Of a stretch of 64,000 nt of DNA, positions 1 to 64,000 are shown piece after piece. Position numbers and translations under genes: made by a program. Source of the stretch: an uncultured cyanobacterium (lineage in GTDB: Bacteria > Cyanobacteriota > Cyanobacteriia > CAKZMO01). The first letter of the stretch is position 1, and each line of letters begins with the position of its first letter. The DNA lies in NCBI GenBank assembly GCA_963719515.1, contig CAVRCJ010000003.1, forward strand, positions 512,001-576,000, in the 5' to 3' direction. The notes beneath the pieces were generated by a model that was not told where the DNA came from, made no database searches, and saw only the letters and a list, made by a program, of their open reading frames with translations.

Positions 1-313
1 TCTTGACCTAAGGGGATAATCAAGCATAGTCGCATGCGGCGATCGCCAGAGCGGATAGGTTTGCGTTGAATCAGCATGGTGAGTAACTGAAGGTAGACAG
101 CAAAGAGACTCTGCCAACGCTCTACGACGCCCTTGCTGGGCCTTCAGGAAAAAATTACAAAAATGTTGCAGAAACTTTGCGAAAACTTTGCAGAAGACTG
201 TACCCAGACGATACCCTGAGCGCCCCGTGGTGGTGGAGCGCTCTGCAATATAGGGCATAACCTCTTATCCTAGATGGGTAGCTCAACTTTAAATTGAGGA
301 GACCCCGATCGCT

Positions 314-982
314 ATGACCGCCGCAAACGTAACTGCCGCAAGTCCCGCCACTGCAAACTCGGCCCGCGAGCTGTTTCGCTCGGCCTACGAAAACCGCTAC
401 ACCTGGGACAGCAGCTTCCCGGGCTATACCGCAGACGTAACCTACAAGATGGGAGAGGCGATCTATGAAGGAAAGGTGCGCGTTAGCCCTGACCTGAAAG
501 CTGAGGTTTCTGGTATTGAAGACGAGCAGGCCCATAAGGCGATCGCAGGACAGCTGTTTGAGATTGCTATTCACCGGGTGCGCCGCGATTTTGAAGACGT
601 CCACGGCAAAAACACCTTTTCCTTCGGCGAAACCGGTGAGTCTGGGGCGAGGGAAATTCTGGTGAGCGGCAAGGGCGAGGGCGATCGCTACCAGCTAAAA
701 GACAACGAAGTCACGATGGTCCATCGCCACATTCACGGCATCGTGGTCACCATCTACACCTTTAGCAGCCACGACACCGGGGAAGGCTATCTCTCCCACC
801 GCTACGATTCGATCTACCACGATCCGAAGACGGGCGAGCAGAAGGGCGGCAAAAGCCTGTTCACCGATGAGTATGACAAGGTTGGGGACTACGTGATTCT
901 CAGCCGCCGTCTGGTAGAAACTGAAGGCGAAGCCGCCCAAGATATCGTCTTCTCTAATATTCAGCTGCTTCCCGCTGAGTAA
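314..982 (+). CDS. DUF3386-like conserved cyanobacterial protein
   Basis: 222-aa ORF with GAGGAG RBS; ARELFRSAYENRYTWD...FPGY N-terminus typical of this family. Confidence 0.75.
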   Translation: MTAANVTAASPATANSARELFRSAYENRYTWDSSFPGYTADVTYKMGEAIYEGKVRVSPDLKAEVSGIEDEQAHKAIAGQLFEIAIHRVRRDFEDVHGKNTFSFGETGESGAREILVSGKGEGDRYQLKDNEVTMVHRHIHGIVVTIYTFSSHDTGEGYLSHRYDSIYHDPKTGEQKGGKSLFTDEYDKVGDYVILSRRLVETEGEAAQDIVFSNIQLLPAE

Positions 983-985
983 ACG

Positions 986-1657
986 GTGCAGCGCGCTACC
1001 TGGGCGATCGCCGCCGTTGCCTTGGCGCTGTGGCCCCAAGCCGCCGTGCCGGAAACGGCGGAAGAGTACCGGCTGCAGGGTCTAGACTATCGCAGCCAGG
1101 GCCGCTATGAGGAGGCGATCGCTTCCCTAGAGCAGTCTGTGGCTCGCGCGCCAGATCACCAAGGCGGGCGGGTAATCCTGGGCTGGACGCAGCACCTCGC
1201 GGGGGAATCGGAAACGGCGGCGCAGACCCTCACTGAGGCGTTCTACGCCGACCCGTTTGATGTATCCACTCTTAACGCTCTGGGTATCGTGCAGCTGGTA
1301 GAGGGTCATTTGGGTAAGGCCATCGCCAGCCATCTGTGGGCTGCCCACCTCAATCCCGATAACGAGGTGGCCCACTTCAATCTCAGTCTGGCCGCCCAGC
1401 GGCTAGACCTCCAGGACTGGGCCGTCGAAACCGCTGCCCGCGCCGCCCAGCTCGAACCCTACAATCCCCACCCGCTGATTGCAGAAGCCGTGGCGCTATG
1501 GAGTCAGGGCGATCGCCTCTTGGCGCAGCAGCGCTACCAAGACGCCCTGGCCCTGAGTCCACGCTACGGCACGGCAGATCTAGACTTCTACCTAGAGCAG
1601 GCGGCCTTTAGCCCAGAGCAGATTGCGATCGCCTATGCGATCGTTGATTCCCTGTAG
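986..1657 (+). CDS. Tetratricopeptide-repeat protein with N-terminal signal peptide
   Basis: Hydrophobic N-terminus; several TPR-like helical repeats (GRYEEAIASLEQ, NALGIV, AHFNLSLA). Confidence 0.8.
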   Translation: MQRATWAIAAVALALWPQAAVPETAEEYRLQGLDYRSQGRYEEAIASLEQSVARAPDHQGGRVILGWTQHLAGESETAAQTLTEAFYADPFDVSTLNALGIVQLVEGHLGKAIASHLWAAHLNPDNEVAHFNLSLAAQRLDLQDWAVETAARAAQLEPYNPHPLIAEAVALWSQGDRLLAQQRYQDALALSPRYGTADLDFYLEQAAFSPEQIAIAYAIVDSL

Positions 1658-1794
1658 ACCTGAAACATGCCGCGCCACGAAAGGTAGCGCTACCCTACGG
1701 CACTCCTCAATTTCTCTAACCCGCAGCTCATCAAGCGCGTAAACCTCAAGAGAACGTCTGAAGTATTCACAACTGCTCACAGATATCGTCGTTT

Positions 1795-1870
1795 GCAGGG
1801 GGGTTGGGGGAGACAATCCGTCCTCTAGCCAGGGGGTTTAGGGGCCAAGCCCCCAAGGCAGCCGATTTTC
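1795..1870. repeat. G/C-run-rich palindromic dispersed repeat of the kind common in cyanobacterial intergenic regions
   Basis: GGGGGTTGGGGGAGACAATCCGTCCTCTAGCCAGGGGGTTTAGGGGCCAAGCCCCCAA, paired hairpin-forming units. Confidence 0.45.
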
Positions 1871-2069
1871 AGACAGCTTCAAACACCGTACGTTGCCCCA
1901 GCAACCGCGCCCGACAGCATTTCATGGCCCCTACCCCAAGTCAAATTGCAATCGCCTACACAACCTTCGAGTCACTGTAAAGTCTAAGCCAGAGCCCGAC
2001 ACTTCCCTAGCCAACTCTTTACAATAGGGGCTATTCATCTAGCGTTATCTCGTGAGGAGTCGTGCGTCT

Positions 2070-3974
<1,905 letters not shown>

Positions 3975-4131
3975 GCAGGGCAGCACCATGTCCAAGGCCA
4001 TTTCCTCGCGCTCTGCCAAGATGTTGCTGCTAAAGCTAGTTAGGGTCAATCGAGCCGAATTCCGTCGGAACTCTACCTAATGGGCAGGCCGAGACTCCCC
4101 GCTCCTTAGGGTAGGAAGGATGCCGACGCAG

Positions 4132-4833
4132 CTACAGTAAGCGCGCGTACTCAGTCTTAACGATGTTGTAGCATTCACAGCAGGCGGTTTTGAGCGCTTC
4201 TCGGTCTAAGATTTGAACCTGTCCTCGGCTATAGCGAATCAAGCCTGCCTGCTGCAGCCCCCCGGCAGCAGTAGTAACGCTGGCGCGCCGGGTTCCCAGC
4301 ATGCTGGATAGAAAAGCCTGGGTGAGATTGAGAGAGGAAGACTGGGTACAGTCTTGAGACTGTAGGAGCCAGCGGGCTAGTCGCGCTTCTGTCACATGAA
4401 ATCGGTTGCAGACTGCCGTTTGACTCACTTGGGTGATAAACGCTTGGGTATACAGCAGCAGCAGCTTTTGCAGTACCTTACCTTGGTCAAAGGCTTTTTT
4501 TAGCACCAGAGCATCAAGGGCGATCGCCTCTCCTGAAATCTGAACGATGGCGCGGCTGGAGCTGCATCCTCCTCCTAAATAGACGGGGTATCCCAGCATC
4601 CCGTCGTTGCCCACAACACCTGACTCAAGGGTAGTACCGCCTTTCACAATCTGGACCAGCGAGATCATCGCGTGGGTTGGGAAGTAGACGGTTGATATTG
4701 TTTCGGCTGGCTCGTGAAGAATTTGCCCCAACGATAAGTTCACGACTCTGAAATGGGGGGCAATCTGTAGATACTCCGCTTCTGGAAGTAATGCTAGCAG
4801 ACGGTTAGACTGACTCGCCTGTTGTAGATTCAA
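4132..4833 (-). CDS. Crp/Fnr-family transcriptional regulator
   Basis: NRLLALLP start, cNMP-binding fold, RLARWLL...LTQAFLSSMLGTRRASVT HTH; probable TTG start at 4833 after AGAGGA (the ORF track extends it to 5079). Confidence 0.88.
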   Translation of the reverse strand: MNLQQASQSNRLLALLPEAEYLQIAPHFRVVNLSLGQILHEPAETISTVYFPTHAMISLVQIVKGGTTLESGVVGNDGMLGYPVYLGGGCSSSRAIVQISGEAIALDALVLKKAFDQGKVLQKLLLLYTQAFITQVSQTAVCNRFHVTEARLARWLLQSQDCTQSSSLNLTQAFLSSMLGTRRASVTTAAGGLQQAGLIRYSRGQVQILDREALKTACCECYNIVKTEYARLL

Positions 4834-5364
4834 GGATCCTCTCTTCGATATTGTGCTGAATGAACGTAAGAACTCTATGGCACTACCCTGTAGAGCTACG
4901 GTAACGTTCTGTAGAAACGGTTTGCTTCTGCTGGCCTTCAGGGCTACCGGTTTCGCTTCCGCATAAAGCCGGTAACATCGCTGTGATTGGGGCAACCGCT
5001 GGCTGGCCTCTTGAGTCCTGCGCTCGTGATGCTGAGTGAGCATATCACTGTAGCTCAATCCAGCTAATTGACGGCTCATCTTGGCCTACGAGCTGCTTGA
5101 AAATGTGCGCGTTCTTGAGATTAGGTCGTCTGCGAATTAGCTCAGTTTCGGAGCTGATGTAAAGCCAACCCCTGTGAGCTTAGAGAAAAGCGATCGCTCG
5201 CTGCGAGCGTGTCTTTGGGGATCAGGTCCTGCTTCCACCGTTAGTTGACGCAGTTCGTTAAGAAATTTAAGATTTGTTGCAATCTTTCATCTTTCGCTTA
5301 TCGCGCCAAACCCGCTAAAATACGAGCGATAGCCGAATCATCACGATAAATAATTCCCATCATT

Positions 5365-5868
5365 ATGAGTGTAGTAAGCAACGTTATTTTGAATGCCGAC
5401 GATGAGCTTCGCTACCCCAGTAGTGGAGAGCTAGAGAGCATCAGGACTTTTCTGGGTACGGGTGAGCAGCGGATGCGGATCGCCTCTACCCTAGCCGAAA
5501 ATGAGAAAAAGATTGTCGAAGAGGCCAGCAAGCAGTTGTGGCAGCGTCGCCCCGATTTCATTGCTCCCGGTGGAAATGCCTACGGTCAGCGCGAGCGGGC
5601 CCTGTGCTTACGGGACTATGGCTGGTATCTTCGCCTGATCACCTACGGCGTCTTAGCAGGCGATAAAGGCCCTATCGAAAGCATCGGCCTAGTTGGCGTG
5701 CGCGAGATGTACAATTCTCTGGGCGTTCCGGTACCCGGTATGGTTGCGGCGATTGATTGCCTCAAGAAGGCGTCTCTTGGCCTTTTAGACGCTGACGACG
5801 TAGCTGCAGCAGAGCCTTACTTCGACTACATCATCCAGGGCATGGCAACATACAGCGTCATGAGCTAA
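5365..5868 (+). CDS. apcD: Allophycocyanin alpha-B subunit
   Basis: [23 protein letters not shown], chromophore Cys in [27 protein letters not shown]. Confidence 0.95.
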
Positions 5869-6103
5869 ACGCTCCTACCGCATGAACTCGAGATCTTCTT
5901 CGAGATAGCAGCCCTAACCTAGCTACTCGCCAACTATTACGATCTTCGTTCCCCGCTGATACGGAAGCTTAGCGGCTATTTCGTTAAGTTTCTGACCGTT
6001 GGCGGGGAACGCTTGTATTATAGGGGTTACTTTGTGGCAGTGGGCGATCGCCCAAAATATCTCCTTGGACTGTCACACTTGGTACTCCCTTGAGGTAAAG
6101 GCT

Positions 6104-6733
6104 ATGCGTCTTGGCAAAGTAGTCAAGTCAAATTCTCACTGCGACTACGTCATTCAGCTCGATGACGACCTATCCACGTCCACTCCACCCGACGCGAATC
6201 AGTTTGGATTTGGCAGCTTCGTCAAGCTCGAAGACGCTGGGGACCGGGGCTTGGGGATGATCTCCGACCCTCGCCATTGGGCGGTTGGCGTTATCTACAA
6301 TACTCAGCTTTTTAACCCCAGCTTTAGCAACAGTGGTCCCAGGCTGTCCAGCGAGCCTGACCCGCTATTTACCCCTGACCAGGTTCACGAGGCGCGAACG
6401 CTGTTAGGCGTAGTGCTGATTGGAGCCCTGCAGCAGGAGAGCGATCGCCTTTATGGGGTACAGCGCATTCCCCGGATAGTTGTCCCCTTCAACACGACTG
6501 CTGCGCTGATGTCTTCAGAAGAAATCTACCGGTTTCACCGCGATCAATCCGATCAGCCTCAGTTCCGCTATTACATGCATCTGCTGCGCGGTGGCGGTCA
6601 CTTTGCCTCAGAGCTGATTCAACATATTCTCGATGGCCTGCAGACGTCTCCGTTTGCGCCCGATGAACGGCGGGCATTAGAGGTTCTACGCAAAGAACTT
6701 TCGTGGAAAATGGCGATGGGAGCCATGCAATAA
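6104..6733 (+). CDS. HAS-barrel-domain conserved protein
   Basis: MRLGKVVKSNSHCDYV start with GAGGT RBS; FGSFVK motif. Confidence 0.7.
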   Translation: MRLGKVVKSNSHCDYVIQLDDDLSTSTPPDANQFGFGSFVKLEDAGDRGLGMISDPRHWAVGVIYNTQLFNPSFSNSGPRLSSEPDPLFTPDQVHEARTLLGVVLIGALQQESDRLYGVQRIPRIVVPFNTTAALMSSEEIYRFHRDQSDQPQFRYYMHLLRGGGHFASELIQHILDGLQTSPFAPDERRALEVLRKELSWKMAMGAMQ

Positions 6734-6797
6734 AAAAGCCGACACATACGTATCGGCCAGTCGTGTGTTCCCTGTTGATGACTCGGCTAGAGTTGAG
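6733..6797 (-). ncRNA. Candidate small RNA ending in an intrinsic terminator
   Basis: Minus strand GCCGAUAC-GUAU-GUGUCGGC-U6 terminator, TACTTT -10 upstream, no ORF. Confidence 0.45.
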
Positions 6798-7000
6798 TCA
6801 ATTAAAGTATCGTCCAATTCTGGAAGGACTCGTAGGATCGCGATCGTGCGGGTCGTGTGATATCGAACAGCTCAGTAAGTGATTTTAGTCACTCGTAAAG
6901 TTGCGGTGGCGTCCGTAGTCGCCACAGGTCTACCCAAGGGGCGACTCTCCCACCTGGCGCTTCGTGATAGCTTAAAGAGCACTGTAGAGTTGTATTTTCC

Positions 7001-7108
7001 ATGAAAGATAAAGACTATTCTTGGAAGGGAAGCCCCAACGCAGGACTCGTTCTTACCCTTCTGGCCCTAGCTGCCGGTGTCGCCCTGTTCCTCGCTGGAT
7101 TTAGCTAA
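7001..7108 (+). CDS. Candidate 35-aa single-TM microprotein
   Basis: MKDKDYSWKGSPNAGLVLTLLALAAGVALFLAGFS*; TG-n-TAGCTT extended -10 at 6965-6973. Confidence 0.5.
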   Translation: MKDKDYSWKGSPNAGLVLTLLALAAGVALFLAGFS

Positions 7109-7583
7109 GGCTACCCAAAACGCCTTTTTCAACCCGATATCCTGCCGACAAGGTTTGAACAAAATCCAGCAGGATTTGCCGGTGGGGTGTTCCTATGAGG
7201 CAAGAGCGGTTTGCCTTAGGCGAATGGCGCTCACCCGCCTGGACATCTGCGGGGGTAAATAGCCCTAGGTCCCATCCTTCCTGCAGCGTCAGCTGCTCTA
7301 TTTCCACAGCTAGAGGAGCGATGAAAATGTGGCGAATAGCTCGCTCACCCTGCTGGCAGGCAAAAGGAATGACGTAAGGGGGCCGGTAGGCAATCTCTTC
7401 TTCTAGCTCTCGGAAAAGGGCAGTCTCTGGAGTTTCCCCTGGATCGAGATGCCCCCCAAAAAATCCCCATTGGCCAGGGTAGAGGATTCCCGGAATATCG
7501 TCTCGGAGCTGGAGGAGAAACCGATCGCCTTGGGTAATGATGGCGATCGCCACTTCGGCGCGGACGTTGAGGGTTTGGGTCAT
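7101..7583 (-). CDS. NUDIX hydrolase
   Basis: Nudix box GGHLDPGETPETALFRELEEEI. Confidence 0.92.
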   Translation of the reverse strand: MTQTLNVRAEVAIAIITQGDRFLLQLRDDIPGILYPGQWGFFGGHLDPGETPETALFRELEEEIAYRPPYVIPFACQQGERAIRHIFIAPLAVEIEQLTLQEGWDLGLFTPADVQAGERHSPKANRSCLIGTPHRQILLDFVQTLSAGYRVEKGVLGSLS

Positions 7584-7586
7584 GGG

Positions 7587-9026
7587 TTAGGGCTGGACGG
7601 TCGCGTCAATTCCCTGCTCTGCCAGCTCGTTGACAAACTGCTCCGCTCGCGACTCCGACTCGAATGCGCCGAGCTGCACCTGTGCGCCACTGTCAGAATT
7701 GCGGAGGTAGGCCCCTGAAACTGCGTCTTGCGCTTCCTCTAGGCTGCGATCGCCCGTATAGGGGGCCACGACATGGTGATAGTCGCTAGCGGCAGGGGGT
7801 GGCGGGGTAGACGCGGCGGCTTGGGGGCTGGGCGGAGAGGCCGCAGGTTGTGGGCTAGCGGGCTGGATGGCGGCGGGCTGGGCAGGGGACGCCTGCGGGG
7901 TCGGGGGCACAGATTGGGGTGCGGATTGGGCCGCCGAGTCTTGAGGGGCTAAGTTCTGAGGCGTAGGCTCCTGAGCAGACTCTCGGGCAGATTCTTGAGG
8001 CGCAGCTTGAGGTATAGAGCGCTGCGGTTCCGGCCTTGGCGTAGCTTGAGGCTCTCGAGCAGCAGGGTTTGACGCAGCGGGAGCGATCGCGCTGTCAGGG
8101 GCCGCAGGGGCTATAGGCGCTGGCGGCAGGGCAGGAGATGGAGCAGGAGATGGGGCGACCGCACGCTGCGCGGGGCGAGCCGGAGCGGGGGGTGGCGCTA
8201 CTCGGACGGGGGGCAGCGCGGGGCCAAGAGGAACGACCGGAATAGCTGCGGGAACGTTGGGATTACTGTTGGAGCTAGCGGCGGCTGGATCTATCCCTGG
8301 GAGTTCCACGTCGTTTGGGGTCAGATCTGCGTCAGCGCCGTCAACAGTGGCTGAATCTATCGCCGGGGGTACCACGTCTTTGGAGCGAGCGTTGAACCTA
8401 GGGAGGCTAATCAGGCGGTTTAGGTCAAGCTTCGTAAACTCGCCTCCTGCTAGGTCAGGGGACAGCGGCGACAGCGGTTCACCCTCAGCGGCTTCGGATA
8501 CCGATTGGGTAGGATCTTGACGGGCCATCTGCGCCGACCGCGCGCTGAAGAAAATATAGGTCATCATCAGGGTAGACAGGCTGACTAGCAGCAGCAGTCC
8601 AACCCCCAAAGGGGTAAAGAGACTCGATAAAATTTGTCGGGGTCGAGGCTCTTCTTCCAAAGCGTCCAGACTTCTCAACAGATCTTCGGACGATTTTAGG
8701 TAAGTGTCTGGAGCTATCTGCGCTTCAGGGATTACTGTCCCCCAGGAGGCTTCACGTCCCGAACCGTCTGCCTGTGCTGCCAGCAGTCTGTCGTCTTCCA
8801 GCACCGTTATCGCAGCAGGCGCAATCGCCGCCGTCATTAATGACGGTGCCTCCCCAGTCGAGGGCGACTCTAAAGGCTTTCGGTACTGAGTCATCTGCTG
8901 ATAGCGGGCCAGTTCGTCCTCTAGCTCGAAATCCAAGCAGTCGACTGCGGCGCTCAGAACTGGATGAAGATCATGCCGACGCTCGGAGTCCGCGTGACGA
9001 GACGATGATGGGAGGGGTGTGATCAT
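7587..9026 (-). CDS. Membrane-anchored Pro/Ala-rich protein with C-terminal SPOR-like domain
   Basis: Central TM helix, long P/A/Q linker, VQLGAFESESRAEQFVNEL; start at ATG 9026 inferred. Confidence 0.75.
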   Translation of the reverse strand: MITPLPSSSRHADSERRHDLHPVLSAAVDCLDFELEDELARYQQMTQYRKPLESPSTGEAPSLMTAAIAPAAITVLEDDRLLAAQADGSGREASWGTVIPEAQIAPDTYLKSSEDLLRSLDALEEEPRPRQILSSLFTPLGVGLLLLVSLSTLMMTYIFFSARSAQMARQDPTQSVSEAAEGEPLSPLSPDLAGGEFTKLDLNRLISLPRFNARSKDVVPPAIDSATVDGADADLTPNDVELPGIDPAAASSNSNPNVPAAIPVVPLGPALPPVRVAPPPAPARPAQRAVAPSPAPSPALPPAPIAPAAPDSAIAPAASNPAAREPQATPRPEPQRSIPQAAPQESARESAQEPTPQNLAPQDSAAQSAPQSVPPTPQASPAQPAAIQPASPQPAASPPSPQAAASTPPPPAASDYHHVVAPYTGDRSLEEAQDAVSGAYLRNSDSGAQVQLGAFESESRAEQFVNELAEQGIDATVQP

Positions 9027-9229
9027 AGGGGGAAGTCTGGTCAGTAGGCAGCAAGCCGCTGTTCTCAACACAGCGTAACCATAGTGTCTATCATATTAGG
9101 GACTATGGCCGTGAAAAGACTGCTGCTAACTGTAAATTTTGCTGGACGCTGCAAAACCGGGGACAGCGGCATTCCCGAATTACCCTCACCGCAGCGATTC
9201 TTCTATGGCGCAGCATCATACCTCATTCT

Positions 9230-9772
9230 ATGGCATTCACCTCCCTCACCCAGCTCGTCAAAACCTTCGAGCGCCATCCCGCTCGGCGTCAGCAGCAGCA
9301 GTTTCAGCAGCTGCTAGGGGTCTGGGCCGAGGTCGTGGGGTCTGCCGTAGCGGCAAAGGCTTATCCCATCGCTCTGCGGCAGCAGCGGCTCGTGGTAGCT
9401 ACCGCTAACCCAGTGTGGGCGCAGACTTTAGCGTTTGAGCGCCACCACATTCTCAAAAAGCTTCTCCAAAGGTTTCCGGACTTGCCCTGCAAAGATATTC
9501 AGTTCTCTACCGCGCAGTGGCGCTCCCCGTCCAGCGAGTCCGTTGCCGCTCCAGCTCCGTGGAGGGACCACCCTTCACGGGTCAAGTCGTGCGCTACGCC
9601 GCCGAAAGCGTTGCCCAAAAGCGCCGCCGAGGCGTTTCAAGCCTGGGAAGTGGCGGTGCGATCGCGCTCCCAAGGGCTCCCAATCTGTCCGCGCTGCCGC
9701 TGCGCTACCCCCGCTGGCGAGCTAGAGCGCTGGTCGATGTGCTCTTTGTGCGTCGCTCAGACCTGGTCTTAG
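9230..9772 (+). CDS. DUF721/DciA-family protein with Zn-ribbon C-terminus
   Basis: WAEVVGSAVAAKAYP...LVVATANPVWAQTL; CPRC...CSLC. Confidence 0.8.
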   Translation: MAFTSLTQLVKTFERHPARRQQQQFQQLLGVWAEVVGSAVAAKAYPIALRQQRLVVATANPVWAQTLAFERHHILKKLLQRFPDLPCKDIQFSTAQWRSPSSESVAAPAPWRDHPSRVKSCATPPKALPKSAAEAFQAWEVAVRSRSQGLPICPRCRCATPAGELERWSMCSLCVAQTWS

Positions 9773-9841
9773 CGCTGGCGCAGCCCCTATTGTCCTGCTT
9801 CTGCTGCGATCGCTTTTTCCCAATCCGACCTTTTGGCGAAG

Positions 9842-10747
9842 CTAGCCTTGAACCCGGTCCTTGGGGCTGCCCGAGCTGGCACTCTTCTCAATAAACTCGA
9901 TAATTTTCCCTGACACATCTACCCCTGTCGCCGCCTCAATGCCTTCTAGCCCCGGAGAAGAGTTGACCTCCATGACTACAGGGCCATGGTTAGAGCGGAG
10001 AATATCGACCCCCGCCACCCGCAGCCCCATAGCTTTTGCCGCTCTCGTAGCGGTGCTGCGCTCCTCCGGCGTCAGCCGAATCTTTTCTGCTGAGCCGCCC
10101 CGATGGATGTTAGAGCGAAATTCACCGGGGGCTCCCTGGCGCTTCATGGAGGCGATGACCTTGTCCCCCACCACAAAGCAGCGAATGTCCATTCCCTTCG
10201 CCTCTTTGATGAATTCCTGCACTAGAATATTGGCGTCTAGGCCGCGAAACGCCTCGATTACGGATGTCGCCGCCTGGGTCGTCTCCGCCAGCACCACCCC
10301 AATGCCCTGGGTGCCCTCCAGCAGCTTGATCACCAGCGGCGCACCGCCCACCACCTCAATCAGCCCGTCGATGTCCTTCGTGGAGTGGGCGAAGCCCGTC
10401 ACCGGTAGGCCGATGCCTTTACGGGCTAAAAGCTGCAGGCAGCGCAGCTTATCGCGAGAGCGGGAGATAGCCTGAGACTCGTTCGTCGTGAACACATCCA
10501 TCATCTCAAACTGGCGCACTACGGCGGTGCCGTAGAAAGTCTTAGAGGCTCCGATGCGGGGGATAACCGCGTCGATATCTTTTAGAGGATTGCCTTGGTA
10601 AATCACCTGGGGATTATGGGAGGTGATGTTCATGTAGCAGCGTAGATAGTCGATTACCCTGATGCTGTGACCCCGAGCTTCTCCAGCTTCCTTAAGGCGA
10701 TTCGTTGAGTAGAGTGAGGCGTTGCGGGAAAGAATAGCAATTTTCAT
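9842..10747 (-). CDS. rimK: Ribosomal protein S6--L-glutamate ligase (ATP-grasp)
   Basis: [36 protein letters not shown]. Confidence 0.96.
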
Positions 10748-11208
10748 GGCTTATGCCCTTTTGGCGGTTTAGCGGTTGACTGCAAAAACGATCGCCCGCT
10801 GTCAACTAGGAATCGGCTCCGTAGCGCCTCCCGGCCCAAAAGCATGCGAAAGGCCATGGCCTTTCGATGGGTCAGGGTGAGGTCAATATCCCAGGCTTGC
10901 TCATTGAGCACGACGGTGGTGCGAATTACGGGGCGCTGCTCGATTTGGCCATTGGAGCTGCGCACGGAGCGGTTTTCGACTAGGGGAGCCTGGGCGACGA
11001 CGGTGCGATCGCGATCGCCCTGGAACGGATGCACTTTGAAGCGCACCATTGGGGTCTCGCCTTCTTGGAAGGGCTCGACGTCAAAGGCATAGAGAGACGA
11101 GGTTTTTGCGCCCGTGTCCACTTTTGCCTTGATTGTTTCGATGCCTAATTTAGGCAGCGACAAGCGCTCGCGCCAGCCAATCGGTTTTAGAGCAGATTGG
11201 GACGTCAC
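10744..11208 (-). CDS. RimK-associated retropepsin-like protease (RimB-like, 'ATP-dependent Zn protease' family)
   Basis: IGWRE...[21 protein letters not shown]; overlaps the rimK start; GTG 11208 after GAGGT. Confidence 0.85.
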
Positions 11209-11406
11209 GGTGATTACCTCGGTGCTGTGCCTGTCTAGGCTAACCCTACCGCCGCTGCGGTTGGCTCCAACGGCAGCTGGGCAGCCCACGAACAGGCAAA
11301 TACCACCAGCAATGTGCCAGTGGTATTCAGAACCTGCTGCTTCTTACAGGGTATGCCCGTGCGGCACAATAGACAATCTGTCTGGGGTTCAGCGATCGCC
11401 TCGGCG

Positions 11407-13038
11407 CTACTGCGGCTCGATGACGGGAGCGGCTGTGGCCGCAATGAGACCGTCGGGATGTTCTACTATCGCCACCTTATCTAAGGCAGGCCACAGCTGG
11501 GCCATCGGAGCCGTCTCCACCAGCGCCGGAACGGAGCTGCGCATAAGCTCAGTCAGCTGAATGGTTTTGGCGTCGTAGACCTGGGTCAAGATCTTAGGAT
11601 ATAGCCCGATGCCGATGATGGGCACCAGCAGAGAAGCAATGATAAATACCTCGCGGGGCTCAGCATCCACCAGCACCTCGTGGGAGGTCAGCTCTTTGTT
11701 CTCAGGTCCGTAGAAGATGTCCCGCAGCATTGTTAGCAGGTAGATGGGCGTCAGGATAACGCCGACAGCGGCCAGACAGACGATGATCACCCGGAAGGTG
11801 AGGCTGTAGGCGTCGCTAGTGGCAAAGCCCACGAATATCATCACCTCTGCCACAAAGCCGCTCATGCCGGGCAGCGCCAGCGACGCCAGCGAGCAGGTGG
11901 TGAACATGGCAAAGATGCGGGGCATCTTTTGACCAATACCGCCCATCTCCTTCAAAATCAGGGTGTGGGTGCGATCGTAGGTGGCCCCCACCAGGAAGAA
12001 CAGGCTGGCCCCGATGAGGCCGTGGGACACCATCTGCAGCACCGCGCCGCTGAGGGCTAGGTCGGTGAACGCTCCAATGCCGATGAGCACGAAGCCCATG
12101 TGAGAAATCGAAGAGTAGGCAATCTTGCGCTTCAGGTTGCCCTGGGCAAAAGACGTGAGGGCCGCGTAGATGATGTTGACCACGCCCAAAATAATCAGCA
12201 CTGGGGCGAAATAGGCGTGGGCATCGGGCAGCATCTCGATATTCATGCGGATCAAGGCGTAGCCCCCCATCTTCAGCAGGATGCCCGCCAGCAGCATATG
12301 CACCGGGGCCGTTGCCTCGCCGTGGGCATCGGGGAGCCAGGTATGCAGCGGAAAGATGGGCAGCTTGACGGCGTAGGCAATTAAGAATCCGGCATAGGCC
12401 AGCAGCTCAAACTTAAGCGGAAAATCCTTCTGCATCAGCGCCGTCATATCGAAGGTGACGGTGTCGCCGTAAAAAGCCATGGCCAGCGCCGCCACCAAGA
12501 TGAACAGCGAGCCACCTGCCGTGTAGAGGATGAACTTCGTGGCGGCGTACAGCCGCTTCTTGCCGCCCCAAATCGACAGCAGCAGATAGACCGGAATCAG
12601 CTCCAGCTCCCAAGCCAGGAAGAACAGCAGCAGATCCTGCACGGCAAATACCGCAATCTGCCCGCCGTACATCGCCAGCAGCAGAAAGAAGAACAGCCTC
12701 GGCTTCAGGGTCACCGGCCAAGAGGCTAGGGTAGCCAGCGTGGTGATAAAGCCGGTGAGCAGCACCAGCGGCATGGACAGTCCGTCCACCCCCACCGACC
12801 AGCTCAGCCCTAGCGCGGGCACCCAGTTATAGCGCTCCACCATCTGCAGCTCGGAGCTGCTGGGGTCATAGAAGTTATAAAACGCGTAGGCAATGATGCA
12901 AAAGTCGATCAGGCCAATGACTAGGGCATACCACCGGATGGTTTTGCCGTCTTTGTCGGGAATGAAGGGGATCAGCAAAGACGCCGCGATCGGAAAGAGA
13001 ATGATGGTCGATAGCCAGGGAAATTCAGCAGTAAGCAT
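11407..13038 (-). CDS. ndhD1: NAD(P)H-quinone oxidoreductase subunit 4 (NdhD1)
   Basis: [41 protein letters not shown]; downstream of ndhF1. Confidence 0.95.
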
Positions 13039-13217
13039 TACGGTTTCTGCAAAAGTATTTGCAAGATGCAGTGTGGGCAAAACGTAATAGTAATAGGCAA
13101 GTCTGGCGGTGGCCTATGGCCGGTCCTTTGGACCATCGCGTCAGTCCGGGGCACCCGCTGGGAAGGTCAATGGCTGACGCTCCCCAGCCAGGCCGTCATA
13201 GCGCTTGTTAGCGCTTG

Positions 13218-15305
13218 TTATGTAACACCCGAGATGAGTACCAGACCCAGCACTGCGCCAAAGATGATCAGCGCATAGAACTGTGCCCGTCCATTTTCGA
13301 TGTACTTCAGACCTTCGCCTGTGACCAGGGTAACGAAACCGGCAAGGTTGACCACCCCATCGACGATGCGAATGTCGACTTCGAGCACCTGCTTAGCCAG
13401 GCGAATCACGCCCTGGACAAAGACGGTGTTGTAGATTTCGTCGATGTACCACTTGTTGAGGCTGAGCTTGTAGAGGGGGCGAATCTTGCTGGCGATCGCA
13501 TCCGGGTTGATCTTGTGCTGCCGGTACATCAGCGATGCCAGGGTAATGCCGATCAGGGCAATGCCCACCGAGTTACCCGCCATGATTAAGAACTCGCTCA
13601 GCTCAAACTCGGCGTGCTCTAGAGCCGCTTCGCCGGGGGCGTGGATAAACGCCTCAAAGTAGTTGGCAAACGGCGTCCCCACCAGACCGATTAGCATGGC
13701 GGGAATCGCTAGGGCCATCAGCGGGAAGGTCATGGTAAAAGGCGACTCGTGGGGTACCTCGCTGTGCCCACCGTGGTCGTCATGTCCATCATGGGCATTA
13801 TGGGCTTCTCCCTCATGGGCTCCCATCGCCACTAGCTCCTGCGGGTCCATGGCGCCGGGGCCAAAGGCCAACCCCATGCGCTGCAGCTTCTCGCGGTTGA
13901 GCAGCTGACGAATGCCCTCATCCTGACCGCGAAACTCCCCTTCAAAGGTCATGAAATACATGCGGAACATGTAGAAGGCGGTCGCGCCAGCGGTCAGCCA
14001 GCCGATGCCCCAGAGGATGGGGCTCACGGCAAAAGTAGAGCCCAAGATCTCGTCTTTGGACCAAAAGCCCGCAAACGGCGGAATGCCGGAGATTGCCAGG
14101 GTGCCGATCAAAAAGGTGATTGCCGTGATGGGCATGTAGCGGCGCAGACCGCCCATCAGCCGCATATCTTGGGCCAGAGCGGGGTCGTGACCGACGACGT
14201 CCTCCATGCCGTGAATCACCGAACCCGACCCCAGGAACAGCATCGCTTTGAAGTAGGCGTGGGTCATCAGGTGAAACAGGCCGGCGGTGTAAGCGCCGAC
14301 GCCCATGGCCATTACCATGTAGCCCAGCTGAGACATCGTGGAGTAGGCCAGACCTTTTTTAATGTCGTTTTGGGTCATGGCGATGCTGGCCCCCAAGAAC
14401 GCGGTGAGCGCGCCCGTCCAGGCGATGATAGACATCGCGTCGGGCAGGGCCTCGAACATGGGGAACATGCGGGCAATGAGGAACACCCCTGCCGCCACCA
14501 TGGTTGCCGCGTGAATTAGGGCGGAGATGGGCGTGGGGCCCTCCATGGCGTCGGGAAGCCACACATGTAGCGGAAACTGAGCTGACTTGGCCACGGGGCC
14601 GAGGAACACCAGCACCGCAAAAAAGCCCGCCAGCGCAGGCGCTAACGCGCCGCTGGCCACCAGCTCCTGAAGGCGCTCGCCCACGACGTTGAACTCGAAG
14701 CTGCCGGTGGCCCAGTAGAGTGCCAGAATACCGAGCAAGAGACCAAAGTCCCCGACTCGGTTGGTGATAAAGGCTTTTTGGCAGGCGTCAGCCGCTGCCT
14801 TGCGGTCGTACCAGAAGCCAATCAGCAGGTAGGAACACATGCCCACCAGCTCCCAGAAGATATAGACCTGCACCAGGTTGGGGCTGATGATCAGGCCCAG
14901 CATGGAGGAGCTAAACAAGCTCAGGTAGGCATAGAAGCGCACATAGCCTGGATCGTGGGCCATGTAGCCATCGGTGTATATCATTACCAAAAACGCCACC
15001 GTGGTGACAACCACTAGCATCAGCGCCGTTAGGTGGTCGATGACATAACCCATCGTTAGGCGAAAATCTCCAGCCGAGGCCCATTCGATGAGGTACTCGT
15101 AGGAGGCGTGCCCCTGAATTTGGCTGTAGAGAATCGCAAACGACAGCACCATGGCTGTTCCGGTTAGCGACACGATAAAAGTGGAGGATAGGCTGCGAAG
15201 CTTTGCAACAGAGTCTCCATAGGAGAGCAAACCAATGCCCAGCACCATCGCGCCAAAGAGCGGAAGCACTGGAATTATCCAGGCGTATTCATATATCAAA
15301 TCCAT
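13218..15305 (-). CDS. ndhF1: NAD(P)H-quinone oxidoreductase subunit 5 (NdhF1)
   Basis: YEYAWIIPVLPL, KSAQFPLHVWLPDAMEGPTPISALIHAATMV. Confidence 0.96.
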   Translation of the reverse strand: MDLIYEYAWIIPVLPLFGAMVLGIGLLSYGDSVAKLRSLSSTFIVSLTGTAMVLSFAILYSQIQGHASYEYLIEWASAGDFRLTMGYVIDHLTALMLVVVTTVAFLVMIYTDGYMAHDPGYVRFYAYLSLFSSSMLGLIISPNLVQVYIFWELVGMCSYLLIGFWYDRKAAADACQKAFITNRVGDFGLLLGILALYWATGSFEFNVVGERLQELVASGALAPALAGFFAVLVFLGPVAKSAQFPLHVWLPDAMEGPTPISALIHAATMVAAGVFLIARMFPMFEALPDAMSIIAWTGALTAFLGASIAMTQNDIKKGLAYSTMSQLGYMVMAMGVGAYTAGLFHLMTHAYFKAMLFLGSGSVIHGMEDVVGHDPALAQDMRLMGGLRRYMPITAITFLIGTLAISGIPPFAGFWSKDEILGSTFAVSPILWGIGWLTAGATAFYMFRMYFMTFEGEFRGQDEGIRQLLNREKLQRMGLAFGPGAMDPQELVAMGAHEGEAHNAHDGHDDHGGHSEVPHESPFTMTFPLMALAIPAMLIGLVGTPFANYFEAFIHAPGEAALEHAEFELSEFLIMAGNSVGIALIGITLASLMYRQHKINPDAIASKIRPLYKLSLNKWYIDEIYNTVFVQGVIRLAKQVLEVDIRIVDGVVNLAGFVTLVTGEGLKYIENGRAQFYALIIFGAVLGLVLISGVT

Positions 15306-15879
15306 AGCTGATGCCTACTTCATACTTCTTTATGTAATTTGGCAAAACCGCTTACATTCTGACACACTCTTCGCCCGTGCGATAAGGCCCTCCCGGAGCT
15401 ATTGGCGTCAAGCTTAGCTCAGCCAGGGCGCATTCGCTTTCCACAGCACACCCGTACTTCACAATGGCTTATGGACTTCCCGCCAATTGTGAAATGATTC
15501 TAAGGGTTTTACCAAAGCCGATTGCCGTGAGCTAGCTTTGACAGAATGCGATAGGGTCAGGTCTAATCACTGACGCTCTGTGATGGGTTTTGCCAGTTTG
15601 GCTCCCTGCTCGCCGCCAAGTTTGGGCGATCGCCCAAAGCGCGACTAAACGCGAGTCGACTACTGAAATGATGTCTCAGATTTTTGGGAATACCGCATGT
15701 TTAATTCAGCCTCGTCAGCGTCAACGCTTAAAGAGACCTACTGGTGGATGCTGCGCCTGTTCATGATGCAGGGCGCTCTGCTCTCTCTGGGCCTGCTTGC
15801 CATTTTGCGGGTGCTGTAGCGTTTGGCCGCAGCGCTTGGCCGCAGAGATTTACAGGTCTTACAGAAGTAGTAATAGGTT

Positions 15880-16185
15880 TCACAGCTCAATGCCCTCTTT
15901 CCGCTGGCGGTGCTGCGCGATCGCCCGCCGAAACCCCAAAACCACCAAAATATTTGTCAGCGTCAGAAAAACCTCCGCCCCGCCGTGTAGCCAGTCCACG
16001 TTGGCCAGCTCTTCTCCGTAAGCTGATTTAGCGTATAGCCCTGCGGGAATCGTGACGGCAACAAACACCAGCGTTCCATAGAACCCCGCTAGCGCTAAAG
16101 GGGGCGTTTTGCCGGAGCGGGTCAAAAACCACAGAAACCCGAGGTAGGGGAACAGCGATAGCGCGAACAGGGTTTCTTTAGACAT
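15880..16185 (-). CDS. DUF3593 membrane protein
   Basis: LFALSLFPYLGFLWFL...LANVDWLHGGAE; usual partner of DUF2499. Confidence 0.85.
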   Translation of the reverse strand: MSKETLFALSLFPYLGFLWFLTRSGKTPPLALAGFYGTLVFVAVTIPAGLYAKSAYGEELANVDWLHGGAEVFLTLTNILVVLGFRRAIAQHRQRKEGIEL

Positions 16186-16273
16186 TCTTTTCTCCGCATA
16201 TTTCCGTGGACTGCTAAACGTGGGCTGGTGACATCCTCCCGACGCTGATGCTACGCATACAGCGCGGGCTTCC

Positions 16274-17471
16274 TCAGTGACTCCCAGCTACCGCTGAGAC
16301 ATTCCCTGAGAGATTAAGGGCTTGATGTCCCACAGCCCTATTCAATAGGTTGATAGCCGCGTTGTGGTCGCGGCAGATCGTTAAGCCGCATGACGGGCAA
16401 CTATGGACCCGATCGGCCAGCGTCTTTTGTACCCGCTCACCACAACCCGAGCAATCAATGCTGGTTCCGCGTGGGTTCTCAGCGATGGTCATCTTTCCAG
16501 CTTTCGCGGCTTTGAAAGAGCCTATCTCCAAGAATGTACCCCATGCGGCATCAGCGATTGACTTTGCCAGTCTGGTTCGAGCAAGTCCTTTGATGTTGAG
16601 CTTTTCATGAGCGACAACATCGTACTTTGAAAACAGCCAATCCCACACCTTAGAAAAGAAATCACGACGCTGACGCGATATCTTTCAGATGCAGTTTGGC
16701 GATGCGATTTACCTGCTTACGCCAGCGGTTAGAGCCCTTCTTCTGTCTCGATAGCTGCCGCTGCAGCTTGGATAGCTGCCGCTCTGAGCGTCGAAAGAAC
16801 TGAGGGATAGGAACGCTCTCACCGTCACTGGTAACCAAGAAATCCTTCAGCCCAACGTCAACACCGACAGACTTAGCCCTATCGACATCCGGAGTAAGCA
16901 TCGGAACGGCATTGTTTTCCAGTAACAGGCTCACATACCAACCATCTGCTTTGCGAGTCACCTTGGCCGTTTTGACAGTAAACCCATCAGGTATCGGGCG
17001 ATGAAGGATTAGCTTCACCTGACCAATCTTAGGCAGGGTAATACGACTTCCATCGATGCAGTCAGGTTTCATCTGCGGGAACGTGAACGTCCTGTAGCGC
17101 CCCGCGCCTTTGAACCGAGGCTTGCCGCTACGCTTACCATTCCTATCACCTTTGATGAAACGCTCGAACGTCTGCTTTACCTGCTTCGTCACCTCCTGAA
17201 GCGCTTGTGAGTGCAAATCTTTGTACCAGGGTCGCTCTCGCTTGAGAGGTACTAGGCTAGCCTTCTGGCTGTAGTAATTAGGATTATCTTTGAGTGGCGC
17301 AAGGCTACAGGTGAGTGGGCAGGCGTTGACCGAACAGCGGTTCATCTCCCACCAGTCGAAGCGCTCAGCCAGCAACCAGTTGTACTGTGCCCGAAGCATA
17401 TCTAGCCATCGGGTCATGGTAACCGTTTGCTCAGCCGCTGGACGCAACTTGTACTGATAAGTGACTTTCAT
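16274..17471 (-). pseudogene. tnpB: TnpB RNA-guided endonuclease with a +1 frameshift near 16684
   Basis: MKVTYQYKLRP HTH, VGVDVG / VAHEKL / RDHNAAIN RuvC motifs, CSGC..CPSC; removing one A from CTGAAAGATA restores LKISRQRRDF. Confidence 0.9.
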
Positions 17472-17504
17472 GCAATAATGATAGCATATTGACATCAGAA
17501 CGAC

Positions 17505-17687
17505 ATGCAGCAAATAACTATTAGAGCCGCTGACAGAGAAAAGCAGCATCTTGACAAGTATTGTGAGATGACCGAAAGAACTATCAACGATGTCCTTAGG
17601 GAGTACATCCGAAGTTTGGCCGTCTCCGGGGTATTGAGCCCCATCGACGACCGCGACTCTCATCCCGACGCTCACCCTGACGGGTAG
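17505..17687 (+). CDS. Small ribbon-helix-helix (CopG-like) protein inside the IS, divergent from tnpB
   Basis: MQQITIRA...EKQHLDKYCEMTERTINDVLREYIRSL, a beta-helix-helix pattern. Confidence 0.7.
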   Translation: MQQITIRAADREKQHLDKYCEMTERTINDVLREYIRSLAVSGVLSPIDDRDSHPDAHPDG

Positions 17688-17734
17688 AGCGCGGGGCTTC
17701 CTGTCTAGTAGCTAAACCTAGAGCAACCTTGACG

Positions 17735-18037
17735 CTAGGTTTTGGGCTGGGGCGATCGCCAGATCCACCAGGCGGCTACGCAAAGCGTGACGTTGCCCAA
17801 AACCGTCATGGCCGCCTGCAGGGTGACCAGCCAGCCTAAGCTGGGGGGATTGTCGAAAAAGTGCCAGGTACAGGCGCACATGGCGCTCACGAAGGCGGGC
17901 AGCATGGCCACAGACAGCGCCCGCCAAGAGCGATCGCCGCTGACGTCGCCGTAGGCCCAGATGAGGGCGATCGCTGCTGCCCATTCGATAACGCTAGAGA
18001 TATGGATAATCCAGGTGGGAATAGAGAGGGCGTGCAT
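17735..18037 (-). CDS. DUF2499 / Ycf49-like membrane protein
   Basis: [19 protein letters not shown]...[11 protein letters not shown]. Confidence 0.88.
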
Positions 18038-18117
18038 GGGGATTGTGGGTGACTGTAGCCGCGTGGAGGCCTAACCTGCTCTATTGTAAATGGGTACGTT
18101 GTCTCGGATAGCGCTAA

Positions 18118-19155
18118 ATGCGGACAATTTTGTGCGGCTACTATGGCATGGGCAACGGAGGCGACGAGGCTCTTCTGGCGACAGCGCTGCAGATGCTGCC
18201 CTCCAACGCCACCCCCATAGTGCTGTCCGGGCAGCCCCAGCTTACCCAACAGCAATATTCCGTCGAGGCGGTGCCGCGTAAGTCCCCTACGGCGGTGCTG
18301 GGGTCGATGCGGCGAGCCGACGCTTTTGTCTGGGGCGGCGGTAGCCTGATGCAGGATGCCACCAGTCGCCTAAATCCGCTTTACTACGGCGGGCTGATGG
18401 GGCTGGCTCAGCAGTTTGGACTCAAAACCGTGGCCTGGGCCCAAGGTATCGGTCCCCTCAACCAAGAGCTCACCCGGCGCGTCGCCCGGCAGGCCTATCG
18501 CCAGTGCCACGCCGTCAGCGTGCGGGATCAAGGCTCAGCCCAGCAGCTGGCCGCCTGGAACGTTCCTGGCATTTTGGCCCCCGATCCCGTCTGGGCTCTC
18601 GAAGGAAAGTCCCTGGCTGGACTGTGGGAACTGCCCGCTCCAAGAATTGCGGTCACCCTCAGAACCCATCCGGATTTGACCCCGCAGCGGCTGTCAGTTA
18701 TGACGGATGCCCTGTCAATGCTGCAGGCCGCAACGGGCGCATGCTTGCTGATTGTTCCTTTTCAACTGCCCCAAGATTTGGCCCTGGCCCAGGCGGTCCA
18801 GGCGCGTCTACCCAAAAGCCATCTGCTTCAAATTCAAGATCCCCGTCAGCTCGCAGGTGTCTTTAAAGGGGTGGAAATGGCGATCGCCATGCGGCTACAC
18901 GGTCTGATTATGGCAGCGGCGGCGGAATGCCGTACCTTTGCCATTAGCTACGATCCCAAAATCGACCAGCTGATGCAGACACTTTCCATACCGGGCTGGC
19001 GACTCGACCAGATGCCGCTTGACGCCGCTAAAATTAGCCAAGCTTGGCTAGAGCAGTTCGTCAATGGCGATGCCCTGTCTCTAGACCAAATTCAGTCCCT
19101 ACGCGATCGCGCTCTGATGCATCAAGACGTGCTGCATGAGGCGCTGACGTCTTAA
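18118..19155 (+). CDS. csaB: Polysaccharide pyruvyl transferase
   Basis: CGYYGMGNGGDEALL, GGGSLMQDATS, MRLHGLI, SYDPK. Confidence 0.92.
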   Translation: MRTILCGYYGMGNGGDEALLATALQMLPSNATPIVLSGQPQLTQQQYSVEAVPRKSPTAVLGSMRRADAFVWGGGSLMQDATSRLNPLYYGGLMGLAQQFGLKTVAWAQGIGPLNQELTRRVARQAYRQCHAVSVRDQGSAQQLAAWNVPGILAPDPVWALEGKSLAGLWELPAPRIAVTLRTHPDLTPQRLSVMTDALSMLQAATGACLLIVPFQLPQDLALAQAVQARLPKSHLLQIQDPRQLAGVFKGVEMAIAMRLHGLIMAAAAECRTFAISYDPKIDQLMQTLSIPGWRLDQMPLDAAKISQAWLEQFVNGDALSLDQIQSLRDRALMHQDVLHEALTS

Positions 19156-19207
19156 GAGGAACACAGTTCGGTATGATGGGGGGAGCCAATTTTTGCATTG
19201 AGATACT

Positions 19208-19324
19208 ATGCTGACCTTAAAAATCGTTGTATACGTCGTCGTCTCCTTCTTCGTCGGGATCTTTATTTTCGGATTCTTGTCCAACGATCCCGCCCGCAAC
19301 CCCAACCGCCGCGACTTCGAATAA
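19208..19324 (+). CDS. psbI: Photosystem II protein I (missed by the ORF track)
   Basis: [38 protein letters not shown]. Confidence 0.97.
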
Positions 19325-19553
19325 GCCTCTAGTCGCGATTTCACGAGCGCTTGAGTTATAGGCACTCGGCCACAGCACCTGAGCTATAGGCTGAGTGGGC
19401 ACGTCAGTGCCATTCCGTCCCCTTATGCTTACGCTGACTTGGGGACGTTTTCTTAGCGAGTCGTCAATCGGTGATGCAGCGCTGTAGCGTAGCGACTGAG
19501 GTATTGACCCTGCGGACCAGTCGGGCTTTGTTTTTGGTGTGAGTTGTTAGTCT

Positions 19554-22500
19554 ATGCCCTATCCAGTGCCGCCACCGCCACCGCTCGTTCATGTGGCAGC
19601 AGTGTCTTATGTCGATGCTCTGCCTCGGCCCGAAAACCTGATTGCTGAGGCAGAGCGTCAGGTTCTCTTGCCAGAGCCGATGTCCGCTAGGCCCTTGGCG
19701 TCATTGAGCCCGTCTCTACTATCCAGCACTGCAGGGCCCAGCTCTGCAGTGCCCAGGCCTGTAGCGCCAGAGTCTACGGTGCCAGGACTCACACCGCCAG
19801 GGCTTACACCGTCAGGACTCACAGCGCCAGAACTCACAGCGCCAGGACTCACAGCGCCAGGACTCACAGCGCCAGGACTCACAGCGTCAGGACTCACAGC
19901 GCCACAGCCTACAGCGCCCGTCCTGCCGGATCTAATAGCGCAATCGGCGAGGGCGCAATCGGTACTATTACCCACGTCAGCATCGACGCCCGACGAGCCT
20001 GGGATACCGCTCAACGTCTATCCCACCGCTTCTGCTGGCGACGCCGATGGCGAAACGGTCGACCCCAGCAGCCTCGGCCCGGCGGTGGAAGTTGGCCTTC
20101 CGTCGGGCGGCTCCCTGCCGGGATCTCACCTCGGCAACCTGCAGCGGGACTACGGCCTTAATGAGGCGACAGCGCTCCAGCTCGAGTCTGATGTAGTGTC
20201 ACGTCTGGAGTCTGACGAAGCGGCATACGAAAAGACGGCGGTATTGCTGCACGATAGCCGAGACATTTTGGGCGAGCTAGTGGACTGGGTGGCCCAGCAG
20301 TCTCAAGAGATTATCCCCGGCGAACTTCAGGCTCCCCTGCCGAGCTCGACCAATCGGCCAAACGCCGCGCCAGAGACCAACGCCATTCCTCTAGAAGACC
20401 TCGATCTAGGCCCTTCTGACGAGGCTGCTCCAGAGGAGACGGCGGCTGTCGGTGCCCTAGAGGTGATCGCCGATCGCCAAATCTACGATCAGCGGCAGCA
20501 GGCGTTCATTGCTGAGGGGAACGTTGCCCTATTGGTCAGAGGCTCGATCCTCACTGCAGATGAGGTGCGGGTCAATTTACCCAATCAAATCGCTATTGCC
20601 ACCGGAGACGTGGTGTTCACCCGGGGCGACCAGGTGCTGCGAGGCGATCGCATCGAATATAATTTTGTGCGGGAAGAAGGGGCCGTGCTGGATGCCCGAG
20701 GCGAGGTGTTTATTCCTCAAATTGCCGCAGACCTTTCCGGCGATCGCCCCATAGCGGGTCCCTCAACGGCCACGCCTCAGGCAGGCGTTGACGTCGGGGT
20801 TTCCCAAGAAGACATTCTTAGCCAGCGCCTCAGCCGCCAGCAGCCCGAGGTGCAGACGGCAACTTCCACTGGGGGCGTAACCGTCGGGGCCGGGATCTCT
20901 GGCGCTCGGGGAAGCTCCAACCAAGGGTCAGCCTCGGGAAGCGTCCGGCAGCTGCGGTTTGAGGCCGAGCGCATCGATTTTCGCCCCGGCGGCTGGGTCG
21001 CCTCTAACGTCCGGCTCACTAACGATCCCTTCTCCCCTCCAGAACTCGAAATTCGCACCAACCAGGCGACCTTTCAAAGGCTGTCTGCCACCCGCAGCGA
21101 GCTGCGGCTCAAAAATCCCCGCCTGGTCGTTGACCAAGGACTTGCCATCCCGCTGCTGCGATCGCGCTTTATCTTTGACGAGCGCCAGCGCAATCCACTG
21201 CCGATCCAGTTTGGTTTTGATGAAGAGGATCGAGATGGCCTGTTTGCAGAGCGACCGTTTGAGGTACTTGCCACTCCGGACATTCAGTTCACCGTCACGC
21301 CTCAGTTTTTTATTCAGCGAGCTTTTACGGGCCGTGACGCAGACGCCATTGAGCTGGGCGAAAACGATACTGGGGTGCTCAACCCTAACTCCTATGGTCT
21401 GACTTCGGAGTTAGACATTGCCTTTGACTCGCTGACCTCCTTAGAGGCAAACACCGTTCTTACCAGCCTAGACTTCGACCAAAACTTTGCCGACGAGGAC
21501 TTACGGGGGCTGGTGCGTCTGCGCCGCCGTACCCCCAGCGGGTACACCTTCACCGGAGAATACAACTACCGCGATCGCCTCTTCAACGGGACCTTAGGGT
21601 TCCAAACGGTAGACCAGTCCTTTGGCTTCATCGCCACCTCTCCCACGATTCGATTAGGCAACTCTGGCGTCGAGCTCACCTACCAGGGAGCCATTCAGCG
21701 GATCACAGACGACATTCGCTTTGAGCGGCGAGACGACCTTCTGGGGCCTATCCTCGAGCGGGAGGACAACAACACGACCTTGACCCGCTACCAGCTCGCG
21801 GCTGAGCTACAGCGCTTTTTTCTCCTATGGTCAGGTACCCCCCTTCCGGCAACGCCGGACCAAGGTCTGCGCTATACGCCAACGCCCGTAGTTCCTTTTA
21901 TTGGGTTCAGCCCTCGGGTGCGAGGGGTTGCAGGGGTCTATAGCAGCGGCGACACTCAGCCTATTCTGACTGGGCAGCTGTCGTTTTTTGGCCAGTTTGG
22001 CCACTTTTCTCGATCGGCCTTCGACTATCTAGGCTTTAATCTCACCTATCGCCGCAGCACTGAGGGGAGTGAATCTCCCTTCAACTTCGATCTGGTACGC
22101 GATCGGGAGGTGTTCTCAGGAGGATTGACGGCCCAGCTCATTGGCCCCTTCCGCGCCGGCTTTCAGACTTCGATCAGCCTCTCCCAAGACCGGGGTTTCG
22201 ATACCAGCTACTTTGTCGAATACAGTCGCCGCACCTTTGGCCTGGTTGCTCGGTTCAATCCCGATCGGGAAATCGGCTCTTTCAATCTGCGCATCAGCGA
22301 CTTTACCTGGGCTGGAACGCCGCGCCGCTTTGACGCTGAGCCCGTAGAGTACGACCCACAGCTTGTGGATCCTGACTCAGTAGATTTCCCTGCTGATAGG
22401 GTGATTGACGCTGAGTCCGATCCGGCTGAGCCAATCGACGCTGAGCTTGGAGAGGCTGAGCCCGTAACCGATGAGCCCGTAACCGATGAGCCCATAGATC

Positions 22501-22586
22501 TAGATCAACTGGATTTAGACTCACCGATTTTAAATCCATTAGAAGATGACCTCAACGAAAACTCAGCACCCCTATTTGAGCGCTAA
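19554..22586 (+). CDS. DUF3769 / LptD-like outer-membrane assembly protein
   Basis: MPYPVPPP start, ADRQIYD...AEGNV OstA-like domain, RLTNDPFSPPELE, C-terminal beta-barrel-like region. Confidence 0.82.
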   Translation: MPYPVPPPPPLVHVAAVSYVDALPRPENLIAEAERQVLLPEPMSARPLASLSPSLLSSTAGPSSAVPRPVAPESTVPGLTPPGLTPSGLTAPELTAPGLTAPGLTAPGLTASGLTAPQPTAPVLPDLIAQSARAQSVLLPTSASTPDEPGIPLNVYPTASAGDADGETVDPSSLGPAVEVGLPSGGSLPGSHLGNLQRDYGLNEATALQLESDVVSRLESDEAAYEKTAVLLHDSRDILGELVDWVAQQSQEIIPGELQAPLPSSTNRPNAAPETNAIPLEDLDLGPSDEAAPEETAAVGALEVIADRQIYDQRQQAFIAEGNVALLVRGSILTADEVRVNLPNQIAIATGDVVFTRGDQVLRGDRIEYNFVREEGAVLDARGEVFIPQIAADLSGDRPIAGPSTATPQAGVDVGVSQEDILSQRLSRQQPEVQTATSTGGVTVGAGISGARGSSNQGSASGSVRQLRFEAERIDFRPGGWVASNVRLTNDPFSPPELEIRTNQATFQRLSATRSELRLKNPRLVVDQGLAIPLLRSRFIFDERQRNPLPIQFGFDEEDRDGLFAERPFEVLATPDIQFTVTPQFFIQRAFTGRDADAIELGENDTGVLNPNSYGLTSELDIAFDSLTSLEANTVLTSLDFDQNFADEDLRGLVRLRRRTPSGYTFTGEYNYRDRLFNGTLGFQTVDQSFGFIATSPTIRLGNSGVELTYQGAIQRITDDIRFERRDDLLGPILEREDNNTTLTRYQLAAELQRFFLLWSGTPLPATPDQGLRYTPTPVVPFIGFSPRVRGVAGVYSSGDTQPILTGQLSFFGQFGHFSRSAFDYLGFNLTYRRSTEGSESPFNFDLVRDREVFSGGLTAQLIGPFRAGFQTSISLSQDRGFDTSYFVEYSRRTFGLVARFNPDREIGSFNLRISDFTWAGTPRRFDAEPVEYDPQLVDPDSVDFPADRVIDAESDPAEPIDAELGEAEPVTDEPVTDEPIDLDQLDLDSPILNPLEDDLNENSAPLFER
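19782..19916 (+). repeat. In-frame 15-bp tandem repeat x9 (PGLTA)
   Basis: CCAGGACTCACAGCG units. Confidence 0.9.
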
Positions 22587-22610
22587 CTGACTGCTCCCCA
22601 GCCCTAGGCC

Positions 22611-23288
22611 ATGCATATCCTCTTGGTGGACGATGAAGTCGAGCTAGCAGACGCCCTCAGTCAAATTTTGCGGCGAGAGGGCTATGAGGTGACGGTGGCC
22701 TACGACGGCAATGCCGGCGCAGCGCTGGCGGAGGCTGGAGGTCACGACCTGCTAATTTTGGACTGGATGCTGCCGGGGCAAAGTGGCCTAGAGCTGTGCC
22801 AGGGGCTGCGATCGCAAGGGCGAGTAACGCCGGTGCTTTTTTTGACGGCAAAAGATACGCTGGATGACCGGGTTGGGGGGCTAGATGCTGGAGCAGACGA
22901 CTATCTGGTAAAGCCCTTTGAGCTGAAAGAGCTGCTGGCGCGGGTGCGGGCCTTACTGAGACGACCGCCTACCCTGGCGACTGCGGTTAGCTGCCTCACG
23001 TTGGGGAAGCTGACTCTCGATCCCGCTAACCAAGTCGCCCGTCGCGGCGATCGCACCGTGGAGCTATCAGAAAAAGAGAGTCTGCTGCTGAGCTATTTTA
23101 TGCGCCACCCTAACCAGCTGCTATCTCACGAAGCTATCTACCAGCAGGTTTGGCAGGAAGAGCCCGCCACCAGCAACGTATTGGCGGCCCAGGTGCGGCT
23201 GCTGCGGCGCAAGCTAGAACATTTAGGCGAGTCGTCCCTCATCCATACGGTTTACGGCAAGGGCTATCGCGTTGGCCCGCTGGGTTAG
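22611..23288 (+). CDS. OmpR-family response regulator (RppA-like), no adjacent kinase
   Basis: ILLVDDE, LDWMLPG, DDYLVKPF, IHTVYGKGY. Confidence 0.92.
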   Translation: MHILLVDDEVELADALSQILRREGYEVTVAYDGNAGAALAEAGGHDLLILDWMLPGQSGLELCQGLRSQGRVTPVLFLTAKDTLDDRVGGLDAGADDYLVKPFELKELLARVRALLRRPPTLATAVSCLTLGKLTLDPANQVARRGDRTVELSEKESLLLSYFMRHPNQLLSHEAIYQQVWQEEPATSNVLAAQVRLLRRKLEHLGESSLIHTVYGKGYRVGPLG

Positions 23289-23517
23289 TCCTGTGGCCCT
23301 AGCGCAGCATCAAGGCCTAGATCTGACGCTTGGTTCGCATTGACGCGCTTGCACAATACTGCTGGCGGGTCTATTGGTCTCTGTAGGTCACAAAAGGGGG
23401 AACCTATCACTTTTAGTTGAGAGTGAGATAAGAGTAACCAATCTTTTATAGACCGTTTGACCTGGCGCAGCTGCCGCCTAGCCGCTCTCGTCACCCATCA
23501 TTCACAGGAGTAACGCT

Positions 23518-23757
23518 ATGTTTAGCTCAGCGATCGCGTCTGTCTCCGACTCGTTTTTGCCGAGATTTACCACCCAGCTCAATGAGGCCGTTGTCGATAA
23601 AGTCATCTCTCAAGGAGAAAAATGGAGGGTGAAGTACCAGGCCACGACGTGGGCGGCTCGCTGCGTTCGAGAGGACACATGCCTTAGCCCTGACGACGTC
23701 GTATACGTAGTGGGTAGGCAAAACCTAACGCTGTTAATTGATACGGTTATCACCTAG
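23518..23757 (+). CDS. Stand-alone NfeD-like OB-fold protein
   Basis: WRVKYQATTWAARC...VYVVGRQNLTLLI; AGGAG RBS. Confidence 0.8.
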   Translation: MFSSAIASVSDSFLPRFTTQLNEAVVDKVISQGEKWRVKYQATTWAARCVREDTCLSPDDVVYVVGRQNLTLLIDTVIT

Positions 23758-23828
23758 AACTTAAGGGCGGCTGCGGTGAAGGAATAGTCTTTCAACCTAG
23801 CTGCCCTAACATTTTGGTGCGGCAGTTT

Positions 23829-24455
23829 TTATCGTTTGCCAGCGCCCTGCTGCTGCAAGAACTCCTCCTCAAGCTGATGATAAATGCGCCGCAGCAGGCG
23901 CTTTCCTCGCTGAGCCCGCTTGCGCAACGTCGCGGCTTTGCAGGTTTCTCCCTCCCCCGCCAAAATTATTTGGATGTCTGCCCACTCATACCCATCCAGT
24001 AGACGAAACTTCATAAGTTGACCGATATCAGGTCTGATTTCAAGCAGCCGCGCTAGGGCGAGCCATAGAAGATCGATGCGCTGCTCGCGGGTAAGTAACA
24101 GTGCAGGCTCGCTCTCCGCTTCGACGGCAGTTTGGGTCTCAAACTCGTAAGACTGAGGATCCATCAGTATTTCCCTGCGCCGCTCACGCGACTTCTCGCG
24201 GATGATGTTGAGGCATGTGCTGCGCAACCAAGCTTTGTAGTTACGAATAGTCTGTTTTTTCTCCGCCTTGAGCGTACGCTCGTAGGCGATGTGAATGATT
24301 TCGTGGGGTTCAGTCGTGTGGCTCAAGTTGTACTGGTTTATGAACCGCTGCACCATAGAGATAAATGAGTACGGATGGGCGCTATTGGTGCTGAGGATCT
24401 CCCGAACAACATCCTGGAGCTGATTGGGGGGGCAATCGTCGTTAGCCATGCTCAT
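23829..24455 (-). CDS. ECF-like sigma-70 family factor
   Basis: EIIHIAY...IRNYKAWLRSTCLNIIRE (region 2); MKFRLLDGYEWADI...AATLRKRAQRG (region 4). Confidence 0.78.
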   Translation of the reverse strand: MSMANDDCPPNQLQDVVREILSTNSAHPYSFISMVQRFINQYNLSHTTEPHEIIHIAYERTLKAEKKQTIRNYKAWLRSTCLNIIREKSRERRREILMDPQSYEFETQTAVEAESEPALLLTREQRIDLLWLALARLLEIRPDIGQLMKFRLLDGYEWADIQIILAGEGETCKAATLRKRAQRGKRLLRRIYHQLEEEFLQQQGAGKR

Positions 24456-24818
24456 GGAAGGTAGAGATATCTAGATAATTGTGACGAAAGGAACTAAGTG
24501 TGACACTTGAAGTCAAAAATTCTACCGCTTTGAGAAAACTAATTGTGAGACTGAACATATCACATCTGAACAATATGTCTTTTAGATATTGAGGTTCGAA
24601 GCGGTTTGACATAGACTCGAGCGAAGCCCTGTGACCTGATGCTACGAGCTACATCAGTTTATAGAAGCTTTACGGACCGGGCGGATCCATCAAGCTTTCG
24701 TAAACTCCAGCTGTCAAAGCCGTCACATTTGCCCCATCACAACACATATGTAAGTCGCACATATGTCGGCGATCGCGTTTCAACCCCTCACTACTCAAAA
24801 CATACTTCAGGTAAACTT

Positions 24819-25439
24819 ATGGATATTGAAAATATTGATACTGTCTCCGAAGACTTGCTCCTCGAGTCGCAAGGCTATGCAGAGATTGCTCAAGAGTATT
24901 ATTGCCTCTCTCTTCAAAAGCAGCTCAGTGAGGCCCAGGACGAGCGGCTGTCCATTATTCTTCAACTTGCCGAAGGCGATCGCTTGCTCAGCTTTATCAT
25001 TGATGAAACAGACCATATCCTGGGCCACGAGCTCGGCCTAATCGATTTGCCTAAGATTCGTGAGCAGCAGGACCGCCTCCGTCACGCCTTGGACAACAGC
25101 TGGGTCGACCAGGTGATGAAAGGCAGCCGCGATCGCCAGTCGGCCCAGGTGCCAAAGCAATCGCTAGAGCAGGCCCAGACGCGGCTAAAGCAGGAAGGGT
25201 TTTACAACGGTGAGATTGACGGACAGTATGGCCCTGAGACCCAGCAGGCATTTGACAACCTGCGGCAGGCGCTAGCCCATGAGCTAAAGCGACGCGGCCT
25301 CTACAGCGGTCCTGCTCCGGCCAGCTCTCAAACGCTGCAGGATCTGCTGCGCCAGATCAAAGAAAGTGAGCCGGTTCGCGGTACAGATATTGAGACGAAG
25401 GTGGATTTACTGAGTTTGGAGTCTTGGCTGGAGCGCTGA
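24819..25439 (+). CDS. Hypothetical protein with a PG_binding_1-like domain, divergent from the sigma factor
   Basis: Helical N-domain (EYYCLSL...ERLSIILQLA...DHILGHELGL) then AQTRLKQEGFYNGEIDGQYGPETQQA; CAGGT RBS before ATG 24819. Confidence 0.7.
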   Translation: MDIENIDTVSEDLLLESQGYAEIAQEYYCLSLQKQLSEAQDERLSIILQLAEGDRLLSFIIDETDHILGHELGLIDLPKIREQQDRLRHALDNSWVDQVMKGSRDRQSAQVPKQSLEQAQTRLKQEGFYNGEIDGQYGPETQQAFDNLRQALAHELKRRGLYSGPAPASSQTLQDLLRQIKESEPVRGTDIETKVDLLSLESWLER

Positions 25440-25493
25440 GTGGACTATGGGGCGGGCCGCGGAGCAGCAGGTATGAAGCGACTTAGCGTACCG

Positions 25494-26438
25494 CTATCCT
25501 CCTTCACGCAGGGGGGCAGTCACCGTCAGCGCAGTCTTCACAGGTCGCTCGATCCATTGGCTCTCTGACCAGCGCCCCAGGGAAAGATGCCCCTGATAAT
25601 ACAGCGCTGTGGAGCTGCCGCCGTCGAGGTTTAGCGCCTCTACCGCGCCCAGCTCTTCCATGAGGGTCGCTAGCTCGCGCAGCGTTAGCCCCGAGGTCGC
25701 TAGCTCAGGGCGTTGAGCAGCGGCTACCAACAGCAGCTTTCCCGACGCCGTGATGCCAATGGCGCTGCGGGCGTTGGGCCGAGTCTCCCCAAGGGCGTCT
25801 CGAATGCGATCGCCCCCCGCTATAGCCACAAACCCCTCTTCTACAGAGGTCAGCTCGGGCAGCAGGCGCGGTCCGCCGCCCACCGCGTCGAGGGTGCGAC
25901 AGCCCACAGGCGGCGGCTCGCTGTGCGGCGCAATCGCGTAGCTGCCAGGGCTATGTTCACCGCTCTGACTACCCGCACAGCGGTAGCGACGAAACTCAGA
26001 GCGATTGAGGATTTTGGAGAGGTAGGGCGCTAAATCTGGGTTATCCATCAGCCGCGAGTTGTCTCGGGGGGTGGCGACCTCCTCGCCATCAACCGTGATG
26101 TAGGAGGTCGTCTCGCCGTTTTGAGGGTCAAAGAACCCCGCATTGATGGCGGCGATCGCATCCGACTGCTGGGCGATCGCCGCGACGGTATCTAGGGAAG
26201 CCGCAACGCCGACGCTGACTCTGTAGGACGCTGGAACCGTTACAATGTGAACCGTCGACCGCTCTAGCTCACGCGTACTGTAGGTGACTACGGCGGCGGA
26301 CGATGGGTCCGGCGGCGGGGTGGTGACTAGCCCCGGCGCGATTGCTCCGCCTTGCTCTTGAGACATGCCTTGATGTCCGAGTAGAGCGGCCAAGAGACCC
26401 AGGACTATAGCAGTTAGCAGTACAAGTGAACGGCGCAT
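25494..26438 (-). CDS. Phosphodiester glycosidase (NAGPA) family exported protein
   Basis: AAINAGFF, GGGPRL, ARSAIGI, ALNLDGGSST. Confidence 0.88.
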   Translation of the reverse strand: MRRSLVLLTAIVLGLLAALLGHQGMSQEQGGAIAPGLVTTPPPDPSSAAVVTYSTRELERSTVHIVTVPASYRVSVGVAASLDTVAAIAQQSDAIAAINAGFFDPQNGETTSYITVDGEEVATPRDNSRLMDNPDLAPYLSKILNRSEFRRYRCAGSQSGEHSPGSYAIAPHSEPPPVGCRTLDAVGGGPRLLPELTSVEEGFVAIAGGDRIRDALGETRPNARSAIGITASGKLLLVAAAQRPELATSGLTLRELATLMEELGAVEALNLDGGSSTALYYQGHLSLGRWSESQWIERPVKTALTVTAPLREGG

Positions 26439-26483
26439 TGGCGCTTCCCCTCAGTGATGTAGCCGATTAAACCTCTGCTAGAG

Positions 26484-27293
26484 CTAAAATACCTGTCCGC
26501 CCAGCAGTAGTCCAATCATAATCAGCAGCAGCCGTCGCCCGAGCACAAATCCAGCGTCAGGGTTAATCGCAGTGCGGTAGAGGGCGATCGCCGCTGGCGC
26601 AACGATTAGGGCCACGATGGGAAGCCACAGCCCGCTGTAGGTCACGAGCAGAAGATCAAGGCCAACCCTCACCGCCGCCGATGCAGCAATCCAAAGCACC
26701 GCATCTTGTAGGGTTAGGTCAGCAGAGGCCGCTGTACGCTCAGACGATGAGGCGAGTTGGCGCGGTGTGCCGGACGCTGCGGGGGGTTGGGAGGGTAAGG
26801 GAGACTGCAGCGATTGGCCAAACCGCTTTCCCCAGCGAAGCAAATAGGCAGGTCCACTTTGAAGATCTGCTTTGGCGTTCTGCTGAGGCAGACTGCGATA
26901 CTGCCGTCTCAGCCTATCGGCGAGCTGCGCGGCGTCTGCAGCGGACGACGGTGCTGATGGTGATCGGTCTAGGACGTCAGCTTTCAGATCAGCAGGTGCC
27001 GCACCGCTAAATTTTGGGAGTCGCGAGGGGTAGGGGGCTAGAGCGGGATGGCTAGCAGTGCTTATGGGAGAGGCGATCGCCCGGCGCAGCTGCCTGATGC
27101 CGGCATTGTTCACGTCTCTTCTATTAGCTTCTCTTTCCCCAAGCTCTCTCCGAGAGGGTAGGGCTGGAGTAAACGCCGCCAAGTCGGCTACCGCCAAATC
27201 ACCCCGACTGGGCTGGCGAGTTTGGCGGCGCTGGTGACCTATTGTCTGCAGCTTAGTCTGAATACGCTGAATCTCAGCCTGATCGCTGTGCAT
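26484..27293 (-). CDS. Hypothetical protein with C-terminal TM helices
   Basis: GGAGG RBS before ATG 27293; low-complexity middle, 2-3 hydrophobic helices. Confidence 0.6.
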   Translation of the reverse strand: MHSDQAEIQRIQTKLQTIGHQRRQTRQPSRGDLAVADLAAFTPALPSRRELGEREANRRDVNNAGIRQLRRAIASPISTASHPALAPYPSRLPKFSGAAPADLKADVLDRSPSAPSSAADAAQLADRLRRQYRSLPQQNAKADLQSGPAYLLRWGKRFGQSLQSPLPSQPPAASGTPRQLASSSERTAASADLTLQDAVLWIAASAAVRVGLDLLLVTYSGLWLPIVALIVAPAAIALYRTAINPDAGFVLGRRLLLIMIGLLLGGQVF

Positions 27294-27395
27294 GTATAGC
27301 CTCCACAATTCCAAGGGTTGAACGTAATTGAGTACAAGTGTACTATACAACTCGGAATTGACCAAGATTTTTCACAGCAATTTAACCAGCGCGCT

Positions 27396-28307
27396 TCACC
27401 GCGCTTGGGCGAGCTTGTCAATGACGGACTGCGTCGATACGACATGGCGGTCTAAGCCCAAGTCCGCTGGCGACACCCCCAGCGCTAAGGCCACCAGCTG
27501 CGGTAGATGGAGGATGGGTAGCTCAAAGGAGGCCTGCAGCACTTGGGCGACCTCTGGCTGCCGGGAGTCCAGGTTGAGGTGGCATAGGGGACAGGGGGTG
27601 ACGATGCAGTCTGCCCCGGCGGCGATCGCCTCTTGAATATGTCCCCCCGCCATCCGAAAGGAGGTGTCGGTGTCGTAGCTCGACAGGGGCCAGCCGCAGC
27701 ATTGCGTTCGGCCCCGATAGTCAATCGGCGTTGCCCCCAAAGCGCGAAACAGATTTTCCAGGGATTGGGGATTGAGCGGATCGTCATAGGGCAGCTGCTT
27801 CTGGGCCCTGAGCAGATAGCAGCCGTAAAATGCAGCGCAGTTGAGGCCGTTCAGGGGCCGGACAACGCGCTCTCGCAGTGCGCTCAGCCCGTAACGCCCC
27901 ACCAGCATCCACAGTAGATGGGTGACCTCGGTAGTCCCTTGGTAAGGAGAGCAGTGCTCTTGCTCTAAGAGCTGATTGACCTGATCAACGTAGCCGGGAT
28001 CTTCAATTTGCGAGGCTTTGAGGCGCTCGTCGACTCGACCCATCACCCCCTGACAGGTACTGCAATGGGTCAGCAGCGGTAAGTTGAGCGACTCCGCCAG
28101 CGCGATGTTGCGGGCGTTGACGGTGTCTTCGAGCAGCAAAGAATCTTCTCTAAAAGTGCCGGAGCCGCAGCAGGATGCTCGCTTCAGCTCAATGAGCTCT
28201 ATATCCAATGCCTGAGCTACGATTTGCGTCGATTGATGAAGCTCTCGGCAAGCGCCTTGAGCAACGCAGCCCGGAAAGTATGCGTAGCGCAGGGGTGAAG
28301 TTGCCAT
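27396..28307 (-). CDS. hdrB: HdrB-like CCG-domain Fe-S protein
   Basis: [36 protein letters not shown]. Confidence 0.85.
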
Positions 28308-28540
28308 AGATGCACAGTCGCTTAGAGAAAAAGTGGTTTAAGCAATTAGTTTAAGACTGATGTCGTAAGCGTCAGGATCTGGTGCCGCTGTCCAATAAAA
28401 TGGAAGGATGCAAAATTACCACAAGTTGCCGAGCTTGGCGATCGCCTACGCTACCGGCGCTCGATCTAGCTTCTGCTAGTGCGAACGTCCAGAGGAGTGG
28501 TTTAATGATAGCTGCTGATAGTTAAAGAAGAGACAATGTA

Positions 28541-28786
28541 ATGGATCAGGACAAGATTTTTGCAAAAGTTCAGGAAATTGTTTGCGAGCAGTTAGGCGTT
28601 GAGGATTCCGAGGTGAAAGCAGAGTCGAGCTTCGCGAACGACCTTGGGGCGGATTCGCTCGATACGGTCGAGCTCGTCATGGCCCTAGAAGAAGAATTCG
28701 ACATCGAGATTCCTGACGAGGCCGCTGAAAAGATCGCTACGGTTCAGGCCGCTGTGGACTTTATCAAAGAGAAAACTGAGAAGTAG
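28541..28786 (+). CDS. acpP: Acyl carrier protein
   Basis: [20 protein letters not shown]. Confidence 0.98.
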
Positions 28787-28963
28787 ACGGCGCACCGTCT
28801 GTGCATCGTCTCGACCCTGTGGGTGGCGCAGCACCCACAGGCCGAACCCAAAACGACTCGTGCGAATAGGAGCTGCCCTCTCGCCAAGGGCCAGCACTCC
28901 CCCGCTGGCGCAAACGCTGTGCAAGCGCGACGTAAGACTGTAACAGATCCCGATCCTAGAACT

Positions 28964-30223
28964 ATGGTAAATTCTGATTTTCCTAGAGCGCGCGTCGTCA
29001 TTACTGGGTTAGGCGCCGTCACCCCTATTGGCAACACTCTATCTGACTATTGGCAGGGGCTGATGGAGAGCCGCAACGGCATTGGGCGAATTACCCACTT
29101 CGATCCATCAAAGCATGCCTGTCAGATCGCTGGAGAAGTCAAGGCCTTTGACCCGCTGCAGTATCTCGATCGCAAGGACGCAAAGCGAATGGATCGCTTC
29201 GCCCAGTTCGCTATCGCGGCGAGTAAGCAGGCGCTCGCCGATGCCCAGTTTGAGATTACTGAACTCAATGCCGAGCAGGTCGGCGTCATGATTGGAACGG
29301 GTATCGGGGGACTCAAGGTGCTAGAAGAGCAGCATGAGGTCTATCTCACCCGAGGGCCGTCTCGGTGCAGCCCCTTCATGATTCCCACGATGATTGCGAA
29401 CATGGCCGCTGGATTGACGGCTATTCAGGTGGGGGCAAAGGGGCCAAACTCTTGTGCCGTAACCGCCTGCGCTGCCGGGTCTAACGCCATCGGGGATGCC
29501 TTTAGAATTTTGCAAAGGGGCGATGCCCAGGCCATGATCTGCGGTGGCACTGAAGCCGCAATTACGCCTTTGTCCTATGCTGGATTTGCCTCAGCGAAGG
29601 CGCTCTCGACCCGTAACGATGACGCTGCCCATGCGTCGCGCCCCTTTGACCTCAACCGCGACGGCTTTGTTATGGGAGAAGGCTCGGGCATCCTAATTCT
29701 TGAATCGCTGGAGCATGCCCTTAGCCGAGGCGCGAACATCTATGGCGAGATTGTGGGCTATGGTATGACCTGCGATGCCTATCACATGACCTCCCCACCT
29801 CCGGGCGGCACCGGCGCTGCTCGGGCGATGCGCTTAGCGCTTAAAGACGGCGGACTGTTGCCCAGCGCTGTCGACTATATCAATGCTCATGGAACCAGTA
29901 CGCCCGCCAACGACTCTACCGAAACGGCGGCTATCAAGTCGGTCTTAGAAGAGCATGCCTACCAGGTCGCCATCAGCTCGACCAAATCCATGACCGGCCA
30001 CCTGCTCGGCGGGTCTGGGGGAATTGAGGCGGTCGCCGTCGCGATGGCTTTGGTCAAGGAGCGCGTGCCGCCCACAATCAATCTAGAAGTTCCTGACCCG
30101 AAGTGCGATCTCGACTATGTTCCCAACCAGTCCCGAGCCCTGACGGTCAATGTGGCCCTGTCTAATTCGTTCGGATTTGGGGGCCATAACGTCACTCTCG
30201 CATTCAAGCGCTATAGCAATTAG
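28964..30223 (+). CDS. fabF: 3-oxoacyl-ACP synthase II
   Basis: RVVITGLGAVTPIG, TACAAG, INAHGTST, SNSFGFGGHN. Confidence 0.97.
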   Translation: MVNSDFPRARVVITGLGAVTPIGNTLSDYWQGLMESRNGIGRITHFDPSKHACQIAGEVKAFDPLQYLDRKDAKRMDRFAQFAIAASKQALADAQFEITELNAEQVGVMIGTGIGGLKVLEEQHEVYLTRGPSRCSPFMIPTMIANMAAGLTAIQVGAKGPNSCAVTACAAGSNAIGDAFRILQRGDAQAMICGGTEAAITPLSYAGFASAKALSTRNDDAAHASRPFDLNRDGFVMGEGSGILILESLEHALSRGANIYGEIVGYGMTCDAYHMTSPPPGGTGAARAMRLALKDGGLLPSAVDYINAHGTSTPANDSTETAAIKSVLEEHAYQVAISSTKSMTGHLLGGSGGIEAVAVAMALVKERVPPTINLEVPDPKCDLDYVPNQSRALTVNVALSNSFGFGGHNVTLAFKRYSN

Positions 30224-30577
30224 CGATCGCTGTCTACGCTTCAATTTTTCCCATCGCTGGCGGGGGTTCATCCAGCCTGCATTAAGCCCAGGGTTATAGA
30301 GTTTATACGCATTAGGATATAAACTTAAATAAATAGGAGTTGCCTAGGTATAGTTGCCTACTGCACTGCGATCCGATTTCGAATAGGCGTGCATGGCGTT
30401 CAGTCAGTCAAGCGTTGCGCTGCGTTACGTCAATGACATAAGGCAGCGGTGTAGAACAATTACGGATGCAGGGCAGTTCTAACCTAGCTTCTGTTAGAGC
30501 TAATTGATCTCAAAGATACCTAGTACGCTCCAACTACTCCCTTTTCACCATTGTCGTTGACTTACACCGAGAGGATT

Positions 30578-32581
30578 ATGGCTGTCGTCACCCAATCTTT
30601 GGAAGAGCTTTGCATCAATTCAATCCGCTTTCTGGCTATTGACGCGGTTGAAAACGCTAAGTCTGGTCACCCTGGTCTTCCGATGGGAGCCGCCCCCATG
30701 GCGTTTGTACTGTGGGATAAGTTTTTGCGGTTTAACCCCAAGAATCCAGGCTGGTTTGATCGCGATCGCTTTGTGCTGTCGGCAGGGCATGGCTGCATGC
30801 TCCAGTATGCGCTGATGCACCTCACCGGGTACGACAGCGTCTCTCTAGACGACATTAAGCAGTTTCGCCAGTGGGGCTCTAGAGCGCCCGGTCACCCCGA
30901 GAATTTTGAAACGCCTGGTGTTGAGGTGACCACCGGACCATTGGGTCAGGGTATCGCCAACGCAGTCGGCTTAGCGATGGCGGAGGCTCATCTCGCCGCT
31001 CGCTTCAACAAGCCCGATTCAACTTTGATTGACCACTATACCTACGCCATCCTGGGTGACGGCTGCAACATGGAGGGCGTCTCCGGCGAGGCCTGCTCTC
31101 TAGGAGGCCACCTCGGCCTAGGTAAGCTCATTGCTCTCTACGACGACAACCATATCTCCATCGACGGCTCCACCGATATTTCCTTCACCGAAGACGTCGC
31201 CAAGCGGTTTGAAGCCTACGGCTGGCACGTCCAGCACGTCGAAGATGGCAACACCGATCTAGAGGCGATCGGCCGCGCCATTGAAGCCGCCAAGTCGGTA
31301 ACCGATAAGCCTTCCTTCATCAAGGTGACGACCACCATCGGCTACGGCTCCCCCAACAAAGCCAACACCGCTGGAATCCACGGCGCAGCCCTAGGCGATG
31401 ACGAAATTGCCGCCACCCGTAAAAACCTAGGCTGGACCCACGGGACGTTCGAAATCCCGGACGACGCGCTGGCCCACTTCCGCAAGGCGGTTGACCGGGG
31501 CGCTGACCTAGAGTCTAAGTGGCAGGACACTTTGGAGTCCTACCGCAAGCAGTATCCCGACGAAGCCGCAGAATTTGAGCGCATGCAGCGCGGCGAGCTA
31601 CCCCAAGGCTGGGCCGACGCGCTGCCTACCTACACCAGCGCCGACAAAGGCATCGCTACCCGCAAGCATTCCCAGGCCACGCTGAACGCGATCGCTCCTG
31701 TCGTGCCCGAGCTGATTGGTGGCTCTGCTGACCTCACCCATTCCAATTTGACCGAAATTAAGGTTTCCGGCGACTTTCAGCACGGGCAGTACGAGAATCG
31801 CAACCTGCGGTTCGGCGTTCGGGAGCACGGCATGGCGGCAATCTGTAACGGAATTGCGCTGCACAATTCTGGCCTCGTGCCCTACTGCGCAACGTTCCTC
31901 GTGTTCGTTGACTACATGCGGGGGGCTGTGCGGCTGTCGGCGCTGTCAGAAGCGGGCGTCATCTACGTGATGACCCACGACTCCGTAGGTCTAGGCGAAG
32001 ACGGACCGACTCACCAGCCGGTGGAAACTATCGCCTCGCTGCGGGTTATTCCTAACCTGACGGTAATTCGTCCAGCAGACGGCAATGAGGTGTCAGGGGC
32101 CTACAAGATTGCGGTGGAAAACCGCAAGGCTCCTACGCTGATCGCCTTCACCCGCCAGAATCTCCCCAACTACGACGAGACCTCTATCGAGGGCGTCTCC
32201 AAGGGGGCCTACGTGATCTCCTGTGACGGCGTCCCCGACATCATTCTCGTTGGCACCGGAAGCGAGCTATCTCTCTGCGTCGAGGCGGCCAAGCAGCTGC
32301 GCGAAGGCGGTACTAAAGTGCGGGTGGTGTCGATGCCCTCTTGGGAGCTGTTCGACGCTCAAGACGAAGACTACCGAGAGTCAGTGTTGCCTAAAGCTAT
32401 CACTAAGCGCCTTTCCGTTGAGGCGGGCTCTACGTTTGGCTGGTGCCGTTATGTCGGCTCCGAGGGTGCATCCATCGGTATCGATAATTTCGGAGCCTCT
32501 GCCCCCGGAAACATCTGCATGGAGCGATTTGGCTTTACCGTAGAGAAGGTGCTGGATAAGGCAAAAGCGCTGCTGGGATAG
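30578..32581 (+). CDS. tkt: Transketolase
   Basis: [41 protein letters not shown]. Confidence 0.97.
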
Positions 32582-32659
32582 GGACACCTGCGATCGCTCT
32601 AGGCAAGGGTCTATAGGGGTGTGGCATGCTGTGTCCTTATAGACCCAGCCGCCGTGCCC

Positions 32660-33919
32660 CTACGCGGCGTCAGCCAGTATCTCATCTTGCCCATTTTGAA
32701 CACCGCTCTGAGCAATCTCGCCCTTCAGAAACTCGACGGCCGCCTGGTACTGTGGGTCTGTCGCTGTTGCGAGGTCAGCGCGGGTCAGGGGTGGCGTAGA
32801 GACAATGCGGTCGGGGAGTATACCCTGTTTATTGATGTCGGTGTGGTTAGGGGTTTCGTAGCGGGCTACCGTGACGGCCAGCCCTGACCCATCTGACAGC
32901 CGGAACAGCGATTGAATCAGTCCCTTGCCAAACGTGCGCTCGCCTACGAGCTGCGCCCGGCCGTTATCCTGCAGGGCCCCAGACAGGATTTCGCTAGCGC
33001 TCGCGGTGCCGCCATTGACTAAAATTGCTAACGGATTTGACGTTCGGGCCGCCCCCACTGCGTCAATGCGGTCCTGGATGCCGTAGCGGTTGACGGTGTA
33101 CACTACCGTTCCCTTGTCTAACCAAAGCCGGGCAATTTCAATCCCTGCCTGCAGCAGCCCGCCGGGATTGTTGCGCAGGTCTAGGACATAGCCCTCAGCC
33201 CCAGAGGCTTCTAGAGAATCGATCGCCTGTCCGAGCTCGTTGGTGGCGTTGGCGTTAAACTGGTTCAGGCGGATGTAGCCCACGGGAAACGGCCCGTCGG
33301 TGCGTAGATCGGCGTAGACCGGATTGAGGGCGATGCGATCGCGCACGATGGGAAAATCGGTGGGAACTGAGTCACGGTCTATTGTGAGGGTTACCGTCGT
33401 TCCCGGCAGGCCCCGCATCAGCTTGGCGGCCTCGTCTAGGGCAATGCCCTTTGTGGAAACGCCGTCGATGCCGAGGATATGGTCCTGCGCCTGAATGCCT
33501 GCTTCATCTGCGGGTGAGCCCTCCACTGGGGAGATTACTTTGAGGTAGCCTGCCTCATCCTGGCTAATTTGCAGCCCCACACCGGTCAATTCTCCCGACG
33601 TGCTGGTCTGCAGACTTTGATACTGATCGGGATCCAAAAATCGCGTGAACGGATCCCCTAATCCTGACAGCATCTCCCTCACAGCGGCGTAAGAGGCCTC
33701 CTGGTCCGGCACGTCCTGACGGAGCGCCCGCTGCCGCACAAGCCACCAGTTCTGACCATTGAAGCTGTCGTCTACGTAAGACCTGTCGACGATACGCCAC
33801 ACCTCATTCAGCAACCGGTGCCCCTCGGAATAGGCGATCGCGGGCTCTATCCAAAAGCTACCTACGGCAGTCGCCAGGAGTAAGCACGCAAGTAACGTGG
33901 AGATAAGCGAGTTTTTCAT
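32660..33919 (-). CDS. ctpA: Carboxyl-terminal processing protease
   Basis: PDZ + S41 motifs DLRNNPGG, TASASEI, TFGKG; divergent from petB as is usual for ctpA. Confidence 0.88.
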   Translation of the reverse strand: MKNSLISTLLACLLLATAVGSFWIEPAIAYSEGHRLLNEVWRIVDRSYVDDSFNGQNWWLVRQRALRQDVPDQEASYAAVREMLSGLGDPFTRFLDPDQYQSLQTSTSGELTGVGLQISQDEAGYLKVISPVEGSPADEAGIQAQDHILGIDGVSTKGIALDEAAKLMRGLPGTTVTLTIDRDSVPTDFPIVRDRIALNPVYADLRTDGPFPVGYIRLNQFNANATNELGQAIDSLEASGAEGYVLDLRNNPGGLLQAGIEIARLWLDKGTVVYTVNRYGIQDRIDAVGAARTSNPLAILVNGGTASASEILSGALQDNGRAQLVGERTFGKGLIQSLFRLSDGSGLAVTVARYETPNHTDINKQGILPDRIVSTPPLTRADLATATDPQYQAAVEFLKGEIAQSGVQNGQDEILADAA

Positions 33920-34265
33920 AAGTTAAATAGGTGAGGTTGCGCCAAAGGTGAGTCAGCGAGGCACATCTCTCAGCTTAAAGCGAAGATGGACAAAAGCTTA
34001 AGCTTTGTTAAAGGCTTTGTTAGCGTCGTCAGGCTTTGATACAGGGCGCTGCGGGGACTGCTTCAGGCAAATAAGCACTATGCTAGAGCCATTATACAGT
34101 CGGCGTTTGACCCGCCGCGAAGTCCGACGAACTGCCCCACAGAAAGCTGAGATGGTTTGTAACATTGCGTTAGCTGAGGCTCGATTTATCTGAGCAACGT
34201 GTTACATTTTTTAGTATGAGGTCGTGACAATCGCCCTTCACTCTACTTAAAAATTATTTTGCTCA

Positions 34266-34934
34266 ATGTTTACTAAGCAAGTCACCGATTCAAAACCCTT
34301 CCAGTGGTTCGAGGAGCGGCTAGAGATCCAGGCGATCGCTGATGATATTTCATCTAAGTACGTCCCTCCCCACGTCAACATCTTCTACTGCTTAGGTGGC
34401 ATTACGCTAGTTTGCTTCCTAATTCAGTTTGCTACTGGCTTTCTGATGACGTTTTATTATAGGCCGACGGTTGCTGAAGCCTTTACGTCTGTTCAGTATC
34501 TGATGACCGACGTCAACTTTGGTTGGCTGATTCGCTCGATTCATCGCTGGTCTGCCAGTATGATGGTGTTGGTAATGCTTTTGCACACGTTCCGTGTCTA
34601 CCTGACGGGAGGCTTCAAAAAGCCCCGTGAGCTGACCTGGATTACCGGCGTCGTCTTAGCCGTGATTACCGTCACCTTTGGCGTTACCGGTTATTCTTTG
34701 CCTTGGGACCAGGTAGGTTACTGGGCCGTGAAGATTGTCTCCGGCGTTCCCGATGCAATTCCCGTTGTTGGGGGATTCATCGTCGAGCTGATGCGGGGTG
34801 GTGAGAGCGTGGGTCAAGCGACGCTGACGCGCTTCTATACGCTGCACACCTTCGTACTGCCCTGGGCGATCGCAGTCTTTATGCTGCTTCACTTCCTGAT
34901 GATCCGGAAGCAGGGTATTTCCGGTCCCTTGTAA
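34266..34934 (+). CDS. petB: Cytochrome b6
   Basis: [32 protein letters not shown]. Confidence 0.99.
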
Positions 34935-34964
34935 ACCCTTACCTTTGGAGAATTGCACCACGCT

Positions 34965-35447
34965 ATGGCAACTTTGAAAAAGCCGGATCTAAGCGATCCA
35001 CAACTGAGAGAGAAGCTCAAGCAGGGCATGGGCCACAACTACTATGGCGAGCCCGCCTGGCCCAATGACTTGCTCTACACGTTCCCTATCGTCATCTTTG
35101 GAACCATTGCCTGCTGCACCGCGCTTGCGGTTTTGGATCCGGCAATGGTGGGCGAGCCCGCTAACCCGTTTGCCACTCCTCTAGAGATTCTGCCTGAGTG
35201 GTATCTGTATCCCACCTTCCAGATTCTGCGCATCGTCCCCAACAAGCTGCTGGGGATTGGGGCAATGGCTGCTATTCCTTTGGGCATGATGCTGGTGCCT
35301 TTCATTGAAAGCGTCAACAAGTTTCAGAACCCGTTCCGCCGTCCGCTAGCAACTACGGTATTCATGTTTGGAACCATAGTCACGCTATGGCTCGGTATCG
35401 GCGCAACGTTCCCCATCGACGAATCTTTGACTCTCGGCTTGTTCTAG
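34965..35447 (+). CDS. petD: Cytochrome b6/f subunit IV
   Basis: [22 protein letters not shown] motif. Confidence 0.99.
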
Positions 35448-35504
35448 TACTGCTGGGCGACAGCTCTACTAGGTCGGCATAGCTTAGACCACTGAGAACG
35501 TAAG

Positions 35505-35546
35505 AAGAATCCCTTTCGAGCATTTTGCCTGAGAGGGATTCTTTTT
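35505..35546 (+). terminator. Intrinsic terminator after petBD
   Basis: AAGAATCCCTTTC...GAGAGGGATTCTTTTT. Confidence 0.75.
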
Positions 35547-35682
35547 GCGTTTTCGCTGTATTTATGGCTTTAGGCCATACCGATATCCGGACGTCACGCT
35601 CATAATGGGCAGAGAACCCACCTTGATGAAGCCCAAGCAAAAGCGCTACTGTGAAAATACCGGCACGTAGGGAGTGACGCTC

Positions 35683-36063
35683 GTGAACCAAGATTTTAGA
35701 GGTCTGAGGATCAATGGGCTGCCAAAGATCAGCAATTTATTGGTCTTAATAGGCGTAATTTGGCTGTTGGGCTTGGTGGGTTTGGGATGGCTCGTCAAGT
35801 CGGTGGTTATCTTAGTTGGGCTGTTGCTGATTACGCCGGTCATCGGGTTCTGGGGACTGCGCTGGTGGCTGAAGCGCAGCTTAGTTGAGTCTCCCTGTCC
35901 GGTGTGCGGTAACGCCTTAGTGGGTCTTAAGAGTCAGGAAGTTCGCTGCCCGAATTGTCAAGAGCTGGTAATGGCAGAAGACAAGCTCTTCCAGCGGTTG
36001 ACGCCGCCCGGCACGGTGGACATCGACGCTGTAGAAGTCAGCGCTCAAGAGATTCGAGACTAG
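35683..36063 (+). CDS. Conserved cyanobacterial membrane protein with Zn-ribbon
   Basis: Two TM helices, CPVC..CPNC, PPGTVDIDAVEV end; start uncertain (35674 or 35683). Confidence 0.75.
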   Translation: MNQDFRGLRINGLPKISNLLVLIGVIWLLGLVGLGWLVKSVVILVGLLLITPVIGFWGLRWWLKRSLVESPCPVCGNALVGLKSQEVRCPNCQELVMAEDKLFQRLTPPGTVDIDAVEVSAQEIRD

Positions 36064-36250
36064 CGCTGACAAGTTGTCAGCGCGAAAATACTTTTTTTCA
36101 AGATTTTTCTTCACCGCCGTTCGGAATTGCTAACGCTCCGCTTGTGGTTGAGATAGGGGGGAACACCCCTCCCTCGAATTACGTCGCCTATTAGATCGGT
36201 TGTTTTAAGCAACCTCTAGCGTCGTGCATTTACCTACCGGAGCGTGAGTG

Positions 36251-36379
36251 ATGGCTGATAAGTACAAAGTCTGCTTTGTCTGTGAACAGGAAGAGGAAAA
36301 GAAGCCGCCAGAGCCAGAGAAACCACCCGCTTTTCTGGCCTTTGTGTTTGCCGCGCTGGTGATTTTGCTCGTTCTGTAG
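36251..36379 (+). CDS. Candidate 42-aa tail-anchored microprotein with CxxC
   Basis: MADKYKVCFVCEQEEEKKPPEPEKPPAFLAFVFAALVILLVL*; GGAG upstream. Confidence 0.55.
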   Translation: MADKYKVCFVCEQEEEKKPPEPEKPPAFLAFVFAALVILLVL

Positions 36380-36483
36380 ATGATTTAACCTTCTCTTAGC
36401 CTCCAACACCGCTTGATTTGTGGCAATCTGAGGGTAGCGATTTCCAGCGCTTACCCTCACATCGTCATACCTGCGTTTTTGTT

Positions 36484-37704
36484 ATGCAAACGTTGCCTAC
36501 GCCGACCGCATCCACCGAGCCAGCCCTGCGCACTGATACGGTAATCCATCGCCGGCAAACTCGCCCCGTGCGGGTTGGGGATATTACCATCGGCGGTAAT
36601 AACCCGGTGGTTGTCCAATCGATGATCAACGAGGATACCCTCAACATCTCCGGCTCCGTTGCGGCTATTCGGGCGCTGCACGAGGCAGGCTGTGAAATTG
36701 TTCGAGTGACGGTCCCCAGTATGGCCCATGCTAGGGCGGTGGCTGACATCAAGGCAACGCTGCGCTCGACTTATCAAGACGTACCTTTAGTGGCCGACGT
36801 GCACCACAACGGCATGAAGATTGCGCTAGAGGTGGCCAAGCACGTAGACAAGGTGCGCATCAATCCCGGTCTCTATGTCTTTGAGAAGCCTAAGAGCGAT
36901 CGCGATGAGTTCACTCAAAGCGAGTTCGACGATATTGGCGATCGCATCCGTGACACCCTAGAGCCTCTGGTGCGCTCCCTGAAAGCGCAGGACAAAGCCA
37001 TGCGCATCGGCGTCAACCATGGCTCCCTATCCGAGCGGATGCTGTTTACCTACGGCGACACGCCAGAGGGCATGGTGCAGTCGGCTGTTGAGTTTATCCA
37101 GATTTGCGAGTCTTTGGACTATCAAAATCTCGTTATTTCCCTCAAAGCCTCCCGAGTACCGGTAATGCTGGCGGCCTACCGCCTCATGGTGCAGCGGATG
37201 AATGGGCTAGGAATGGCCTATCCGCTCCACCTCGGCGTCACGGAGGCGGGAGACGGGGAGTACGGACGCATCAAGTCTACCGCCGGGATTGGCACCCTGC
37301 TAGCCCAGGGTATCGGCGATACGATTCGCGTTTCCCTCACGGAAAATCCCATCAAAGAAATTCCGGTCTGCTACAGCATTTTGCAGGCCTTAGGGCTGCG
37401 CAAGACTATGGTAGAGTACGTCGCCTGCCCCTCTTGCGGGCGGACGCTCTTTAACCTGGAAGAGGTGCTCCACAAAGTTCGCTCCGCCACCGACCACCTG
37501 ACGGGACTTGACATCGCCGTGATGGGCTGCATCGTCAACGGACCTGGGGAGATGGCTGACGCGGACTACGGCTACGTGGGGAAACAGCCCGGCTTCATCT
37601 CTCTATATCGGGGGCGAGACGAAATCAAGAAGGTGCCCGAGAGCGATGGCGTTGCTGAACTCATCAATCTAATTAAGGCGGACGGACGCTGGGTTGACCC
37701 GTAG
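36484..37704 (+). CDS. ispG: (E)-4-hydroxy-3-methylbut-2-enyl-diphosphate synthase
   Basis: [39 protein letters not shown]. Confidence 0.97.
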
Positions 37705-37818
37705 GGTGTTGAAGTGCTGCGCCGTTACCCGCTTCTAGGGGTGACTTTGCTTCTTCGCTCCAACTCCCATGTGCTAGTGTGGGAGTACTCTCACACCCTC
37801 CAGCCTCATACTCATCCT

Positions 37819-39102
37819 ATGACTTTGATCAAGCGTGGACTTGTCTTGGGTTCAACTGTTCTTGCTGTAGCAGCAGTAGCGACAGTGTCGGTTAATCTTT
37901 ATCCCAAAACACAGGCTTTTCTTCAAGACAGTCCAAAGGACGTCGTAGATGAAGTTTGGCAGCTGGTCGATCGCACCTACGTAGATGCGACGTTTAACCA
38001 AACGGACTGGCAAGCGATTCGGTCAGATTACCTCGACCGCAGCTATACGGACAGCGAATCTGCCTACATCGCGATTCGCGAGATGCTCGATACTCTGGGC
38101 GATCCCTATACGCGCTTCATGGATCCTCAAGAGTTTCGCAATATGCAGATCGACACCTCTGGTGAGCTGACCGGCATCGGCATCCAGATTACCCAGGATG
38201 AAGAGACCAACAAGCTGACGGTGGTCGCTCCCATAGAAGATACCCCGGCGTTCGAGGCCGGCATCGTTTCTGGAGACATTATCACTCGCATTGATGACAC
38301 CGACACCACGGGAATGGATATCAGCGACGCCGTCAACCTGATTCGTGGTCCCGTCAACTCTGAGGTCAAGCTCACTATCCTTCGAGAGGAGCAAGAGCTT
38401 GTCGTTCCTATCACTCGCGCCCGAATCGAGATTCACCCCGTGCGCTACGAATCTCGAGTCGAAGAGGGCGTAGGCAAGATCGGCTACATCAGGCTGACGC
38501 AGTTTAGCGCTAACGCCGCCGATGAGATGCGCGACGCAATTCGGGCCTTGGAGCAAGAGAGCGTAGGCTCCTATATTCTAGACTTACGCTCCAATCCTGG
38601 CGGTTTGCTGTACTCCAGCATCGATATTGCCCGCATGTGGCTAGAAGAGGGCGTGATTGTCTCAACGGTCAATCGGCAGGGCCTAACAGACCGCCAAGAG
38701 GCTATTGGAGATGCGCTGACCGACAAGCCTCTGGTTATCTTGGTAGATGGCGGCTCGGCAAGCGCCAGCGAGATTCTCTCGGGAGCGCTCCAGGATAACG
38801 ATCGGGCTGATTTGGTGGGAACTCAGACGTTTGGTAAAGGACTGGTCCAGTCGGTGCGCCCCCTAGGAGATGGGTCTGGTCTAGCGATTACTGTCGCCAA
38901 ATATCTGACGCCTAGCGGAGTTGACATTAACGAGGCCGGTATTGCCCCCGACATCGTCGTCGAGCTCACCGAAGACGAGCGCGAGCAGCTTCGCGGCGAT
39001 CGCACGCTCATCGGCACCTCAGGTGACCCCCAGTACGTACAGGCTATCGACCTGCTCACCCAGCCCAGCCCTAACACTGCCGCAGTCCCAGTTCCGCAAT
39101 AG
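37819..39102 (+). CDS. ctpB: Carboxyl-terminal processing protease (CtpB/CtpC type)
   Basis: DSPKDVVDEVWQ, DLRSNPGG, SASASEI, TFGKG; assignment to CtpB versus CtpC uncertain. Confidence 0.8.
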   Translation: MTLIKRGLVLGSTVLAVAAVATVSVNLYPKTQAFLQDSPKDVVDEVWQLVDRTYVDATFNQTDWQAIRSDYLDRSYTDSESAYIAIREMLDTLGDPYTRFMDPQEFRNMQIDTSGELTGIGIQITQDEETNKLTVVAPIEDTPAFEAGIVSGDIITRIDDTDTTGMDISDAVNLIRGPVNSEVKLTILREEQELVVPITRARIEIHPVRYESRVEEGVGKIGYIRLTQFSANAADEMRDAIRALEQESVGSYILDLRSNPGGLLYSSIDIARMWLEEGVIVSTVNRQGLTDRQEAIGDALTDKPLVILVDGGSASASEILSGALQDNDRADLVGTQTFGKGLVQSVRPLGDGSGLAITVAKYLTPSGVDINEAGIAPDIVVELTEDEREQLRGDRTLIGTSGDPQYVQAIDLLTQPSPNTAAVPVPQ

Positions 39103-39106
39103 CCGC

Positions 39107-39544
39107 ATGTCCTCACTACGTCGCTCTCTTCCAGTTTTTTGCACAGGGTTGTGTCTGGCGGGTCTAGTCAGCTGCAGTAGCGGAAAAGTAGACCAGTGTA
39201 ATCAGCTTATCGGGGTTGCTAACCAAGCGGTAACCGATGTTGAGTCCGTGACCAACGACTCAGCCCCCAGAGACACCAACACGTTTTCGGCTATCACAGA
39301 CGCGGCTCAGCAGGCAGCCGCTCAGCTAGAGGCTATCGATCTCACCGACGAGCAGCTCCAAAGCTACCGGCAGCGGTTCATCAAGCTCTACAGCGAAACA
39401 GGAAAAGCAACCGAGCAGCTTGTTGCTGCAGTCGAGGAGCAGAATCTACCGGCAGCAGAGGAAGCCTACAACGACTTAGAATCTGCAACTAACCAAGAAC
39501 AGCCTCTGGTCGAAGAGATCAATCAGTACTGTCAGTCGTCCTGA
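39107..39544 (+). CDS. Hypothetical lipoprotein (helical)
   Basis: Lipobox LVSC; KVDQCNQLI...INQYC. Confidence 0.7.
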   Translation: MSSLRRSLPVFCTGLCLAGLVSCSSGKVDQCNQLIGVANQAVTDVESVTNDSAPRDTNTFSAITDAAQQAAAQLEAIDLTDEQLQSYRQRFIKLYSETGKATEQLVAAVEEQNLPAAEEAYNDLESATNQEQPLVEEINQYCQSS

Positions 39545-39620
39545 CGCTAGCCCAAGTTTGACTACTTGACCTTAACGCCTTGGCAGTCTGGCCCCAGCAG
39601 CCTATAGCGATTCGCAATCA

Positions 39621-40706
<1,086 letters not shown>

Positions 40707-41036
40707 TTAGACCAGCTTGGATTATCTGAGGTAACTTTCTGAAGAAAATCACTACATTTCGGCGGTATCTTGAGCGTTATTCGAAGATTAACTTTCAGAT
40801 GTACGCCAATTATAGTTTTAATTTTGACGAATTATAATTACGGGTCAGAATTGACGTTGCGGCTCGGGTCTTTTTTTTGACAGACTTATCCTAGCTGTAG
40901 GATATGACCTGACTTTTTGACTATAGAGACCGAGACCAATTTCTGGGTCTAGCCATTGAGCCCAGATATTGAGCCCAGACTTCAGGATCTAACGCAGCAT
41001 ATTCGATGCAATGACCCTCACCAACCAAAACTAGAG

Positions 41037-41339
41037 ATGCTTTCTGAAACCTACTATATGCTGCGCGCCCGTCAAACTGGCCACTACCTCTCGGCTCGTC
41101 CGAGCTTCTCCGCAGCGGGAGCTGACGAGCCTGGCTACGTGCTGCTGTTTGAAGAGCACGCCGATGCCCTGAGCTATCTCAACGCTCATGCTGCGGATGC
41201 AGCGCCGCGTCTTGCTGTCGAATCTATCGGGTCGCCCCAGCTCAAAGATATTATGGCGCGATGGAACTTTGGAGGTGTTGCACGGGTTAAGGACCCCTTA
41301 GTACCGGAGATTGACTTTATGACGTCGGTCGACGCATAG
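41037..41339 (+). CDS. Conserved cyanobacterial hypothetical protein
   Basis: MLSETYYMLR...YVLLFEEHADALSYLNAHA...VKDPLVPEIDF. Confidence 0.7.
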   Translation: MLSETYYMLRARQTGHYLSARPSFSAAGADEPGYVLLFEEHADALSYLNAHAADAAPRLAVESIGSPQLKDIMARWNFGGVARVKDPLVPEIDFMTSVDA

Positions 41340-41416
41340 CGATTGCCCTAGCCATCGCTTTAGGGTACGGGTCTTGAGATAAAATACTGGCGCTCTTGTA
41401 TAGTCTCTGGTGATCT

Positions 41417-42490
41417 ATGACCCGCTATCGAATTACACTGCTGCCCGGCGACGGCATTGGTCCCGAAATAATGGCTGTCGCCGTCGATATTTTGAAAGCT
41501 ATCGGCGGGCAGCACGCGCTGGAATTTGAGTTCAAGTCAGTCCCTATTGGGGGCGTTGCCCTTGACGAGACAGGGCATCCCCTGCCTGACGAGACGCTCG
41601 AAGCCTGTCGCCAAAGCGACGCGGTGTTGCTAGCGGCAATTGGAGGCCCGAAGTGGGACGTTTTGCCCAACGATCGCCGCCCTGAGCGAGGGCTTCTGGG
41701 TTTGCGGGCTGGGCTCAGCCTGTTTGCCAACCTGCGCCCGGCTCAAATTCTGCCCCAGCTTATCGATGCTTCTACCTTAAAGCGAGAGGTGGTTGAAGGC
41801 GTGGATATCATGGTGGTGCGTGAGCTGACGGGAGGAATTTACTTCGGCCAACCTAAGGGGATCTTTGAGTCAGAAGGCGGGCAGCGGGGCGTAAATACTA
41901 TGGCCTACAGTACAGCTGAAATTGACCGCATTGGTCGCGTTGCCTTTGAGACCGCCCAAAAGCGCCAGGGGCGACTGTGCTCAGTGGATAAGGCCAACGT
42001 GCTCGAGGTGTCGCAGCTGTGGCGCGATCGCATCACGGCAATGGCCGCAGACTACTCCGACGTCGAGCTAAGCCATCTGTACGTTGATAACGCCGCCATG
42101 CAGCTGGTGCGCGCGCCCAAGCAGTTCGACACCATCGTTACGGGCAACCTATTTGGCGATATCCTCTCCGACGCCGCCGCTATGCTCACGGGCAGCATCG
42201 GCATGCTGCCGTCAGCCAGCCTAGGCTCAAATGGCCCCGGCGTTTTCGAGCCTGTCCACGGGTCTGCTCCAGACATTGCCGGACAAGATAAAGCTAATCC
42301 CATGGCCCAGGTGCTGAGCGCGGCTATGATGCTGCGCTACGGCCTCAATGAGCCCCAGGCGGCGGACCAAATTGAGGCAGCGGTGCAAAAAGTGCTGGAC
42401 CAGGGCGATCGCACAGGAGACATCATGTCGCCGGGGATGAATCTGTTGGGGTGCAAGGCGATGGGAGAGGCGCTGTTGGCGGCGCTATAG
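41417..42490 (+). CDS. leuB: 3-isopropylmalate dehydrogenase
   Basis: [33 protein letters not shown]. Confidence 0.97.
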
Positions 42491-42560
42491 CCCCACCAAT
42501 ATGAGTGTGGAAGCAAATTCAGTACACTGGACGTAGATGACCATTGCCCAGTGACACAGT

Positions 42561-43250
42561 ATGCTGTCAGCCACAAATCAGCCGCTCCCTAGCTCTGCTG
42601 AGCTGCCCTGCTCGGACGATATTCCTGTGGATAATGAGGATCAGAATTTACTGCCCAATTTGCTGCTGCTGCTGCTGACCCACCTGTGGTCAGACCGAAT
42701 GGATTGGTACTTTGGCGTCGATATGGGGGTGTATCACACCACTGGGGTCAATCCTCGGGTGCCGGTGGTGCCAGATGCATTTTTGAGCTTGGGGGTGGAG
42801 CGTCAGAAGGGCGGTAAGTCTCGGCGCAGCTATGTGACCTGGGAAGAAAGGGGCATTCCGCCAATTTTTGTGTTGGAGATGGTCTCCCACCAGCCGGGGA
42901 ATGAGTATACAGAGAAGATGGCGCTCTATGCTCGACTAGGAGTGCTGTATTACTTGGTGTACAACTCTGAGTTCTGGAAACGGGACCGACATCAGCCGTT
43001 TGAGGTCTATAAGCTGATGAATGGGGTCTACCAGCTGCAAATTGGGGAGCCGTTTTGGATGCCGGAGGTGGGGCTAGGGGTTGGGCGCTACCAGGGGCAG
43101 GTGGGCGGCCTATCGCGAGAGATGTTGACCTGGTTTGATGCGCAGGGACAGCGGCATTTGGGTGCGGCGGAGCAGGAGCGGCGGCGGGTGGAGCGGCTGG
43201 AGGCGTATTTGAGGGCGCAGGGGGTGGACCCAGATGCGCTGCCAGAGTAA
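42561..43250 (+). CDS. Uma2 (DUF820) family endonuclease-like protein
   Basis: LPCSDDIPVDNEDQ, VPDAFLSLG, FVLEMVS...EK. Confidence 0.9.
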   Translation: MLSATNQPLPSSAELPCSDDIPVDNEDQNLLPNLLLLLLTHLWSDRMDWYFGVDMGVYHTTGVNPRVPVVPDAFLSLGVERQKGGKSRRSYVTWEERGIPPIFVLEMVSHQPGNEYTEKMALYARLGVLYYLVYNSEFWKRDRHQPFEVYKLMNGVYQLQIGEPFWMPEVGLGVGRYQGQVGGLSREMLTWFDAQGQRHLGAAEQERRRVERLEAYLRAQGVDPDALPE

Positions 43251-43356
43251 GCGATCGCCGTAACCCTAATTATTCCCTGGCAATTGGAGAGCGGAAGGTT
43301 GCCGATTTGATGAGACTGGACGTACCGTATAGCTATGCCAGAGAAAATTAGGGCTG

Positions 43357-43618
43357 ATGGCGAATCCCCAAGCACGTTCCGGCTCCTGTCCATTTATTGC
43401 CGGTCCCCGAATTGAAGAGCCAGCCCGGTTTGTGGGCCGCAAGGATGAATTGCGGCTTTTAGTCAGCAGCCGACAGCGCTGATAGGCGATCGCTCAAACG
43501 ACTGGTACAGGAGCGAGAGATTTTGCAGCGGACGGAGACCGGGTTTGGTTTCCAGGTGCCGCTGTTTGAACTGTATGTGCGATCGTGCTATGACTTTGAC
43601 GATATCCCACCGACATAG
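43357..43618 (+). pseudogene. Internally deleted AAA/STAND-type ATPase remnant
   Basis: N-terminal CPFIAGPRIEEPARFVGRKDEL joined out of frame to C-terminal LKRLVQEREIL...GFGFQVPLFELYV; P-loop missing. Confidence 0.6.
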
Positions 43619-43682
43619 AGAACACTGTGGCAACAAGGCTAGTGCTATAGCGACCACCGCCGCCCGACATCACACAGACCCA

Positions 43683-45878
43683 CTACCCCAGCAGCGCGAT
43701 CGCCCGCTTCTTCAGCGCCTCCGCCGTAATCCCGTTGAGGTCCATCAGCAGCGCCGCGCTATTGGTGGTCTCGCCCCGCTTCCAGGCAAAGGTGTCCCGA
43801 GGGGCATTCGATCGCAGCATCACGGGCTCCAGCATCGTGCTGGCGCCGCCCGTCACCGCAACTACGGCATCGCCACCGAACAGCCGCTCGAATCCGGCGT
43901 CATCTAAAAAGCCGTCATCGGGCTCCGAACAGGTTTCCCAGGCCACGTCGGAGGGGCGATACAGCCGCCGAGGGCTGACCACTGAAACAATTCGGGTGCC
44001 AATGCCCTCCTGCTCCAGGATGGCGGCGGCGTCAAACACCGGCAGCAGCACCATGTCCCCCAGCACCGCAAACACCACCGTTTTGCTGCCCTCAGATTCG
44101 TACAGCGTCACCCCGCCGTCCTGCAGCGCTTGCTGGGTCTGCTCGAAGGTGGTGCGTACCGGTAGGGGAGACTTGCTGGCGGTGATGGTGACGCCCTTAT
44201 TCCGAGCCTCCAGCGCCCAGGCGTAGCAGGCCTGGATACTGTTGGCGTCGGTGGGGAAAAGCGGGAATATATTGCCGTTGCGCATCATCGCCGCCAGGTA
44301 GGCCTCGATCTCCGGGCGCTGATGGGTCCAGCCGTTGCGGCCCTGCTCTAGCGCCCCAGCCGTAAATAGGGTCACCGTGGCAGGGGTAGTGCGCCGCAGC
44401 TCGGCCATGGCCTGGGTTACCGTCTGCCAAATGGGCAAGCCATTGATGGCGAAAGACTCGTAGGAGCACCACAGGGTCCGTCCCCCCATCAGGCATAGCC
44501 CCGCTGCCATCCCGGAGCAGGCGTCTTCGCTCAAGGGCTCGTAGACCTGGCCCTGAGGTCCCTGGTTATAGAGCTCATCTGCTGTAGGATGCAGCACCTT
44601 CAGCGCCTGGTTGATATTTTTGATGCCTGAGGCCTCATTGCCGTCGGCGTTGGTTACCAAAAAGCTGCTGTCCTGCTGCCCTACGTAGGCGACAAGCTGA
44701 CCCATGGCCGTAGTGGCCACTTTGCGATCGCCTTCTACCGGATACTCCTCAAGAGGAAGCTTCCCTAAATCGGGCAGCGATCGCGCTGTCTCGGTGACGG
44801 CGACCTTAGCGGCAGGTCCGCCTCCGGCACGGACGCAGTTAGTGCGCACCAAATCCCAAGCCTCTGGGGACAGCGCGCGCGTTTTGAGGGCGTTGACGAG
44901 GTCTATGTTCTCAAGGGTATGAAAAGCATAGAGATTGTGGGATTTTGACCCCTGGGCGTGGGTGCCTGCCCCCTTGAGCTGCTTGATAATGAGTACGGTG
45001 AGGGTGCCGCCTAGGGCAGCCTGCGCGGCCTCCTGAGCCGCCATCAACATGGCTTTGGTAAAGGCGATGCGGCGATCGATAGAAAAGAGAGTGCTGTCAA
45101 CGTAGTCCCCCGGCTGATCTTGGTCATCAAAGCTCTTGGCGTCGACCAAAATCACTTTGTCAAACCCGTTGCCCAGCCAGTATTCCTCCATGGCGGCGCT
45201 GCTCATCGTGGAGACCATGCTGTGGTGCTCCTGGGAGTAACCGTTCCATACGAGCACCGGCAAAAAGTTGGTTACTTTAGGGAAAGCCGTGTGGAAGTGG
45301 GCCATGGCGCTCATGACGTAGGGCTCACCCAACCCCCCGTCGCCCACGGTGAAGGGAAATAGGGTGCCCTGGTTGAGCAGGGCCGCCGACATGGCAAAGT
45401 GCTGTCCTTGCCCTAAAGGACCGGCGGGGGAAAGGATGCCGGGGACGTAGCCCGATAGGTGTCCCAGCAGGCCGTGCAGCTCGCGGAAGCGATCGCGCAC
45501 TTCCTGCACGGTGTAGATTCCCATGTCCTCTAGAGAACGATCGAGGAACATGGCGCTGTAAAAGCCGGGCGCGTGGTGCCCCACCTCAGTCAAAATATTT
45601 TTATGGCCCAGCATTACCAGCGCGGCGTAGGCCTCGGCCTGGCTAGCAAAGCCGCCGGGATGCCCCGAAGCTTTACTGCCCGTAACCTGGAGCGTCAAGT
45701 AGCGCAGGGCGTCGGCATACAGCAGGGTTTGGTAGGCCGCCGTGTCATCCTCGGGGTTGGCGATCGCCGTCGCCCCCTCCGAGATCACCGGCGATTGTCC
45801 ATGTCGCTCGTAGCCAGCGGGGGGATCGCCGAAATACTGAATGCCTTCCCAAAAGGCGGGCCGGGTGACAGCCGTCAT
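43683..45878 (-). CDS. Phosphoketolase-family TPP enzyme
   Basis: SGHPGG, GPLGQG, GDGGLGE TPP motif, NGWTHQRPE. Confidence 0.88.
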   Translation of the reverse strand: MTAVTRPAFWEGIQYFGDPPAGYERHGQSPVISEGATAIANPEDDTAAYQTLLYADALRYLTLQVTGSKASGHPGGFASQAEAYAALVMLGHKNILTEVGHHAPGFYSAMFLDRSLEDMGIYTVQEVRDRFRELHGLLGHLSGYVPGILSPAGPLGQGQHFAMSAALLNQGTLFPFTVGDGGLGEPYVMSAMAHFHTAFPKVTNFLPVLVWNGYSQEHHSMVSTMSSAAMEEYWLGNGFDKVILVDAKSFDDQDQPGDYVDSTLFSIDRRIAFTKAMLMAAQEAAQAALGGTLTVLIIKQLKGAGTHAQGSKSHNLYAFHTLENIDLVNALKTRALSPEAWDLVRTNCVRAGGGPAAKVAVTETARSLPDLGKLPLEEYPVEGDRKVATTAMGQLVAYVGQQDSSFLVTNADGNEASGIKNINQALKVLHPTADELYNQGPQGQVYEPLSEDACSGMAAGLCLMGGRTLWCSYESFAINGLPIWQTVTQAMAELRRTTPATVTLFTAGALEQGRNGWTHQRPEIEAYLAAMMRNGNIFPLFPTDANSIQACYAWALEARNKGVTITASKSPLPVRTTFEQTQQALQDGGVTLYESEGSKTVVFAVLGDMVLLPVFDAAAILEQEGIGTRIVSVVSPRRLYRPSDVAWETCSEPDDGFLDDAGFERLFGGDAVVAVTGGASTMLEPVMLRSNAPRDTFAWKRGETTNSAALLMDLNGITAEALKKRAIALLG

Positions 45879-45961
45879 GAATCAAATCCTCGCTTGTAGC
45901 CTGGGTGACGTAGCTCGTGTAGGGAAGCGTTGCAGCTGATATCCCTTAAGCGATCCTACCG

Positions 45962-47044
45962 CTAAACCGTCATCGCAGATGAGGGCGGCTGAACTAATTC
46001 CAGGTCTAAATTGGGCTTGCTCCACATCTGACCGTCCTGAGCCATATGGTCGATGAGGCTGGCCAACCGCAGGGCCTTGAGCGCCTGCTCACCGCCGACT
46101 GAAGGCTGAAACCCGCCCCGGACGCAGTGAACAAAATGCTCTAGCTCCGCGTGCAAAGGCTCGATATTGCTGGTGTACACCTTCTCAATCAGGCCGTCCT
46201 GCCGGTAAAGGACCTGACCGTGATCTGTAGAGCAGTTGGCGGTAGTCTGCCGGTGAATCAAGATTTCGCTGTTGAGAAAATCGGCTTCGGTGAGGGACTG
46301 CTTGCAGTGGGCCACAATCCTGCGAATCTTACGGTGGGTCACCTTGCTAGCGGTAAGCGTGGCCACAATGCCGTTAGCGAATCCTAGAGTGGCGGTAACG
46401 TAGTCGAGCTGGCCCGAATCGGAGGCGCGGCTACCGCTAGCGGTCAAATGCACTGCGGGGGAGCCCACTAGCTCAAGCAGCAGGTCGATGTCGTGAATCA
46501 TCAAATCCAGCACCACCGAGACATCGTTAGCCCGATCGGAATAGGGGCTCATGCGGTGAGCCTCAATCGCCAAGAGCTCTTCTGCCTTAAGGACCTGGCT
46601 GAGCTCTTGAAACGCCGGGTTAAAGCGCTCGATATGTCCCACCTGGAGAATACATTTGAATTGAGCGGCCGCATTGACGAGGGACTCTGCCTCACTGATG
46701 CTGGCGGCAATAGGCTTTTCGATCAGCACGTGAACCCCAGACTTGAGGCAGGCCATGCCCACTTCGTAGTGCAGCCGCGTCGGCACCGCAATGCATACCG
46801 CATCGACCTGAGGCAGCAGGTCGCGGTAGTTCTCAAAAAATCGCGCCTGGTATTTGCTGGCGGTGTCAAGGCCGCGCTCAACATTGACGTCAGCGACGCC
46901 GATAAAAGAGACATCTTTCAGCAAACTCAAAACTCGTGCGTGGTGCTGGCCCATACTGCCGACGCCGATAATCCCCACTCGCAGAAGCTCTTTCTCTGCC
47001 TTGTGGCGATGGGTAGAGTAGTCGGCTGTTTGATTCGCTTGCAC
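45962..47044 (-). CDS. Gfo/Idh/MocA oxidoreductase
   Basis: GIIGVGSMG, LIEKP, GHIERFNP, DLMIHDID. Confidence 0.92.
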   Translation of the reverse strand: MQANQTADYSTHRHKAEKELLRVGIIGVGSMGQHHARVLSLLKDVSFIGVADVNVERGLDTASKYQARFFENYRDLLPQVDAVCIAVPTRLHYEVGMACLKSGVHVLIEKPIAASISEAESLVNAAAQFKCILQVGHIERFNPAFQELSQVLKAEELLAIEAHRMSPYSDRANDVSVVLDLMIHDIDLLLELVGSPAVHLTASGSRASDSGQLDYVTATLGFANGIVATLTASKVTHRKIRRIVAHCKQSLTEADFLNSEILIHRQTTANCSTDHGQVLYRQDGLIEKVYTSNIEPLHAELEHFVHCVRGGFQPSVGGEQALKALRLASLIDHMAQDGQMWSKPNLDLELVQPPSSAMTV

Positions 47045-47429
47045 GCCTTTTATGACCTCCTAAAATAAGTCTGCAGAATGCATATAGCCCTCGTCGTGCC
47101 GGTCACTCCGCTGATACAGCCCATGGGCAAATCGTACCACGACTATCTTTACCCAAATCACACGGTCAACGGGAGCAACCTGTGCCACCTCCGCAAGCTG
47201 AACGCTAACAGCAGCGGAACTTATGTAGTTGAGTCCGCCCCCCCTCTTATTCTTCTAGAGTTAAGGAAGACTAAACTCAAGGTCCCCCAAACACAGCTCT
47301 GTGGATAGATGAGAAAGGGGAATTGAGGGAGCCAGTAGGGAAGTCCTGAGGCATTAGAATTACGGTAGGTCAGCATTAATTTTGCTGACCCAGATGATTG
47401 CCTTAGCAGCAAGGTTAAAGACGTCGGCC

Positions 47430-48116
47430 ATGGCCTTAACGATTTTAGTTGTTGATGACGATGTTGGCATTCGGGTGGCCGTTTCGGATTACCTGCAGCT
47501 TTCGGGCTACCTCACCGTTGAGGCACAAGATGGCAAAGAAGCCTTAGAAAAAGTCGGACAGTATCATCCCCACCTCGTCATTGCTGACATTGGCATGCCG
47601 AGGATGTCAGGGTACGAACTCATTCAGCAGGTTCGTCGTCAGCCTGCATTTCGCCTACTGCCCATTATTTTCTTGACGGAGCGGACGACCACTGAAGAGC
47701 GCGTTCGAGGCTATGAAACCGGCTGCGATGTCTACTTGCCCAAGCCCTTTGAGCTCAAGGAGCTTAACGCCGTAGTGCGAAATTTGCTAGAGCGATCGCA
47801 GCTGATACAGACCGCATGGCATCTCCAGATGCATCGCCTCCCCTCCGAGTCTCCTCCAGAGCATTCAGGCGCTTCCCCGACGGCAGTCGACGTCGCACCT
47901 TCCTCCCCCCTGTCCGACTTTTCCATCGATCTCACCTCCCGAGAGCAAGAGGTTCTCGACCTCCTAACAAAAGGACTCTCCAATGCCCAAATTGGAGACG
48001 CCCTTCACCTAAGCGCCCGCACCATCGAAAAGTACGTCAGCAGCCTGCTGCGCAAAGCAGAGGTCAGCAATCGAGCAGAGCTTGTTCGCTTTGCCGTCGA
48101 TCACCATCTAATTTAG
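47430..48116 (+). CDS. NarL/LuxR-family response regulator
   Basis: ILVVDDD, ADIGMP, LPKPF, LTSREQEVL...GLSNAQI. Confidence 0.93.
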   Translation: MALTILVVDDDVGIRVAVSDYLQLSGYLTVEAQDGKEALEKVGQYHPHLVIADIGMPRMSGYELIQQVRRQPAFRLLPIIFLTERTTTEERVRGYETGCDVYLPKPFELKELNAVVRNLLERSQLIQTAWHLQMHRLPSESPPEHSGASPTAVDVAPSSPLSDFSIDLTSREQEVLDLLTKGLSNAQIGDALHLSARTIEKYVSSLLRKAEVSNRAELVRFAVDHHLI

Positions 48117-48180
48117 CCTTTCACGATTTGGCCCTTTAGGCTTGACCCCTGACGAATTGCTTCCCCAGTTCGCCTTTGCG

Positions 48181-48663
48181 CTAAGCCTGCAGCTCGGTTT
48201 GAAGCACGTAGGTTAGCAGCCCCCGACAGGCGTCCAGCAGCAGGTCTATAACATGGTTGAAGCCGTCGGTGCCGCCGTAGTAGGGATCTGGAACCTCCTG
48301 ATCACTATGCTGGGAGGCAAACTCGCACATCTGTCGCACTTTGTGGCGGTAGTTCCCCTGGGGGTCGAGCTGAAGGATGTCGCGGTAGTTGGCCCGATCC
48401 ATCGCCACGACCAGGTCAAACGCTTCGAAATCTTCGGCGATAAACTGACGAGCCTGGCCCGCGAGCGCAATGCCCTGCTGCTTAGCCGCCATCGTCATCC
48501 GACCGTCGGGGGCGCTGCCGATGTGGTAGCTTGACGTGCCTGCAGAATCGCAGCTAATTTCGTCCTCAAGCTGCTGCTGGTGGATCAGATGGGTCATGAT
48601 TCCTTCGGCAGAAGGCGATCGGCAAATATTTCCGAGGCAGACGAACAGGATTTTGTAGGGCAT
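48181..48663 (-). CDS. Low-molecular-weight protein-tyrosine phosphatase
   Basis: FVCLGNICRS, VPDPYYG. Confidence 0.95.
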   Translation of the reverse strand: MPYKILFVCLGNICRSPSAEGIMTHLIHQQQLEDEISCDSAGTSSYHIGSAPDGRMTMAAKQQGIALAGQARQFIAEDFEAFDLVVAMDRANYRDILQLDPQGNYRHKVRQMCEFASQHSDQEVPDPYYGGTDGFNHVIDLLLDACRGLLTYVLQTELQA

Positions 48664-48797
48664 GTTGGGACGGGCAGTAACGGCTTGAGTTTGGAGAGCG
48701 CTGAGAATGGAGTTACAGCGTGTAAGCAACAAGGACCACAACAGAGATAGAGATGCTATACTCGCAGGACAGTCAGCTCAGTTGGGTTGGCAAGTTA

Positions 48798-48870
48798 GGG
48801 CATGTAGCTCAGTGGATAGAGCATCAGATTCCGGTTCTGAGGGTCGGGGGTTCGAATCCCTCCATGCTCG
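48798..48870 (+). tRNA. tRNA-Arg(CCG)
   Basis: Cloverleaf, anticodon loop TTCCGGT, GGTTCGAATCC. Confidence 0.97.
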
Positions 48871-49063
48871 TTTGATTTAACCTAAATGGCAAGCGTGCTA
48901 GATAGCGTTTAAGGTGTGCATCACGAGCTAGTTTATTGAACTACGCTCGAATCAGCGTAGATTGCCCTGAAGTAGACTAGCTCAAATTTGGCCTGCGCTG
49001 GCAACCCGCTTCACGCTTACTGGTTTCGGCTACTCTGGAGAGTGCCGACGTTGTGCTGTCGCC

Positions 49064-49648
49064 GTGTTCTCCCCCATCGACCTGCTCTGGGCCTTGATCG
49101 GCCTGATATTAACCATAGGCGGGACATTCTTAGAAGCCTCCATGGCTGGGATTCCGCTCAATTGGTTCGACCCTACAATTCCAGTGCTGTCGCTGCGGGT
49201 GACTTGGCAGGTTGGGGCCGTGCTGCTCATTGGCTGCCTTGGTGGGCGCAATGCAGCGGCCATTTCTCAAATTGCCTACCTATTGCTTGGCCTGACTTGG
49301 TTCAACGTTTTCACCGCTGGCGGGGGACCGAGCTATATTTTTCAGCCGACGTTTGGCTATCTGTTGGGGTTTGTCCCCGCCGCCTGGCTTTGCGGCTGGC
49401 TGGCGTTTCGGCTTCCGCGTCGTCTAGAATCTATTGCCTTCAGCAATCTGTGCGGGCTGCTGACCATTCACGCTGCTGGATTGAGCTACTTGGCGATCGC
49501 CCAAGCAATTACCTGGGATAATACGAGCCTGGGGTCGTTTGCCCGTATGGCAGTCAATTATTCTCTAATTCCGCTGCCGGGCCAGCTTGTTCTGGTTTGT
49601 GCCGTAGCGGTAATTGCTTTTCTACTGCGATACCTCTTGCTGTACTGA
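49064..49648 (+). CDS. bioY: Biotin transporter
   Basis: TWQVGAVLL, YLLLGL, PTFGYLLGF. Confidence 0.9.
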   Translation: MFSPIDLLWALIGLILTIGGTFLEASMAGIPLNWFDPTIPVLSLRVTWQVGAVLLIGCLGGRNAAAISQIAYLLLGLTWFNVFTAGGGPSYIFQPTFGYLLGFVPAAWLCGWLAFRLPRRLESIAFSNLCGLLTIHAAGLSYLAIAQAITWDNTSLGSFARMAVNYSLIPLPGQLVLVCAVAVIAFLLRYLLLY

Positions 49649-49695
49649 ATTTTGACTAATTCTGCATTTGACCCTGCCTTTTCCCCCATTTAATA

Positions 49696-50181
49696 ATGTC
49701 GACCAAAAATCGTCTCTTCTGGATTGCCGCTGCGATCGCGATCGCCCTAGACCAGCTCACGAAATATTGGGTCGTTCAGGCCATGATGCTGCAGGAATCA
49801 GTGCCGCTGTGGGAAGGAGTATTTCACTTTACCTATGTCCTCAACGAGGGCGCGGCCTTCAGCTTGTTCAGCGATAACGGCGGTTGGCTGCGGTGGCTGT
49901 CTCTGATTGTGAGCATAGGGCTAGCGGCCCTAGCGCTCTTAGGTCCGCCCATGACCCGCTGGGAGCAGTGGGGGTTCGGCTTCATTTTGGGGGGAGCGCT
50001 AGGCAACGGCATTGACCGCTTTGCCAGCGGGGCGGTGGTCGATTTTCTGGACTTTCGGCTGATTCGCTTCCCAATTTTTAACCTGGCCGACGTATTTATT
50101 AACGTCGGCATTGCCTGCCTGATGATAGCGGCGTTTTGGCAGTCAGGGCCGTCCAACCGTAGCGATCGCCCCTCTAAGTGA
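49696..50181 (+). CDS. lspA: Lipoprotein signal peptidase II
   Basis: LDQLTK, NEGAAFS, GALGNGIDR, VVDF, FNLAD. Confidence 0.96.
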   Translation: MSTKNRLFWIAAAIAIALDQLTKYWVVQAMMLQESVPLWEGVFHFTYVLNEGAAFSLFSDNGGWLRWLSLIVSIGLAALALLGPPMTRWEQWGFGFILGGALGNGIDRFASGAVVDFLDFRLIRFPIFNLADVFINVGIACLMIAAFWQSGPSNRSDRPSK

Positions 50182-50230
50182 GCCAAAATTGGGCTGTTAC
50201 TGCAAATAATCCCAAAACGGTGTAGCAGCA

Positions 50231-51760
50231 ATGTTCGCTGAAATCAATATCACTGACCTCCCTGACGTCATTTTGGAGGCGAGCCCGGGCGTCTCTAGCG
50301 CGATCGCAGACGATGGCCGCGATGATGGAGCCGCAATCCAGGCGACGCTGGACTGGCTAGCCGAGCAGCAGGCCGCAGGCCTCACCGCAGGGCTAACCCT
50401 TTACCTGCCCCAAGGCACTTTCGAGCTGAGAGAAACCCTGCGCGTGGACACCCCTAACGTGACCTTTCGCGGCGCTGGGGGCAGGCTCACCGTTCTGCAG
50501 AATGGTGACGAATTCGAGGTTGGCTTGGCGGGGCTCCCGGACTCAGGCACCAACGCCAGCTCCGTCGACAGCGCGGCCTACCTGTTCGATTTGGGCGAGA
50601 ATGCCGACAACGTCACATTTTCGGATATGACCCTAACCGGACCAGAGATCCACGGCGGTATCTTTGGCTTTAAGGCTGACGGCCTTGAGGTCAGCGATAT
50701 GGTCTTTGACAATTTTTTGTGGAGTGCGGTCCGCCTCTTTAATTTGAGTGATGCCAAGATTCACGACAGCGTCTTCGTCGATGCGGGTGGGCAGGCAGAA
50801 GGCAGCAGCGGCGAAACCGCCGGTTCGATCTATGCAACCTACCTAAAAGACTCCCAAATCTACAACAACGAAATCTCTAAAAGCGGAGAGAGCGCGCGCA
50901 ACGTCTACGGAATTAAAGGGCGGCAGTTTAAGAACGCAGAAATTTATAACAACACGATCAACACCAATTTCGCTATTGAGCTTCCCCACGAGAACGATGA
51001 GTTTGTTGAAATCCACCACAATTTCTTAGACGGGGTCATTTCAATTCCGAAATATGGCGGGGGCAGCGTGCCTGATACGGGGTTTACGTTCCACATTCAC
51101 CATAACTATTTTACGCGCTCTTATTCTCTAGAATGGACCCGCAACGGGGCTAAGGTTGACCACAACGTATTCGTTTTCGACCCTGAGCAAGATGGCGGCA
51201 ATTTAATTTCGAGCTTTGGCTCACAGCCTGCGCCGGGGCCCACTGAATTTAGCAACAATCTTATTTTGAATCCGGGGCGAGGCGTCTTTTGGGGGGAGGG
51301 CGTCTACAACAATTTCTCGTTTCGCAACAATGAAGTGATAGTCAACGAGACGGTAACCCCCCGGACTGACGGTCTTTTTGGCCTCGACAGCGACACAAAC
51401 TTCAGCACCATCGAAATTTCAAACAACGTCATTGAGGTCAGAGGAACCCCGCGCCCGCTGATGCGCAATGACGCGAGCTACGGCGCAACGGTGAAAAACA
51501 ACACCTTGAGGAATGTCTCTGACGCGGATCGGTACGACAATTCCCGCAGCAGTGCCCCTCGTGGTTTGGCGGAGCCCTTAGCGTTTCGGGTCGGGGTGTA
51601 CGGTAAGTTTGGCGTAGATAGCGATCGCCTCCGCGCGGAGGCCCTTAAGGATGAATCTAAGAGTGAATCCAAAAGTTTGTGGATGCGCCAGAGCTACAAT
51701 CTGATTCAGCAGCAGCCTTGGCTCAAGCCGCTTTTTCAGTGGTTTGAGGACCGCCTTTGA
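50231..51760 (+). CDS. Right-handed parallel beta-helix (pectate-lyase-like) protein
   Basis: DDGRDDGAAIQA...LYLPQGTF and repeated I-x-N-N strands. Confidence 0.8.
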   Translation: MFAEINITDLPDVILEASPGVSSAIADDGRDDGAAIQATLDWLAEQQAAGLTAGLTLYLPQGTFELRETLRVDTPNVTFRGAGGRLTVLQNGDEFEVGLAGLPDSGTNASSVDSAAYLFDLGENADNVTFSDMTLTGPEIHGGIFGFKADGLEVSDMVFDNFLWSAVRLFNLSDAKIHDSVFVDAGGQAEGSSGETAGSIYATYLKDSQIYNNEISKSGESARNVYGIKGRQFKNAEIYNNTINTNFAIELPHENDEFVEIHHNFLDGVISIPKYGGGSVPDTGFTFHIHHNYFTRSYSLEWTRNGAKVDHNVFVFDPEQDGGNLISSFGSQPAPGPTEFSNNLILNPGRGVFWGEGVYNNFSFRNNEVIVNETVTPRTDGLFGLDSDTNFSTIEISNNVIEVRGTPRPLMRNDASYGATVKNNTLRNVSDADRYDNSRSSAPRGLAEPLAFRVGVYGKFGVDSDRLRAEALKDESKSESKSLWMRQSYNLIQQQPWLKPLFQWFEDRL

Positions 51761-51848
51761 GCGAATCTCCTCAGCCAAGCGTTTCGTGGCCATGCCTCTC
51801 GGGCTGCTCCCTCGAACCTGACGAAAAGGACCACCTACAGGCATCGCC

Positions 51849-54764
51849 ATGAATCGAGTTGCCCTCGTCGTCGGCATCAACACCTACAGCCACTTCAACC
51901 CGCTCAGCGCTCCTGCTAAAGATGCTGAGGCGATCGCCCAGCGGCTGCAGCAGGATGGGGAGTTTAAGGTGATTCGCTTGCCGGAGGCCATTGGCCGCGA
52001 TGGTGAAGGCGGCTATACCCGCAAGGCGGGCAAGCGAACCGAGGTGACCCAAGCGGAGCTAGAGCAGGCCCTAAAGCAGCTCTTCCGGCCCAATAGCCCC
52101 CAAACTCCGGACGCCGCGCTGTTCTACTTTTCCGGCCACGGCCTCCGCGATGCCGAGGGTGCTGAGGGGCTGGACAAGGGCTACCTGGCCACCAGCGAGA
52201 CCGACCCCAACCAGTCCCGACCGGGCCTATCCCTGGCCTGGCTCCAAAACCTGCTGGCCCGCAGCCCCATCAAAAACCAGATCGTCTGGCTGGACTGCTG
52301 CCACAGCGGCAGCCTGCTGATCGACGTGGGGTCCGCCAACCCTGGCCACAGCAGCGACCATAACCGCTGCTTTGTTGCATCTTCTCGCGACTTTGAGCAG
52401 TCTTGGCAAGACCTCAACAGCCCCTACAGCGTGCTGACCAAAGCGCTGCTGGATGGCCTCGACCCATCGCGGGTAGCGCAGCGGTGGGTTGACTCGTTTT
52501 CTTTGGCGGACTACGTCAACCAAGCCCTTAAAGGAGACCTGCAGTCGCCCATTTGCACCAACTTTGGCGATGCCATTGACCTGACCCATGCCGGGCAACT
52601 GGCGGTAGCAGATGCCAGCGCTACCCAGGGCACAGACATCTGCCCCTACAAAGGGCTCAGCTACTTTGACTGCAACGGCGAAGACCCCAAGTATTTCTTT
52701 GGCCGCGAGGCGCTGACGGACCAACTGCTGGATCATGTGCGGCAGCAAAGCTTTTTAGCGATTGTGGGCGCATCGGGCAGCGGCAAATCCTCGGTGCTGC
52801 GGGCGGGGCTGCTGCACCAGCTACAGCGGGGGCGGCGACTGCTGGGGAGTGACCAGTGGGAGGTGCGCGTGATGCTGCCGGGGGAGCAGCCGCTGCAGAA
52901 TTTGGCGCTGGCCTTTGTGGATGAGGACCTGCCGAAGCTGGACCGGGCGGCGCAGCTGGGAAAGGCGGAGCGGCTGATTAAGGCGGGGGCCGATGGGCTG
53001 CGGCGGCTGGTGAGCACGTCGGACGCGCCGAAGGTGGTGCTGGTGGTGGACCAGTTTGAGGAGGCCTTTACCCTGTGCCAAGATGCGGCGGAGCGGGAGG
53101 CCTTTTTTGGCGTGCTGCTGGGGGCGCTGGAGGCTCTGCCGGAGCGGCTTTGCCTGGTGGTGGCGATGCGATCGGACTTTGTGGGCAAGTGCTTTGAGCA
53201 GGACTACGGCGGGCTGGCGCGGCAGGTCCAGAAAAATTTGGTGGCGGTGACGCCGATGAACCGCGATGAGCTGACGGATGCGATTTTGGAACCGGCGAAG
53301 CGGGTCGAGCTATCGGCGGAGCCGGAGCTGGTGAAGGTCGCTGCTGGATGATGTGGAGAAGTCGCCGGGGAATTTGCCGCTGCTGCAGTACACGCTGCGG
53401 GAGCTGTGGAACCAGCGGCAGGAAAATACGCTACAGCTGAAGACCTACGCCCAGCTGGGCGGGGTGACGGGGACGCTGCAGCAGCGGGCGAATGCGGTGT
53501 ACGAGTCTTTGGATACTGCGCAGCAGGCCACGGCGCGGCATGTGTTTTTGAATTTGACCCAGCTGGGGGAAGGGACGGAGGACACCCGGCGGCGGGTGCT
53601 GAAGCAGAGCTTGGTGACTAGCCAGCATCCTGCGCCAGTGGTGGATGCGGTGGTGCAGCGGCTGGCGGATGAGAACCTGGTGGTGACCAGTGAGCTGGTG
53701 GGCAAGGGGAGTGAGGGGCAGCGGCTGGCGGTGGTGGATGTGGCCCATGAGGCGCTGATTCGCCATTGGCCGCGATTGCGGCGGTGGCTAGACGCGGACC
53801 GGGATTTGCTGCGGCAGCAGCGGAAGATTGAGCAGGCCGCTGACGAGTGGACACAGCAGCAAGTTTGTAAGCAGCTATTTGCTTGAGGGACGACAGCTGA
53901 CCGATGCAAAGCTGTTTGAGAAGAAACATGAGGACAGTCTACCGCTCTCGGAAATAGCCAGCGAGATACTTGAGCAGAGTAGTCGCAAGCGTCGCAACAA
54001 TCGGCTTAGGCTAACTATTCTAGGCGCAATTATTCCACTTGGACTAGCAACTTATGCGGGTATTCAAGTGGCTGAATACATGAGACTGCGTCCTCATTGG
54101 GATACCCTTTACGCCTACGACAGCGAGGCTAATCCTATCTCCAGAAATGCTCTCGTTAGAGCTGCTGAGACTATCAACGGCTCTAGACGTTCCCTCGCTA
54201 GAATCAGCTTGCCAAATGCTGACCTCATCAGCGCCAACCTCATCAGCGCCAACCTCATCGACGCCAACCTCAGCAGCGCCAATCTCCGCAGAGCCGACCT
54301 CAGCAGCGCCGACCTCATCAGCGCCGACCTCATCGACGCCGACCTCAGCGACGCCAACCTCATCGACGCCAACCTCAGCAGAGCTAACCTCCGCAGCGCC
54401 GACCTCAGCAGCACCGACCTCCGCAGCACCGACCTCAGCAGCGCCGACCTCTTCAGAGCCGACCTCTTCAGAGCCAACCTCAGCAGCGCCAACCTCAGCA
54501 GCGCCGACCTCCTCATCGCCAACCTCAGCAGCGCCTTTCTGCTAGCCAGTGACTTTCGAGAATCGAAAAACCTCACTGCTGAAGCAATTCAATGGTGACG
54601 AGCCACCGTTACTCTGCAACATCGCGCTGCCGTCCTATCTCAACGATATCGACCCCGATCGCGATTGCGACCAAATGCCTCAAGCCTTAAGCGATCGCTA
54701 CAACATCCCCCTAGAAGAAGCCCAGCAAATCGTAGACGTAGCCCGCAAAAAGCAATGGGACTAG
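51849..54764 (+). pseudogene. Caspase (C14)-nSTAND1 NTPase-TM-pentapeptide-repeat protein split by three +1 frameshifts
   Basis: FSGHG/LDCCHSG dyad, CPYKGL, GASGSGKSS, VDQFEE, LPLLQYTL, HEALIRHW; shifts near 53336, 53850 and 54583. Confidence 0.88.
54218..54532 (+). repeat. 21 x 15-bp pentapeptide repeat A(D/N)Lxx
   Basis: GCC RAC CTC NNC NNC units. Confidence 0.95.
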
Positions 54765-54940
54765 ACCTCTAAAATCTGCTCAGCCGTTACCACAAGTCCC
54801 TCAACTACAGAGGTCACAACGCGATCGCGCATTCCGTGAACCGATAGCGATCGCCTCCAGCGTAAAACCCCCGTTACCGCCTAGGCTGCGGCAAGACCAC
54901 GCCTCGCCCAATCTCGCCCCGCTTCCCAATAAATTTTAAC

Positions 54941-55363
54941 TTTTAGGCGGGAAGTCCCGCGCTTTAATCTTTGATTAAGCGTCGGGATGAGAGCCGCGTG
55001 AGCCGGAGGTGAACAGTACTTGTGCATGCTAGAATGTATACATATCAATTGTTTAGCAAGGTTTTCCACCCCTCCAAGGTGTTCGTCGAGAAAAGTATCA
55101 CCCATAGAAAACGTAACGGTGACGCGACACAGTTTTTGGAAGAAAGGAAGCTCAAAAAAGCAATCTGTCTGGGGTTGGTCATTGCCCGGACGTAAAACAA
55201 ATTTCCTATGGATGGGATCCAATCGGGGCCAGTACAGCTTGCTGTATGGCTAGACAGGACCAGATGAAGTAGGAAACCTTCTTGTGCGGTACCCATTCGT
55301 TTGCGGTGCGTGAGCCAAGAAGCCCGCGCTATATACGCAGCATCAGCGTCGGGAGTATGTCAC
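54941..55363 (+). mobile_element. Non-autonomous IS200/IS605-derived mini-element (no tnpA or tnpB)
   Basis: Left and right end hairpins closely match those of the 16228-17710 element; ends in GTCAC, preceded by TTTAAC. Confidence 0.82.
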
Positions 55364-55377
55364 TTTCGCTAGTACGG

Positions 55378-55406
55378 TTGTCACGGGCCGCAACATCCGC
55401 TAAAGT
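55378..55406 (+). promoter_or_regulatory. Sigma70-type promoter TTGTCA-N17-TAAAGT
   Basis: -35 at 55378-55383, -10 at 55401-55406, immediately before a structured leader. Confidence 0.6.
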
Positions 55407-55412
55407 TTCTAT

Positions 55413-55627
55413 CCATGGGTGCCAACCGCACCCAACTTACGAGACGCCCAATACTTTAGCGCGCCCCCTGGCAGTGCGACCACACTAGCCAGAGAGCATC
55501 ACCACCGCGTTGACAGTACCAACGCGATGGCTACCGCCGATTTTATCCTGTGGTAGCCATCCCGTTCTTCACCGGTGGATGGCTAGACGATCTGGGCGTC
55601 TTTCCTCCAAACCACAGGAAAAACCTC
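55413..55627 (+). promoter_or_regulatory. Structured ~215-nt 5' leader with alternative pairings
   Basis: Several perfect inverted repeats, including anti-RBS TCCTGTGGT/ACCACAGGA. Confidence 0.6.
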
Positions 55628-56001
55628 ATGATTTACCTTCTCAGCGACCCCCAGGGCCGCACCGATTCCCCTACCCATCCGATCGCCTTCTCCGCCCCCC
55701 GTACGGGCGACCGGCCGGTCGCCCCCTACATCGGAACGCCCCCCATACCGCGATCGCCCCCCACGCGCCGCATCCCGAAGCCGCCGCACCGGAATTCTAT
55801 TCCCTGCGGCTGATCGCCCTTGGCCACCCCCACGCCGTCGACAACTGTCGCCTGCGGCTGCATAAGCTGGGCTACGCCGACCCCAACGACTGGTCCATCC
55901 CGCTGCCGATCATTCGCTCTACTGAGGTGATCCGCGCCGCCAAACCGGGCGAAATCATGCGCATTCTCACCAAGCGCGTTGCGCCTCCAGCGATCGCGTA
56001 G
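55628..56001 (+). CDS. Small cyanobacterial hypothetical protein (LHKLGYADPNDWS motif), probably frameshifted at a C6 run (55739-55744)
   Basis: ATG 55628 with AGGA RBS is one frame off the domain LRLIALGHPHAV...LGYADPNDWS...GEIMRILTK. Confidence 0.6.
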
Positions 56002-56150
56002 GAGCCGTATCCCCAAGGGTGATATAGGGGCGCAGCATGACTGTGCCCTTACGGCCCCTATCGCGCGCGCCGTATCTCCGAGAGCGAGGGCGATCGCCCC
56101 ACCGGCTACAATTCAAGAACTGACACGCTCTGTGTGATAGGAGTCGAAAC

Positions 56151-56756
56151 ATGGCATACGTCCTATCTCAACCCCTGACCTTCGAGGCCTTTTTGGCTCA
56201 ATATGGTGACAGCCCTCGCTATGAGCTAGCCGATGGAGAGCTGATTGATATGGAACCCACCGGCCCCCATGAAGCCGTTGCAGGCAAAGTCACCAGCAAG
56301 CTCAACATCGAGCTGGAGCGCCAAAGCCATCCGTGGTTTATTCCCCGAACCTGCATCATCCGGCCTTTCTCCGACGTAGCCACCGCCCGACGCCCCGACG
56401 TTATCGTTTTGGATGAAACAGCCCTCGTCAATGAGCCGCTATGGGAGCGAGAACCAGTGATTACGCTAGGAACGTCAATTAAGCTAATCGTCGAGGTGGT
56501 CAGCACGAACTGGGAAACTGATTATGCCCGCAAGGTGGACGAATACGCCTTACTGGGTATACCTGAATACTGGATAGTAGACTATCGCGGTCTAGGTGGC
56601 ATAGCATTCATCGGCAGACCAAAACAACCCACTATTACCGTCTGCCAGCTCATGGGGGATGATTACGATCAGGCCCAGTACCGTCTTGGACAGGTTATTA
56701 AATCAGCTCTACTACCAGCGCTGCAGCTTAAGCTTGATGACGTGCTGCCTCGATAG
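56151..56756 (+). CDS. Uma2 (DUF820) family endonuclease-like protein
   Basis: RYELADGELI, RRPDVIV, EVVSTNW...K, GIPEYWIVD; AGGAG RBS. Confidence 0.92.
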   Translation: MAYVLSQPLTFEAFLAQYGDSPRYELADGELIDMEPTGPHEAVAGKVTSKLNIELERQSHPWFIPRTCIIRPFSDVATARRPDVIVLDETALVNEPLWEREPVITLGTSIKLIVEVVSTNWETDYARKVDEYALLGIPEYWIVDYRGLGGIAFIGRPKQPTITVCQLMGDDYDQAQYRLGQVIKSALLPALQLKLDDVLPR

Positions 56757-56898
56757 ATCTATCGTTCGTCTCGTCGTCGCTACGATGATTGGTTCGATGG
56801 CGGCGGGCGATCGCCGCATAGAACAACTCGCACACCGACCTTCGCGACCGGCGATCGCCCATTAGCCTGAGCAATCCGAGCGTCAACAATAAAAAAAA

Positions 56899-56971
<73 letters not shown>

Positions 56972-57064
56972 GCAGCGCCACGTTTATTCGACGCTTTACT
57001 AAACTAGCAAAGAACCCCGTCCTTTGACAAGGAAATTGTCCTTCGTGACTCTGGTTACGGCTGC

Positions 57065-57955
57065 TCAGCCAGCACTGACGCCAGATAAGGCTGGGGCAGA
57101 GGTCTCAGTCGTGCCTGAGGCACTTGCCTCCTCGGTAGCTGAGGCGGCATAAACCTCACAGGAATTGTTGGGGCTCTCGATTAAAACCACCTTGTGCAGC
57201 GCAGCTCCCGTTTCGCGCATCGGAGCCTCCAGCAGATCGCGAATGCGGACGGCGATATTCTCTGCCGTGGGCACCACCTGCTCGAAGTAGGGAATATCCT
57301 TGTTGAGGAACATGTGGTCAAACGGCTCAATCACCTGGTCGTCGAGGATCTGCTGCAGCTGCCCGAGGTCGGCAATCATGCCCGTACGGGGATCGATTTC
57401 GCCCTTGACGGTGACCTCTAGGTGGTAGTTGTGGCCGTGGCCATTGACACGAGCACACTTGCCGTAGATCTCTAGATTTTCCTCAAGGCTGAGGTGCGGC
57501 AGCGCCAGACGGTGGGCGGCGCTGAAGTGGGTTTTGATGGTGAGATAGGCTTCCATATTTTGTCCTTCGTAGTCTGCCCAAAGCTCAGGATGCTCAAAAA
57601 GTCGAATGCGCGTCAGCGGCAGATGCGGAGCCAGCCGCTGCCAAATGACGCGGGCAATGTTCTCGGTGGTGGGCAGGGTCTCCTCAAACTCGGGCCAGGC
57701 GTCATTTAGATAAGAGAAGTCCAGCTGCCCGGTCACCTCTCGCTTGATTACCTGCTTGACCTCCGAGAGGTTGAGCACCATGCCGTATTGGTCTAGCTCT
57801 CCCTCAATTGACACATACAGCAGGTAGTTATGCCCGTGGCCAGGGAACCGGGCGCATTGGCCAAACTGCGCGGCGTTTGCGCTCGGGCTCAGCTCGGGTA
57901 GCCAGTAGCGGTGGCTTGCGGAGAACTGAGCCCGCCTGTGAATAATGCATTTCAT
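57065..57955 (-). CDS. queD: Two-domain 6-carboxytetrahydropterin synthase / PTPS
   Basis: Duplicated FSA.HR...C...GHGHNY...PT.ENIA domains. Confidence 0.88.
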   Translation of the reverse strand: MKCIIHRRAQFSASHRYWLPELSPSANAAQFGQCARFPGHGHNYLLYVSIEGELDQYGMVLNLSEVKQVIKREVTGQLDFSYLNDAWPEFEETLPTTENIARVIWQRLAPHLPLTRIRLFEHPELWADYEGQNMEAYLTIKTHFSAAHRLALPHLSLEENLEIYGKCARVNGHGHNYHLEVTVKGEIDPRTGMIADLGQLQQILDDQVIEPFDHMFLNKDIPYFEQVVPTAENIAVRIRDLLEAPMRETGAALHKVVLIESPNNSCEVYAASATEEASASGTTETSAPALSGVSAG

Positions 57956-58054
57956 GGCGCTTGGGGGGAATACGCAGTTACCTCCTATACGATAGACGCT
58001 CTTGCCCAGACCAGCCAGGCAAAACCAAACAGCAGCGATCGCAGCGGCTACCCC

Positions 58055-59818
58055 TTACCCCCCAATCCCAGACGACCACTGGCCTCCAGCGCTGCGCATG
58101 CGGTTTAGGGCTGCCGCCAGCTCGAAGCGGCGAAACCCGGCCAGACCGCCGTCAGGGCAGGCTGCGGCGCTGGGGATTATGGCGTCTAGACCCTGCCGGT
58201 TTAACAGGTCCATTAGCTGCGTGAGCTGGGCATCTAGCGATTCGCCCGGTCGCCCCTCGCTCAGCTGCTCAAAGTGCAGAATGGCATAGCCGATGGCCCG
58301 CGTTTGGGCCTCATCTACTAGCTGGGCGGCCCTCAGGTCGATCAGATCGCGGTTTAGGCTCAGCTGATTGAGGTCTCGCACCTTTACTTTCACCCGGCGA
58401 TCGCCCCTCGAAAGCCGCCCGGCGAGCTCAAGGCGACGCGGCCTCACCGGCCCAAAGTCCCCGTCCGCATCCTGGAGCCGCGCGGTGCCGTACTCCTGGG
58501 CGATGGCCTTGGCCCGCTGCGTCAGATCCTCCGGGGCAAAGGCCGTCATACCCACCACCACCGTCGCCGCCTCGAAGTAGTCGCCGCTGCCCCCCATCAC
58601 CATCACCGTCGAGACGCCGTGGACTTTGTACAGGGCCTCCACTCGGTCTACAAACGGCGTAATCGGCTCGTTGTCCTTGGCAATCAGCGCCTGCATGCGG
58701 CGATCGCGAATCATAAAGTTGGTGGCGCAGGTGTCCTCGTCCAGTAGCAGCGCCGTCGCCCCCACCGCCAGCGCCTCGATGATGCTGGCGGCTTGGGAGG
58801 TGCTGCCGCTGGCGTTGTCGGTGCTAAAGGCGGTGGTGGGCTGGTGGTTCTGGTTACCCTGGCTCAGGCCACTCTGGGGCAGGCCGTTAATAAAAGGCGA
58901 AATATCGACCTTGGCCACGGGCCGCCCGTCTTCTGCCCGGACGCTCACCGCCCCCGCATCCGTCACCACCCACTCCCGCCCGTCCCCCGGCACATGGTTA
59001 TAGACGCCCTGGGCGATCGCCTTGAGCAGGGTAGATTTGCCGTGGTAGCCGCCCCCCACAATGAGGCTGATGCCTCGCGGGAGGCCCATGCCGGTGATGG
59101 GGCCGTAGTGGGGGCGCTCAAAGCTTACCCGCAGGGTGGGGGGAGCGCTAAAGGGGAGGCCGCCGGTTAAGGGGCGATCGCTGACGCCGCTTTGTCTGGG
59201 CAGGACTGCACCGTCGGCTACAAACGCCACTAGCCCCCGAGCGGCCAGCTGACGCCGCAGCCAGTCGGCGTCTTCGGCGGTGTTGAGGTGTTGCTCTAGA
59301 GCTTTTGCATCCAGGCTGCCGTATTCCAGCTGCGCCGCCAGCTGCGGCACCACCTCGCACAGCAGCTGGGCCGCCTGCCGCCCTAAAATTCGCCGACCTT
59401 GGGCCGGAAGCCCCACCGTAAAGCGCACCTCAACGCCGCCCCCTGACAGCACCACGGCGCTGCGCTCCAGTATGGCCTGCCCCGCTGAGGCGATCGCCAC
59501 TACCCCACTCTTGCCGCTGCCCCGCTGCCCCAAGGTGTATTGGGCATGTCGGGCGATCGCGCTTTGGAACTGCCGCGTCAGGAAGTCCCGCAGGGCCACC
59601 TCGCGGCTGCGGGTGGCGGAGCAGTCGGCGGGAAGCTGGGCGGTAGCTTGAGGAAGCTTGAGGCGCAGCTGGCTGGGGGCGGCAAAGGGGTCGGCCTGCA
59701 CCCGGTCCACCCACAGCGTGAAGCTGGGGAAGGAATACGGCCCCTTTAGCTGCCTATACGCGCCGTAGCTCTGACCGTCGAGGGCATGGAGGCGATCGCG
59801 TAGGTCGGTAGGTGTCAT
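58055..59818 (-). CDS. ABC-class ATPase domain protein of unknown function
   Basis: VQADPFAAPS, GGGYHGKST, NASGSTSQAA, LDEDTCATNFMIRD, RRFELAAALNR. Confidence 0.85.
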   Translation of the reverse strand: MTPTDLRDRLHALDGQSYGAYRQLKGPYSFPSFTLWVDRVQADPFAAPSQLRLKLPQATAQLPADCSATRSREVALRDFLTRQFQSAIARHAQYTLGQRGSGKSGVVAIASAGQAILERSAVVLSGGGVEVRFTVGLPAQGRRILGRQAAQLLCEVVPQLAAQLEYGSLDAKALEQHLNTAEDADWLRRQLAARGLVAFVADGAVLPRQSGVSDRPLTGGLPFSAPPTLRVSFERPHYGPITGMGLPRGISLIVGGGYHGKSTLLKAIAQGVYNHVPGDGREWVVTDAGAVSVRAEDGRPVAKVDISPFINGLPQSGLSQGNQNHQPTTAFSTDNASGSTSQAASIIEALAVGATALLLDEDTCATNFMIRDRRMQALIAKDNEPITPFVDRVEALYKVHGVSTVMVMGGSGDYFEAATVVVGMTAFAPEDLTQRAKAIAQEYGTARLQDADGDFGPVRPRRLELAGRLSRGDRRVKVKVRDLNQLSLNRDLIDLRAAQLVDEAQTRAIGYAILHFEQLSEGRPGESLDAQLTQLMDLLNRQGLDAIIPSAAACPDGGLAGFRRFELAAALNRMRSAGGQWSSGIGG

Positions 59819-59837
59819 GGCGGGAAGTGATCGATCT

Positions 59838-59858
59838 TTTTAGTCAAACTCACTATAA
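59838..59858. promoter_or_regulatory. NrtR operator overlapping a TATAAT -10
   Basis: TTTTAGT-CAAACTC-ACTATAA, a GT-N7-AC palindrome upstream of the NAD operon that encodes NrtR. Confidence 0.72.
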
Positions 59859-60006
59859 TCGGGTTAAGCTAGAGTTCACCCTACCCACCGGGACATCACG
59901 GGTTATCTAGAACCATTGAGTGCTCTTAGCTGGCCCGCGCTTTAGGGTGCTGTTGGTCACTAGGGTGTTTCACCCCTCACTGTGCCGATTGGCTACGCTT
60001 CGCAAT

Positions 60007-60150
60007 CGCCCGCGCGTAAACGGCGGGCTACTGAGGGCCGTCCACTGAAGCGGACTCCGGAGAAGGTCAAGCTGCTGAAACGACTTCTGAGCATGGCTTT
60101 AGCCTACTTTAGTAGGTGACCTCTACTAGCCCGCGATTTATCTGTGGGTG
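60007..60150. repeat. REP-like inverted doublet (two ~50-bp double-hairpin units)
   Basis: Reverse complement of 60007-60056 aligns without gaps to 60101-60150. Confidence 0.65.
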
Positions 60151-60272
60151 AGGTCAAAGCGAAGCCAAACCTCATCGGGGGTTGCCCCTCTATTCGCCAG
60201 CAGCAGCATTATGTTCGCGGATGGACTGAACGCTCTCAGACAATTTTTTCGCAGATAGACCCTGCGGCAGCC

Positions 60273-61634
60273 ATGGACTCCTCCTTAAATCTCTCCCCAA
60301 TCGACTATGGCCTGCTCACCGACCTGTACGAGCTGACCATGACGGCCTGCTACGTTGGGGAAGAAATTCACCAGCACCCCGCCAGCTTTGAGGTGTTTTT
60401 GCGCCGCTTGCCAGAGGACTTTGGATACCTGATCGCCGCTGGCCTAGAGCAGGTTCTAGACTACCTCACCCATCTCCACTTCAGCCCAGAGCAGCTGCAG
60501 CAGCTTCGGGACACGGGGCTGTTTGGCCGAGCGCCAGAGCAGTTTTGGTCGCTGCTAGCGGAGGCCAAGTTTACTGGGGAGGTATGGGCGGCTCCGGAGG
60601 GGACGGCCCTGTTTGCCTACGAGCCTCTACTGCGAATTGATGCCCCCCTGTGGCAGGCGCAGCTTGTAGAAACCTATTTGCTCAACACCATTAACTACCA
60701 GACCCTGGTGGCGACGAGGGCCGCGCAGCTGCGGGACGTAGCTGGTGATGACGCCACCCTGCTAGAATTTGGCAGCCGCCGCGCCTTTGGCCCCCAGGCC
60801 TCGCTCTGGGCGGCGCGGGCGGCGATCGCGGGGGGCATGGACGCCACCTCCAACGTGCTGGCGGCGCTCAAGCTAGGGCAAACCCCCAGCGGCACTATGG
60901 CCCATTCCCTGGTGATGGCCCTTTCCGCCCTAGAAGAGAGTGAGGACGCCGCCTTTACCGCCTTCCTCAAGTACTTCCCGGACTCAGCCCTACTGGTGGA
61001 CACCTACGACACCCTAGAGGCGGTGGACCGGCTGGCACAGCGGGCCAAGGCGGGCCTAGAAATTAAAGCGGTGCGGCTAGACTCAGGAGATTTAGTCGAG
61101 CTGTCTCAAGCGGTGCGATCGCGGCTGCCGGGGGTTACCATCTTGGCCAGCGGTGACCTCGACGCCCGGGAAATCGCGCGGCTGCAGGAGGCCGGAGCGG
61201 AGATTGACGGCTACGGCATCGGCACGAAGCTGGTGACGGGGCAGCCCGTCAACGGGGTTTACAAGCTGGTGAACATCAACGGCGTCCCTATCATGAAGGG
61301 GGCCACCGGCAAGACCATGCTGCCGGGACGCAAGCAGATTTTTCGGCAAGTTGACGACGGCGGGCAGCTTCAGCAGGATTGCCTGGGGCTAGCGGACGAC
61401 GATCCCGCTAAGTTCGGAACCCCGCTGCTAGGCTGCGTCATGCGGCAGGGAGAACGTCTAATCTCCCCTGAACCGCTCAGCCAAATTGCGGCCAGAACCC
61501 GGCAGTCAGTGCGATCGCTGCCGGAGCAGGTGCGCTATCCCTCCCGCCCCGGCACCTGCTCCCCCATCATTTCTGAGGCGCTTCAGGATGTGGCGCAGCG
61601 CACCCGCAGCAAAATCCAGTCTCTAGACCGCTGA
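60273..61634 (+). CDS. pncB: Nicotinate phosphoribosyltransferase
   Basis: LLTDLYELTM, EFGSRRA, GTMAHS, LVDTYD, VRLDSGD. Confidence 0.95.
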   Translation: MDSSLNLSPIDYGLLTDLYELTMTACYVGEEIHQHPASFEVFLRRLPEDFGYLIAAGLEQVLDYLTHLHFSPEQLQQLRDTGLFGRAPEQFWSLLAEAKFTGEVWAAPEGTALFAYEPLLRIDAPLWQAQLVETYLLNTINYQTLVATRAAQLRDVAGDDATLLEFGSRRAFGPQASLWAARAAIAGGMDATSNVLAALKLGQTPSGTMAHSLVMALSALEESEDAAFTAFLKYFPDSALLVDTYDTLEAVDRLAQRAKAGLEIKAVRLDSGDLVELSQAVRSRLPGVTILASGDLDAREIARLQEAGAEIDGYGIGTKLVTGQPVNGVYKLVNINGVPIMKGATGKTMLPGRKQIFRQVDDGGQLQQDCLGLADDDPAKFGTPLLGCVMRQGERLISPEPLSQIAARTRQSVRSLPEQVRYPSRPGTCSPIISEALQDVAQRTRSKIQSLDR

Positions 61635-61652
61635 GTCCAAGCAGCTGCGCCC

Positions 61653-61694
61653 AAATCGGGCAAGTCCAATCGGCTAAGTTCAATCGGCTAAGTC
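61653..61694 (+). repeat. 3 x 14-bp tandem repeat (CAATCGGCTAAGTY)
   Basis: Seen directly between pncB and nadD. Confidence 0.7.
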
Positions 61695-61741
61695 AGTCTG
61701 CCCATTCTTCCCTTCCCCTTACCCTCTCCTAGCATTGCCCT

Positions 61742-62347
61742 ATGACTTCGATTGCCCTGTTTGGTACTAGCGCTGACCCCCCGACCGCAGGCCATCAGCA
61801 AATTCTTGGCTGGCTGTCGCATCGGTTTGACCGGGTGCTGGTTTGGGCCTCCGACAACCCGTTTAAGCACCACCAAACCCCCATCGAGCACCGGGCCTCC
61901 ATGCTGCGGCTGCTGATTGACGACCTCGACCCCCACCGCTCTAACATTCACTGCGACCAAGGGCTCAGCAACTCCAGAACGCTGGTTACCGTAGCGCGAT
62001 CGCGGCAGCGCTACCCCGAAGCAGACTTGACCCTGGTGGTCGGCTCCGACCTGCTTGACCAGCTGCACAGCTGGTATCGAGTTGACGATCTGCTGAGCCA
62101 GGTGCAGCTGCTGGTTGTGCCTCGTCCGGGCTATCCCGTGCGCTCAGCGCCTCTGGCTCAGCTGCGCCGGATGGGGGCGATCGTTGAGCTGGCGGACCTG
62201 ACGGGGCTGCCGGTGTCCTCCTCGGCCTACCGCGAAGCAGGGGATCTGACGGCCATTACGCCTCCGGTCAAGGCCTATATCCACCGAGAACATTTGTACA
62301 CATGTCAACAGCCCAAGGTCAAGCCAAACCCGCAGACGTTTGCGTGA
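61742..62347 (+). CDS. nadD: Nicotinate-nucleotide adenylyltransferase
   Basis: ALFGTSADPPTAGH, VVGSDL...W, VSSSAYR. Confidence 0.9.
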   Translation: MTSIALFGTSADPPTAGHQQILGWLSHRFDRVLVWASDNPFKHHQTPIEHRASMLRLLIDDLDPHRSNIHCDQGLSNSRTLVTVARSRQRYPEADLTLVVGSDLLDQLHSWYRVDDLLSQVQLLVVPRPGYPVRSAPLAQLRRMGAIVELADLTGLPVSSSAYREAGDLTAITPPVKAYIHREHLYTCQQPKVKPNPQTFA

Positions 62348-63027
62348 GTGTCGAGAGCGTCATCTTCTCTGTGGATATCGCTCAAGGTCGACTGCTGGTG
62401 CTGCTCGTCATGCGACAAGAGCCGCCCTACTGCGGGCGGTGGAGCCTGCCGGGGACGCTGGTTTTGGGGAACGAATCCCTGGAGGCGGCGGCGTACCGGG
62501 TGCTGTCTGAGACAATTCGAGTGGATAACCTATACCTAGAGCAGCTCTACACCTTTGGCGGCCCCGAGCGCGACCCGAGGGAAGCTGCGGGGCGTCGCTA
62601 CCTGTCGGTGAGCTATTTTGCGCTAGTGCGGTTTGCGGAAGCGGAGCTGGTTGTCCCTGACAGCAAGGCCGACAGCAGCGCCATCGCCTGGCACCCACTC
62701 GACCAGGTGCCCAACCTAGCTTTCGACCACAGCGAAATCCTCCGCTACGGCGATCGCCGCCTGCGCAACAAGCTCGAATATAGCCCCATTGCCTTTGACG
62801 TGCTGCCGGAGACGTTTACCCTAGGGGACCTCTATCAGCTCTACTGCACGGTGCTGGGGGACCAGTTTTCTGACTACTCAAACTTCCGCGCCCGCCTGCT
62901 CAAGCTAGGGTTTTTGACCGATACGGGGATCAAGGTCTCTCGGGGGGCGGGCAGGCCCGCGAGCCTGTATCGGTTCGACTCGGAAAAGTTTGCCCCTTTC
63001 AAAGGCAAGCCGCTGGTGTTTGTCTAA
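62302..63027 (+). CDS. nrtR: NrtR Nudix-wHTH transcriptional regulator
   Basis: WSLPG, LEQLYTFG..RDPR, LAFDH, FTLGDLY, NFR, GRPASLYRF. Confidence 0.88.
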   Translation: MSTAQGQAKPADVCVSVESVIFSVDIAQGRLLVLLVMRQEPPYCGRWSLPGTLVLGNESLEAAAYRVLSETIRVDNLYLEQLYTFGGPERDPREAAGRRYLSVSYFALVRFAEAELVVPDSKADSSAIAWHPLDQVPNLAFDHSEILRYGDRRLRNKLEYSPIAFDVLPETFTLGDLYQLYCTVLGDQFSDYSNFRARLLKLGFLTDTGIKVSRGAGRPASLYRFDSEKFAPFKGKPLVFV

Positions 63028-63069
63028 TGCAGCATCAACCCCAACAGTGTTTCACGACAGTTTGACCTT

Positions 63070-64000
63070 ATGAAAATTGCAATCGCTCAGCTCAACCCCA
63101 TCATTGGCGACCTGCCGGGTAACGCAGAGAAAATTGTGGCGGCGGCGCGGCAGGCGGCGGCAGCGGGGGCCCAACTCTTGCTCACCCCCGAGATGTCAAT
63201 TTCAGGCTACCCGCCGCGAGACCTGCTGCTGCGTCCGGGCTTTGTGAGCGCCATGGCCCAGCAGGTCGAGGAACTGGCGGCGCGGCTTCCGGCAGACCTG
63301 TTTACGCTGGTGGGCTATGCCCAGCCCAACCCTCTAGCCGACAAGCAGGGAGAAAAGCCGCTGTTCAACAGTCTGGCGCTGCTGCACCACGGCCAAAATC
63401 AAGCCCAATTCCACAAGCGGCTGCTGCCCACCTACGACGTGTTCGACGACAAGCGCTACTTTGCCCCCGGTCCGGGCCACAACCTACTCGAAATTGACGG
63501 CGTCAAAATTGGCATCACCATCTGCGAAGACGTCTGGAACGACGAAGAATTTTGGGGGCGGCGCAGCTACACCCTCAATCCCCTGGCAGATTTGGTCAGC
63601 CAGGGCGCTCAGCTGATCGTCAACGTCTCGGGGTCGCCCTACAGCCTCGGGAAGCAGCGACTGCGGGAGGAGATGCTCACCCACGCCGCCGCGCGGCACG
63701 GCGTCCCGGTGCTCTACGTGAATCAGGTGGGGGGAAATGACGATCTGGTTTTTGACGGCAGCAGCGTGGGCGTCAACCCTAGCGGCGTCGTTTGTCGGGC
63801 CAAGTCGTTCGAGCCAGACTTTTTGGCGGCCGAGTTTGACGCTAAAGCCGGGAGCCTCAAGCCGGGACCGGTCTATCCTCTGGCTGACAGCGACGCGGCT
63901 GAGCTGTGGGAAGCGCTGGTGCTGGGGGTGAAGGACTACGCGGGCAAGTGCGGCTTCTCGAAAGTGCTGCTGGGGCTGAGCGGCGGCGTGGACTCGGCCC
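63070..64000 (+). CDS. nadE: Glutamine-dependent NAD+ synthetase (partial, runs off the window)
   Basis: MKIAIAQLNPIIGD, PEMSISGYPPRD, KRLLPTYDVFD, ICEDVW, LGLSGGVDS. Confidence 0.95.
   Translation, partial: MKIAIAQLNPIIGDLPGNAEKIVAAARQAAAAGAQLLLTPEMSISGYPPRDLLLRPGFVSAMAQQVEELAARLPADLFTLVGYAQPNPLADKQGEKPLFNSLALLHHGQNQAQFHKRLLPTYDVFDDKRYFAPGPGHNLLEIDGVKIGITICEDVWNDEEFWGRRSYTLNPLADLVSQGAQLIVNVSGSPYSLGKQRLREEMLTHAAARHGVPVLYVNQVGGNDDLVFDGSSVGVNPSGVVCRAKSFEPDFLAAEFDAKAGSLKPGPVYPLADSDAAELWEALVLGVKDYAGKCGFSKVLLGLSGGVDSA

Follow-up and report, generated by a model that had tools for sequence, protein, structure and literature searches.

A predicted ECF sigma factor module of cyanobacteria with a conserved candidate promoter motif and a putative soluble anti-sigma partner

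Three neighbouring genes in a 64,000-nucleotide stretch of cyanobacterial DNA (the window) are each preceded by the same pair of short boxes, and one of them encodes a sigma-like protein. The question raised by this locus is whether the boxes constitute a promoter read by that protein and, if so, what role falls to the divergently transcribed gene, which carries a motif resembling a peptidoglycan (PG) binding domain. ECF sigmas usually autoregulate and transcribe their neighbours from bipartite promoters, and a sequence-only reading of the window had proposed a regulon of this kind. On sequence and model evidence we consider it probable that the sigma reads GTCACA-N15-CACW and transcribes itself, the divergent gene and an NfeD-like gene, and that the four-helix domain of the divergent gene product binds and inhibits the sigma. 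This view is carried by the fold of the sigma, by the conservation and position of the motif across its family and by the tight linkage of the partner gene. The features of the locus are as follows (window coordinates; scores and ranks refer to the promoter matrix described below).

23387..23411, + strand: predicted promoter of the NfeD-like gene; -35 GTCACA 23387-23392, 15 nt, -10 CACT 23408-23411; predicted +1 G23419; score 20.6, rank 2; kept in G002 and G003
23518..23757, + strand: short NfeD-like OB-fold protein, 79 aa, a variable target gene; PF01957 26.1 bits, under the 29.1 cut-off
23764..23807, + strand: hairpin in the gap where the NfeD-like and sigma genes converge; -27.8 kcal/mol, z -3.05 on + and -1.49 on -
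23829..24455, - strand: ECF-type sigma factor, 208 aa; sigma2 about residues 10-98, sigma4 about 120-195, no extension
24480..24504, - strand: predicted autoregulatory promoter of the sigma gene; -35 GTCACA 24504-24499, 15 nt, -10 CACA 24483-24480; predicted +1 A24472, 17 nt before the ATG; score 23.0, rank 1
24611..24635, - strand: lone GTCACA (GTCACA-N13-GTCTAT), no -10 box; not counted as a promoter
24722..24746, + strand: predicted promoter of the partner gene; -35 GTCACA 24722-24727, 15 nt, -10 CACA 24743-24746; +1 likely 24752-24754; score 15.8, rank 8; kept in G002, G003 and G004
24819..25439, + strand: predicted soluble anti-sigma factor, 206 aa (orthologues 205-208 aa)
24876..25091, + strand: acidic four-helix N-terminal domain of that protein, residues 20-91; predicted anti-sigma domain
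25161..25250, + strand: partial PG_binding_1-like motif, residues 115-144; PF01471 27.1 bits, cut-off 23; profile positions 4-33 of 57

The sigma factor and its divergent partner

Assignment of the 208-aa protein to the ECF-type (group 4) sigma factors, as the sequence-only reading had it, is supported by profile searches and by the predicted model. Against solved structures the family profile matched SigW (E 2e-8), SigL (5e-6) and also sigmaE, and TIGR02937 is matched by 105 of the 122 aligned family members. The model (pLDDT 83) consists of two helical domains with about 25 residues between them; Foldseek returned nothing at E 0.001 or better, its top rows all being ECF sigmas, while sigma4 of the model reaches TM 0.79-0.84 to E. 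coli sigmaE4 and Mtb SigL4 and a wider fold search agrees (best Z 8.7, rmsd 5.1, 76 aligned). ECF surveys rely on Pfam domains, and the window sigma gave no Pfam sigma match at E 0.1 (Sigma70_r2, r4/r4_2) and one weak NCBIfam match; among 17 relatives, r4_2 was found in 8 and r2 in 2. The missing match lowers the detectability of the protein, not the fold assignment. Two arginines of the recognition helix, R178 and R183, are each present in 120 of 122 members, and the window sigma carries Ile56 where 98 of 122 have Glu. The C-terminal helix of sigma4 is basic, and the chain ends about 13 residues after this domain.

The family was sampled as 59 sigma-like matches, of which 53 were kept (three fragments and three weak matches, L062-L064, were dropped) and grouped into 45 clusters at 55% identity; outside its own cluster, identity to the window sigma is 23-38% wherever an alignment could be measured. 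It occurs in 37 of 251 genomes of the cyanobacterial class, with members on three Nostoc plasmids, and counts at least 308 representatives (50% identity clusters) at E 1e-30 or better; all members with an organism name are cyanobacterial, the genome survey being of the cyanobacterial class. The host genome encodes one sigma of the family and one partner. Fusions of the family sigma to TRADD-like_N, to TPR repeats, to a PIN domain or to a further N-terminal region are seen elsewhere, in P0063, P0092, P0109, P0142 and P0025.

The start of the partner gene was set at 24819 because the first ATG of the frame, 24639, lies 5' of the promoter. Of 45 loci, 38 have its N-terminal domain next to the sigma gene, in divergent (15), downstream (15), upstream (6) or convergent (2) arrangement; it is missing from the examined flank in the other seven. 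It was found in 33 of 37 sigma genomes versus 3 of 214 others, a co-occurrence that is partly circular because the sigma neighbours themselves supplied the sequences for the partner profile; a full-length profile was swamped by ordinary PG-binding proteins. The three sigma-less genomes that have the domain are G007, in which the domain is fused to a sigma2-like region, G245, where the gene lies at a contig end with a divergent site beside it, and G134. Fusions to sigma-like regions occur at L181:3143-4711 (G007), L015:1-1467 and L059, with two partner domains ahead of a second sigma at L015, and a frame at L180 (G186) likewise combines the two. A sigma-partner mirror-tree gave rho 0.59, which linkage alone would give.

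Residues 20-91 of the partner match no Pfam or NCBIfam family, gave no Atlas match and no sequence match to any solved anti-sigma, and show no similarity to the sigma. The domain is net negative in 41 of 41 members, none of which has a zinc motif in it (0/41), and its predicted model (pLDDT 92; helices 2-13, 19-34, 36-52 and 58-71) comprises three helices, a loop and a fourth helix. A fold search over 48,161 chains placed the PupR anti-sigma domain first (Z 6.0, rmsd 2.7, 53 aligned), a weak score for a helical bundle and one within reach of unrelated bundles: the next, unrelated match scored Z 5.4, and MucA ranked 20. The predicted architecture resembles that of the class I anti-sigmas RseA, MucA and PupR, in which, according to the available text of PMC7406223, a three-helix bundle with a fourth helix stands at the N-terminus, the C-terminal part is variable and the gene lies beside that of the sigma. 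Unlike those proteins as described there, the partners showed no sequence similarity to them, are mostly soluble, are often divergent from or remote to the sigma and end in a PG-binding-like part.

That part had led to the name 'PG-binding gene'. The motif itself stands, above its cut-off, but the idea of a cell-wall effector gives way to that of a probable anti-sigma, given the acidic four-helix domain adjoining the sigma in most loci. We consider an exported peptidoglycan-binding protein unlikely, as the PF01471 match, albeit above cut-off, covers 30 of 57 positions and goes with no hydrophobic export or anchor segment on hydropathy. A hydropathy scan of the window partner detected no transmembrane or export segment (maximum 19-residue value 1.11), and the PG-binding-like motif is therefore probably cytoplasmic, as a candidate sensor or interaction module. 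OpcA is a cytosolic protein, and the partner profile also matches the PG-binding-like motif in it. Across 42 aligned partners a membrane segment is present in three and the PG_binding_1-like part in 30; elsewhere the C-terminus is absent or made up of pentapeptide repeats, DPBB, membrane segments or a second sigma, and a Nostoc plasmid partner of 108 aa does without the PG-like part.

The divergent gene thus likely encodes the cognate anti-sigma, a role predicted from sequence and model. Were the motif the promoter of the sigma and this gene a co-regulated effector or positive co-factor instead of an inhibitor, the frequency of the PG-like part, the weakness of the anti-sigma fold match and the occurrence of some partners away from a sigma gene, under the same promoter, would all be accommodated. 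We nevertheless find this unlikely, for the PG-like part is dispensable and is swapped for pentapeptide, DPBB or membrane segments, while the N-terminal domain stays constant, acidic and four-helical, and the window protein has no segment for export or anchoring.

The motif as a candidate promoter

As first written, GTCACA-N13-RWCACW, the motif has exactly three matches in the 64-kb window, at 23387-23411 (+), 24504-24480 (-) and 24722-24746 (+). All its coordinates were correct, and each of the three sites lies upstream of and sense to an ORF. Shuffles of the window contained a mean of 0.03 matches (maximum 1), a figure that overstates the case for the motif, which was itself written down from those same three sites; 5 of the 14 GTCACA hexamers in the window are concentrated in the 1.3 kb of the module. 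Genome-wide the exact pattern occurs five times compared to 0-4 times for alternative spacers of 8-21 nt, and so is not enriched outside the module locus. The case for a promoter therefore rests on conservation, not on genome-wide excess.

This conservation is evident upstream of relatives, where the motif check suggested earlier supports the proposal. Within 400 nt upstream, the top hexamers were GTCACA (34/45) and TGTCAC (33/45), with about 4 expected. The strict pattern GTCACA-N15-17-CACW, which was fixed after sites had been viewed and counted over relatives whose kin are not independent, was found on the sense strand upstream of 26 of 45, in coding DNA of 1 of 45 and in shuffles with a mean of 0.14; the remaining 19 have no strict site within 400 nt. 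The distance to the start codon is 44-65 nt in 16 of 27 sites, and the spacer to CAC among the relatives' upstream sites measures 16 nt in 20, 17 nt in five and 15 nt in three. In the sites used for a matrix, the spacer is 16 nt in 33 of 42 and a T precedes GTCACA in 34 of 42, as it does in one of the three window sites. The motif is real but better written as -35 (T)GTCACA, 16+/-1 nt and -10 CACW, or TGTCACA-N16(15-17)-CACW for the family, of which the N13-RWCACW form is the 15-nt variant. A second sigma-gene promoter proposed at 24635-24611 is not supported: its sequence is present, but the -10 score of its second box is negative, -7.4 at best, and no counterpart was seen at three orthologous loci.

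A pyrimidine-purine (YR) step follows CAC by 10 or 11 nt in 32 of 42 sites, versus 1-12 at eight other offsets, and these positions played no part in site selection. If its purine is taken as +1, CACW spans -11 to -8 and GTCACA -33 to -28, which fits ECF promoters, whose -35/-10/+1 geometry is established; at the partner gene a TA step lies 2 nt earlier than the consensus. ECF promoter scoring uses 16-18 nt spacers, according to the available part of PMC7776599. The directional step and the spacing to start codons speak for a promoter and against a direct-repeat operator, GTCACA...NWCACW over about two helical turns, bound by the RppA-like regulator next door, a CRP-family protein or the sigma-like protein without RNA polymerase. 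The half-site of the CRP family is TCACA, the second box does resemble the first, with a perfect GTCACA at the sigma site of the window, and an RppA-like regulator of the OmpR family ends 98 nt before the first site. Yet just 4 of 42 sites have GTCACA as their second box, 3 of 35 have a left half like that of CRP and 1 of 35 has a repeat at +10/11, and the regulator flanks the module in G000, G002 and G003 only, so that an operator seems to us decidedly improbable. We regard the motif as the likely -35/-10 promoter read by the ECF sigma.

Further observations bear on this promoter. Pairs of sites from one locus agree in spacer length in 40 of 57 cases, where 28.6 would be expected (p 0.0008). 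At the four orthologous loci, 10 of 12 sites have the 15-nt spacer, versus 9 of 78 elsewhere; such tracking of locus, with 15 nt in the clade of the window, would follow from recognition by the local sigma. Sites were also found outside the sample, at two almost identical loci on Nostoc plasmids, where they score 26.7 and 22.2 before sigma and partner, and before five of seven stand-alone partner genes without an adjacent sigma. When the matrix was trained without the four orthologous loci and scanned over the whole genome, the window sites ranked 1 (sigma), 2 (NfeD-like) and 8 (partner), and seven sites in the 5.3 Mb scored at least 16. Conservation, YR step and genome rank together lend computational support to the autoregulatory bipartite promoter. 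The other top matches (C14:9294, C5:59403/59426, C5:107859, C6:2295 and C11:306172) are intragenic or have no long ORF downstream; C15:152620 and C7:3194 (15.0 and 15.2) precede ORFs.

The orthologous loci of G002 and G003 have the full set of three sites, and that of G004, whose contig stops 127 nt past the sigma stop, has the sigma and partner sites; the sigma-gene site lies at -49 to -53 in all three. That the module is a decaying mobile cassette, in which the local motif has lost its former function or the site at the NfeD-like gene is there by chance, could appeal to the patchy distribution and plasmid copies, to right-hand neighbours that differ among the four congeners, to the low GC of the intergenic DNA (0.43 vs 0.59-0.61) and to broken copies elsewhere (L041, L059), but is highly improbable with three intact ORFs and with boxes kept while spacers diverged between orthologues of 66-84% protein identity.

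Some additional sites deserve mention. The Nostoc plasmids carry a third strong site (27.6) at L148:3018 (+) and L149:3019 (+); no clear ATG-started ORF lies between the L148 site and the convergent partner gene, and a small RNA or micro-protein is a possible target. An identical 39-nt stretch scoring 13.7 is present in at least 14 copies on many contigs of the host genome, G000 (e.g. C6:4677, C5:56457 and C3:306369), and likely belongs to a repeat element, for instance an insertion sequence. Back-to-back copies in which the -35 of one site overlaps the -10 of the other occur at G000 C5:59403 (+)/59426 (-), without a clear target, and before a truncated sigma at L059 (G231:C3, about 95254-95286).

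Target genes, feedback and genomic context

The proposed three-gene module is upheld for the sigma and its partner, which form a conserved unit; the NfeD-like gene, present at 3 of 44 loci by clustering and preceded by a site at two of these, is variable. A zinc-ribbon/transmembrane gene of 65-95 aa more often takes the third place, at 9 of 44 loci with a site at all nine (L005, L011, L027, L029, L038, L046, L053, L057 and L058); its products, a family without a name, have CPxC..CxxC and one C-terminal hydrophobic segment. The three zinc-ribbon homologues of the host genome have no site. On C5 of G000 (about 241484-242050, -) such a gene lies directly upstream of a second short NfeD-like gene, without the motif, a pair also seen at the module locus of G142. 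Pentapeptide-repeat-like small genes stand behind the motif at four loci (L033:82-471, L099, L186:3122-3544 and L181:5328-5780) as a further recurrent target.

The NfeD-like protein of the window has no transmembrane stretch (maximum hydropathy 1.19). An NfeD partner of an SPFH/flotillin operon was rejected: PF01957 is below cut-off, there is no membrane anchor and the neighbours are a response regulator and a sigma. The hairpin between this gene and the convergent sigma gene is a possible terminator. NfeD-like genes also lie near module genes in G142, G062, G186 and G245; the one in G186, tried as a remote target, actually adjoins the frame with the partner domain. Among best NfeD matches, a site above 10 was present in 4 of 12 from sigma genomes, the other eight having none, and in 0 of 18 from sigma-less genomes.

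Of 27 pattern matches in five genomes with several copies, 15 fall at module loci and the remaining 12 stand against 18 in the control, which agrees with the earlier suggestion of a self-contained local regulon. Twenty stretches around pattern matches elsewhere, mostly in sigma-less genomes, contained neither sigma nor partner, and the regulon looks small and local. Several sigma paralogues in one genome have the same motif, so specificity would have to come from the partners.

A simple circuit can be envisaged. Binding GTCACA-N15-CACW as -35/-10, the sigma would transcribe its own gene, giving positive feedback, and that of the partner, which would sequester it and so provide negative feedback; the NfeD-like gene would be transcribed alongside. 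A signal acting on the variable C-terminal part of the partner, here the presumed cytoplasmic PG-binding-like motif, might then free the sigma. Envelope or membrane stress as the signal is a guess and the least certain step, made because the recurrent targets are small NfeD-like and membrane proteins.

The RppA-like response regulator to the left (22611-23288, +; NF041734 255.2 bits, cut-off 250) lies directly behind a 1010-aa ORF, and no kinase was found among the ORFs at 19000-30000.

Relation to described ECF groups

The closest described promoter is that of ECF41, which, in the available text of PMC3426412, shares the -35 TGTCACA, the 16+/-1 nt spacer, autoregulation and a regulon limited to neighbours. 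The -10 is CACW here versus CGTC in ECF41, whose SnoaL-like C-terminal extension of about 120 aa (PMC3426412) is absent; a separate partner gene is present, and no carboxymuconolactone decarboxylase, oxidoreductase or epimerase is among the recurrent neighbours. We therefore rejected membership of ECF41, the -35 and spacer agreeing but the -10 and the extension not. Among the supplement entries of PMC7826278 available, TGTCAC appears in ECF41, 103, 250 and 288 only, none with a CAC -10. ECF103, ECF250 and ECF288 share the TGTCAC(A) -35 element, differ by -10 elements TCT, GTTATATA and TGTCTAAT and by membrane-bound anti-sigmas or Cys-rich extensions, and are absent from the seven mentions of cyanobacteria in those entries. 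No group among them combines this promoter, partner and taxon; by sequence, membership of ECF237 or ECF111 is conceivable. A search of the open literature found no description of the sigma family or its promoter; the ECF group HMMs and the datasets of PMC7776599 and PMC11119718 may hold members. We believe that these sigmas likely form a new ECF group that has a promoter and an anti-sigma domain of its own, whereas the regulatory logic itself, by analogy, would be the textbook one of an ECF sigma with a class I anti-sigma.

Systems combining an ECF sigma with DUF1822 and EACC2-caspase, or with TRADD-N (PMC8195603, available text), likewise have ECF-like sigmas of multicellular bacteria with variable partners. 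One member of our family is fused to TRADD-like_N, and a CyanoTRADDas_TM-type gene occurs at 3 of 44 loci (one of three scanned). Unlike in those systems, there was no DUF1822 match among 25 of the 29 Pfam families matched by the 42 partners and no caspase among recurrent neighbours, and nothing of the kind lies at the window locus. More speculatively, and in our estimation rather doubtful, the modules could be a large, mobile cassette family in which as many as five paralogous sigmas of a genome read one promoter code, each held in check by its own soluble anti-sigma with a swappable sensor; the commonest sensor, the cytoplasmic PG-binding-like motif, would detect cell-wall fragments or an invader-derived ligand and thereby tie the ECF response to conflict systems of filamentous cyanobacteria (TRADD-N, TPR fusions).

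Cyanobacteria are counted as ECF-poor, at 2.7 per genome in the available text of PMC7826278, and the window sigma gives no match to the Pfam domains used in such counts. With its readable promoter, its predicted start sites and a predicted anti-sigma domain that has no name yet, this family of 308 clusters or more is a directly testable new ECF group. As strong sites are rare away from the locus, the module is also a candidate orthogonal switch for cyanobacterial engineering.

Follow-up and report, generated by a model that had tools for sequence, protein, structure and literature searches.

The window, the whole stretch of DNA analysed here, comprises 64,000 nucleotides from the genome of an uncultured cyanobacterium (the source genome, G000; G000:C3:512001-576000). 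Its plus strand carries a promoter, a structured leader, and a small ORF of the LGYA..W family, which together with signals on the opposite strand make up the module described below (Table 1). Every element that a previous sequence-only reading of this locus had listed, i.e., the promoter, the hairpins, the long-range stem, the three competing partners of one segment, and the ATG, was found in place. The leader (55410-55650) folds at -90.6 kcal/mol (z -6.94), and none of 200 shuffled sequences was as stable. The sense promoter pattern by itself is not above chance in the region (2 found versus 1.5 expected); among aligned copies of the leader it is kept, with TTG present in 83, 83, and 82 of 85 rows and TA..T in 83, 83, and 85 of 85. 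From ATG 55628 to TAG 56001, the ORF of this copy (the query copy) spans 374 nt, which is not a multiple of three; its N-terminus and conserved core lie in different frames, with the break in a C-rich stretch at approximately 55731-55788, and the query copy is probably a pseudogene with an intact leader.

The miniature element upstream of the module is presumably of the IS200/IS605 type. Farther upstream, a Caspase-nSTAND1-pentapeptide gene (51849-54598) is split into three ORFs, which may reflect decay or an assembly error and which bears on whether the frameshift of the module is real. Directly downstream lie a Uma2 gene (56151-56756) and tRNA-Phe (56899-56971), and synteny is broken because the queD-like gene beyond tRNA-Phe has a different neighbour in genome G003. 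Just 1 of the 49 copies in the source genome lies within 3 kb of a tRNA. Beside other copies are genes that we take to be psbA-like and chlN-like, and these neighbours, like the Atlas taxa, point to a cyanobacterial source. The paralogues at G000:C8:42027 and G000:C14:276440, which are close kin, both stand tail to tail with psbA-like genes.

A comparison with Rfam, which had been proposed as a check, matched no class at the leader, neither c4 nor a curated riboswitch aptamer. At the gathering score, two tRNAs were the only matches in the whole window; at E values up to 10, positions 54800-56200 gave one chance match, RAGATH-18 (E 0.45), inside the upstream insertion element, and 20 distant loci gave four chance matches, none of them c4.

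Table 1. Features of the module and its upstream neighbour in the window (positions count from the first nucleotide of the window).
Feature	Positions	Strand	Remarks and basis
Multicopy insertion-sequence-like miniature element	54933..55364	.	13 nt separate it from the -35 box; adjacent to the module but no component of it; 99% copy on C7, dozens of relatives in the genome
Sense promoter	55378..55406	+	-35 TTGTCA from 55378, 17-nt spacer, -10 TAAAGT ending at 55406; conserved columns; pattern in 48 of 49 G000 copies
5' hairpin H0	55416..55434	+	Variable, missing from some subfamilies; fold and leader comparison
P1 5' strand, segment a (anti-anti-RBS)	55441..55450	+	Partner 55593-55602; double changes in 7 of 8 pairs
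Predicted cis antisense RNA	55463..55532	-	+1 A at 55532; at least 70 nt, 3' end at least to 55463, possibly across 55441; inferred from sequence
Stem-loop 2 of predicted antisense RNA	55463..55497	-	Mirror of H2; hypervariable loop 55477-82; 548 of 552 cells pair
Sense hairpins H2 and H3	55468..55492 and 55506..55526	+	Most likely chiefly the mirror image of the predicted antisense RNA
Stem-loop 1 of predicted antisense RNA	55501..55531	-	Contains the H3 mirror; hypervariable loop 55513-19; 5' helix 85.9% paired
Segment c	55527..55537	+	Partner 55551-58, hides anti-RBS 1; competing c/d helix 85.7% paired, double changes in 6 of 7 pairs
Antisense -10 box TAAAAT (ATTTTA on +)	55540..55545	-	Conserved; without a conserved -35
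Anti-RBS 1 (55546-54, subfamily-specific) and segment d (55554-62)	55546..55562	+	Pairing counts, per-sequence duplexes
Segment e	55577..55585	+	Partner d; 89.1% paired; 93 G·U versus 15 A·C
P1 3' strand and anti-RBS 2 (TTTCCT)	55593..55606	+	Main anti-RBS of other subfamilies; duplex energies
Ribosome-binding site (AGGA 55616-19) and ATG 55628	55611..55630	+	Sequence, conserved columns
Small ORF of the LGYA..W family, frameshifted here	55628..56001	+	Conserved beta-alpha-beta core 55795-55980

A multicopy family of leaders and soluble proteins

The locus does not stand alone; it is one member of a 49-copy family in the source genome. With a covariance model built from 76 leaders, 49 leaders (E no higher than 3e-7) and four fragments were detected in G000 (150 of 819 candidates scored), and the model matched 40 of 141 genomes of the class, G000 included, across 10 families (17 candidates scored per genome). 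The leader is nearly always located 5' of one small soluble protein family: a full family ORF follows the leader in 42 of the 49 G000 copies, the other seven being broken, and in 18 of the 19 copies taken from as many other genomes. Matches to the protein core lie at 27 places in G000; each of the 12 other family genomes also has them, up to 56 in number, and the protein profile matches 21 of 151 genomes of the phylum and 517 cluster representatives. In Kovacikia, one large plasmid carries a protein match, and the leader RNA model gave no match at that locus. A second, divergent subfamily (YVEQ..W core) has the same two-promoter architecture at G000:C3:457526, C8:103515, C10:415843, and approximately 20 more places. 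For the comparisons that follow, alignment A3 holds 76 of 88 leaders (truncated, long-insertion, and run-on rows were left out), and alignment A7 holds 46 of those 76; counts taken over them overstate independence because the aligned sequences are kin.

Substitution patterns in the core (dN/dS 0.31 over four pairs of at least 90% identity, and 0.23 over 24 pairs of 80-90%) indicate that the ORF is under purifying selection; a ratio of about 0.9 over all pairs was set aside because it pools distant, saturated pairs. At 12 congeneric loci, three share a flank with a G000 copy, five have flanks that map far from any copy, one is ambiguous, and three are uninformative, a pattern suggesting that copies turn over between congeneric genomes.

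The protein family had been called uncharacterised, and so it remained, with no family or fold assignment found. Intact proteins are 79-158 aa long, with a variable, proline-rich N-terminus and a beta-alpha-beta core that is modelled confidently. Type I toxins are typically, though not universally, small hydrophobic membrane peptides, a trait that this protein lacks, and in a search for transmembrane helices none of the 42 intact proteins reached KD19 1.6. A homodimer was predicted with a score of 0.72 (best control 0.00), with contact agreement between runs of at least 89% and pLDDT of at least 80; of 30 solved homodimers, 20 attained this mark, as did 1 of 23 monomers. In the predicted interface, strand 1 lies antiparallel to strand 1 of the partner. 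P0026 is a natural tandem fusion of two cores (model pTM 0.61). Searches with seven proteins gave no NCBIfam family and nothing in PHROGs beyond two matches of one protein at E 0.38, no matching record was returned for the protein in the phage search, PADLOC matched none of 128 members, and Pfam matched one of 128 (E 0.0079), with no SymE or AapA-like homology; no toxin homology was found in NCBIfam, PADLOC, or Pfam. In the Atlas, feature neighbours were cyanobacterial clusters without names, and no longer fused form scored among 7999 candidates, which is weak evidence. Fold searches of PDB and BFVD gave no match at E 0.001. The best structural matches had Z 4.2 (rmsd 4.6, 59 aligned residues) and Z 5.0 (rmsd 4.4, 73 aligned), and MinE, which ranked second, was nonsignificant (E 0.68).

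Signals on the opposite strand

The sequence-only reading had proposed a translational on/off switch, controlled by an antisense RNA or a ligand, and had named covariation among homologous leaders as a test. Such covariation is present, in helices of both strands. On the sense strand, pairing over P1, H2, H3, and d/e together reaches 84.9%, compared with 36-45% in slid controls, and 29 of their 35 pairs show double changes. In per-sequence duplexes, P1 strands paired more strongly with their own partner than with those of other copies (-13.9 versus -8.4 kcal/mol), and selection for a b/e helix on the sense strand was rejected (-10.8 kcal/mol with the own partner, -10.4 across copies). The conserved, covarying leader, the competing helices, and the occluded RBS of the earlier proposal stand; we differ as to the trigger. 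Most likely this is an antisense RNA made in cis, with its promoter lying within the leader.

Counts of A·C and G·U cells served as a strand test. In H2 on the sense strand, A·C cells far outnumber G·U cells (111 versus 3, with 11 of 12 columns involved). In contrast, c/d (58 G·U versus 20 A·C) and d/e favour the sense strand, and d/e is a sense-strand helix because of its excess of G·U cells (Table 1). For P1 (59 G·U, 40 A·C) and H3 (11 and 22), the strand test is not decisive. The 5' helix of stem-loop 1 contains, in 36 of 46 rows, a G·U pair that becomes A·C on the plus strand, so that this helix has no plus-strand form. Pairing across the antisense alignment amounts to 94%, and 17 of its 20 pairs show double changes. 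From 55532 on, the minus strand folds into two stem-loops (z -5.35); in all 76 aligned copies its fold was the more stable of the two strands, with the lower z in 70, whereas in the downstream half of the leader the plus strand was the more stable in 67 of 76. The antisense strand was also the more stable in 24 of 27 further G000 copies among those listed (five anchored a few bases off) and in all 19 copies from 19 other genomes, for which the anchor was picked by the best antisense fold. By this strand test, half of the apparent leader structure would belong to a hidden antisense gene.

A putative antisense promoter precedes this fold. TAnnnT occurs in 51 of 76 segments on the minus strand and in 26 on the plus strand, with 16.6 expected from shuffled sequences, and in 70 of 76 rows NAnnnT precedes a nearly invariant A, the implied +1, by 5-8 nt. 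Positions not used in that selection also fit TATAAT (-12 T in 49, -9 A in 59, and -8 A in 65 of the 70 rows). The antisense -10 box stands at 5-7 nt in all 44 correctly anchored G000 copies (background rate 0.123), where matches are partly selected for the box because the covariance model includes its columns; it was seen by eye at 6-9 nt in the five further copies, and in five copies from genome G159 the hexamer lies just 4 nt from +1. The sequence signature of a cis antisense gene overlapping the mRNA, that is, a promoter and a strand-specific fold, is therefore present.

Both loops of the predicted antisense RNA are hypervariable. Over 11 non-overlapping paralogue pairs, they differ at 41 of 75 and 36 of 74 sites, length differences being counted as mismatches (gapped alignment gives 0.42-0.48), compared in the same pairs with 133 of 417 four-fold sites, a yardstick that may be constrained by codon bias, 41 of 201 promoter-spacer sites, and 16 of 170 sites in the d/e loop (Fisher p 3e-5). 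Both loops thus appear to diverge faster than synonymous sites. Loop 2 is distinct in all 21 G000 copies of the alignment. YUNR motifs, which have a role in antisense pairing, occur in 35 and 39 of 76 antisense loops but in just 15 and 12 of the sense loops. The idea that the two loops kiss each other was tried and rejected (complementary run 2.09 within copies versus 2.23 across copies), and no positional enrichment of loop 5-mers was found in the flanks, in either orientation, from -600 to +900 nt in 50-nt bins. Since the loops pair neither with each other nor with the flanks, the opposite strand is the only exact loop complement found. In the 55477-55519 region of the query copy, loop 2 equals that of locus L016 in genome G002, and loop 3 equals that of a copy on C13 of G000, which hints at loop shuffling by recombination between copies.

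The same loop data bear on two other readings. Forty-nine dispersed copies, two variable loops, and 5 of 12 congeneric loci whose flanks have no counterpart beside a G000 copy could suggest a non-autonomous mobile element with bridge-RNA-like guide loops and the ORF as cargo. The loops of IS110 bridge RNA-like elements correspond to target or donor DNA found at the ends of the element, whereas the loop 5-mers here lack positional enrichment; moreover, no recombinase or nuclease domain was found in the protein by Pfam or fold searches, and most copies are not recent because close paralogues already differ at approximately 30% of four-fold sites. We regard this reading as highly improbable. In a scheme of the P1 c4 or P4 CI type, a sense RNA cut from the leader would act on complementary sites in the same transcript. 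The analogy to phage P1 c4 had been drawn at the outset together with one to type I toxin leaders; the latter remains apt. The c4 RNA family RF01695 is listed for Proteobacteria and phages in the accessible part of its description (PMC2864571), and c4 shares with the module a structured leader RNA before a small gene, whereas the regulator of the module appears to come from the opposite strand. In favour of this reading, several hairpins of the module are enclosed by a long-range stem. The failure of RF01695 to match at E up to 10, the absence of cis targets for the loops, which do not pair mutually either, and a phage search in which no record matched the protein largely refute it, and it retains a very small probability.

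No conserved antisense -35 was seen in the aligned copies, nor a general U-tract terminator, U3-4 tails following the antisense hairpins in the YVEQ..W subfamily only. Both absences would suit a sense-only switch, either a ligand riboswitch or a leader bound by its own protein, in which ANNNT would form part of a loop and the antisense RNA would not exist, and so would the covarying sense helices and the conserved RBS occlusion. Such a switch, however, leaves unexplained the A·C excess of H2, the 5' helix that exists on the minus strand alone, and the TATAAT-like -9 and -8 positions, and its loops vary fastest where a ligand pocket should be conserved; it is improbable. Returning to the antisense RNA, we consider it likely from these sequence features that it is transcribed, kisses its target, and represses it, all three jointly.

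Proposed control of translation and possible roles of the protein

Occlusion of the RBS is conserved, with the SD predicted to be sequestered by an anti-SD within the mRNA. The particular pairing proposed earlier, 55546-54 with 55611-19, was borne out in some subfamilies; over 76 rows, 56.9% of cells are paired in register, and other subfamilies use the P1 3' strand instead. Per-sequence duplexes accordingly gave two anti-RBS solutions, anti-RBS 1 in the c/d loop (the query copy, -16.4 kcal/mol) or the P1 3' strand, and in both the alternative partner (c or a) sits in the 5' half of the leader. Opening the RBS of a native leader costs 7.5 kcal/mol on average (74 of 76 leaders). When a..c was masked, the mean was 13.6, with a rise in 70 of the 74 leaders and a fall in none; shuffling a..c gave 11.8 (64 rises, 2 falls). 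With the mask restricted to the two-hairpin core H2..c, the cost rose in 24 of 74 and fell in 2 (mean 8.2 versus 7.5), and in the query copy there was no rise (3.77 versus 3.76), so that repression would need either a longer antisense RNA reaching segment a or cleavage of the duplex. The nascent prefix contains a folded P1 in 73 of 74 leaders. The SD was at least 50% unpaired in just 5 of 71 unbound leaders (71 of the 76 were used), so that most are mostly OFF at equilibrium, and translation may take place only from nascent or processed transcripts.

Taken together, these features are consistent with a dispersed type I toxin-antitoxin-like module. From the sense promoter would come an mRNA with a leader of approximately 215 nt and a small soluble homodimeric protein, and from the opposite-strand promoter inside the leader a two-stem-loop RNA at least 70 nt long. 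As long as the mRNA is unbound, its 5' segments a and c would compete for the anti-RBS strands and make RBS opening cheaper. The antisense RNA would recognise its own mRNA through the two copy-specific loops and would repress it in one of two ways: by releasing the anti-RBS strands, should it extend to segment a, or through RNase III-type cleavage of the duplex. The loops would diversify so that approximately 50 copies avoid silencing one another. The multicopy module, the covariation, the strand asymmetry, the -10 box, the loop divergence, and the purifying selection come from sequence comparison, and the least supported part of the scheme is that the protein is toxic and the module addictive; for the whole, toxicity and addiction included, we would put the chance slightly short of even. 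Traits counted as toxin-like are the 7 broken copies of 49, the turnover of sites, and the regulator genes beside leaderless homologues.

These regulators come from distant loci, where the leader model matched 1 of 29, and that weakly. At 16 of the 29 leaderless loci, an HTH or RHH gene lies upstream, divergent in 14 and with 13 at the curated cut-off (the domain scan covered one neighbour each from 21 of the 29 loci), whereas none of the 49 leader copies has a match to three narrow profiles of those regulators within 750 nt. It seems that a dedicated control element, of either the RNA or the protein kind, accompanies the gene. XRE-type HTH or RHH_5 genes are divergent from the family gene at L033, L035-L037, L042, L044-L046, L048, L051, L054, L059, L060, and L026, and one divergent HTH/RHH neighbour is fused to an HNH domain. 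The leaderless homologues at L034, L039, L040, L042, L044-L046, L055, and L057-L060 have short single-hairpin leaders with variable loops, several of them built on the repeat GCGATCGC; these are possibly a second, simpler control element. An addiction-module family in the fullest sense, i.e., a new soluble toxin fold in approximately 50 copies per chromosome, with a two-loop RNA barcode under diversifying selection and control switched between protein and RNA among lineages, HTH/RHH repressors acting where the leader is absent, is a less likely extension of this reading.

The same antisense control could govern a protein that is not a toxin, such as a small dimeric nucleic-acid- or protein-binding regulator whose dose is set per copy (e.g., an antirepressor-like protein or an early gene of a mobile element). 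All of the RNA evidence fits this equally, as do the soluble beta-alpha-beta model with its predicted strand-1 dimer interface and the 42 of 49 intact ORFs under purifying selection, and the divergent HTH/RHH neighbours of leaderless lineages resemble repressor/early-gene switches. It offers, however, no clear reason for approximately 50 copies with mutually distinct loops or for congeneric site turnover, and we hold it to be a tenable minority reading, of about one chance in three.

Relation to known systems and significance

As a type I-like module, the system may be compared with several known antisense pairs. The symE/SymR pair is present in single copy in E. coli. A cis antisense RNA there overlaps the 5' UTR of a small gene that encodes something other than a membrane peptide (PMC5416894, PMC5415839); the antisense layout is similar to that of the module, and SymE homology was not found in the module protein. 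In the H. pylori aapA/IsoA systems, the antisense RNA lies opposite the 5' UTR and forms two complementary stem-loops, kissing loops set cognate specificity, several chromosomal copies exist, some inactivated, and the SD is sequestered in the full-length mRNA (PMC5416894). For the module, a 5' UTR antisense position, two stem-loops, and SD sequestration are likewise predicted, and it shares the copy-specific loops and the multiple copies. The same text describes AapA1 as a 30-aa peptide, an IsoA1 duplex that masks the RBS, IsoA1 promoter mutations within the coding region, and six loci (PMC5416894). By that account, aapA/IsoA differs from the module in encoding a peptide of approximately 30 aa rather than a soluble protein of 79-158 aa and in having six loci rather than 49 copies; moreover, IsoA1 covers the RBS, whereas the predicted antisense RNA of the module starts approximately 85 nt upstream of the SD and must act indirectly.

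FinP is described as a short cis antisense RNA with two stem-loops, whose loops give specificity and whose binding leads to refolding of the target (PMC5415839). The module would operate in a similar way to aapA/IsoA and FinP, yet it is a member of neither because its protein differs and its predicted antisense RNA does not cover the RBS. FinP/traJ, ColE1 RNA I, and pT181/pIP501 are plasmid antisense systems (PMC5415839), whereas the module is chromosomal and multicopy, lacks a replication or transfer gene, and shows no attenuator terminator. The one cyanobacterial type I-like candidate found in the literature searched was Synechocystis ncl1450/ncr1470, with a 36-aa single-transmembrane protein and an antisense RNA that is itself coding (bioRxiv 10.64898/2025.12.20.695498); by that description, both are cyanobacterial pairs of a small gene and an overlapping antisense RNA, the Synechocystis pair being limited to one locus. 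No description of this module was found in the literature searched, although motif supplements or subscription papers may contain one.

The observation is real, and the module is conserved and was not found in the libraries searched. Type I systems are hard to find by homology, and the presence of dozens of natural paralogues per genome, in approximately 10 families of one class, opens the way to direct tests of kissing-loop diversification and allows one to ask how many orthogonal antisense pairs can coexist in one cell. The family could also supply orthogonal RNA switches for cyanobacterial engineering, and it would give a regulatory context to a widespread protein family without a Pfam model.
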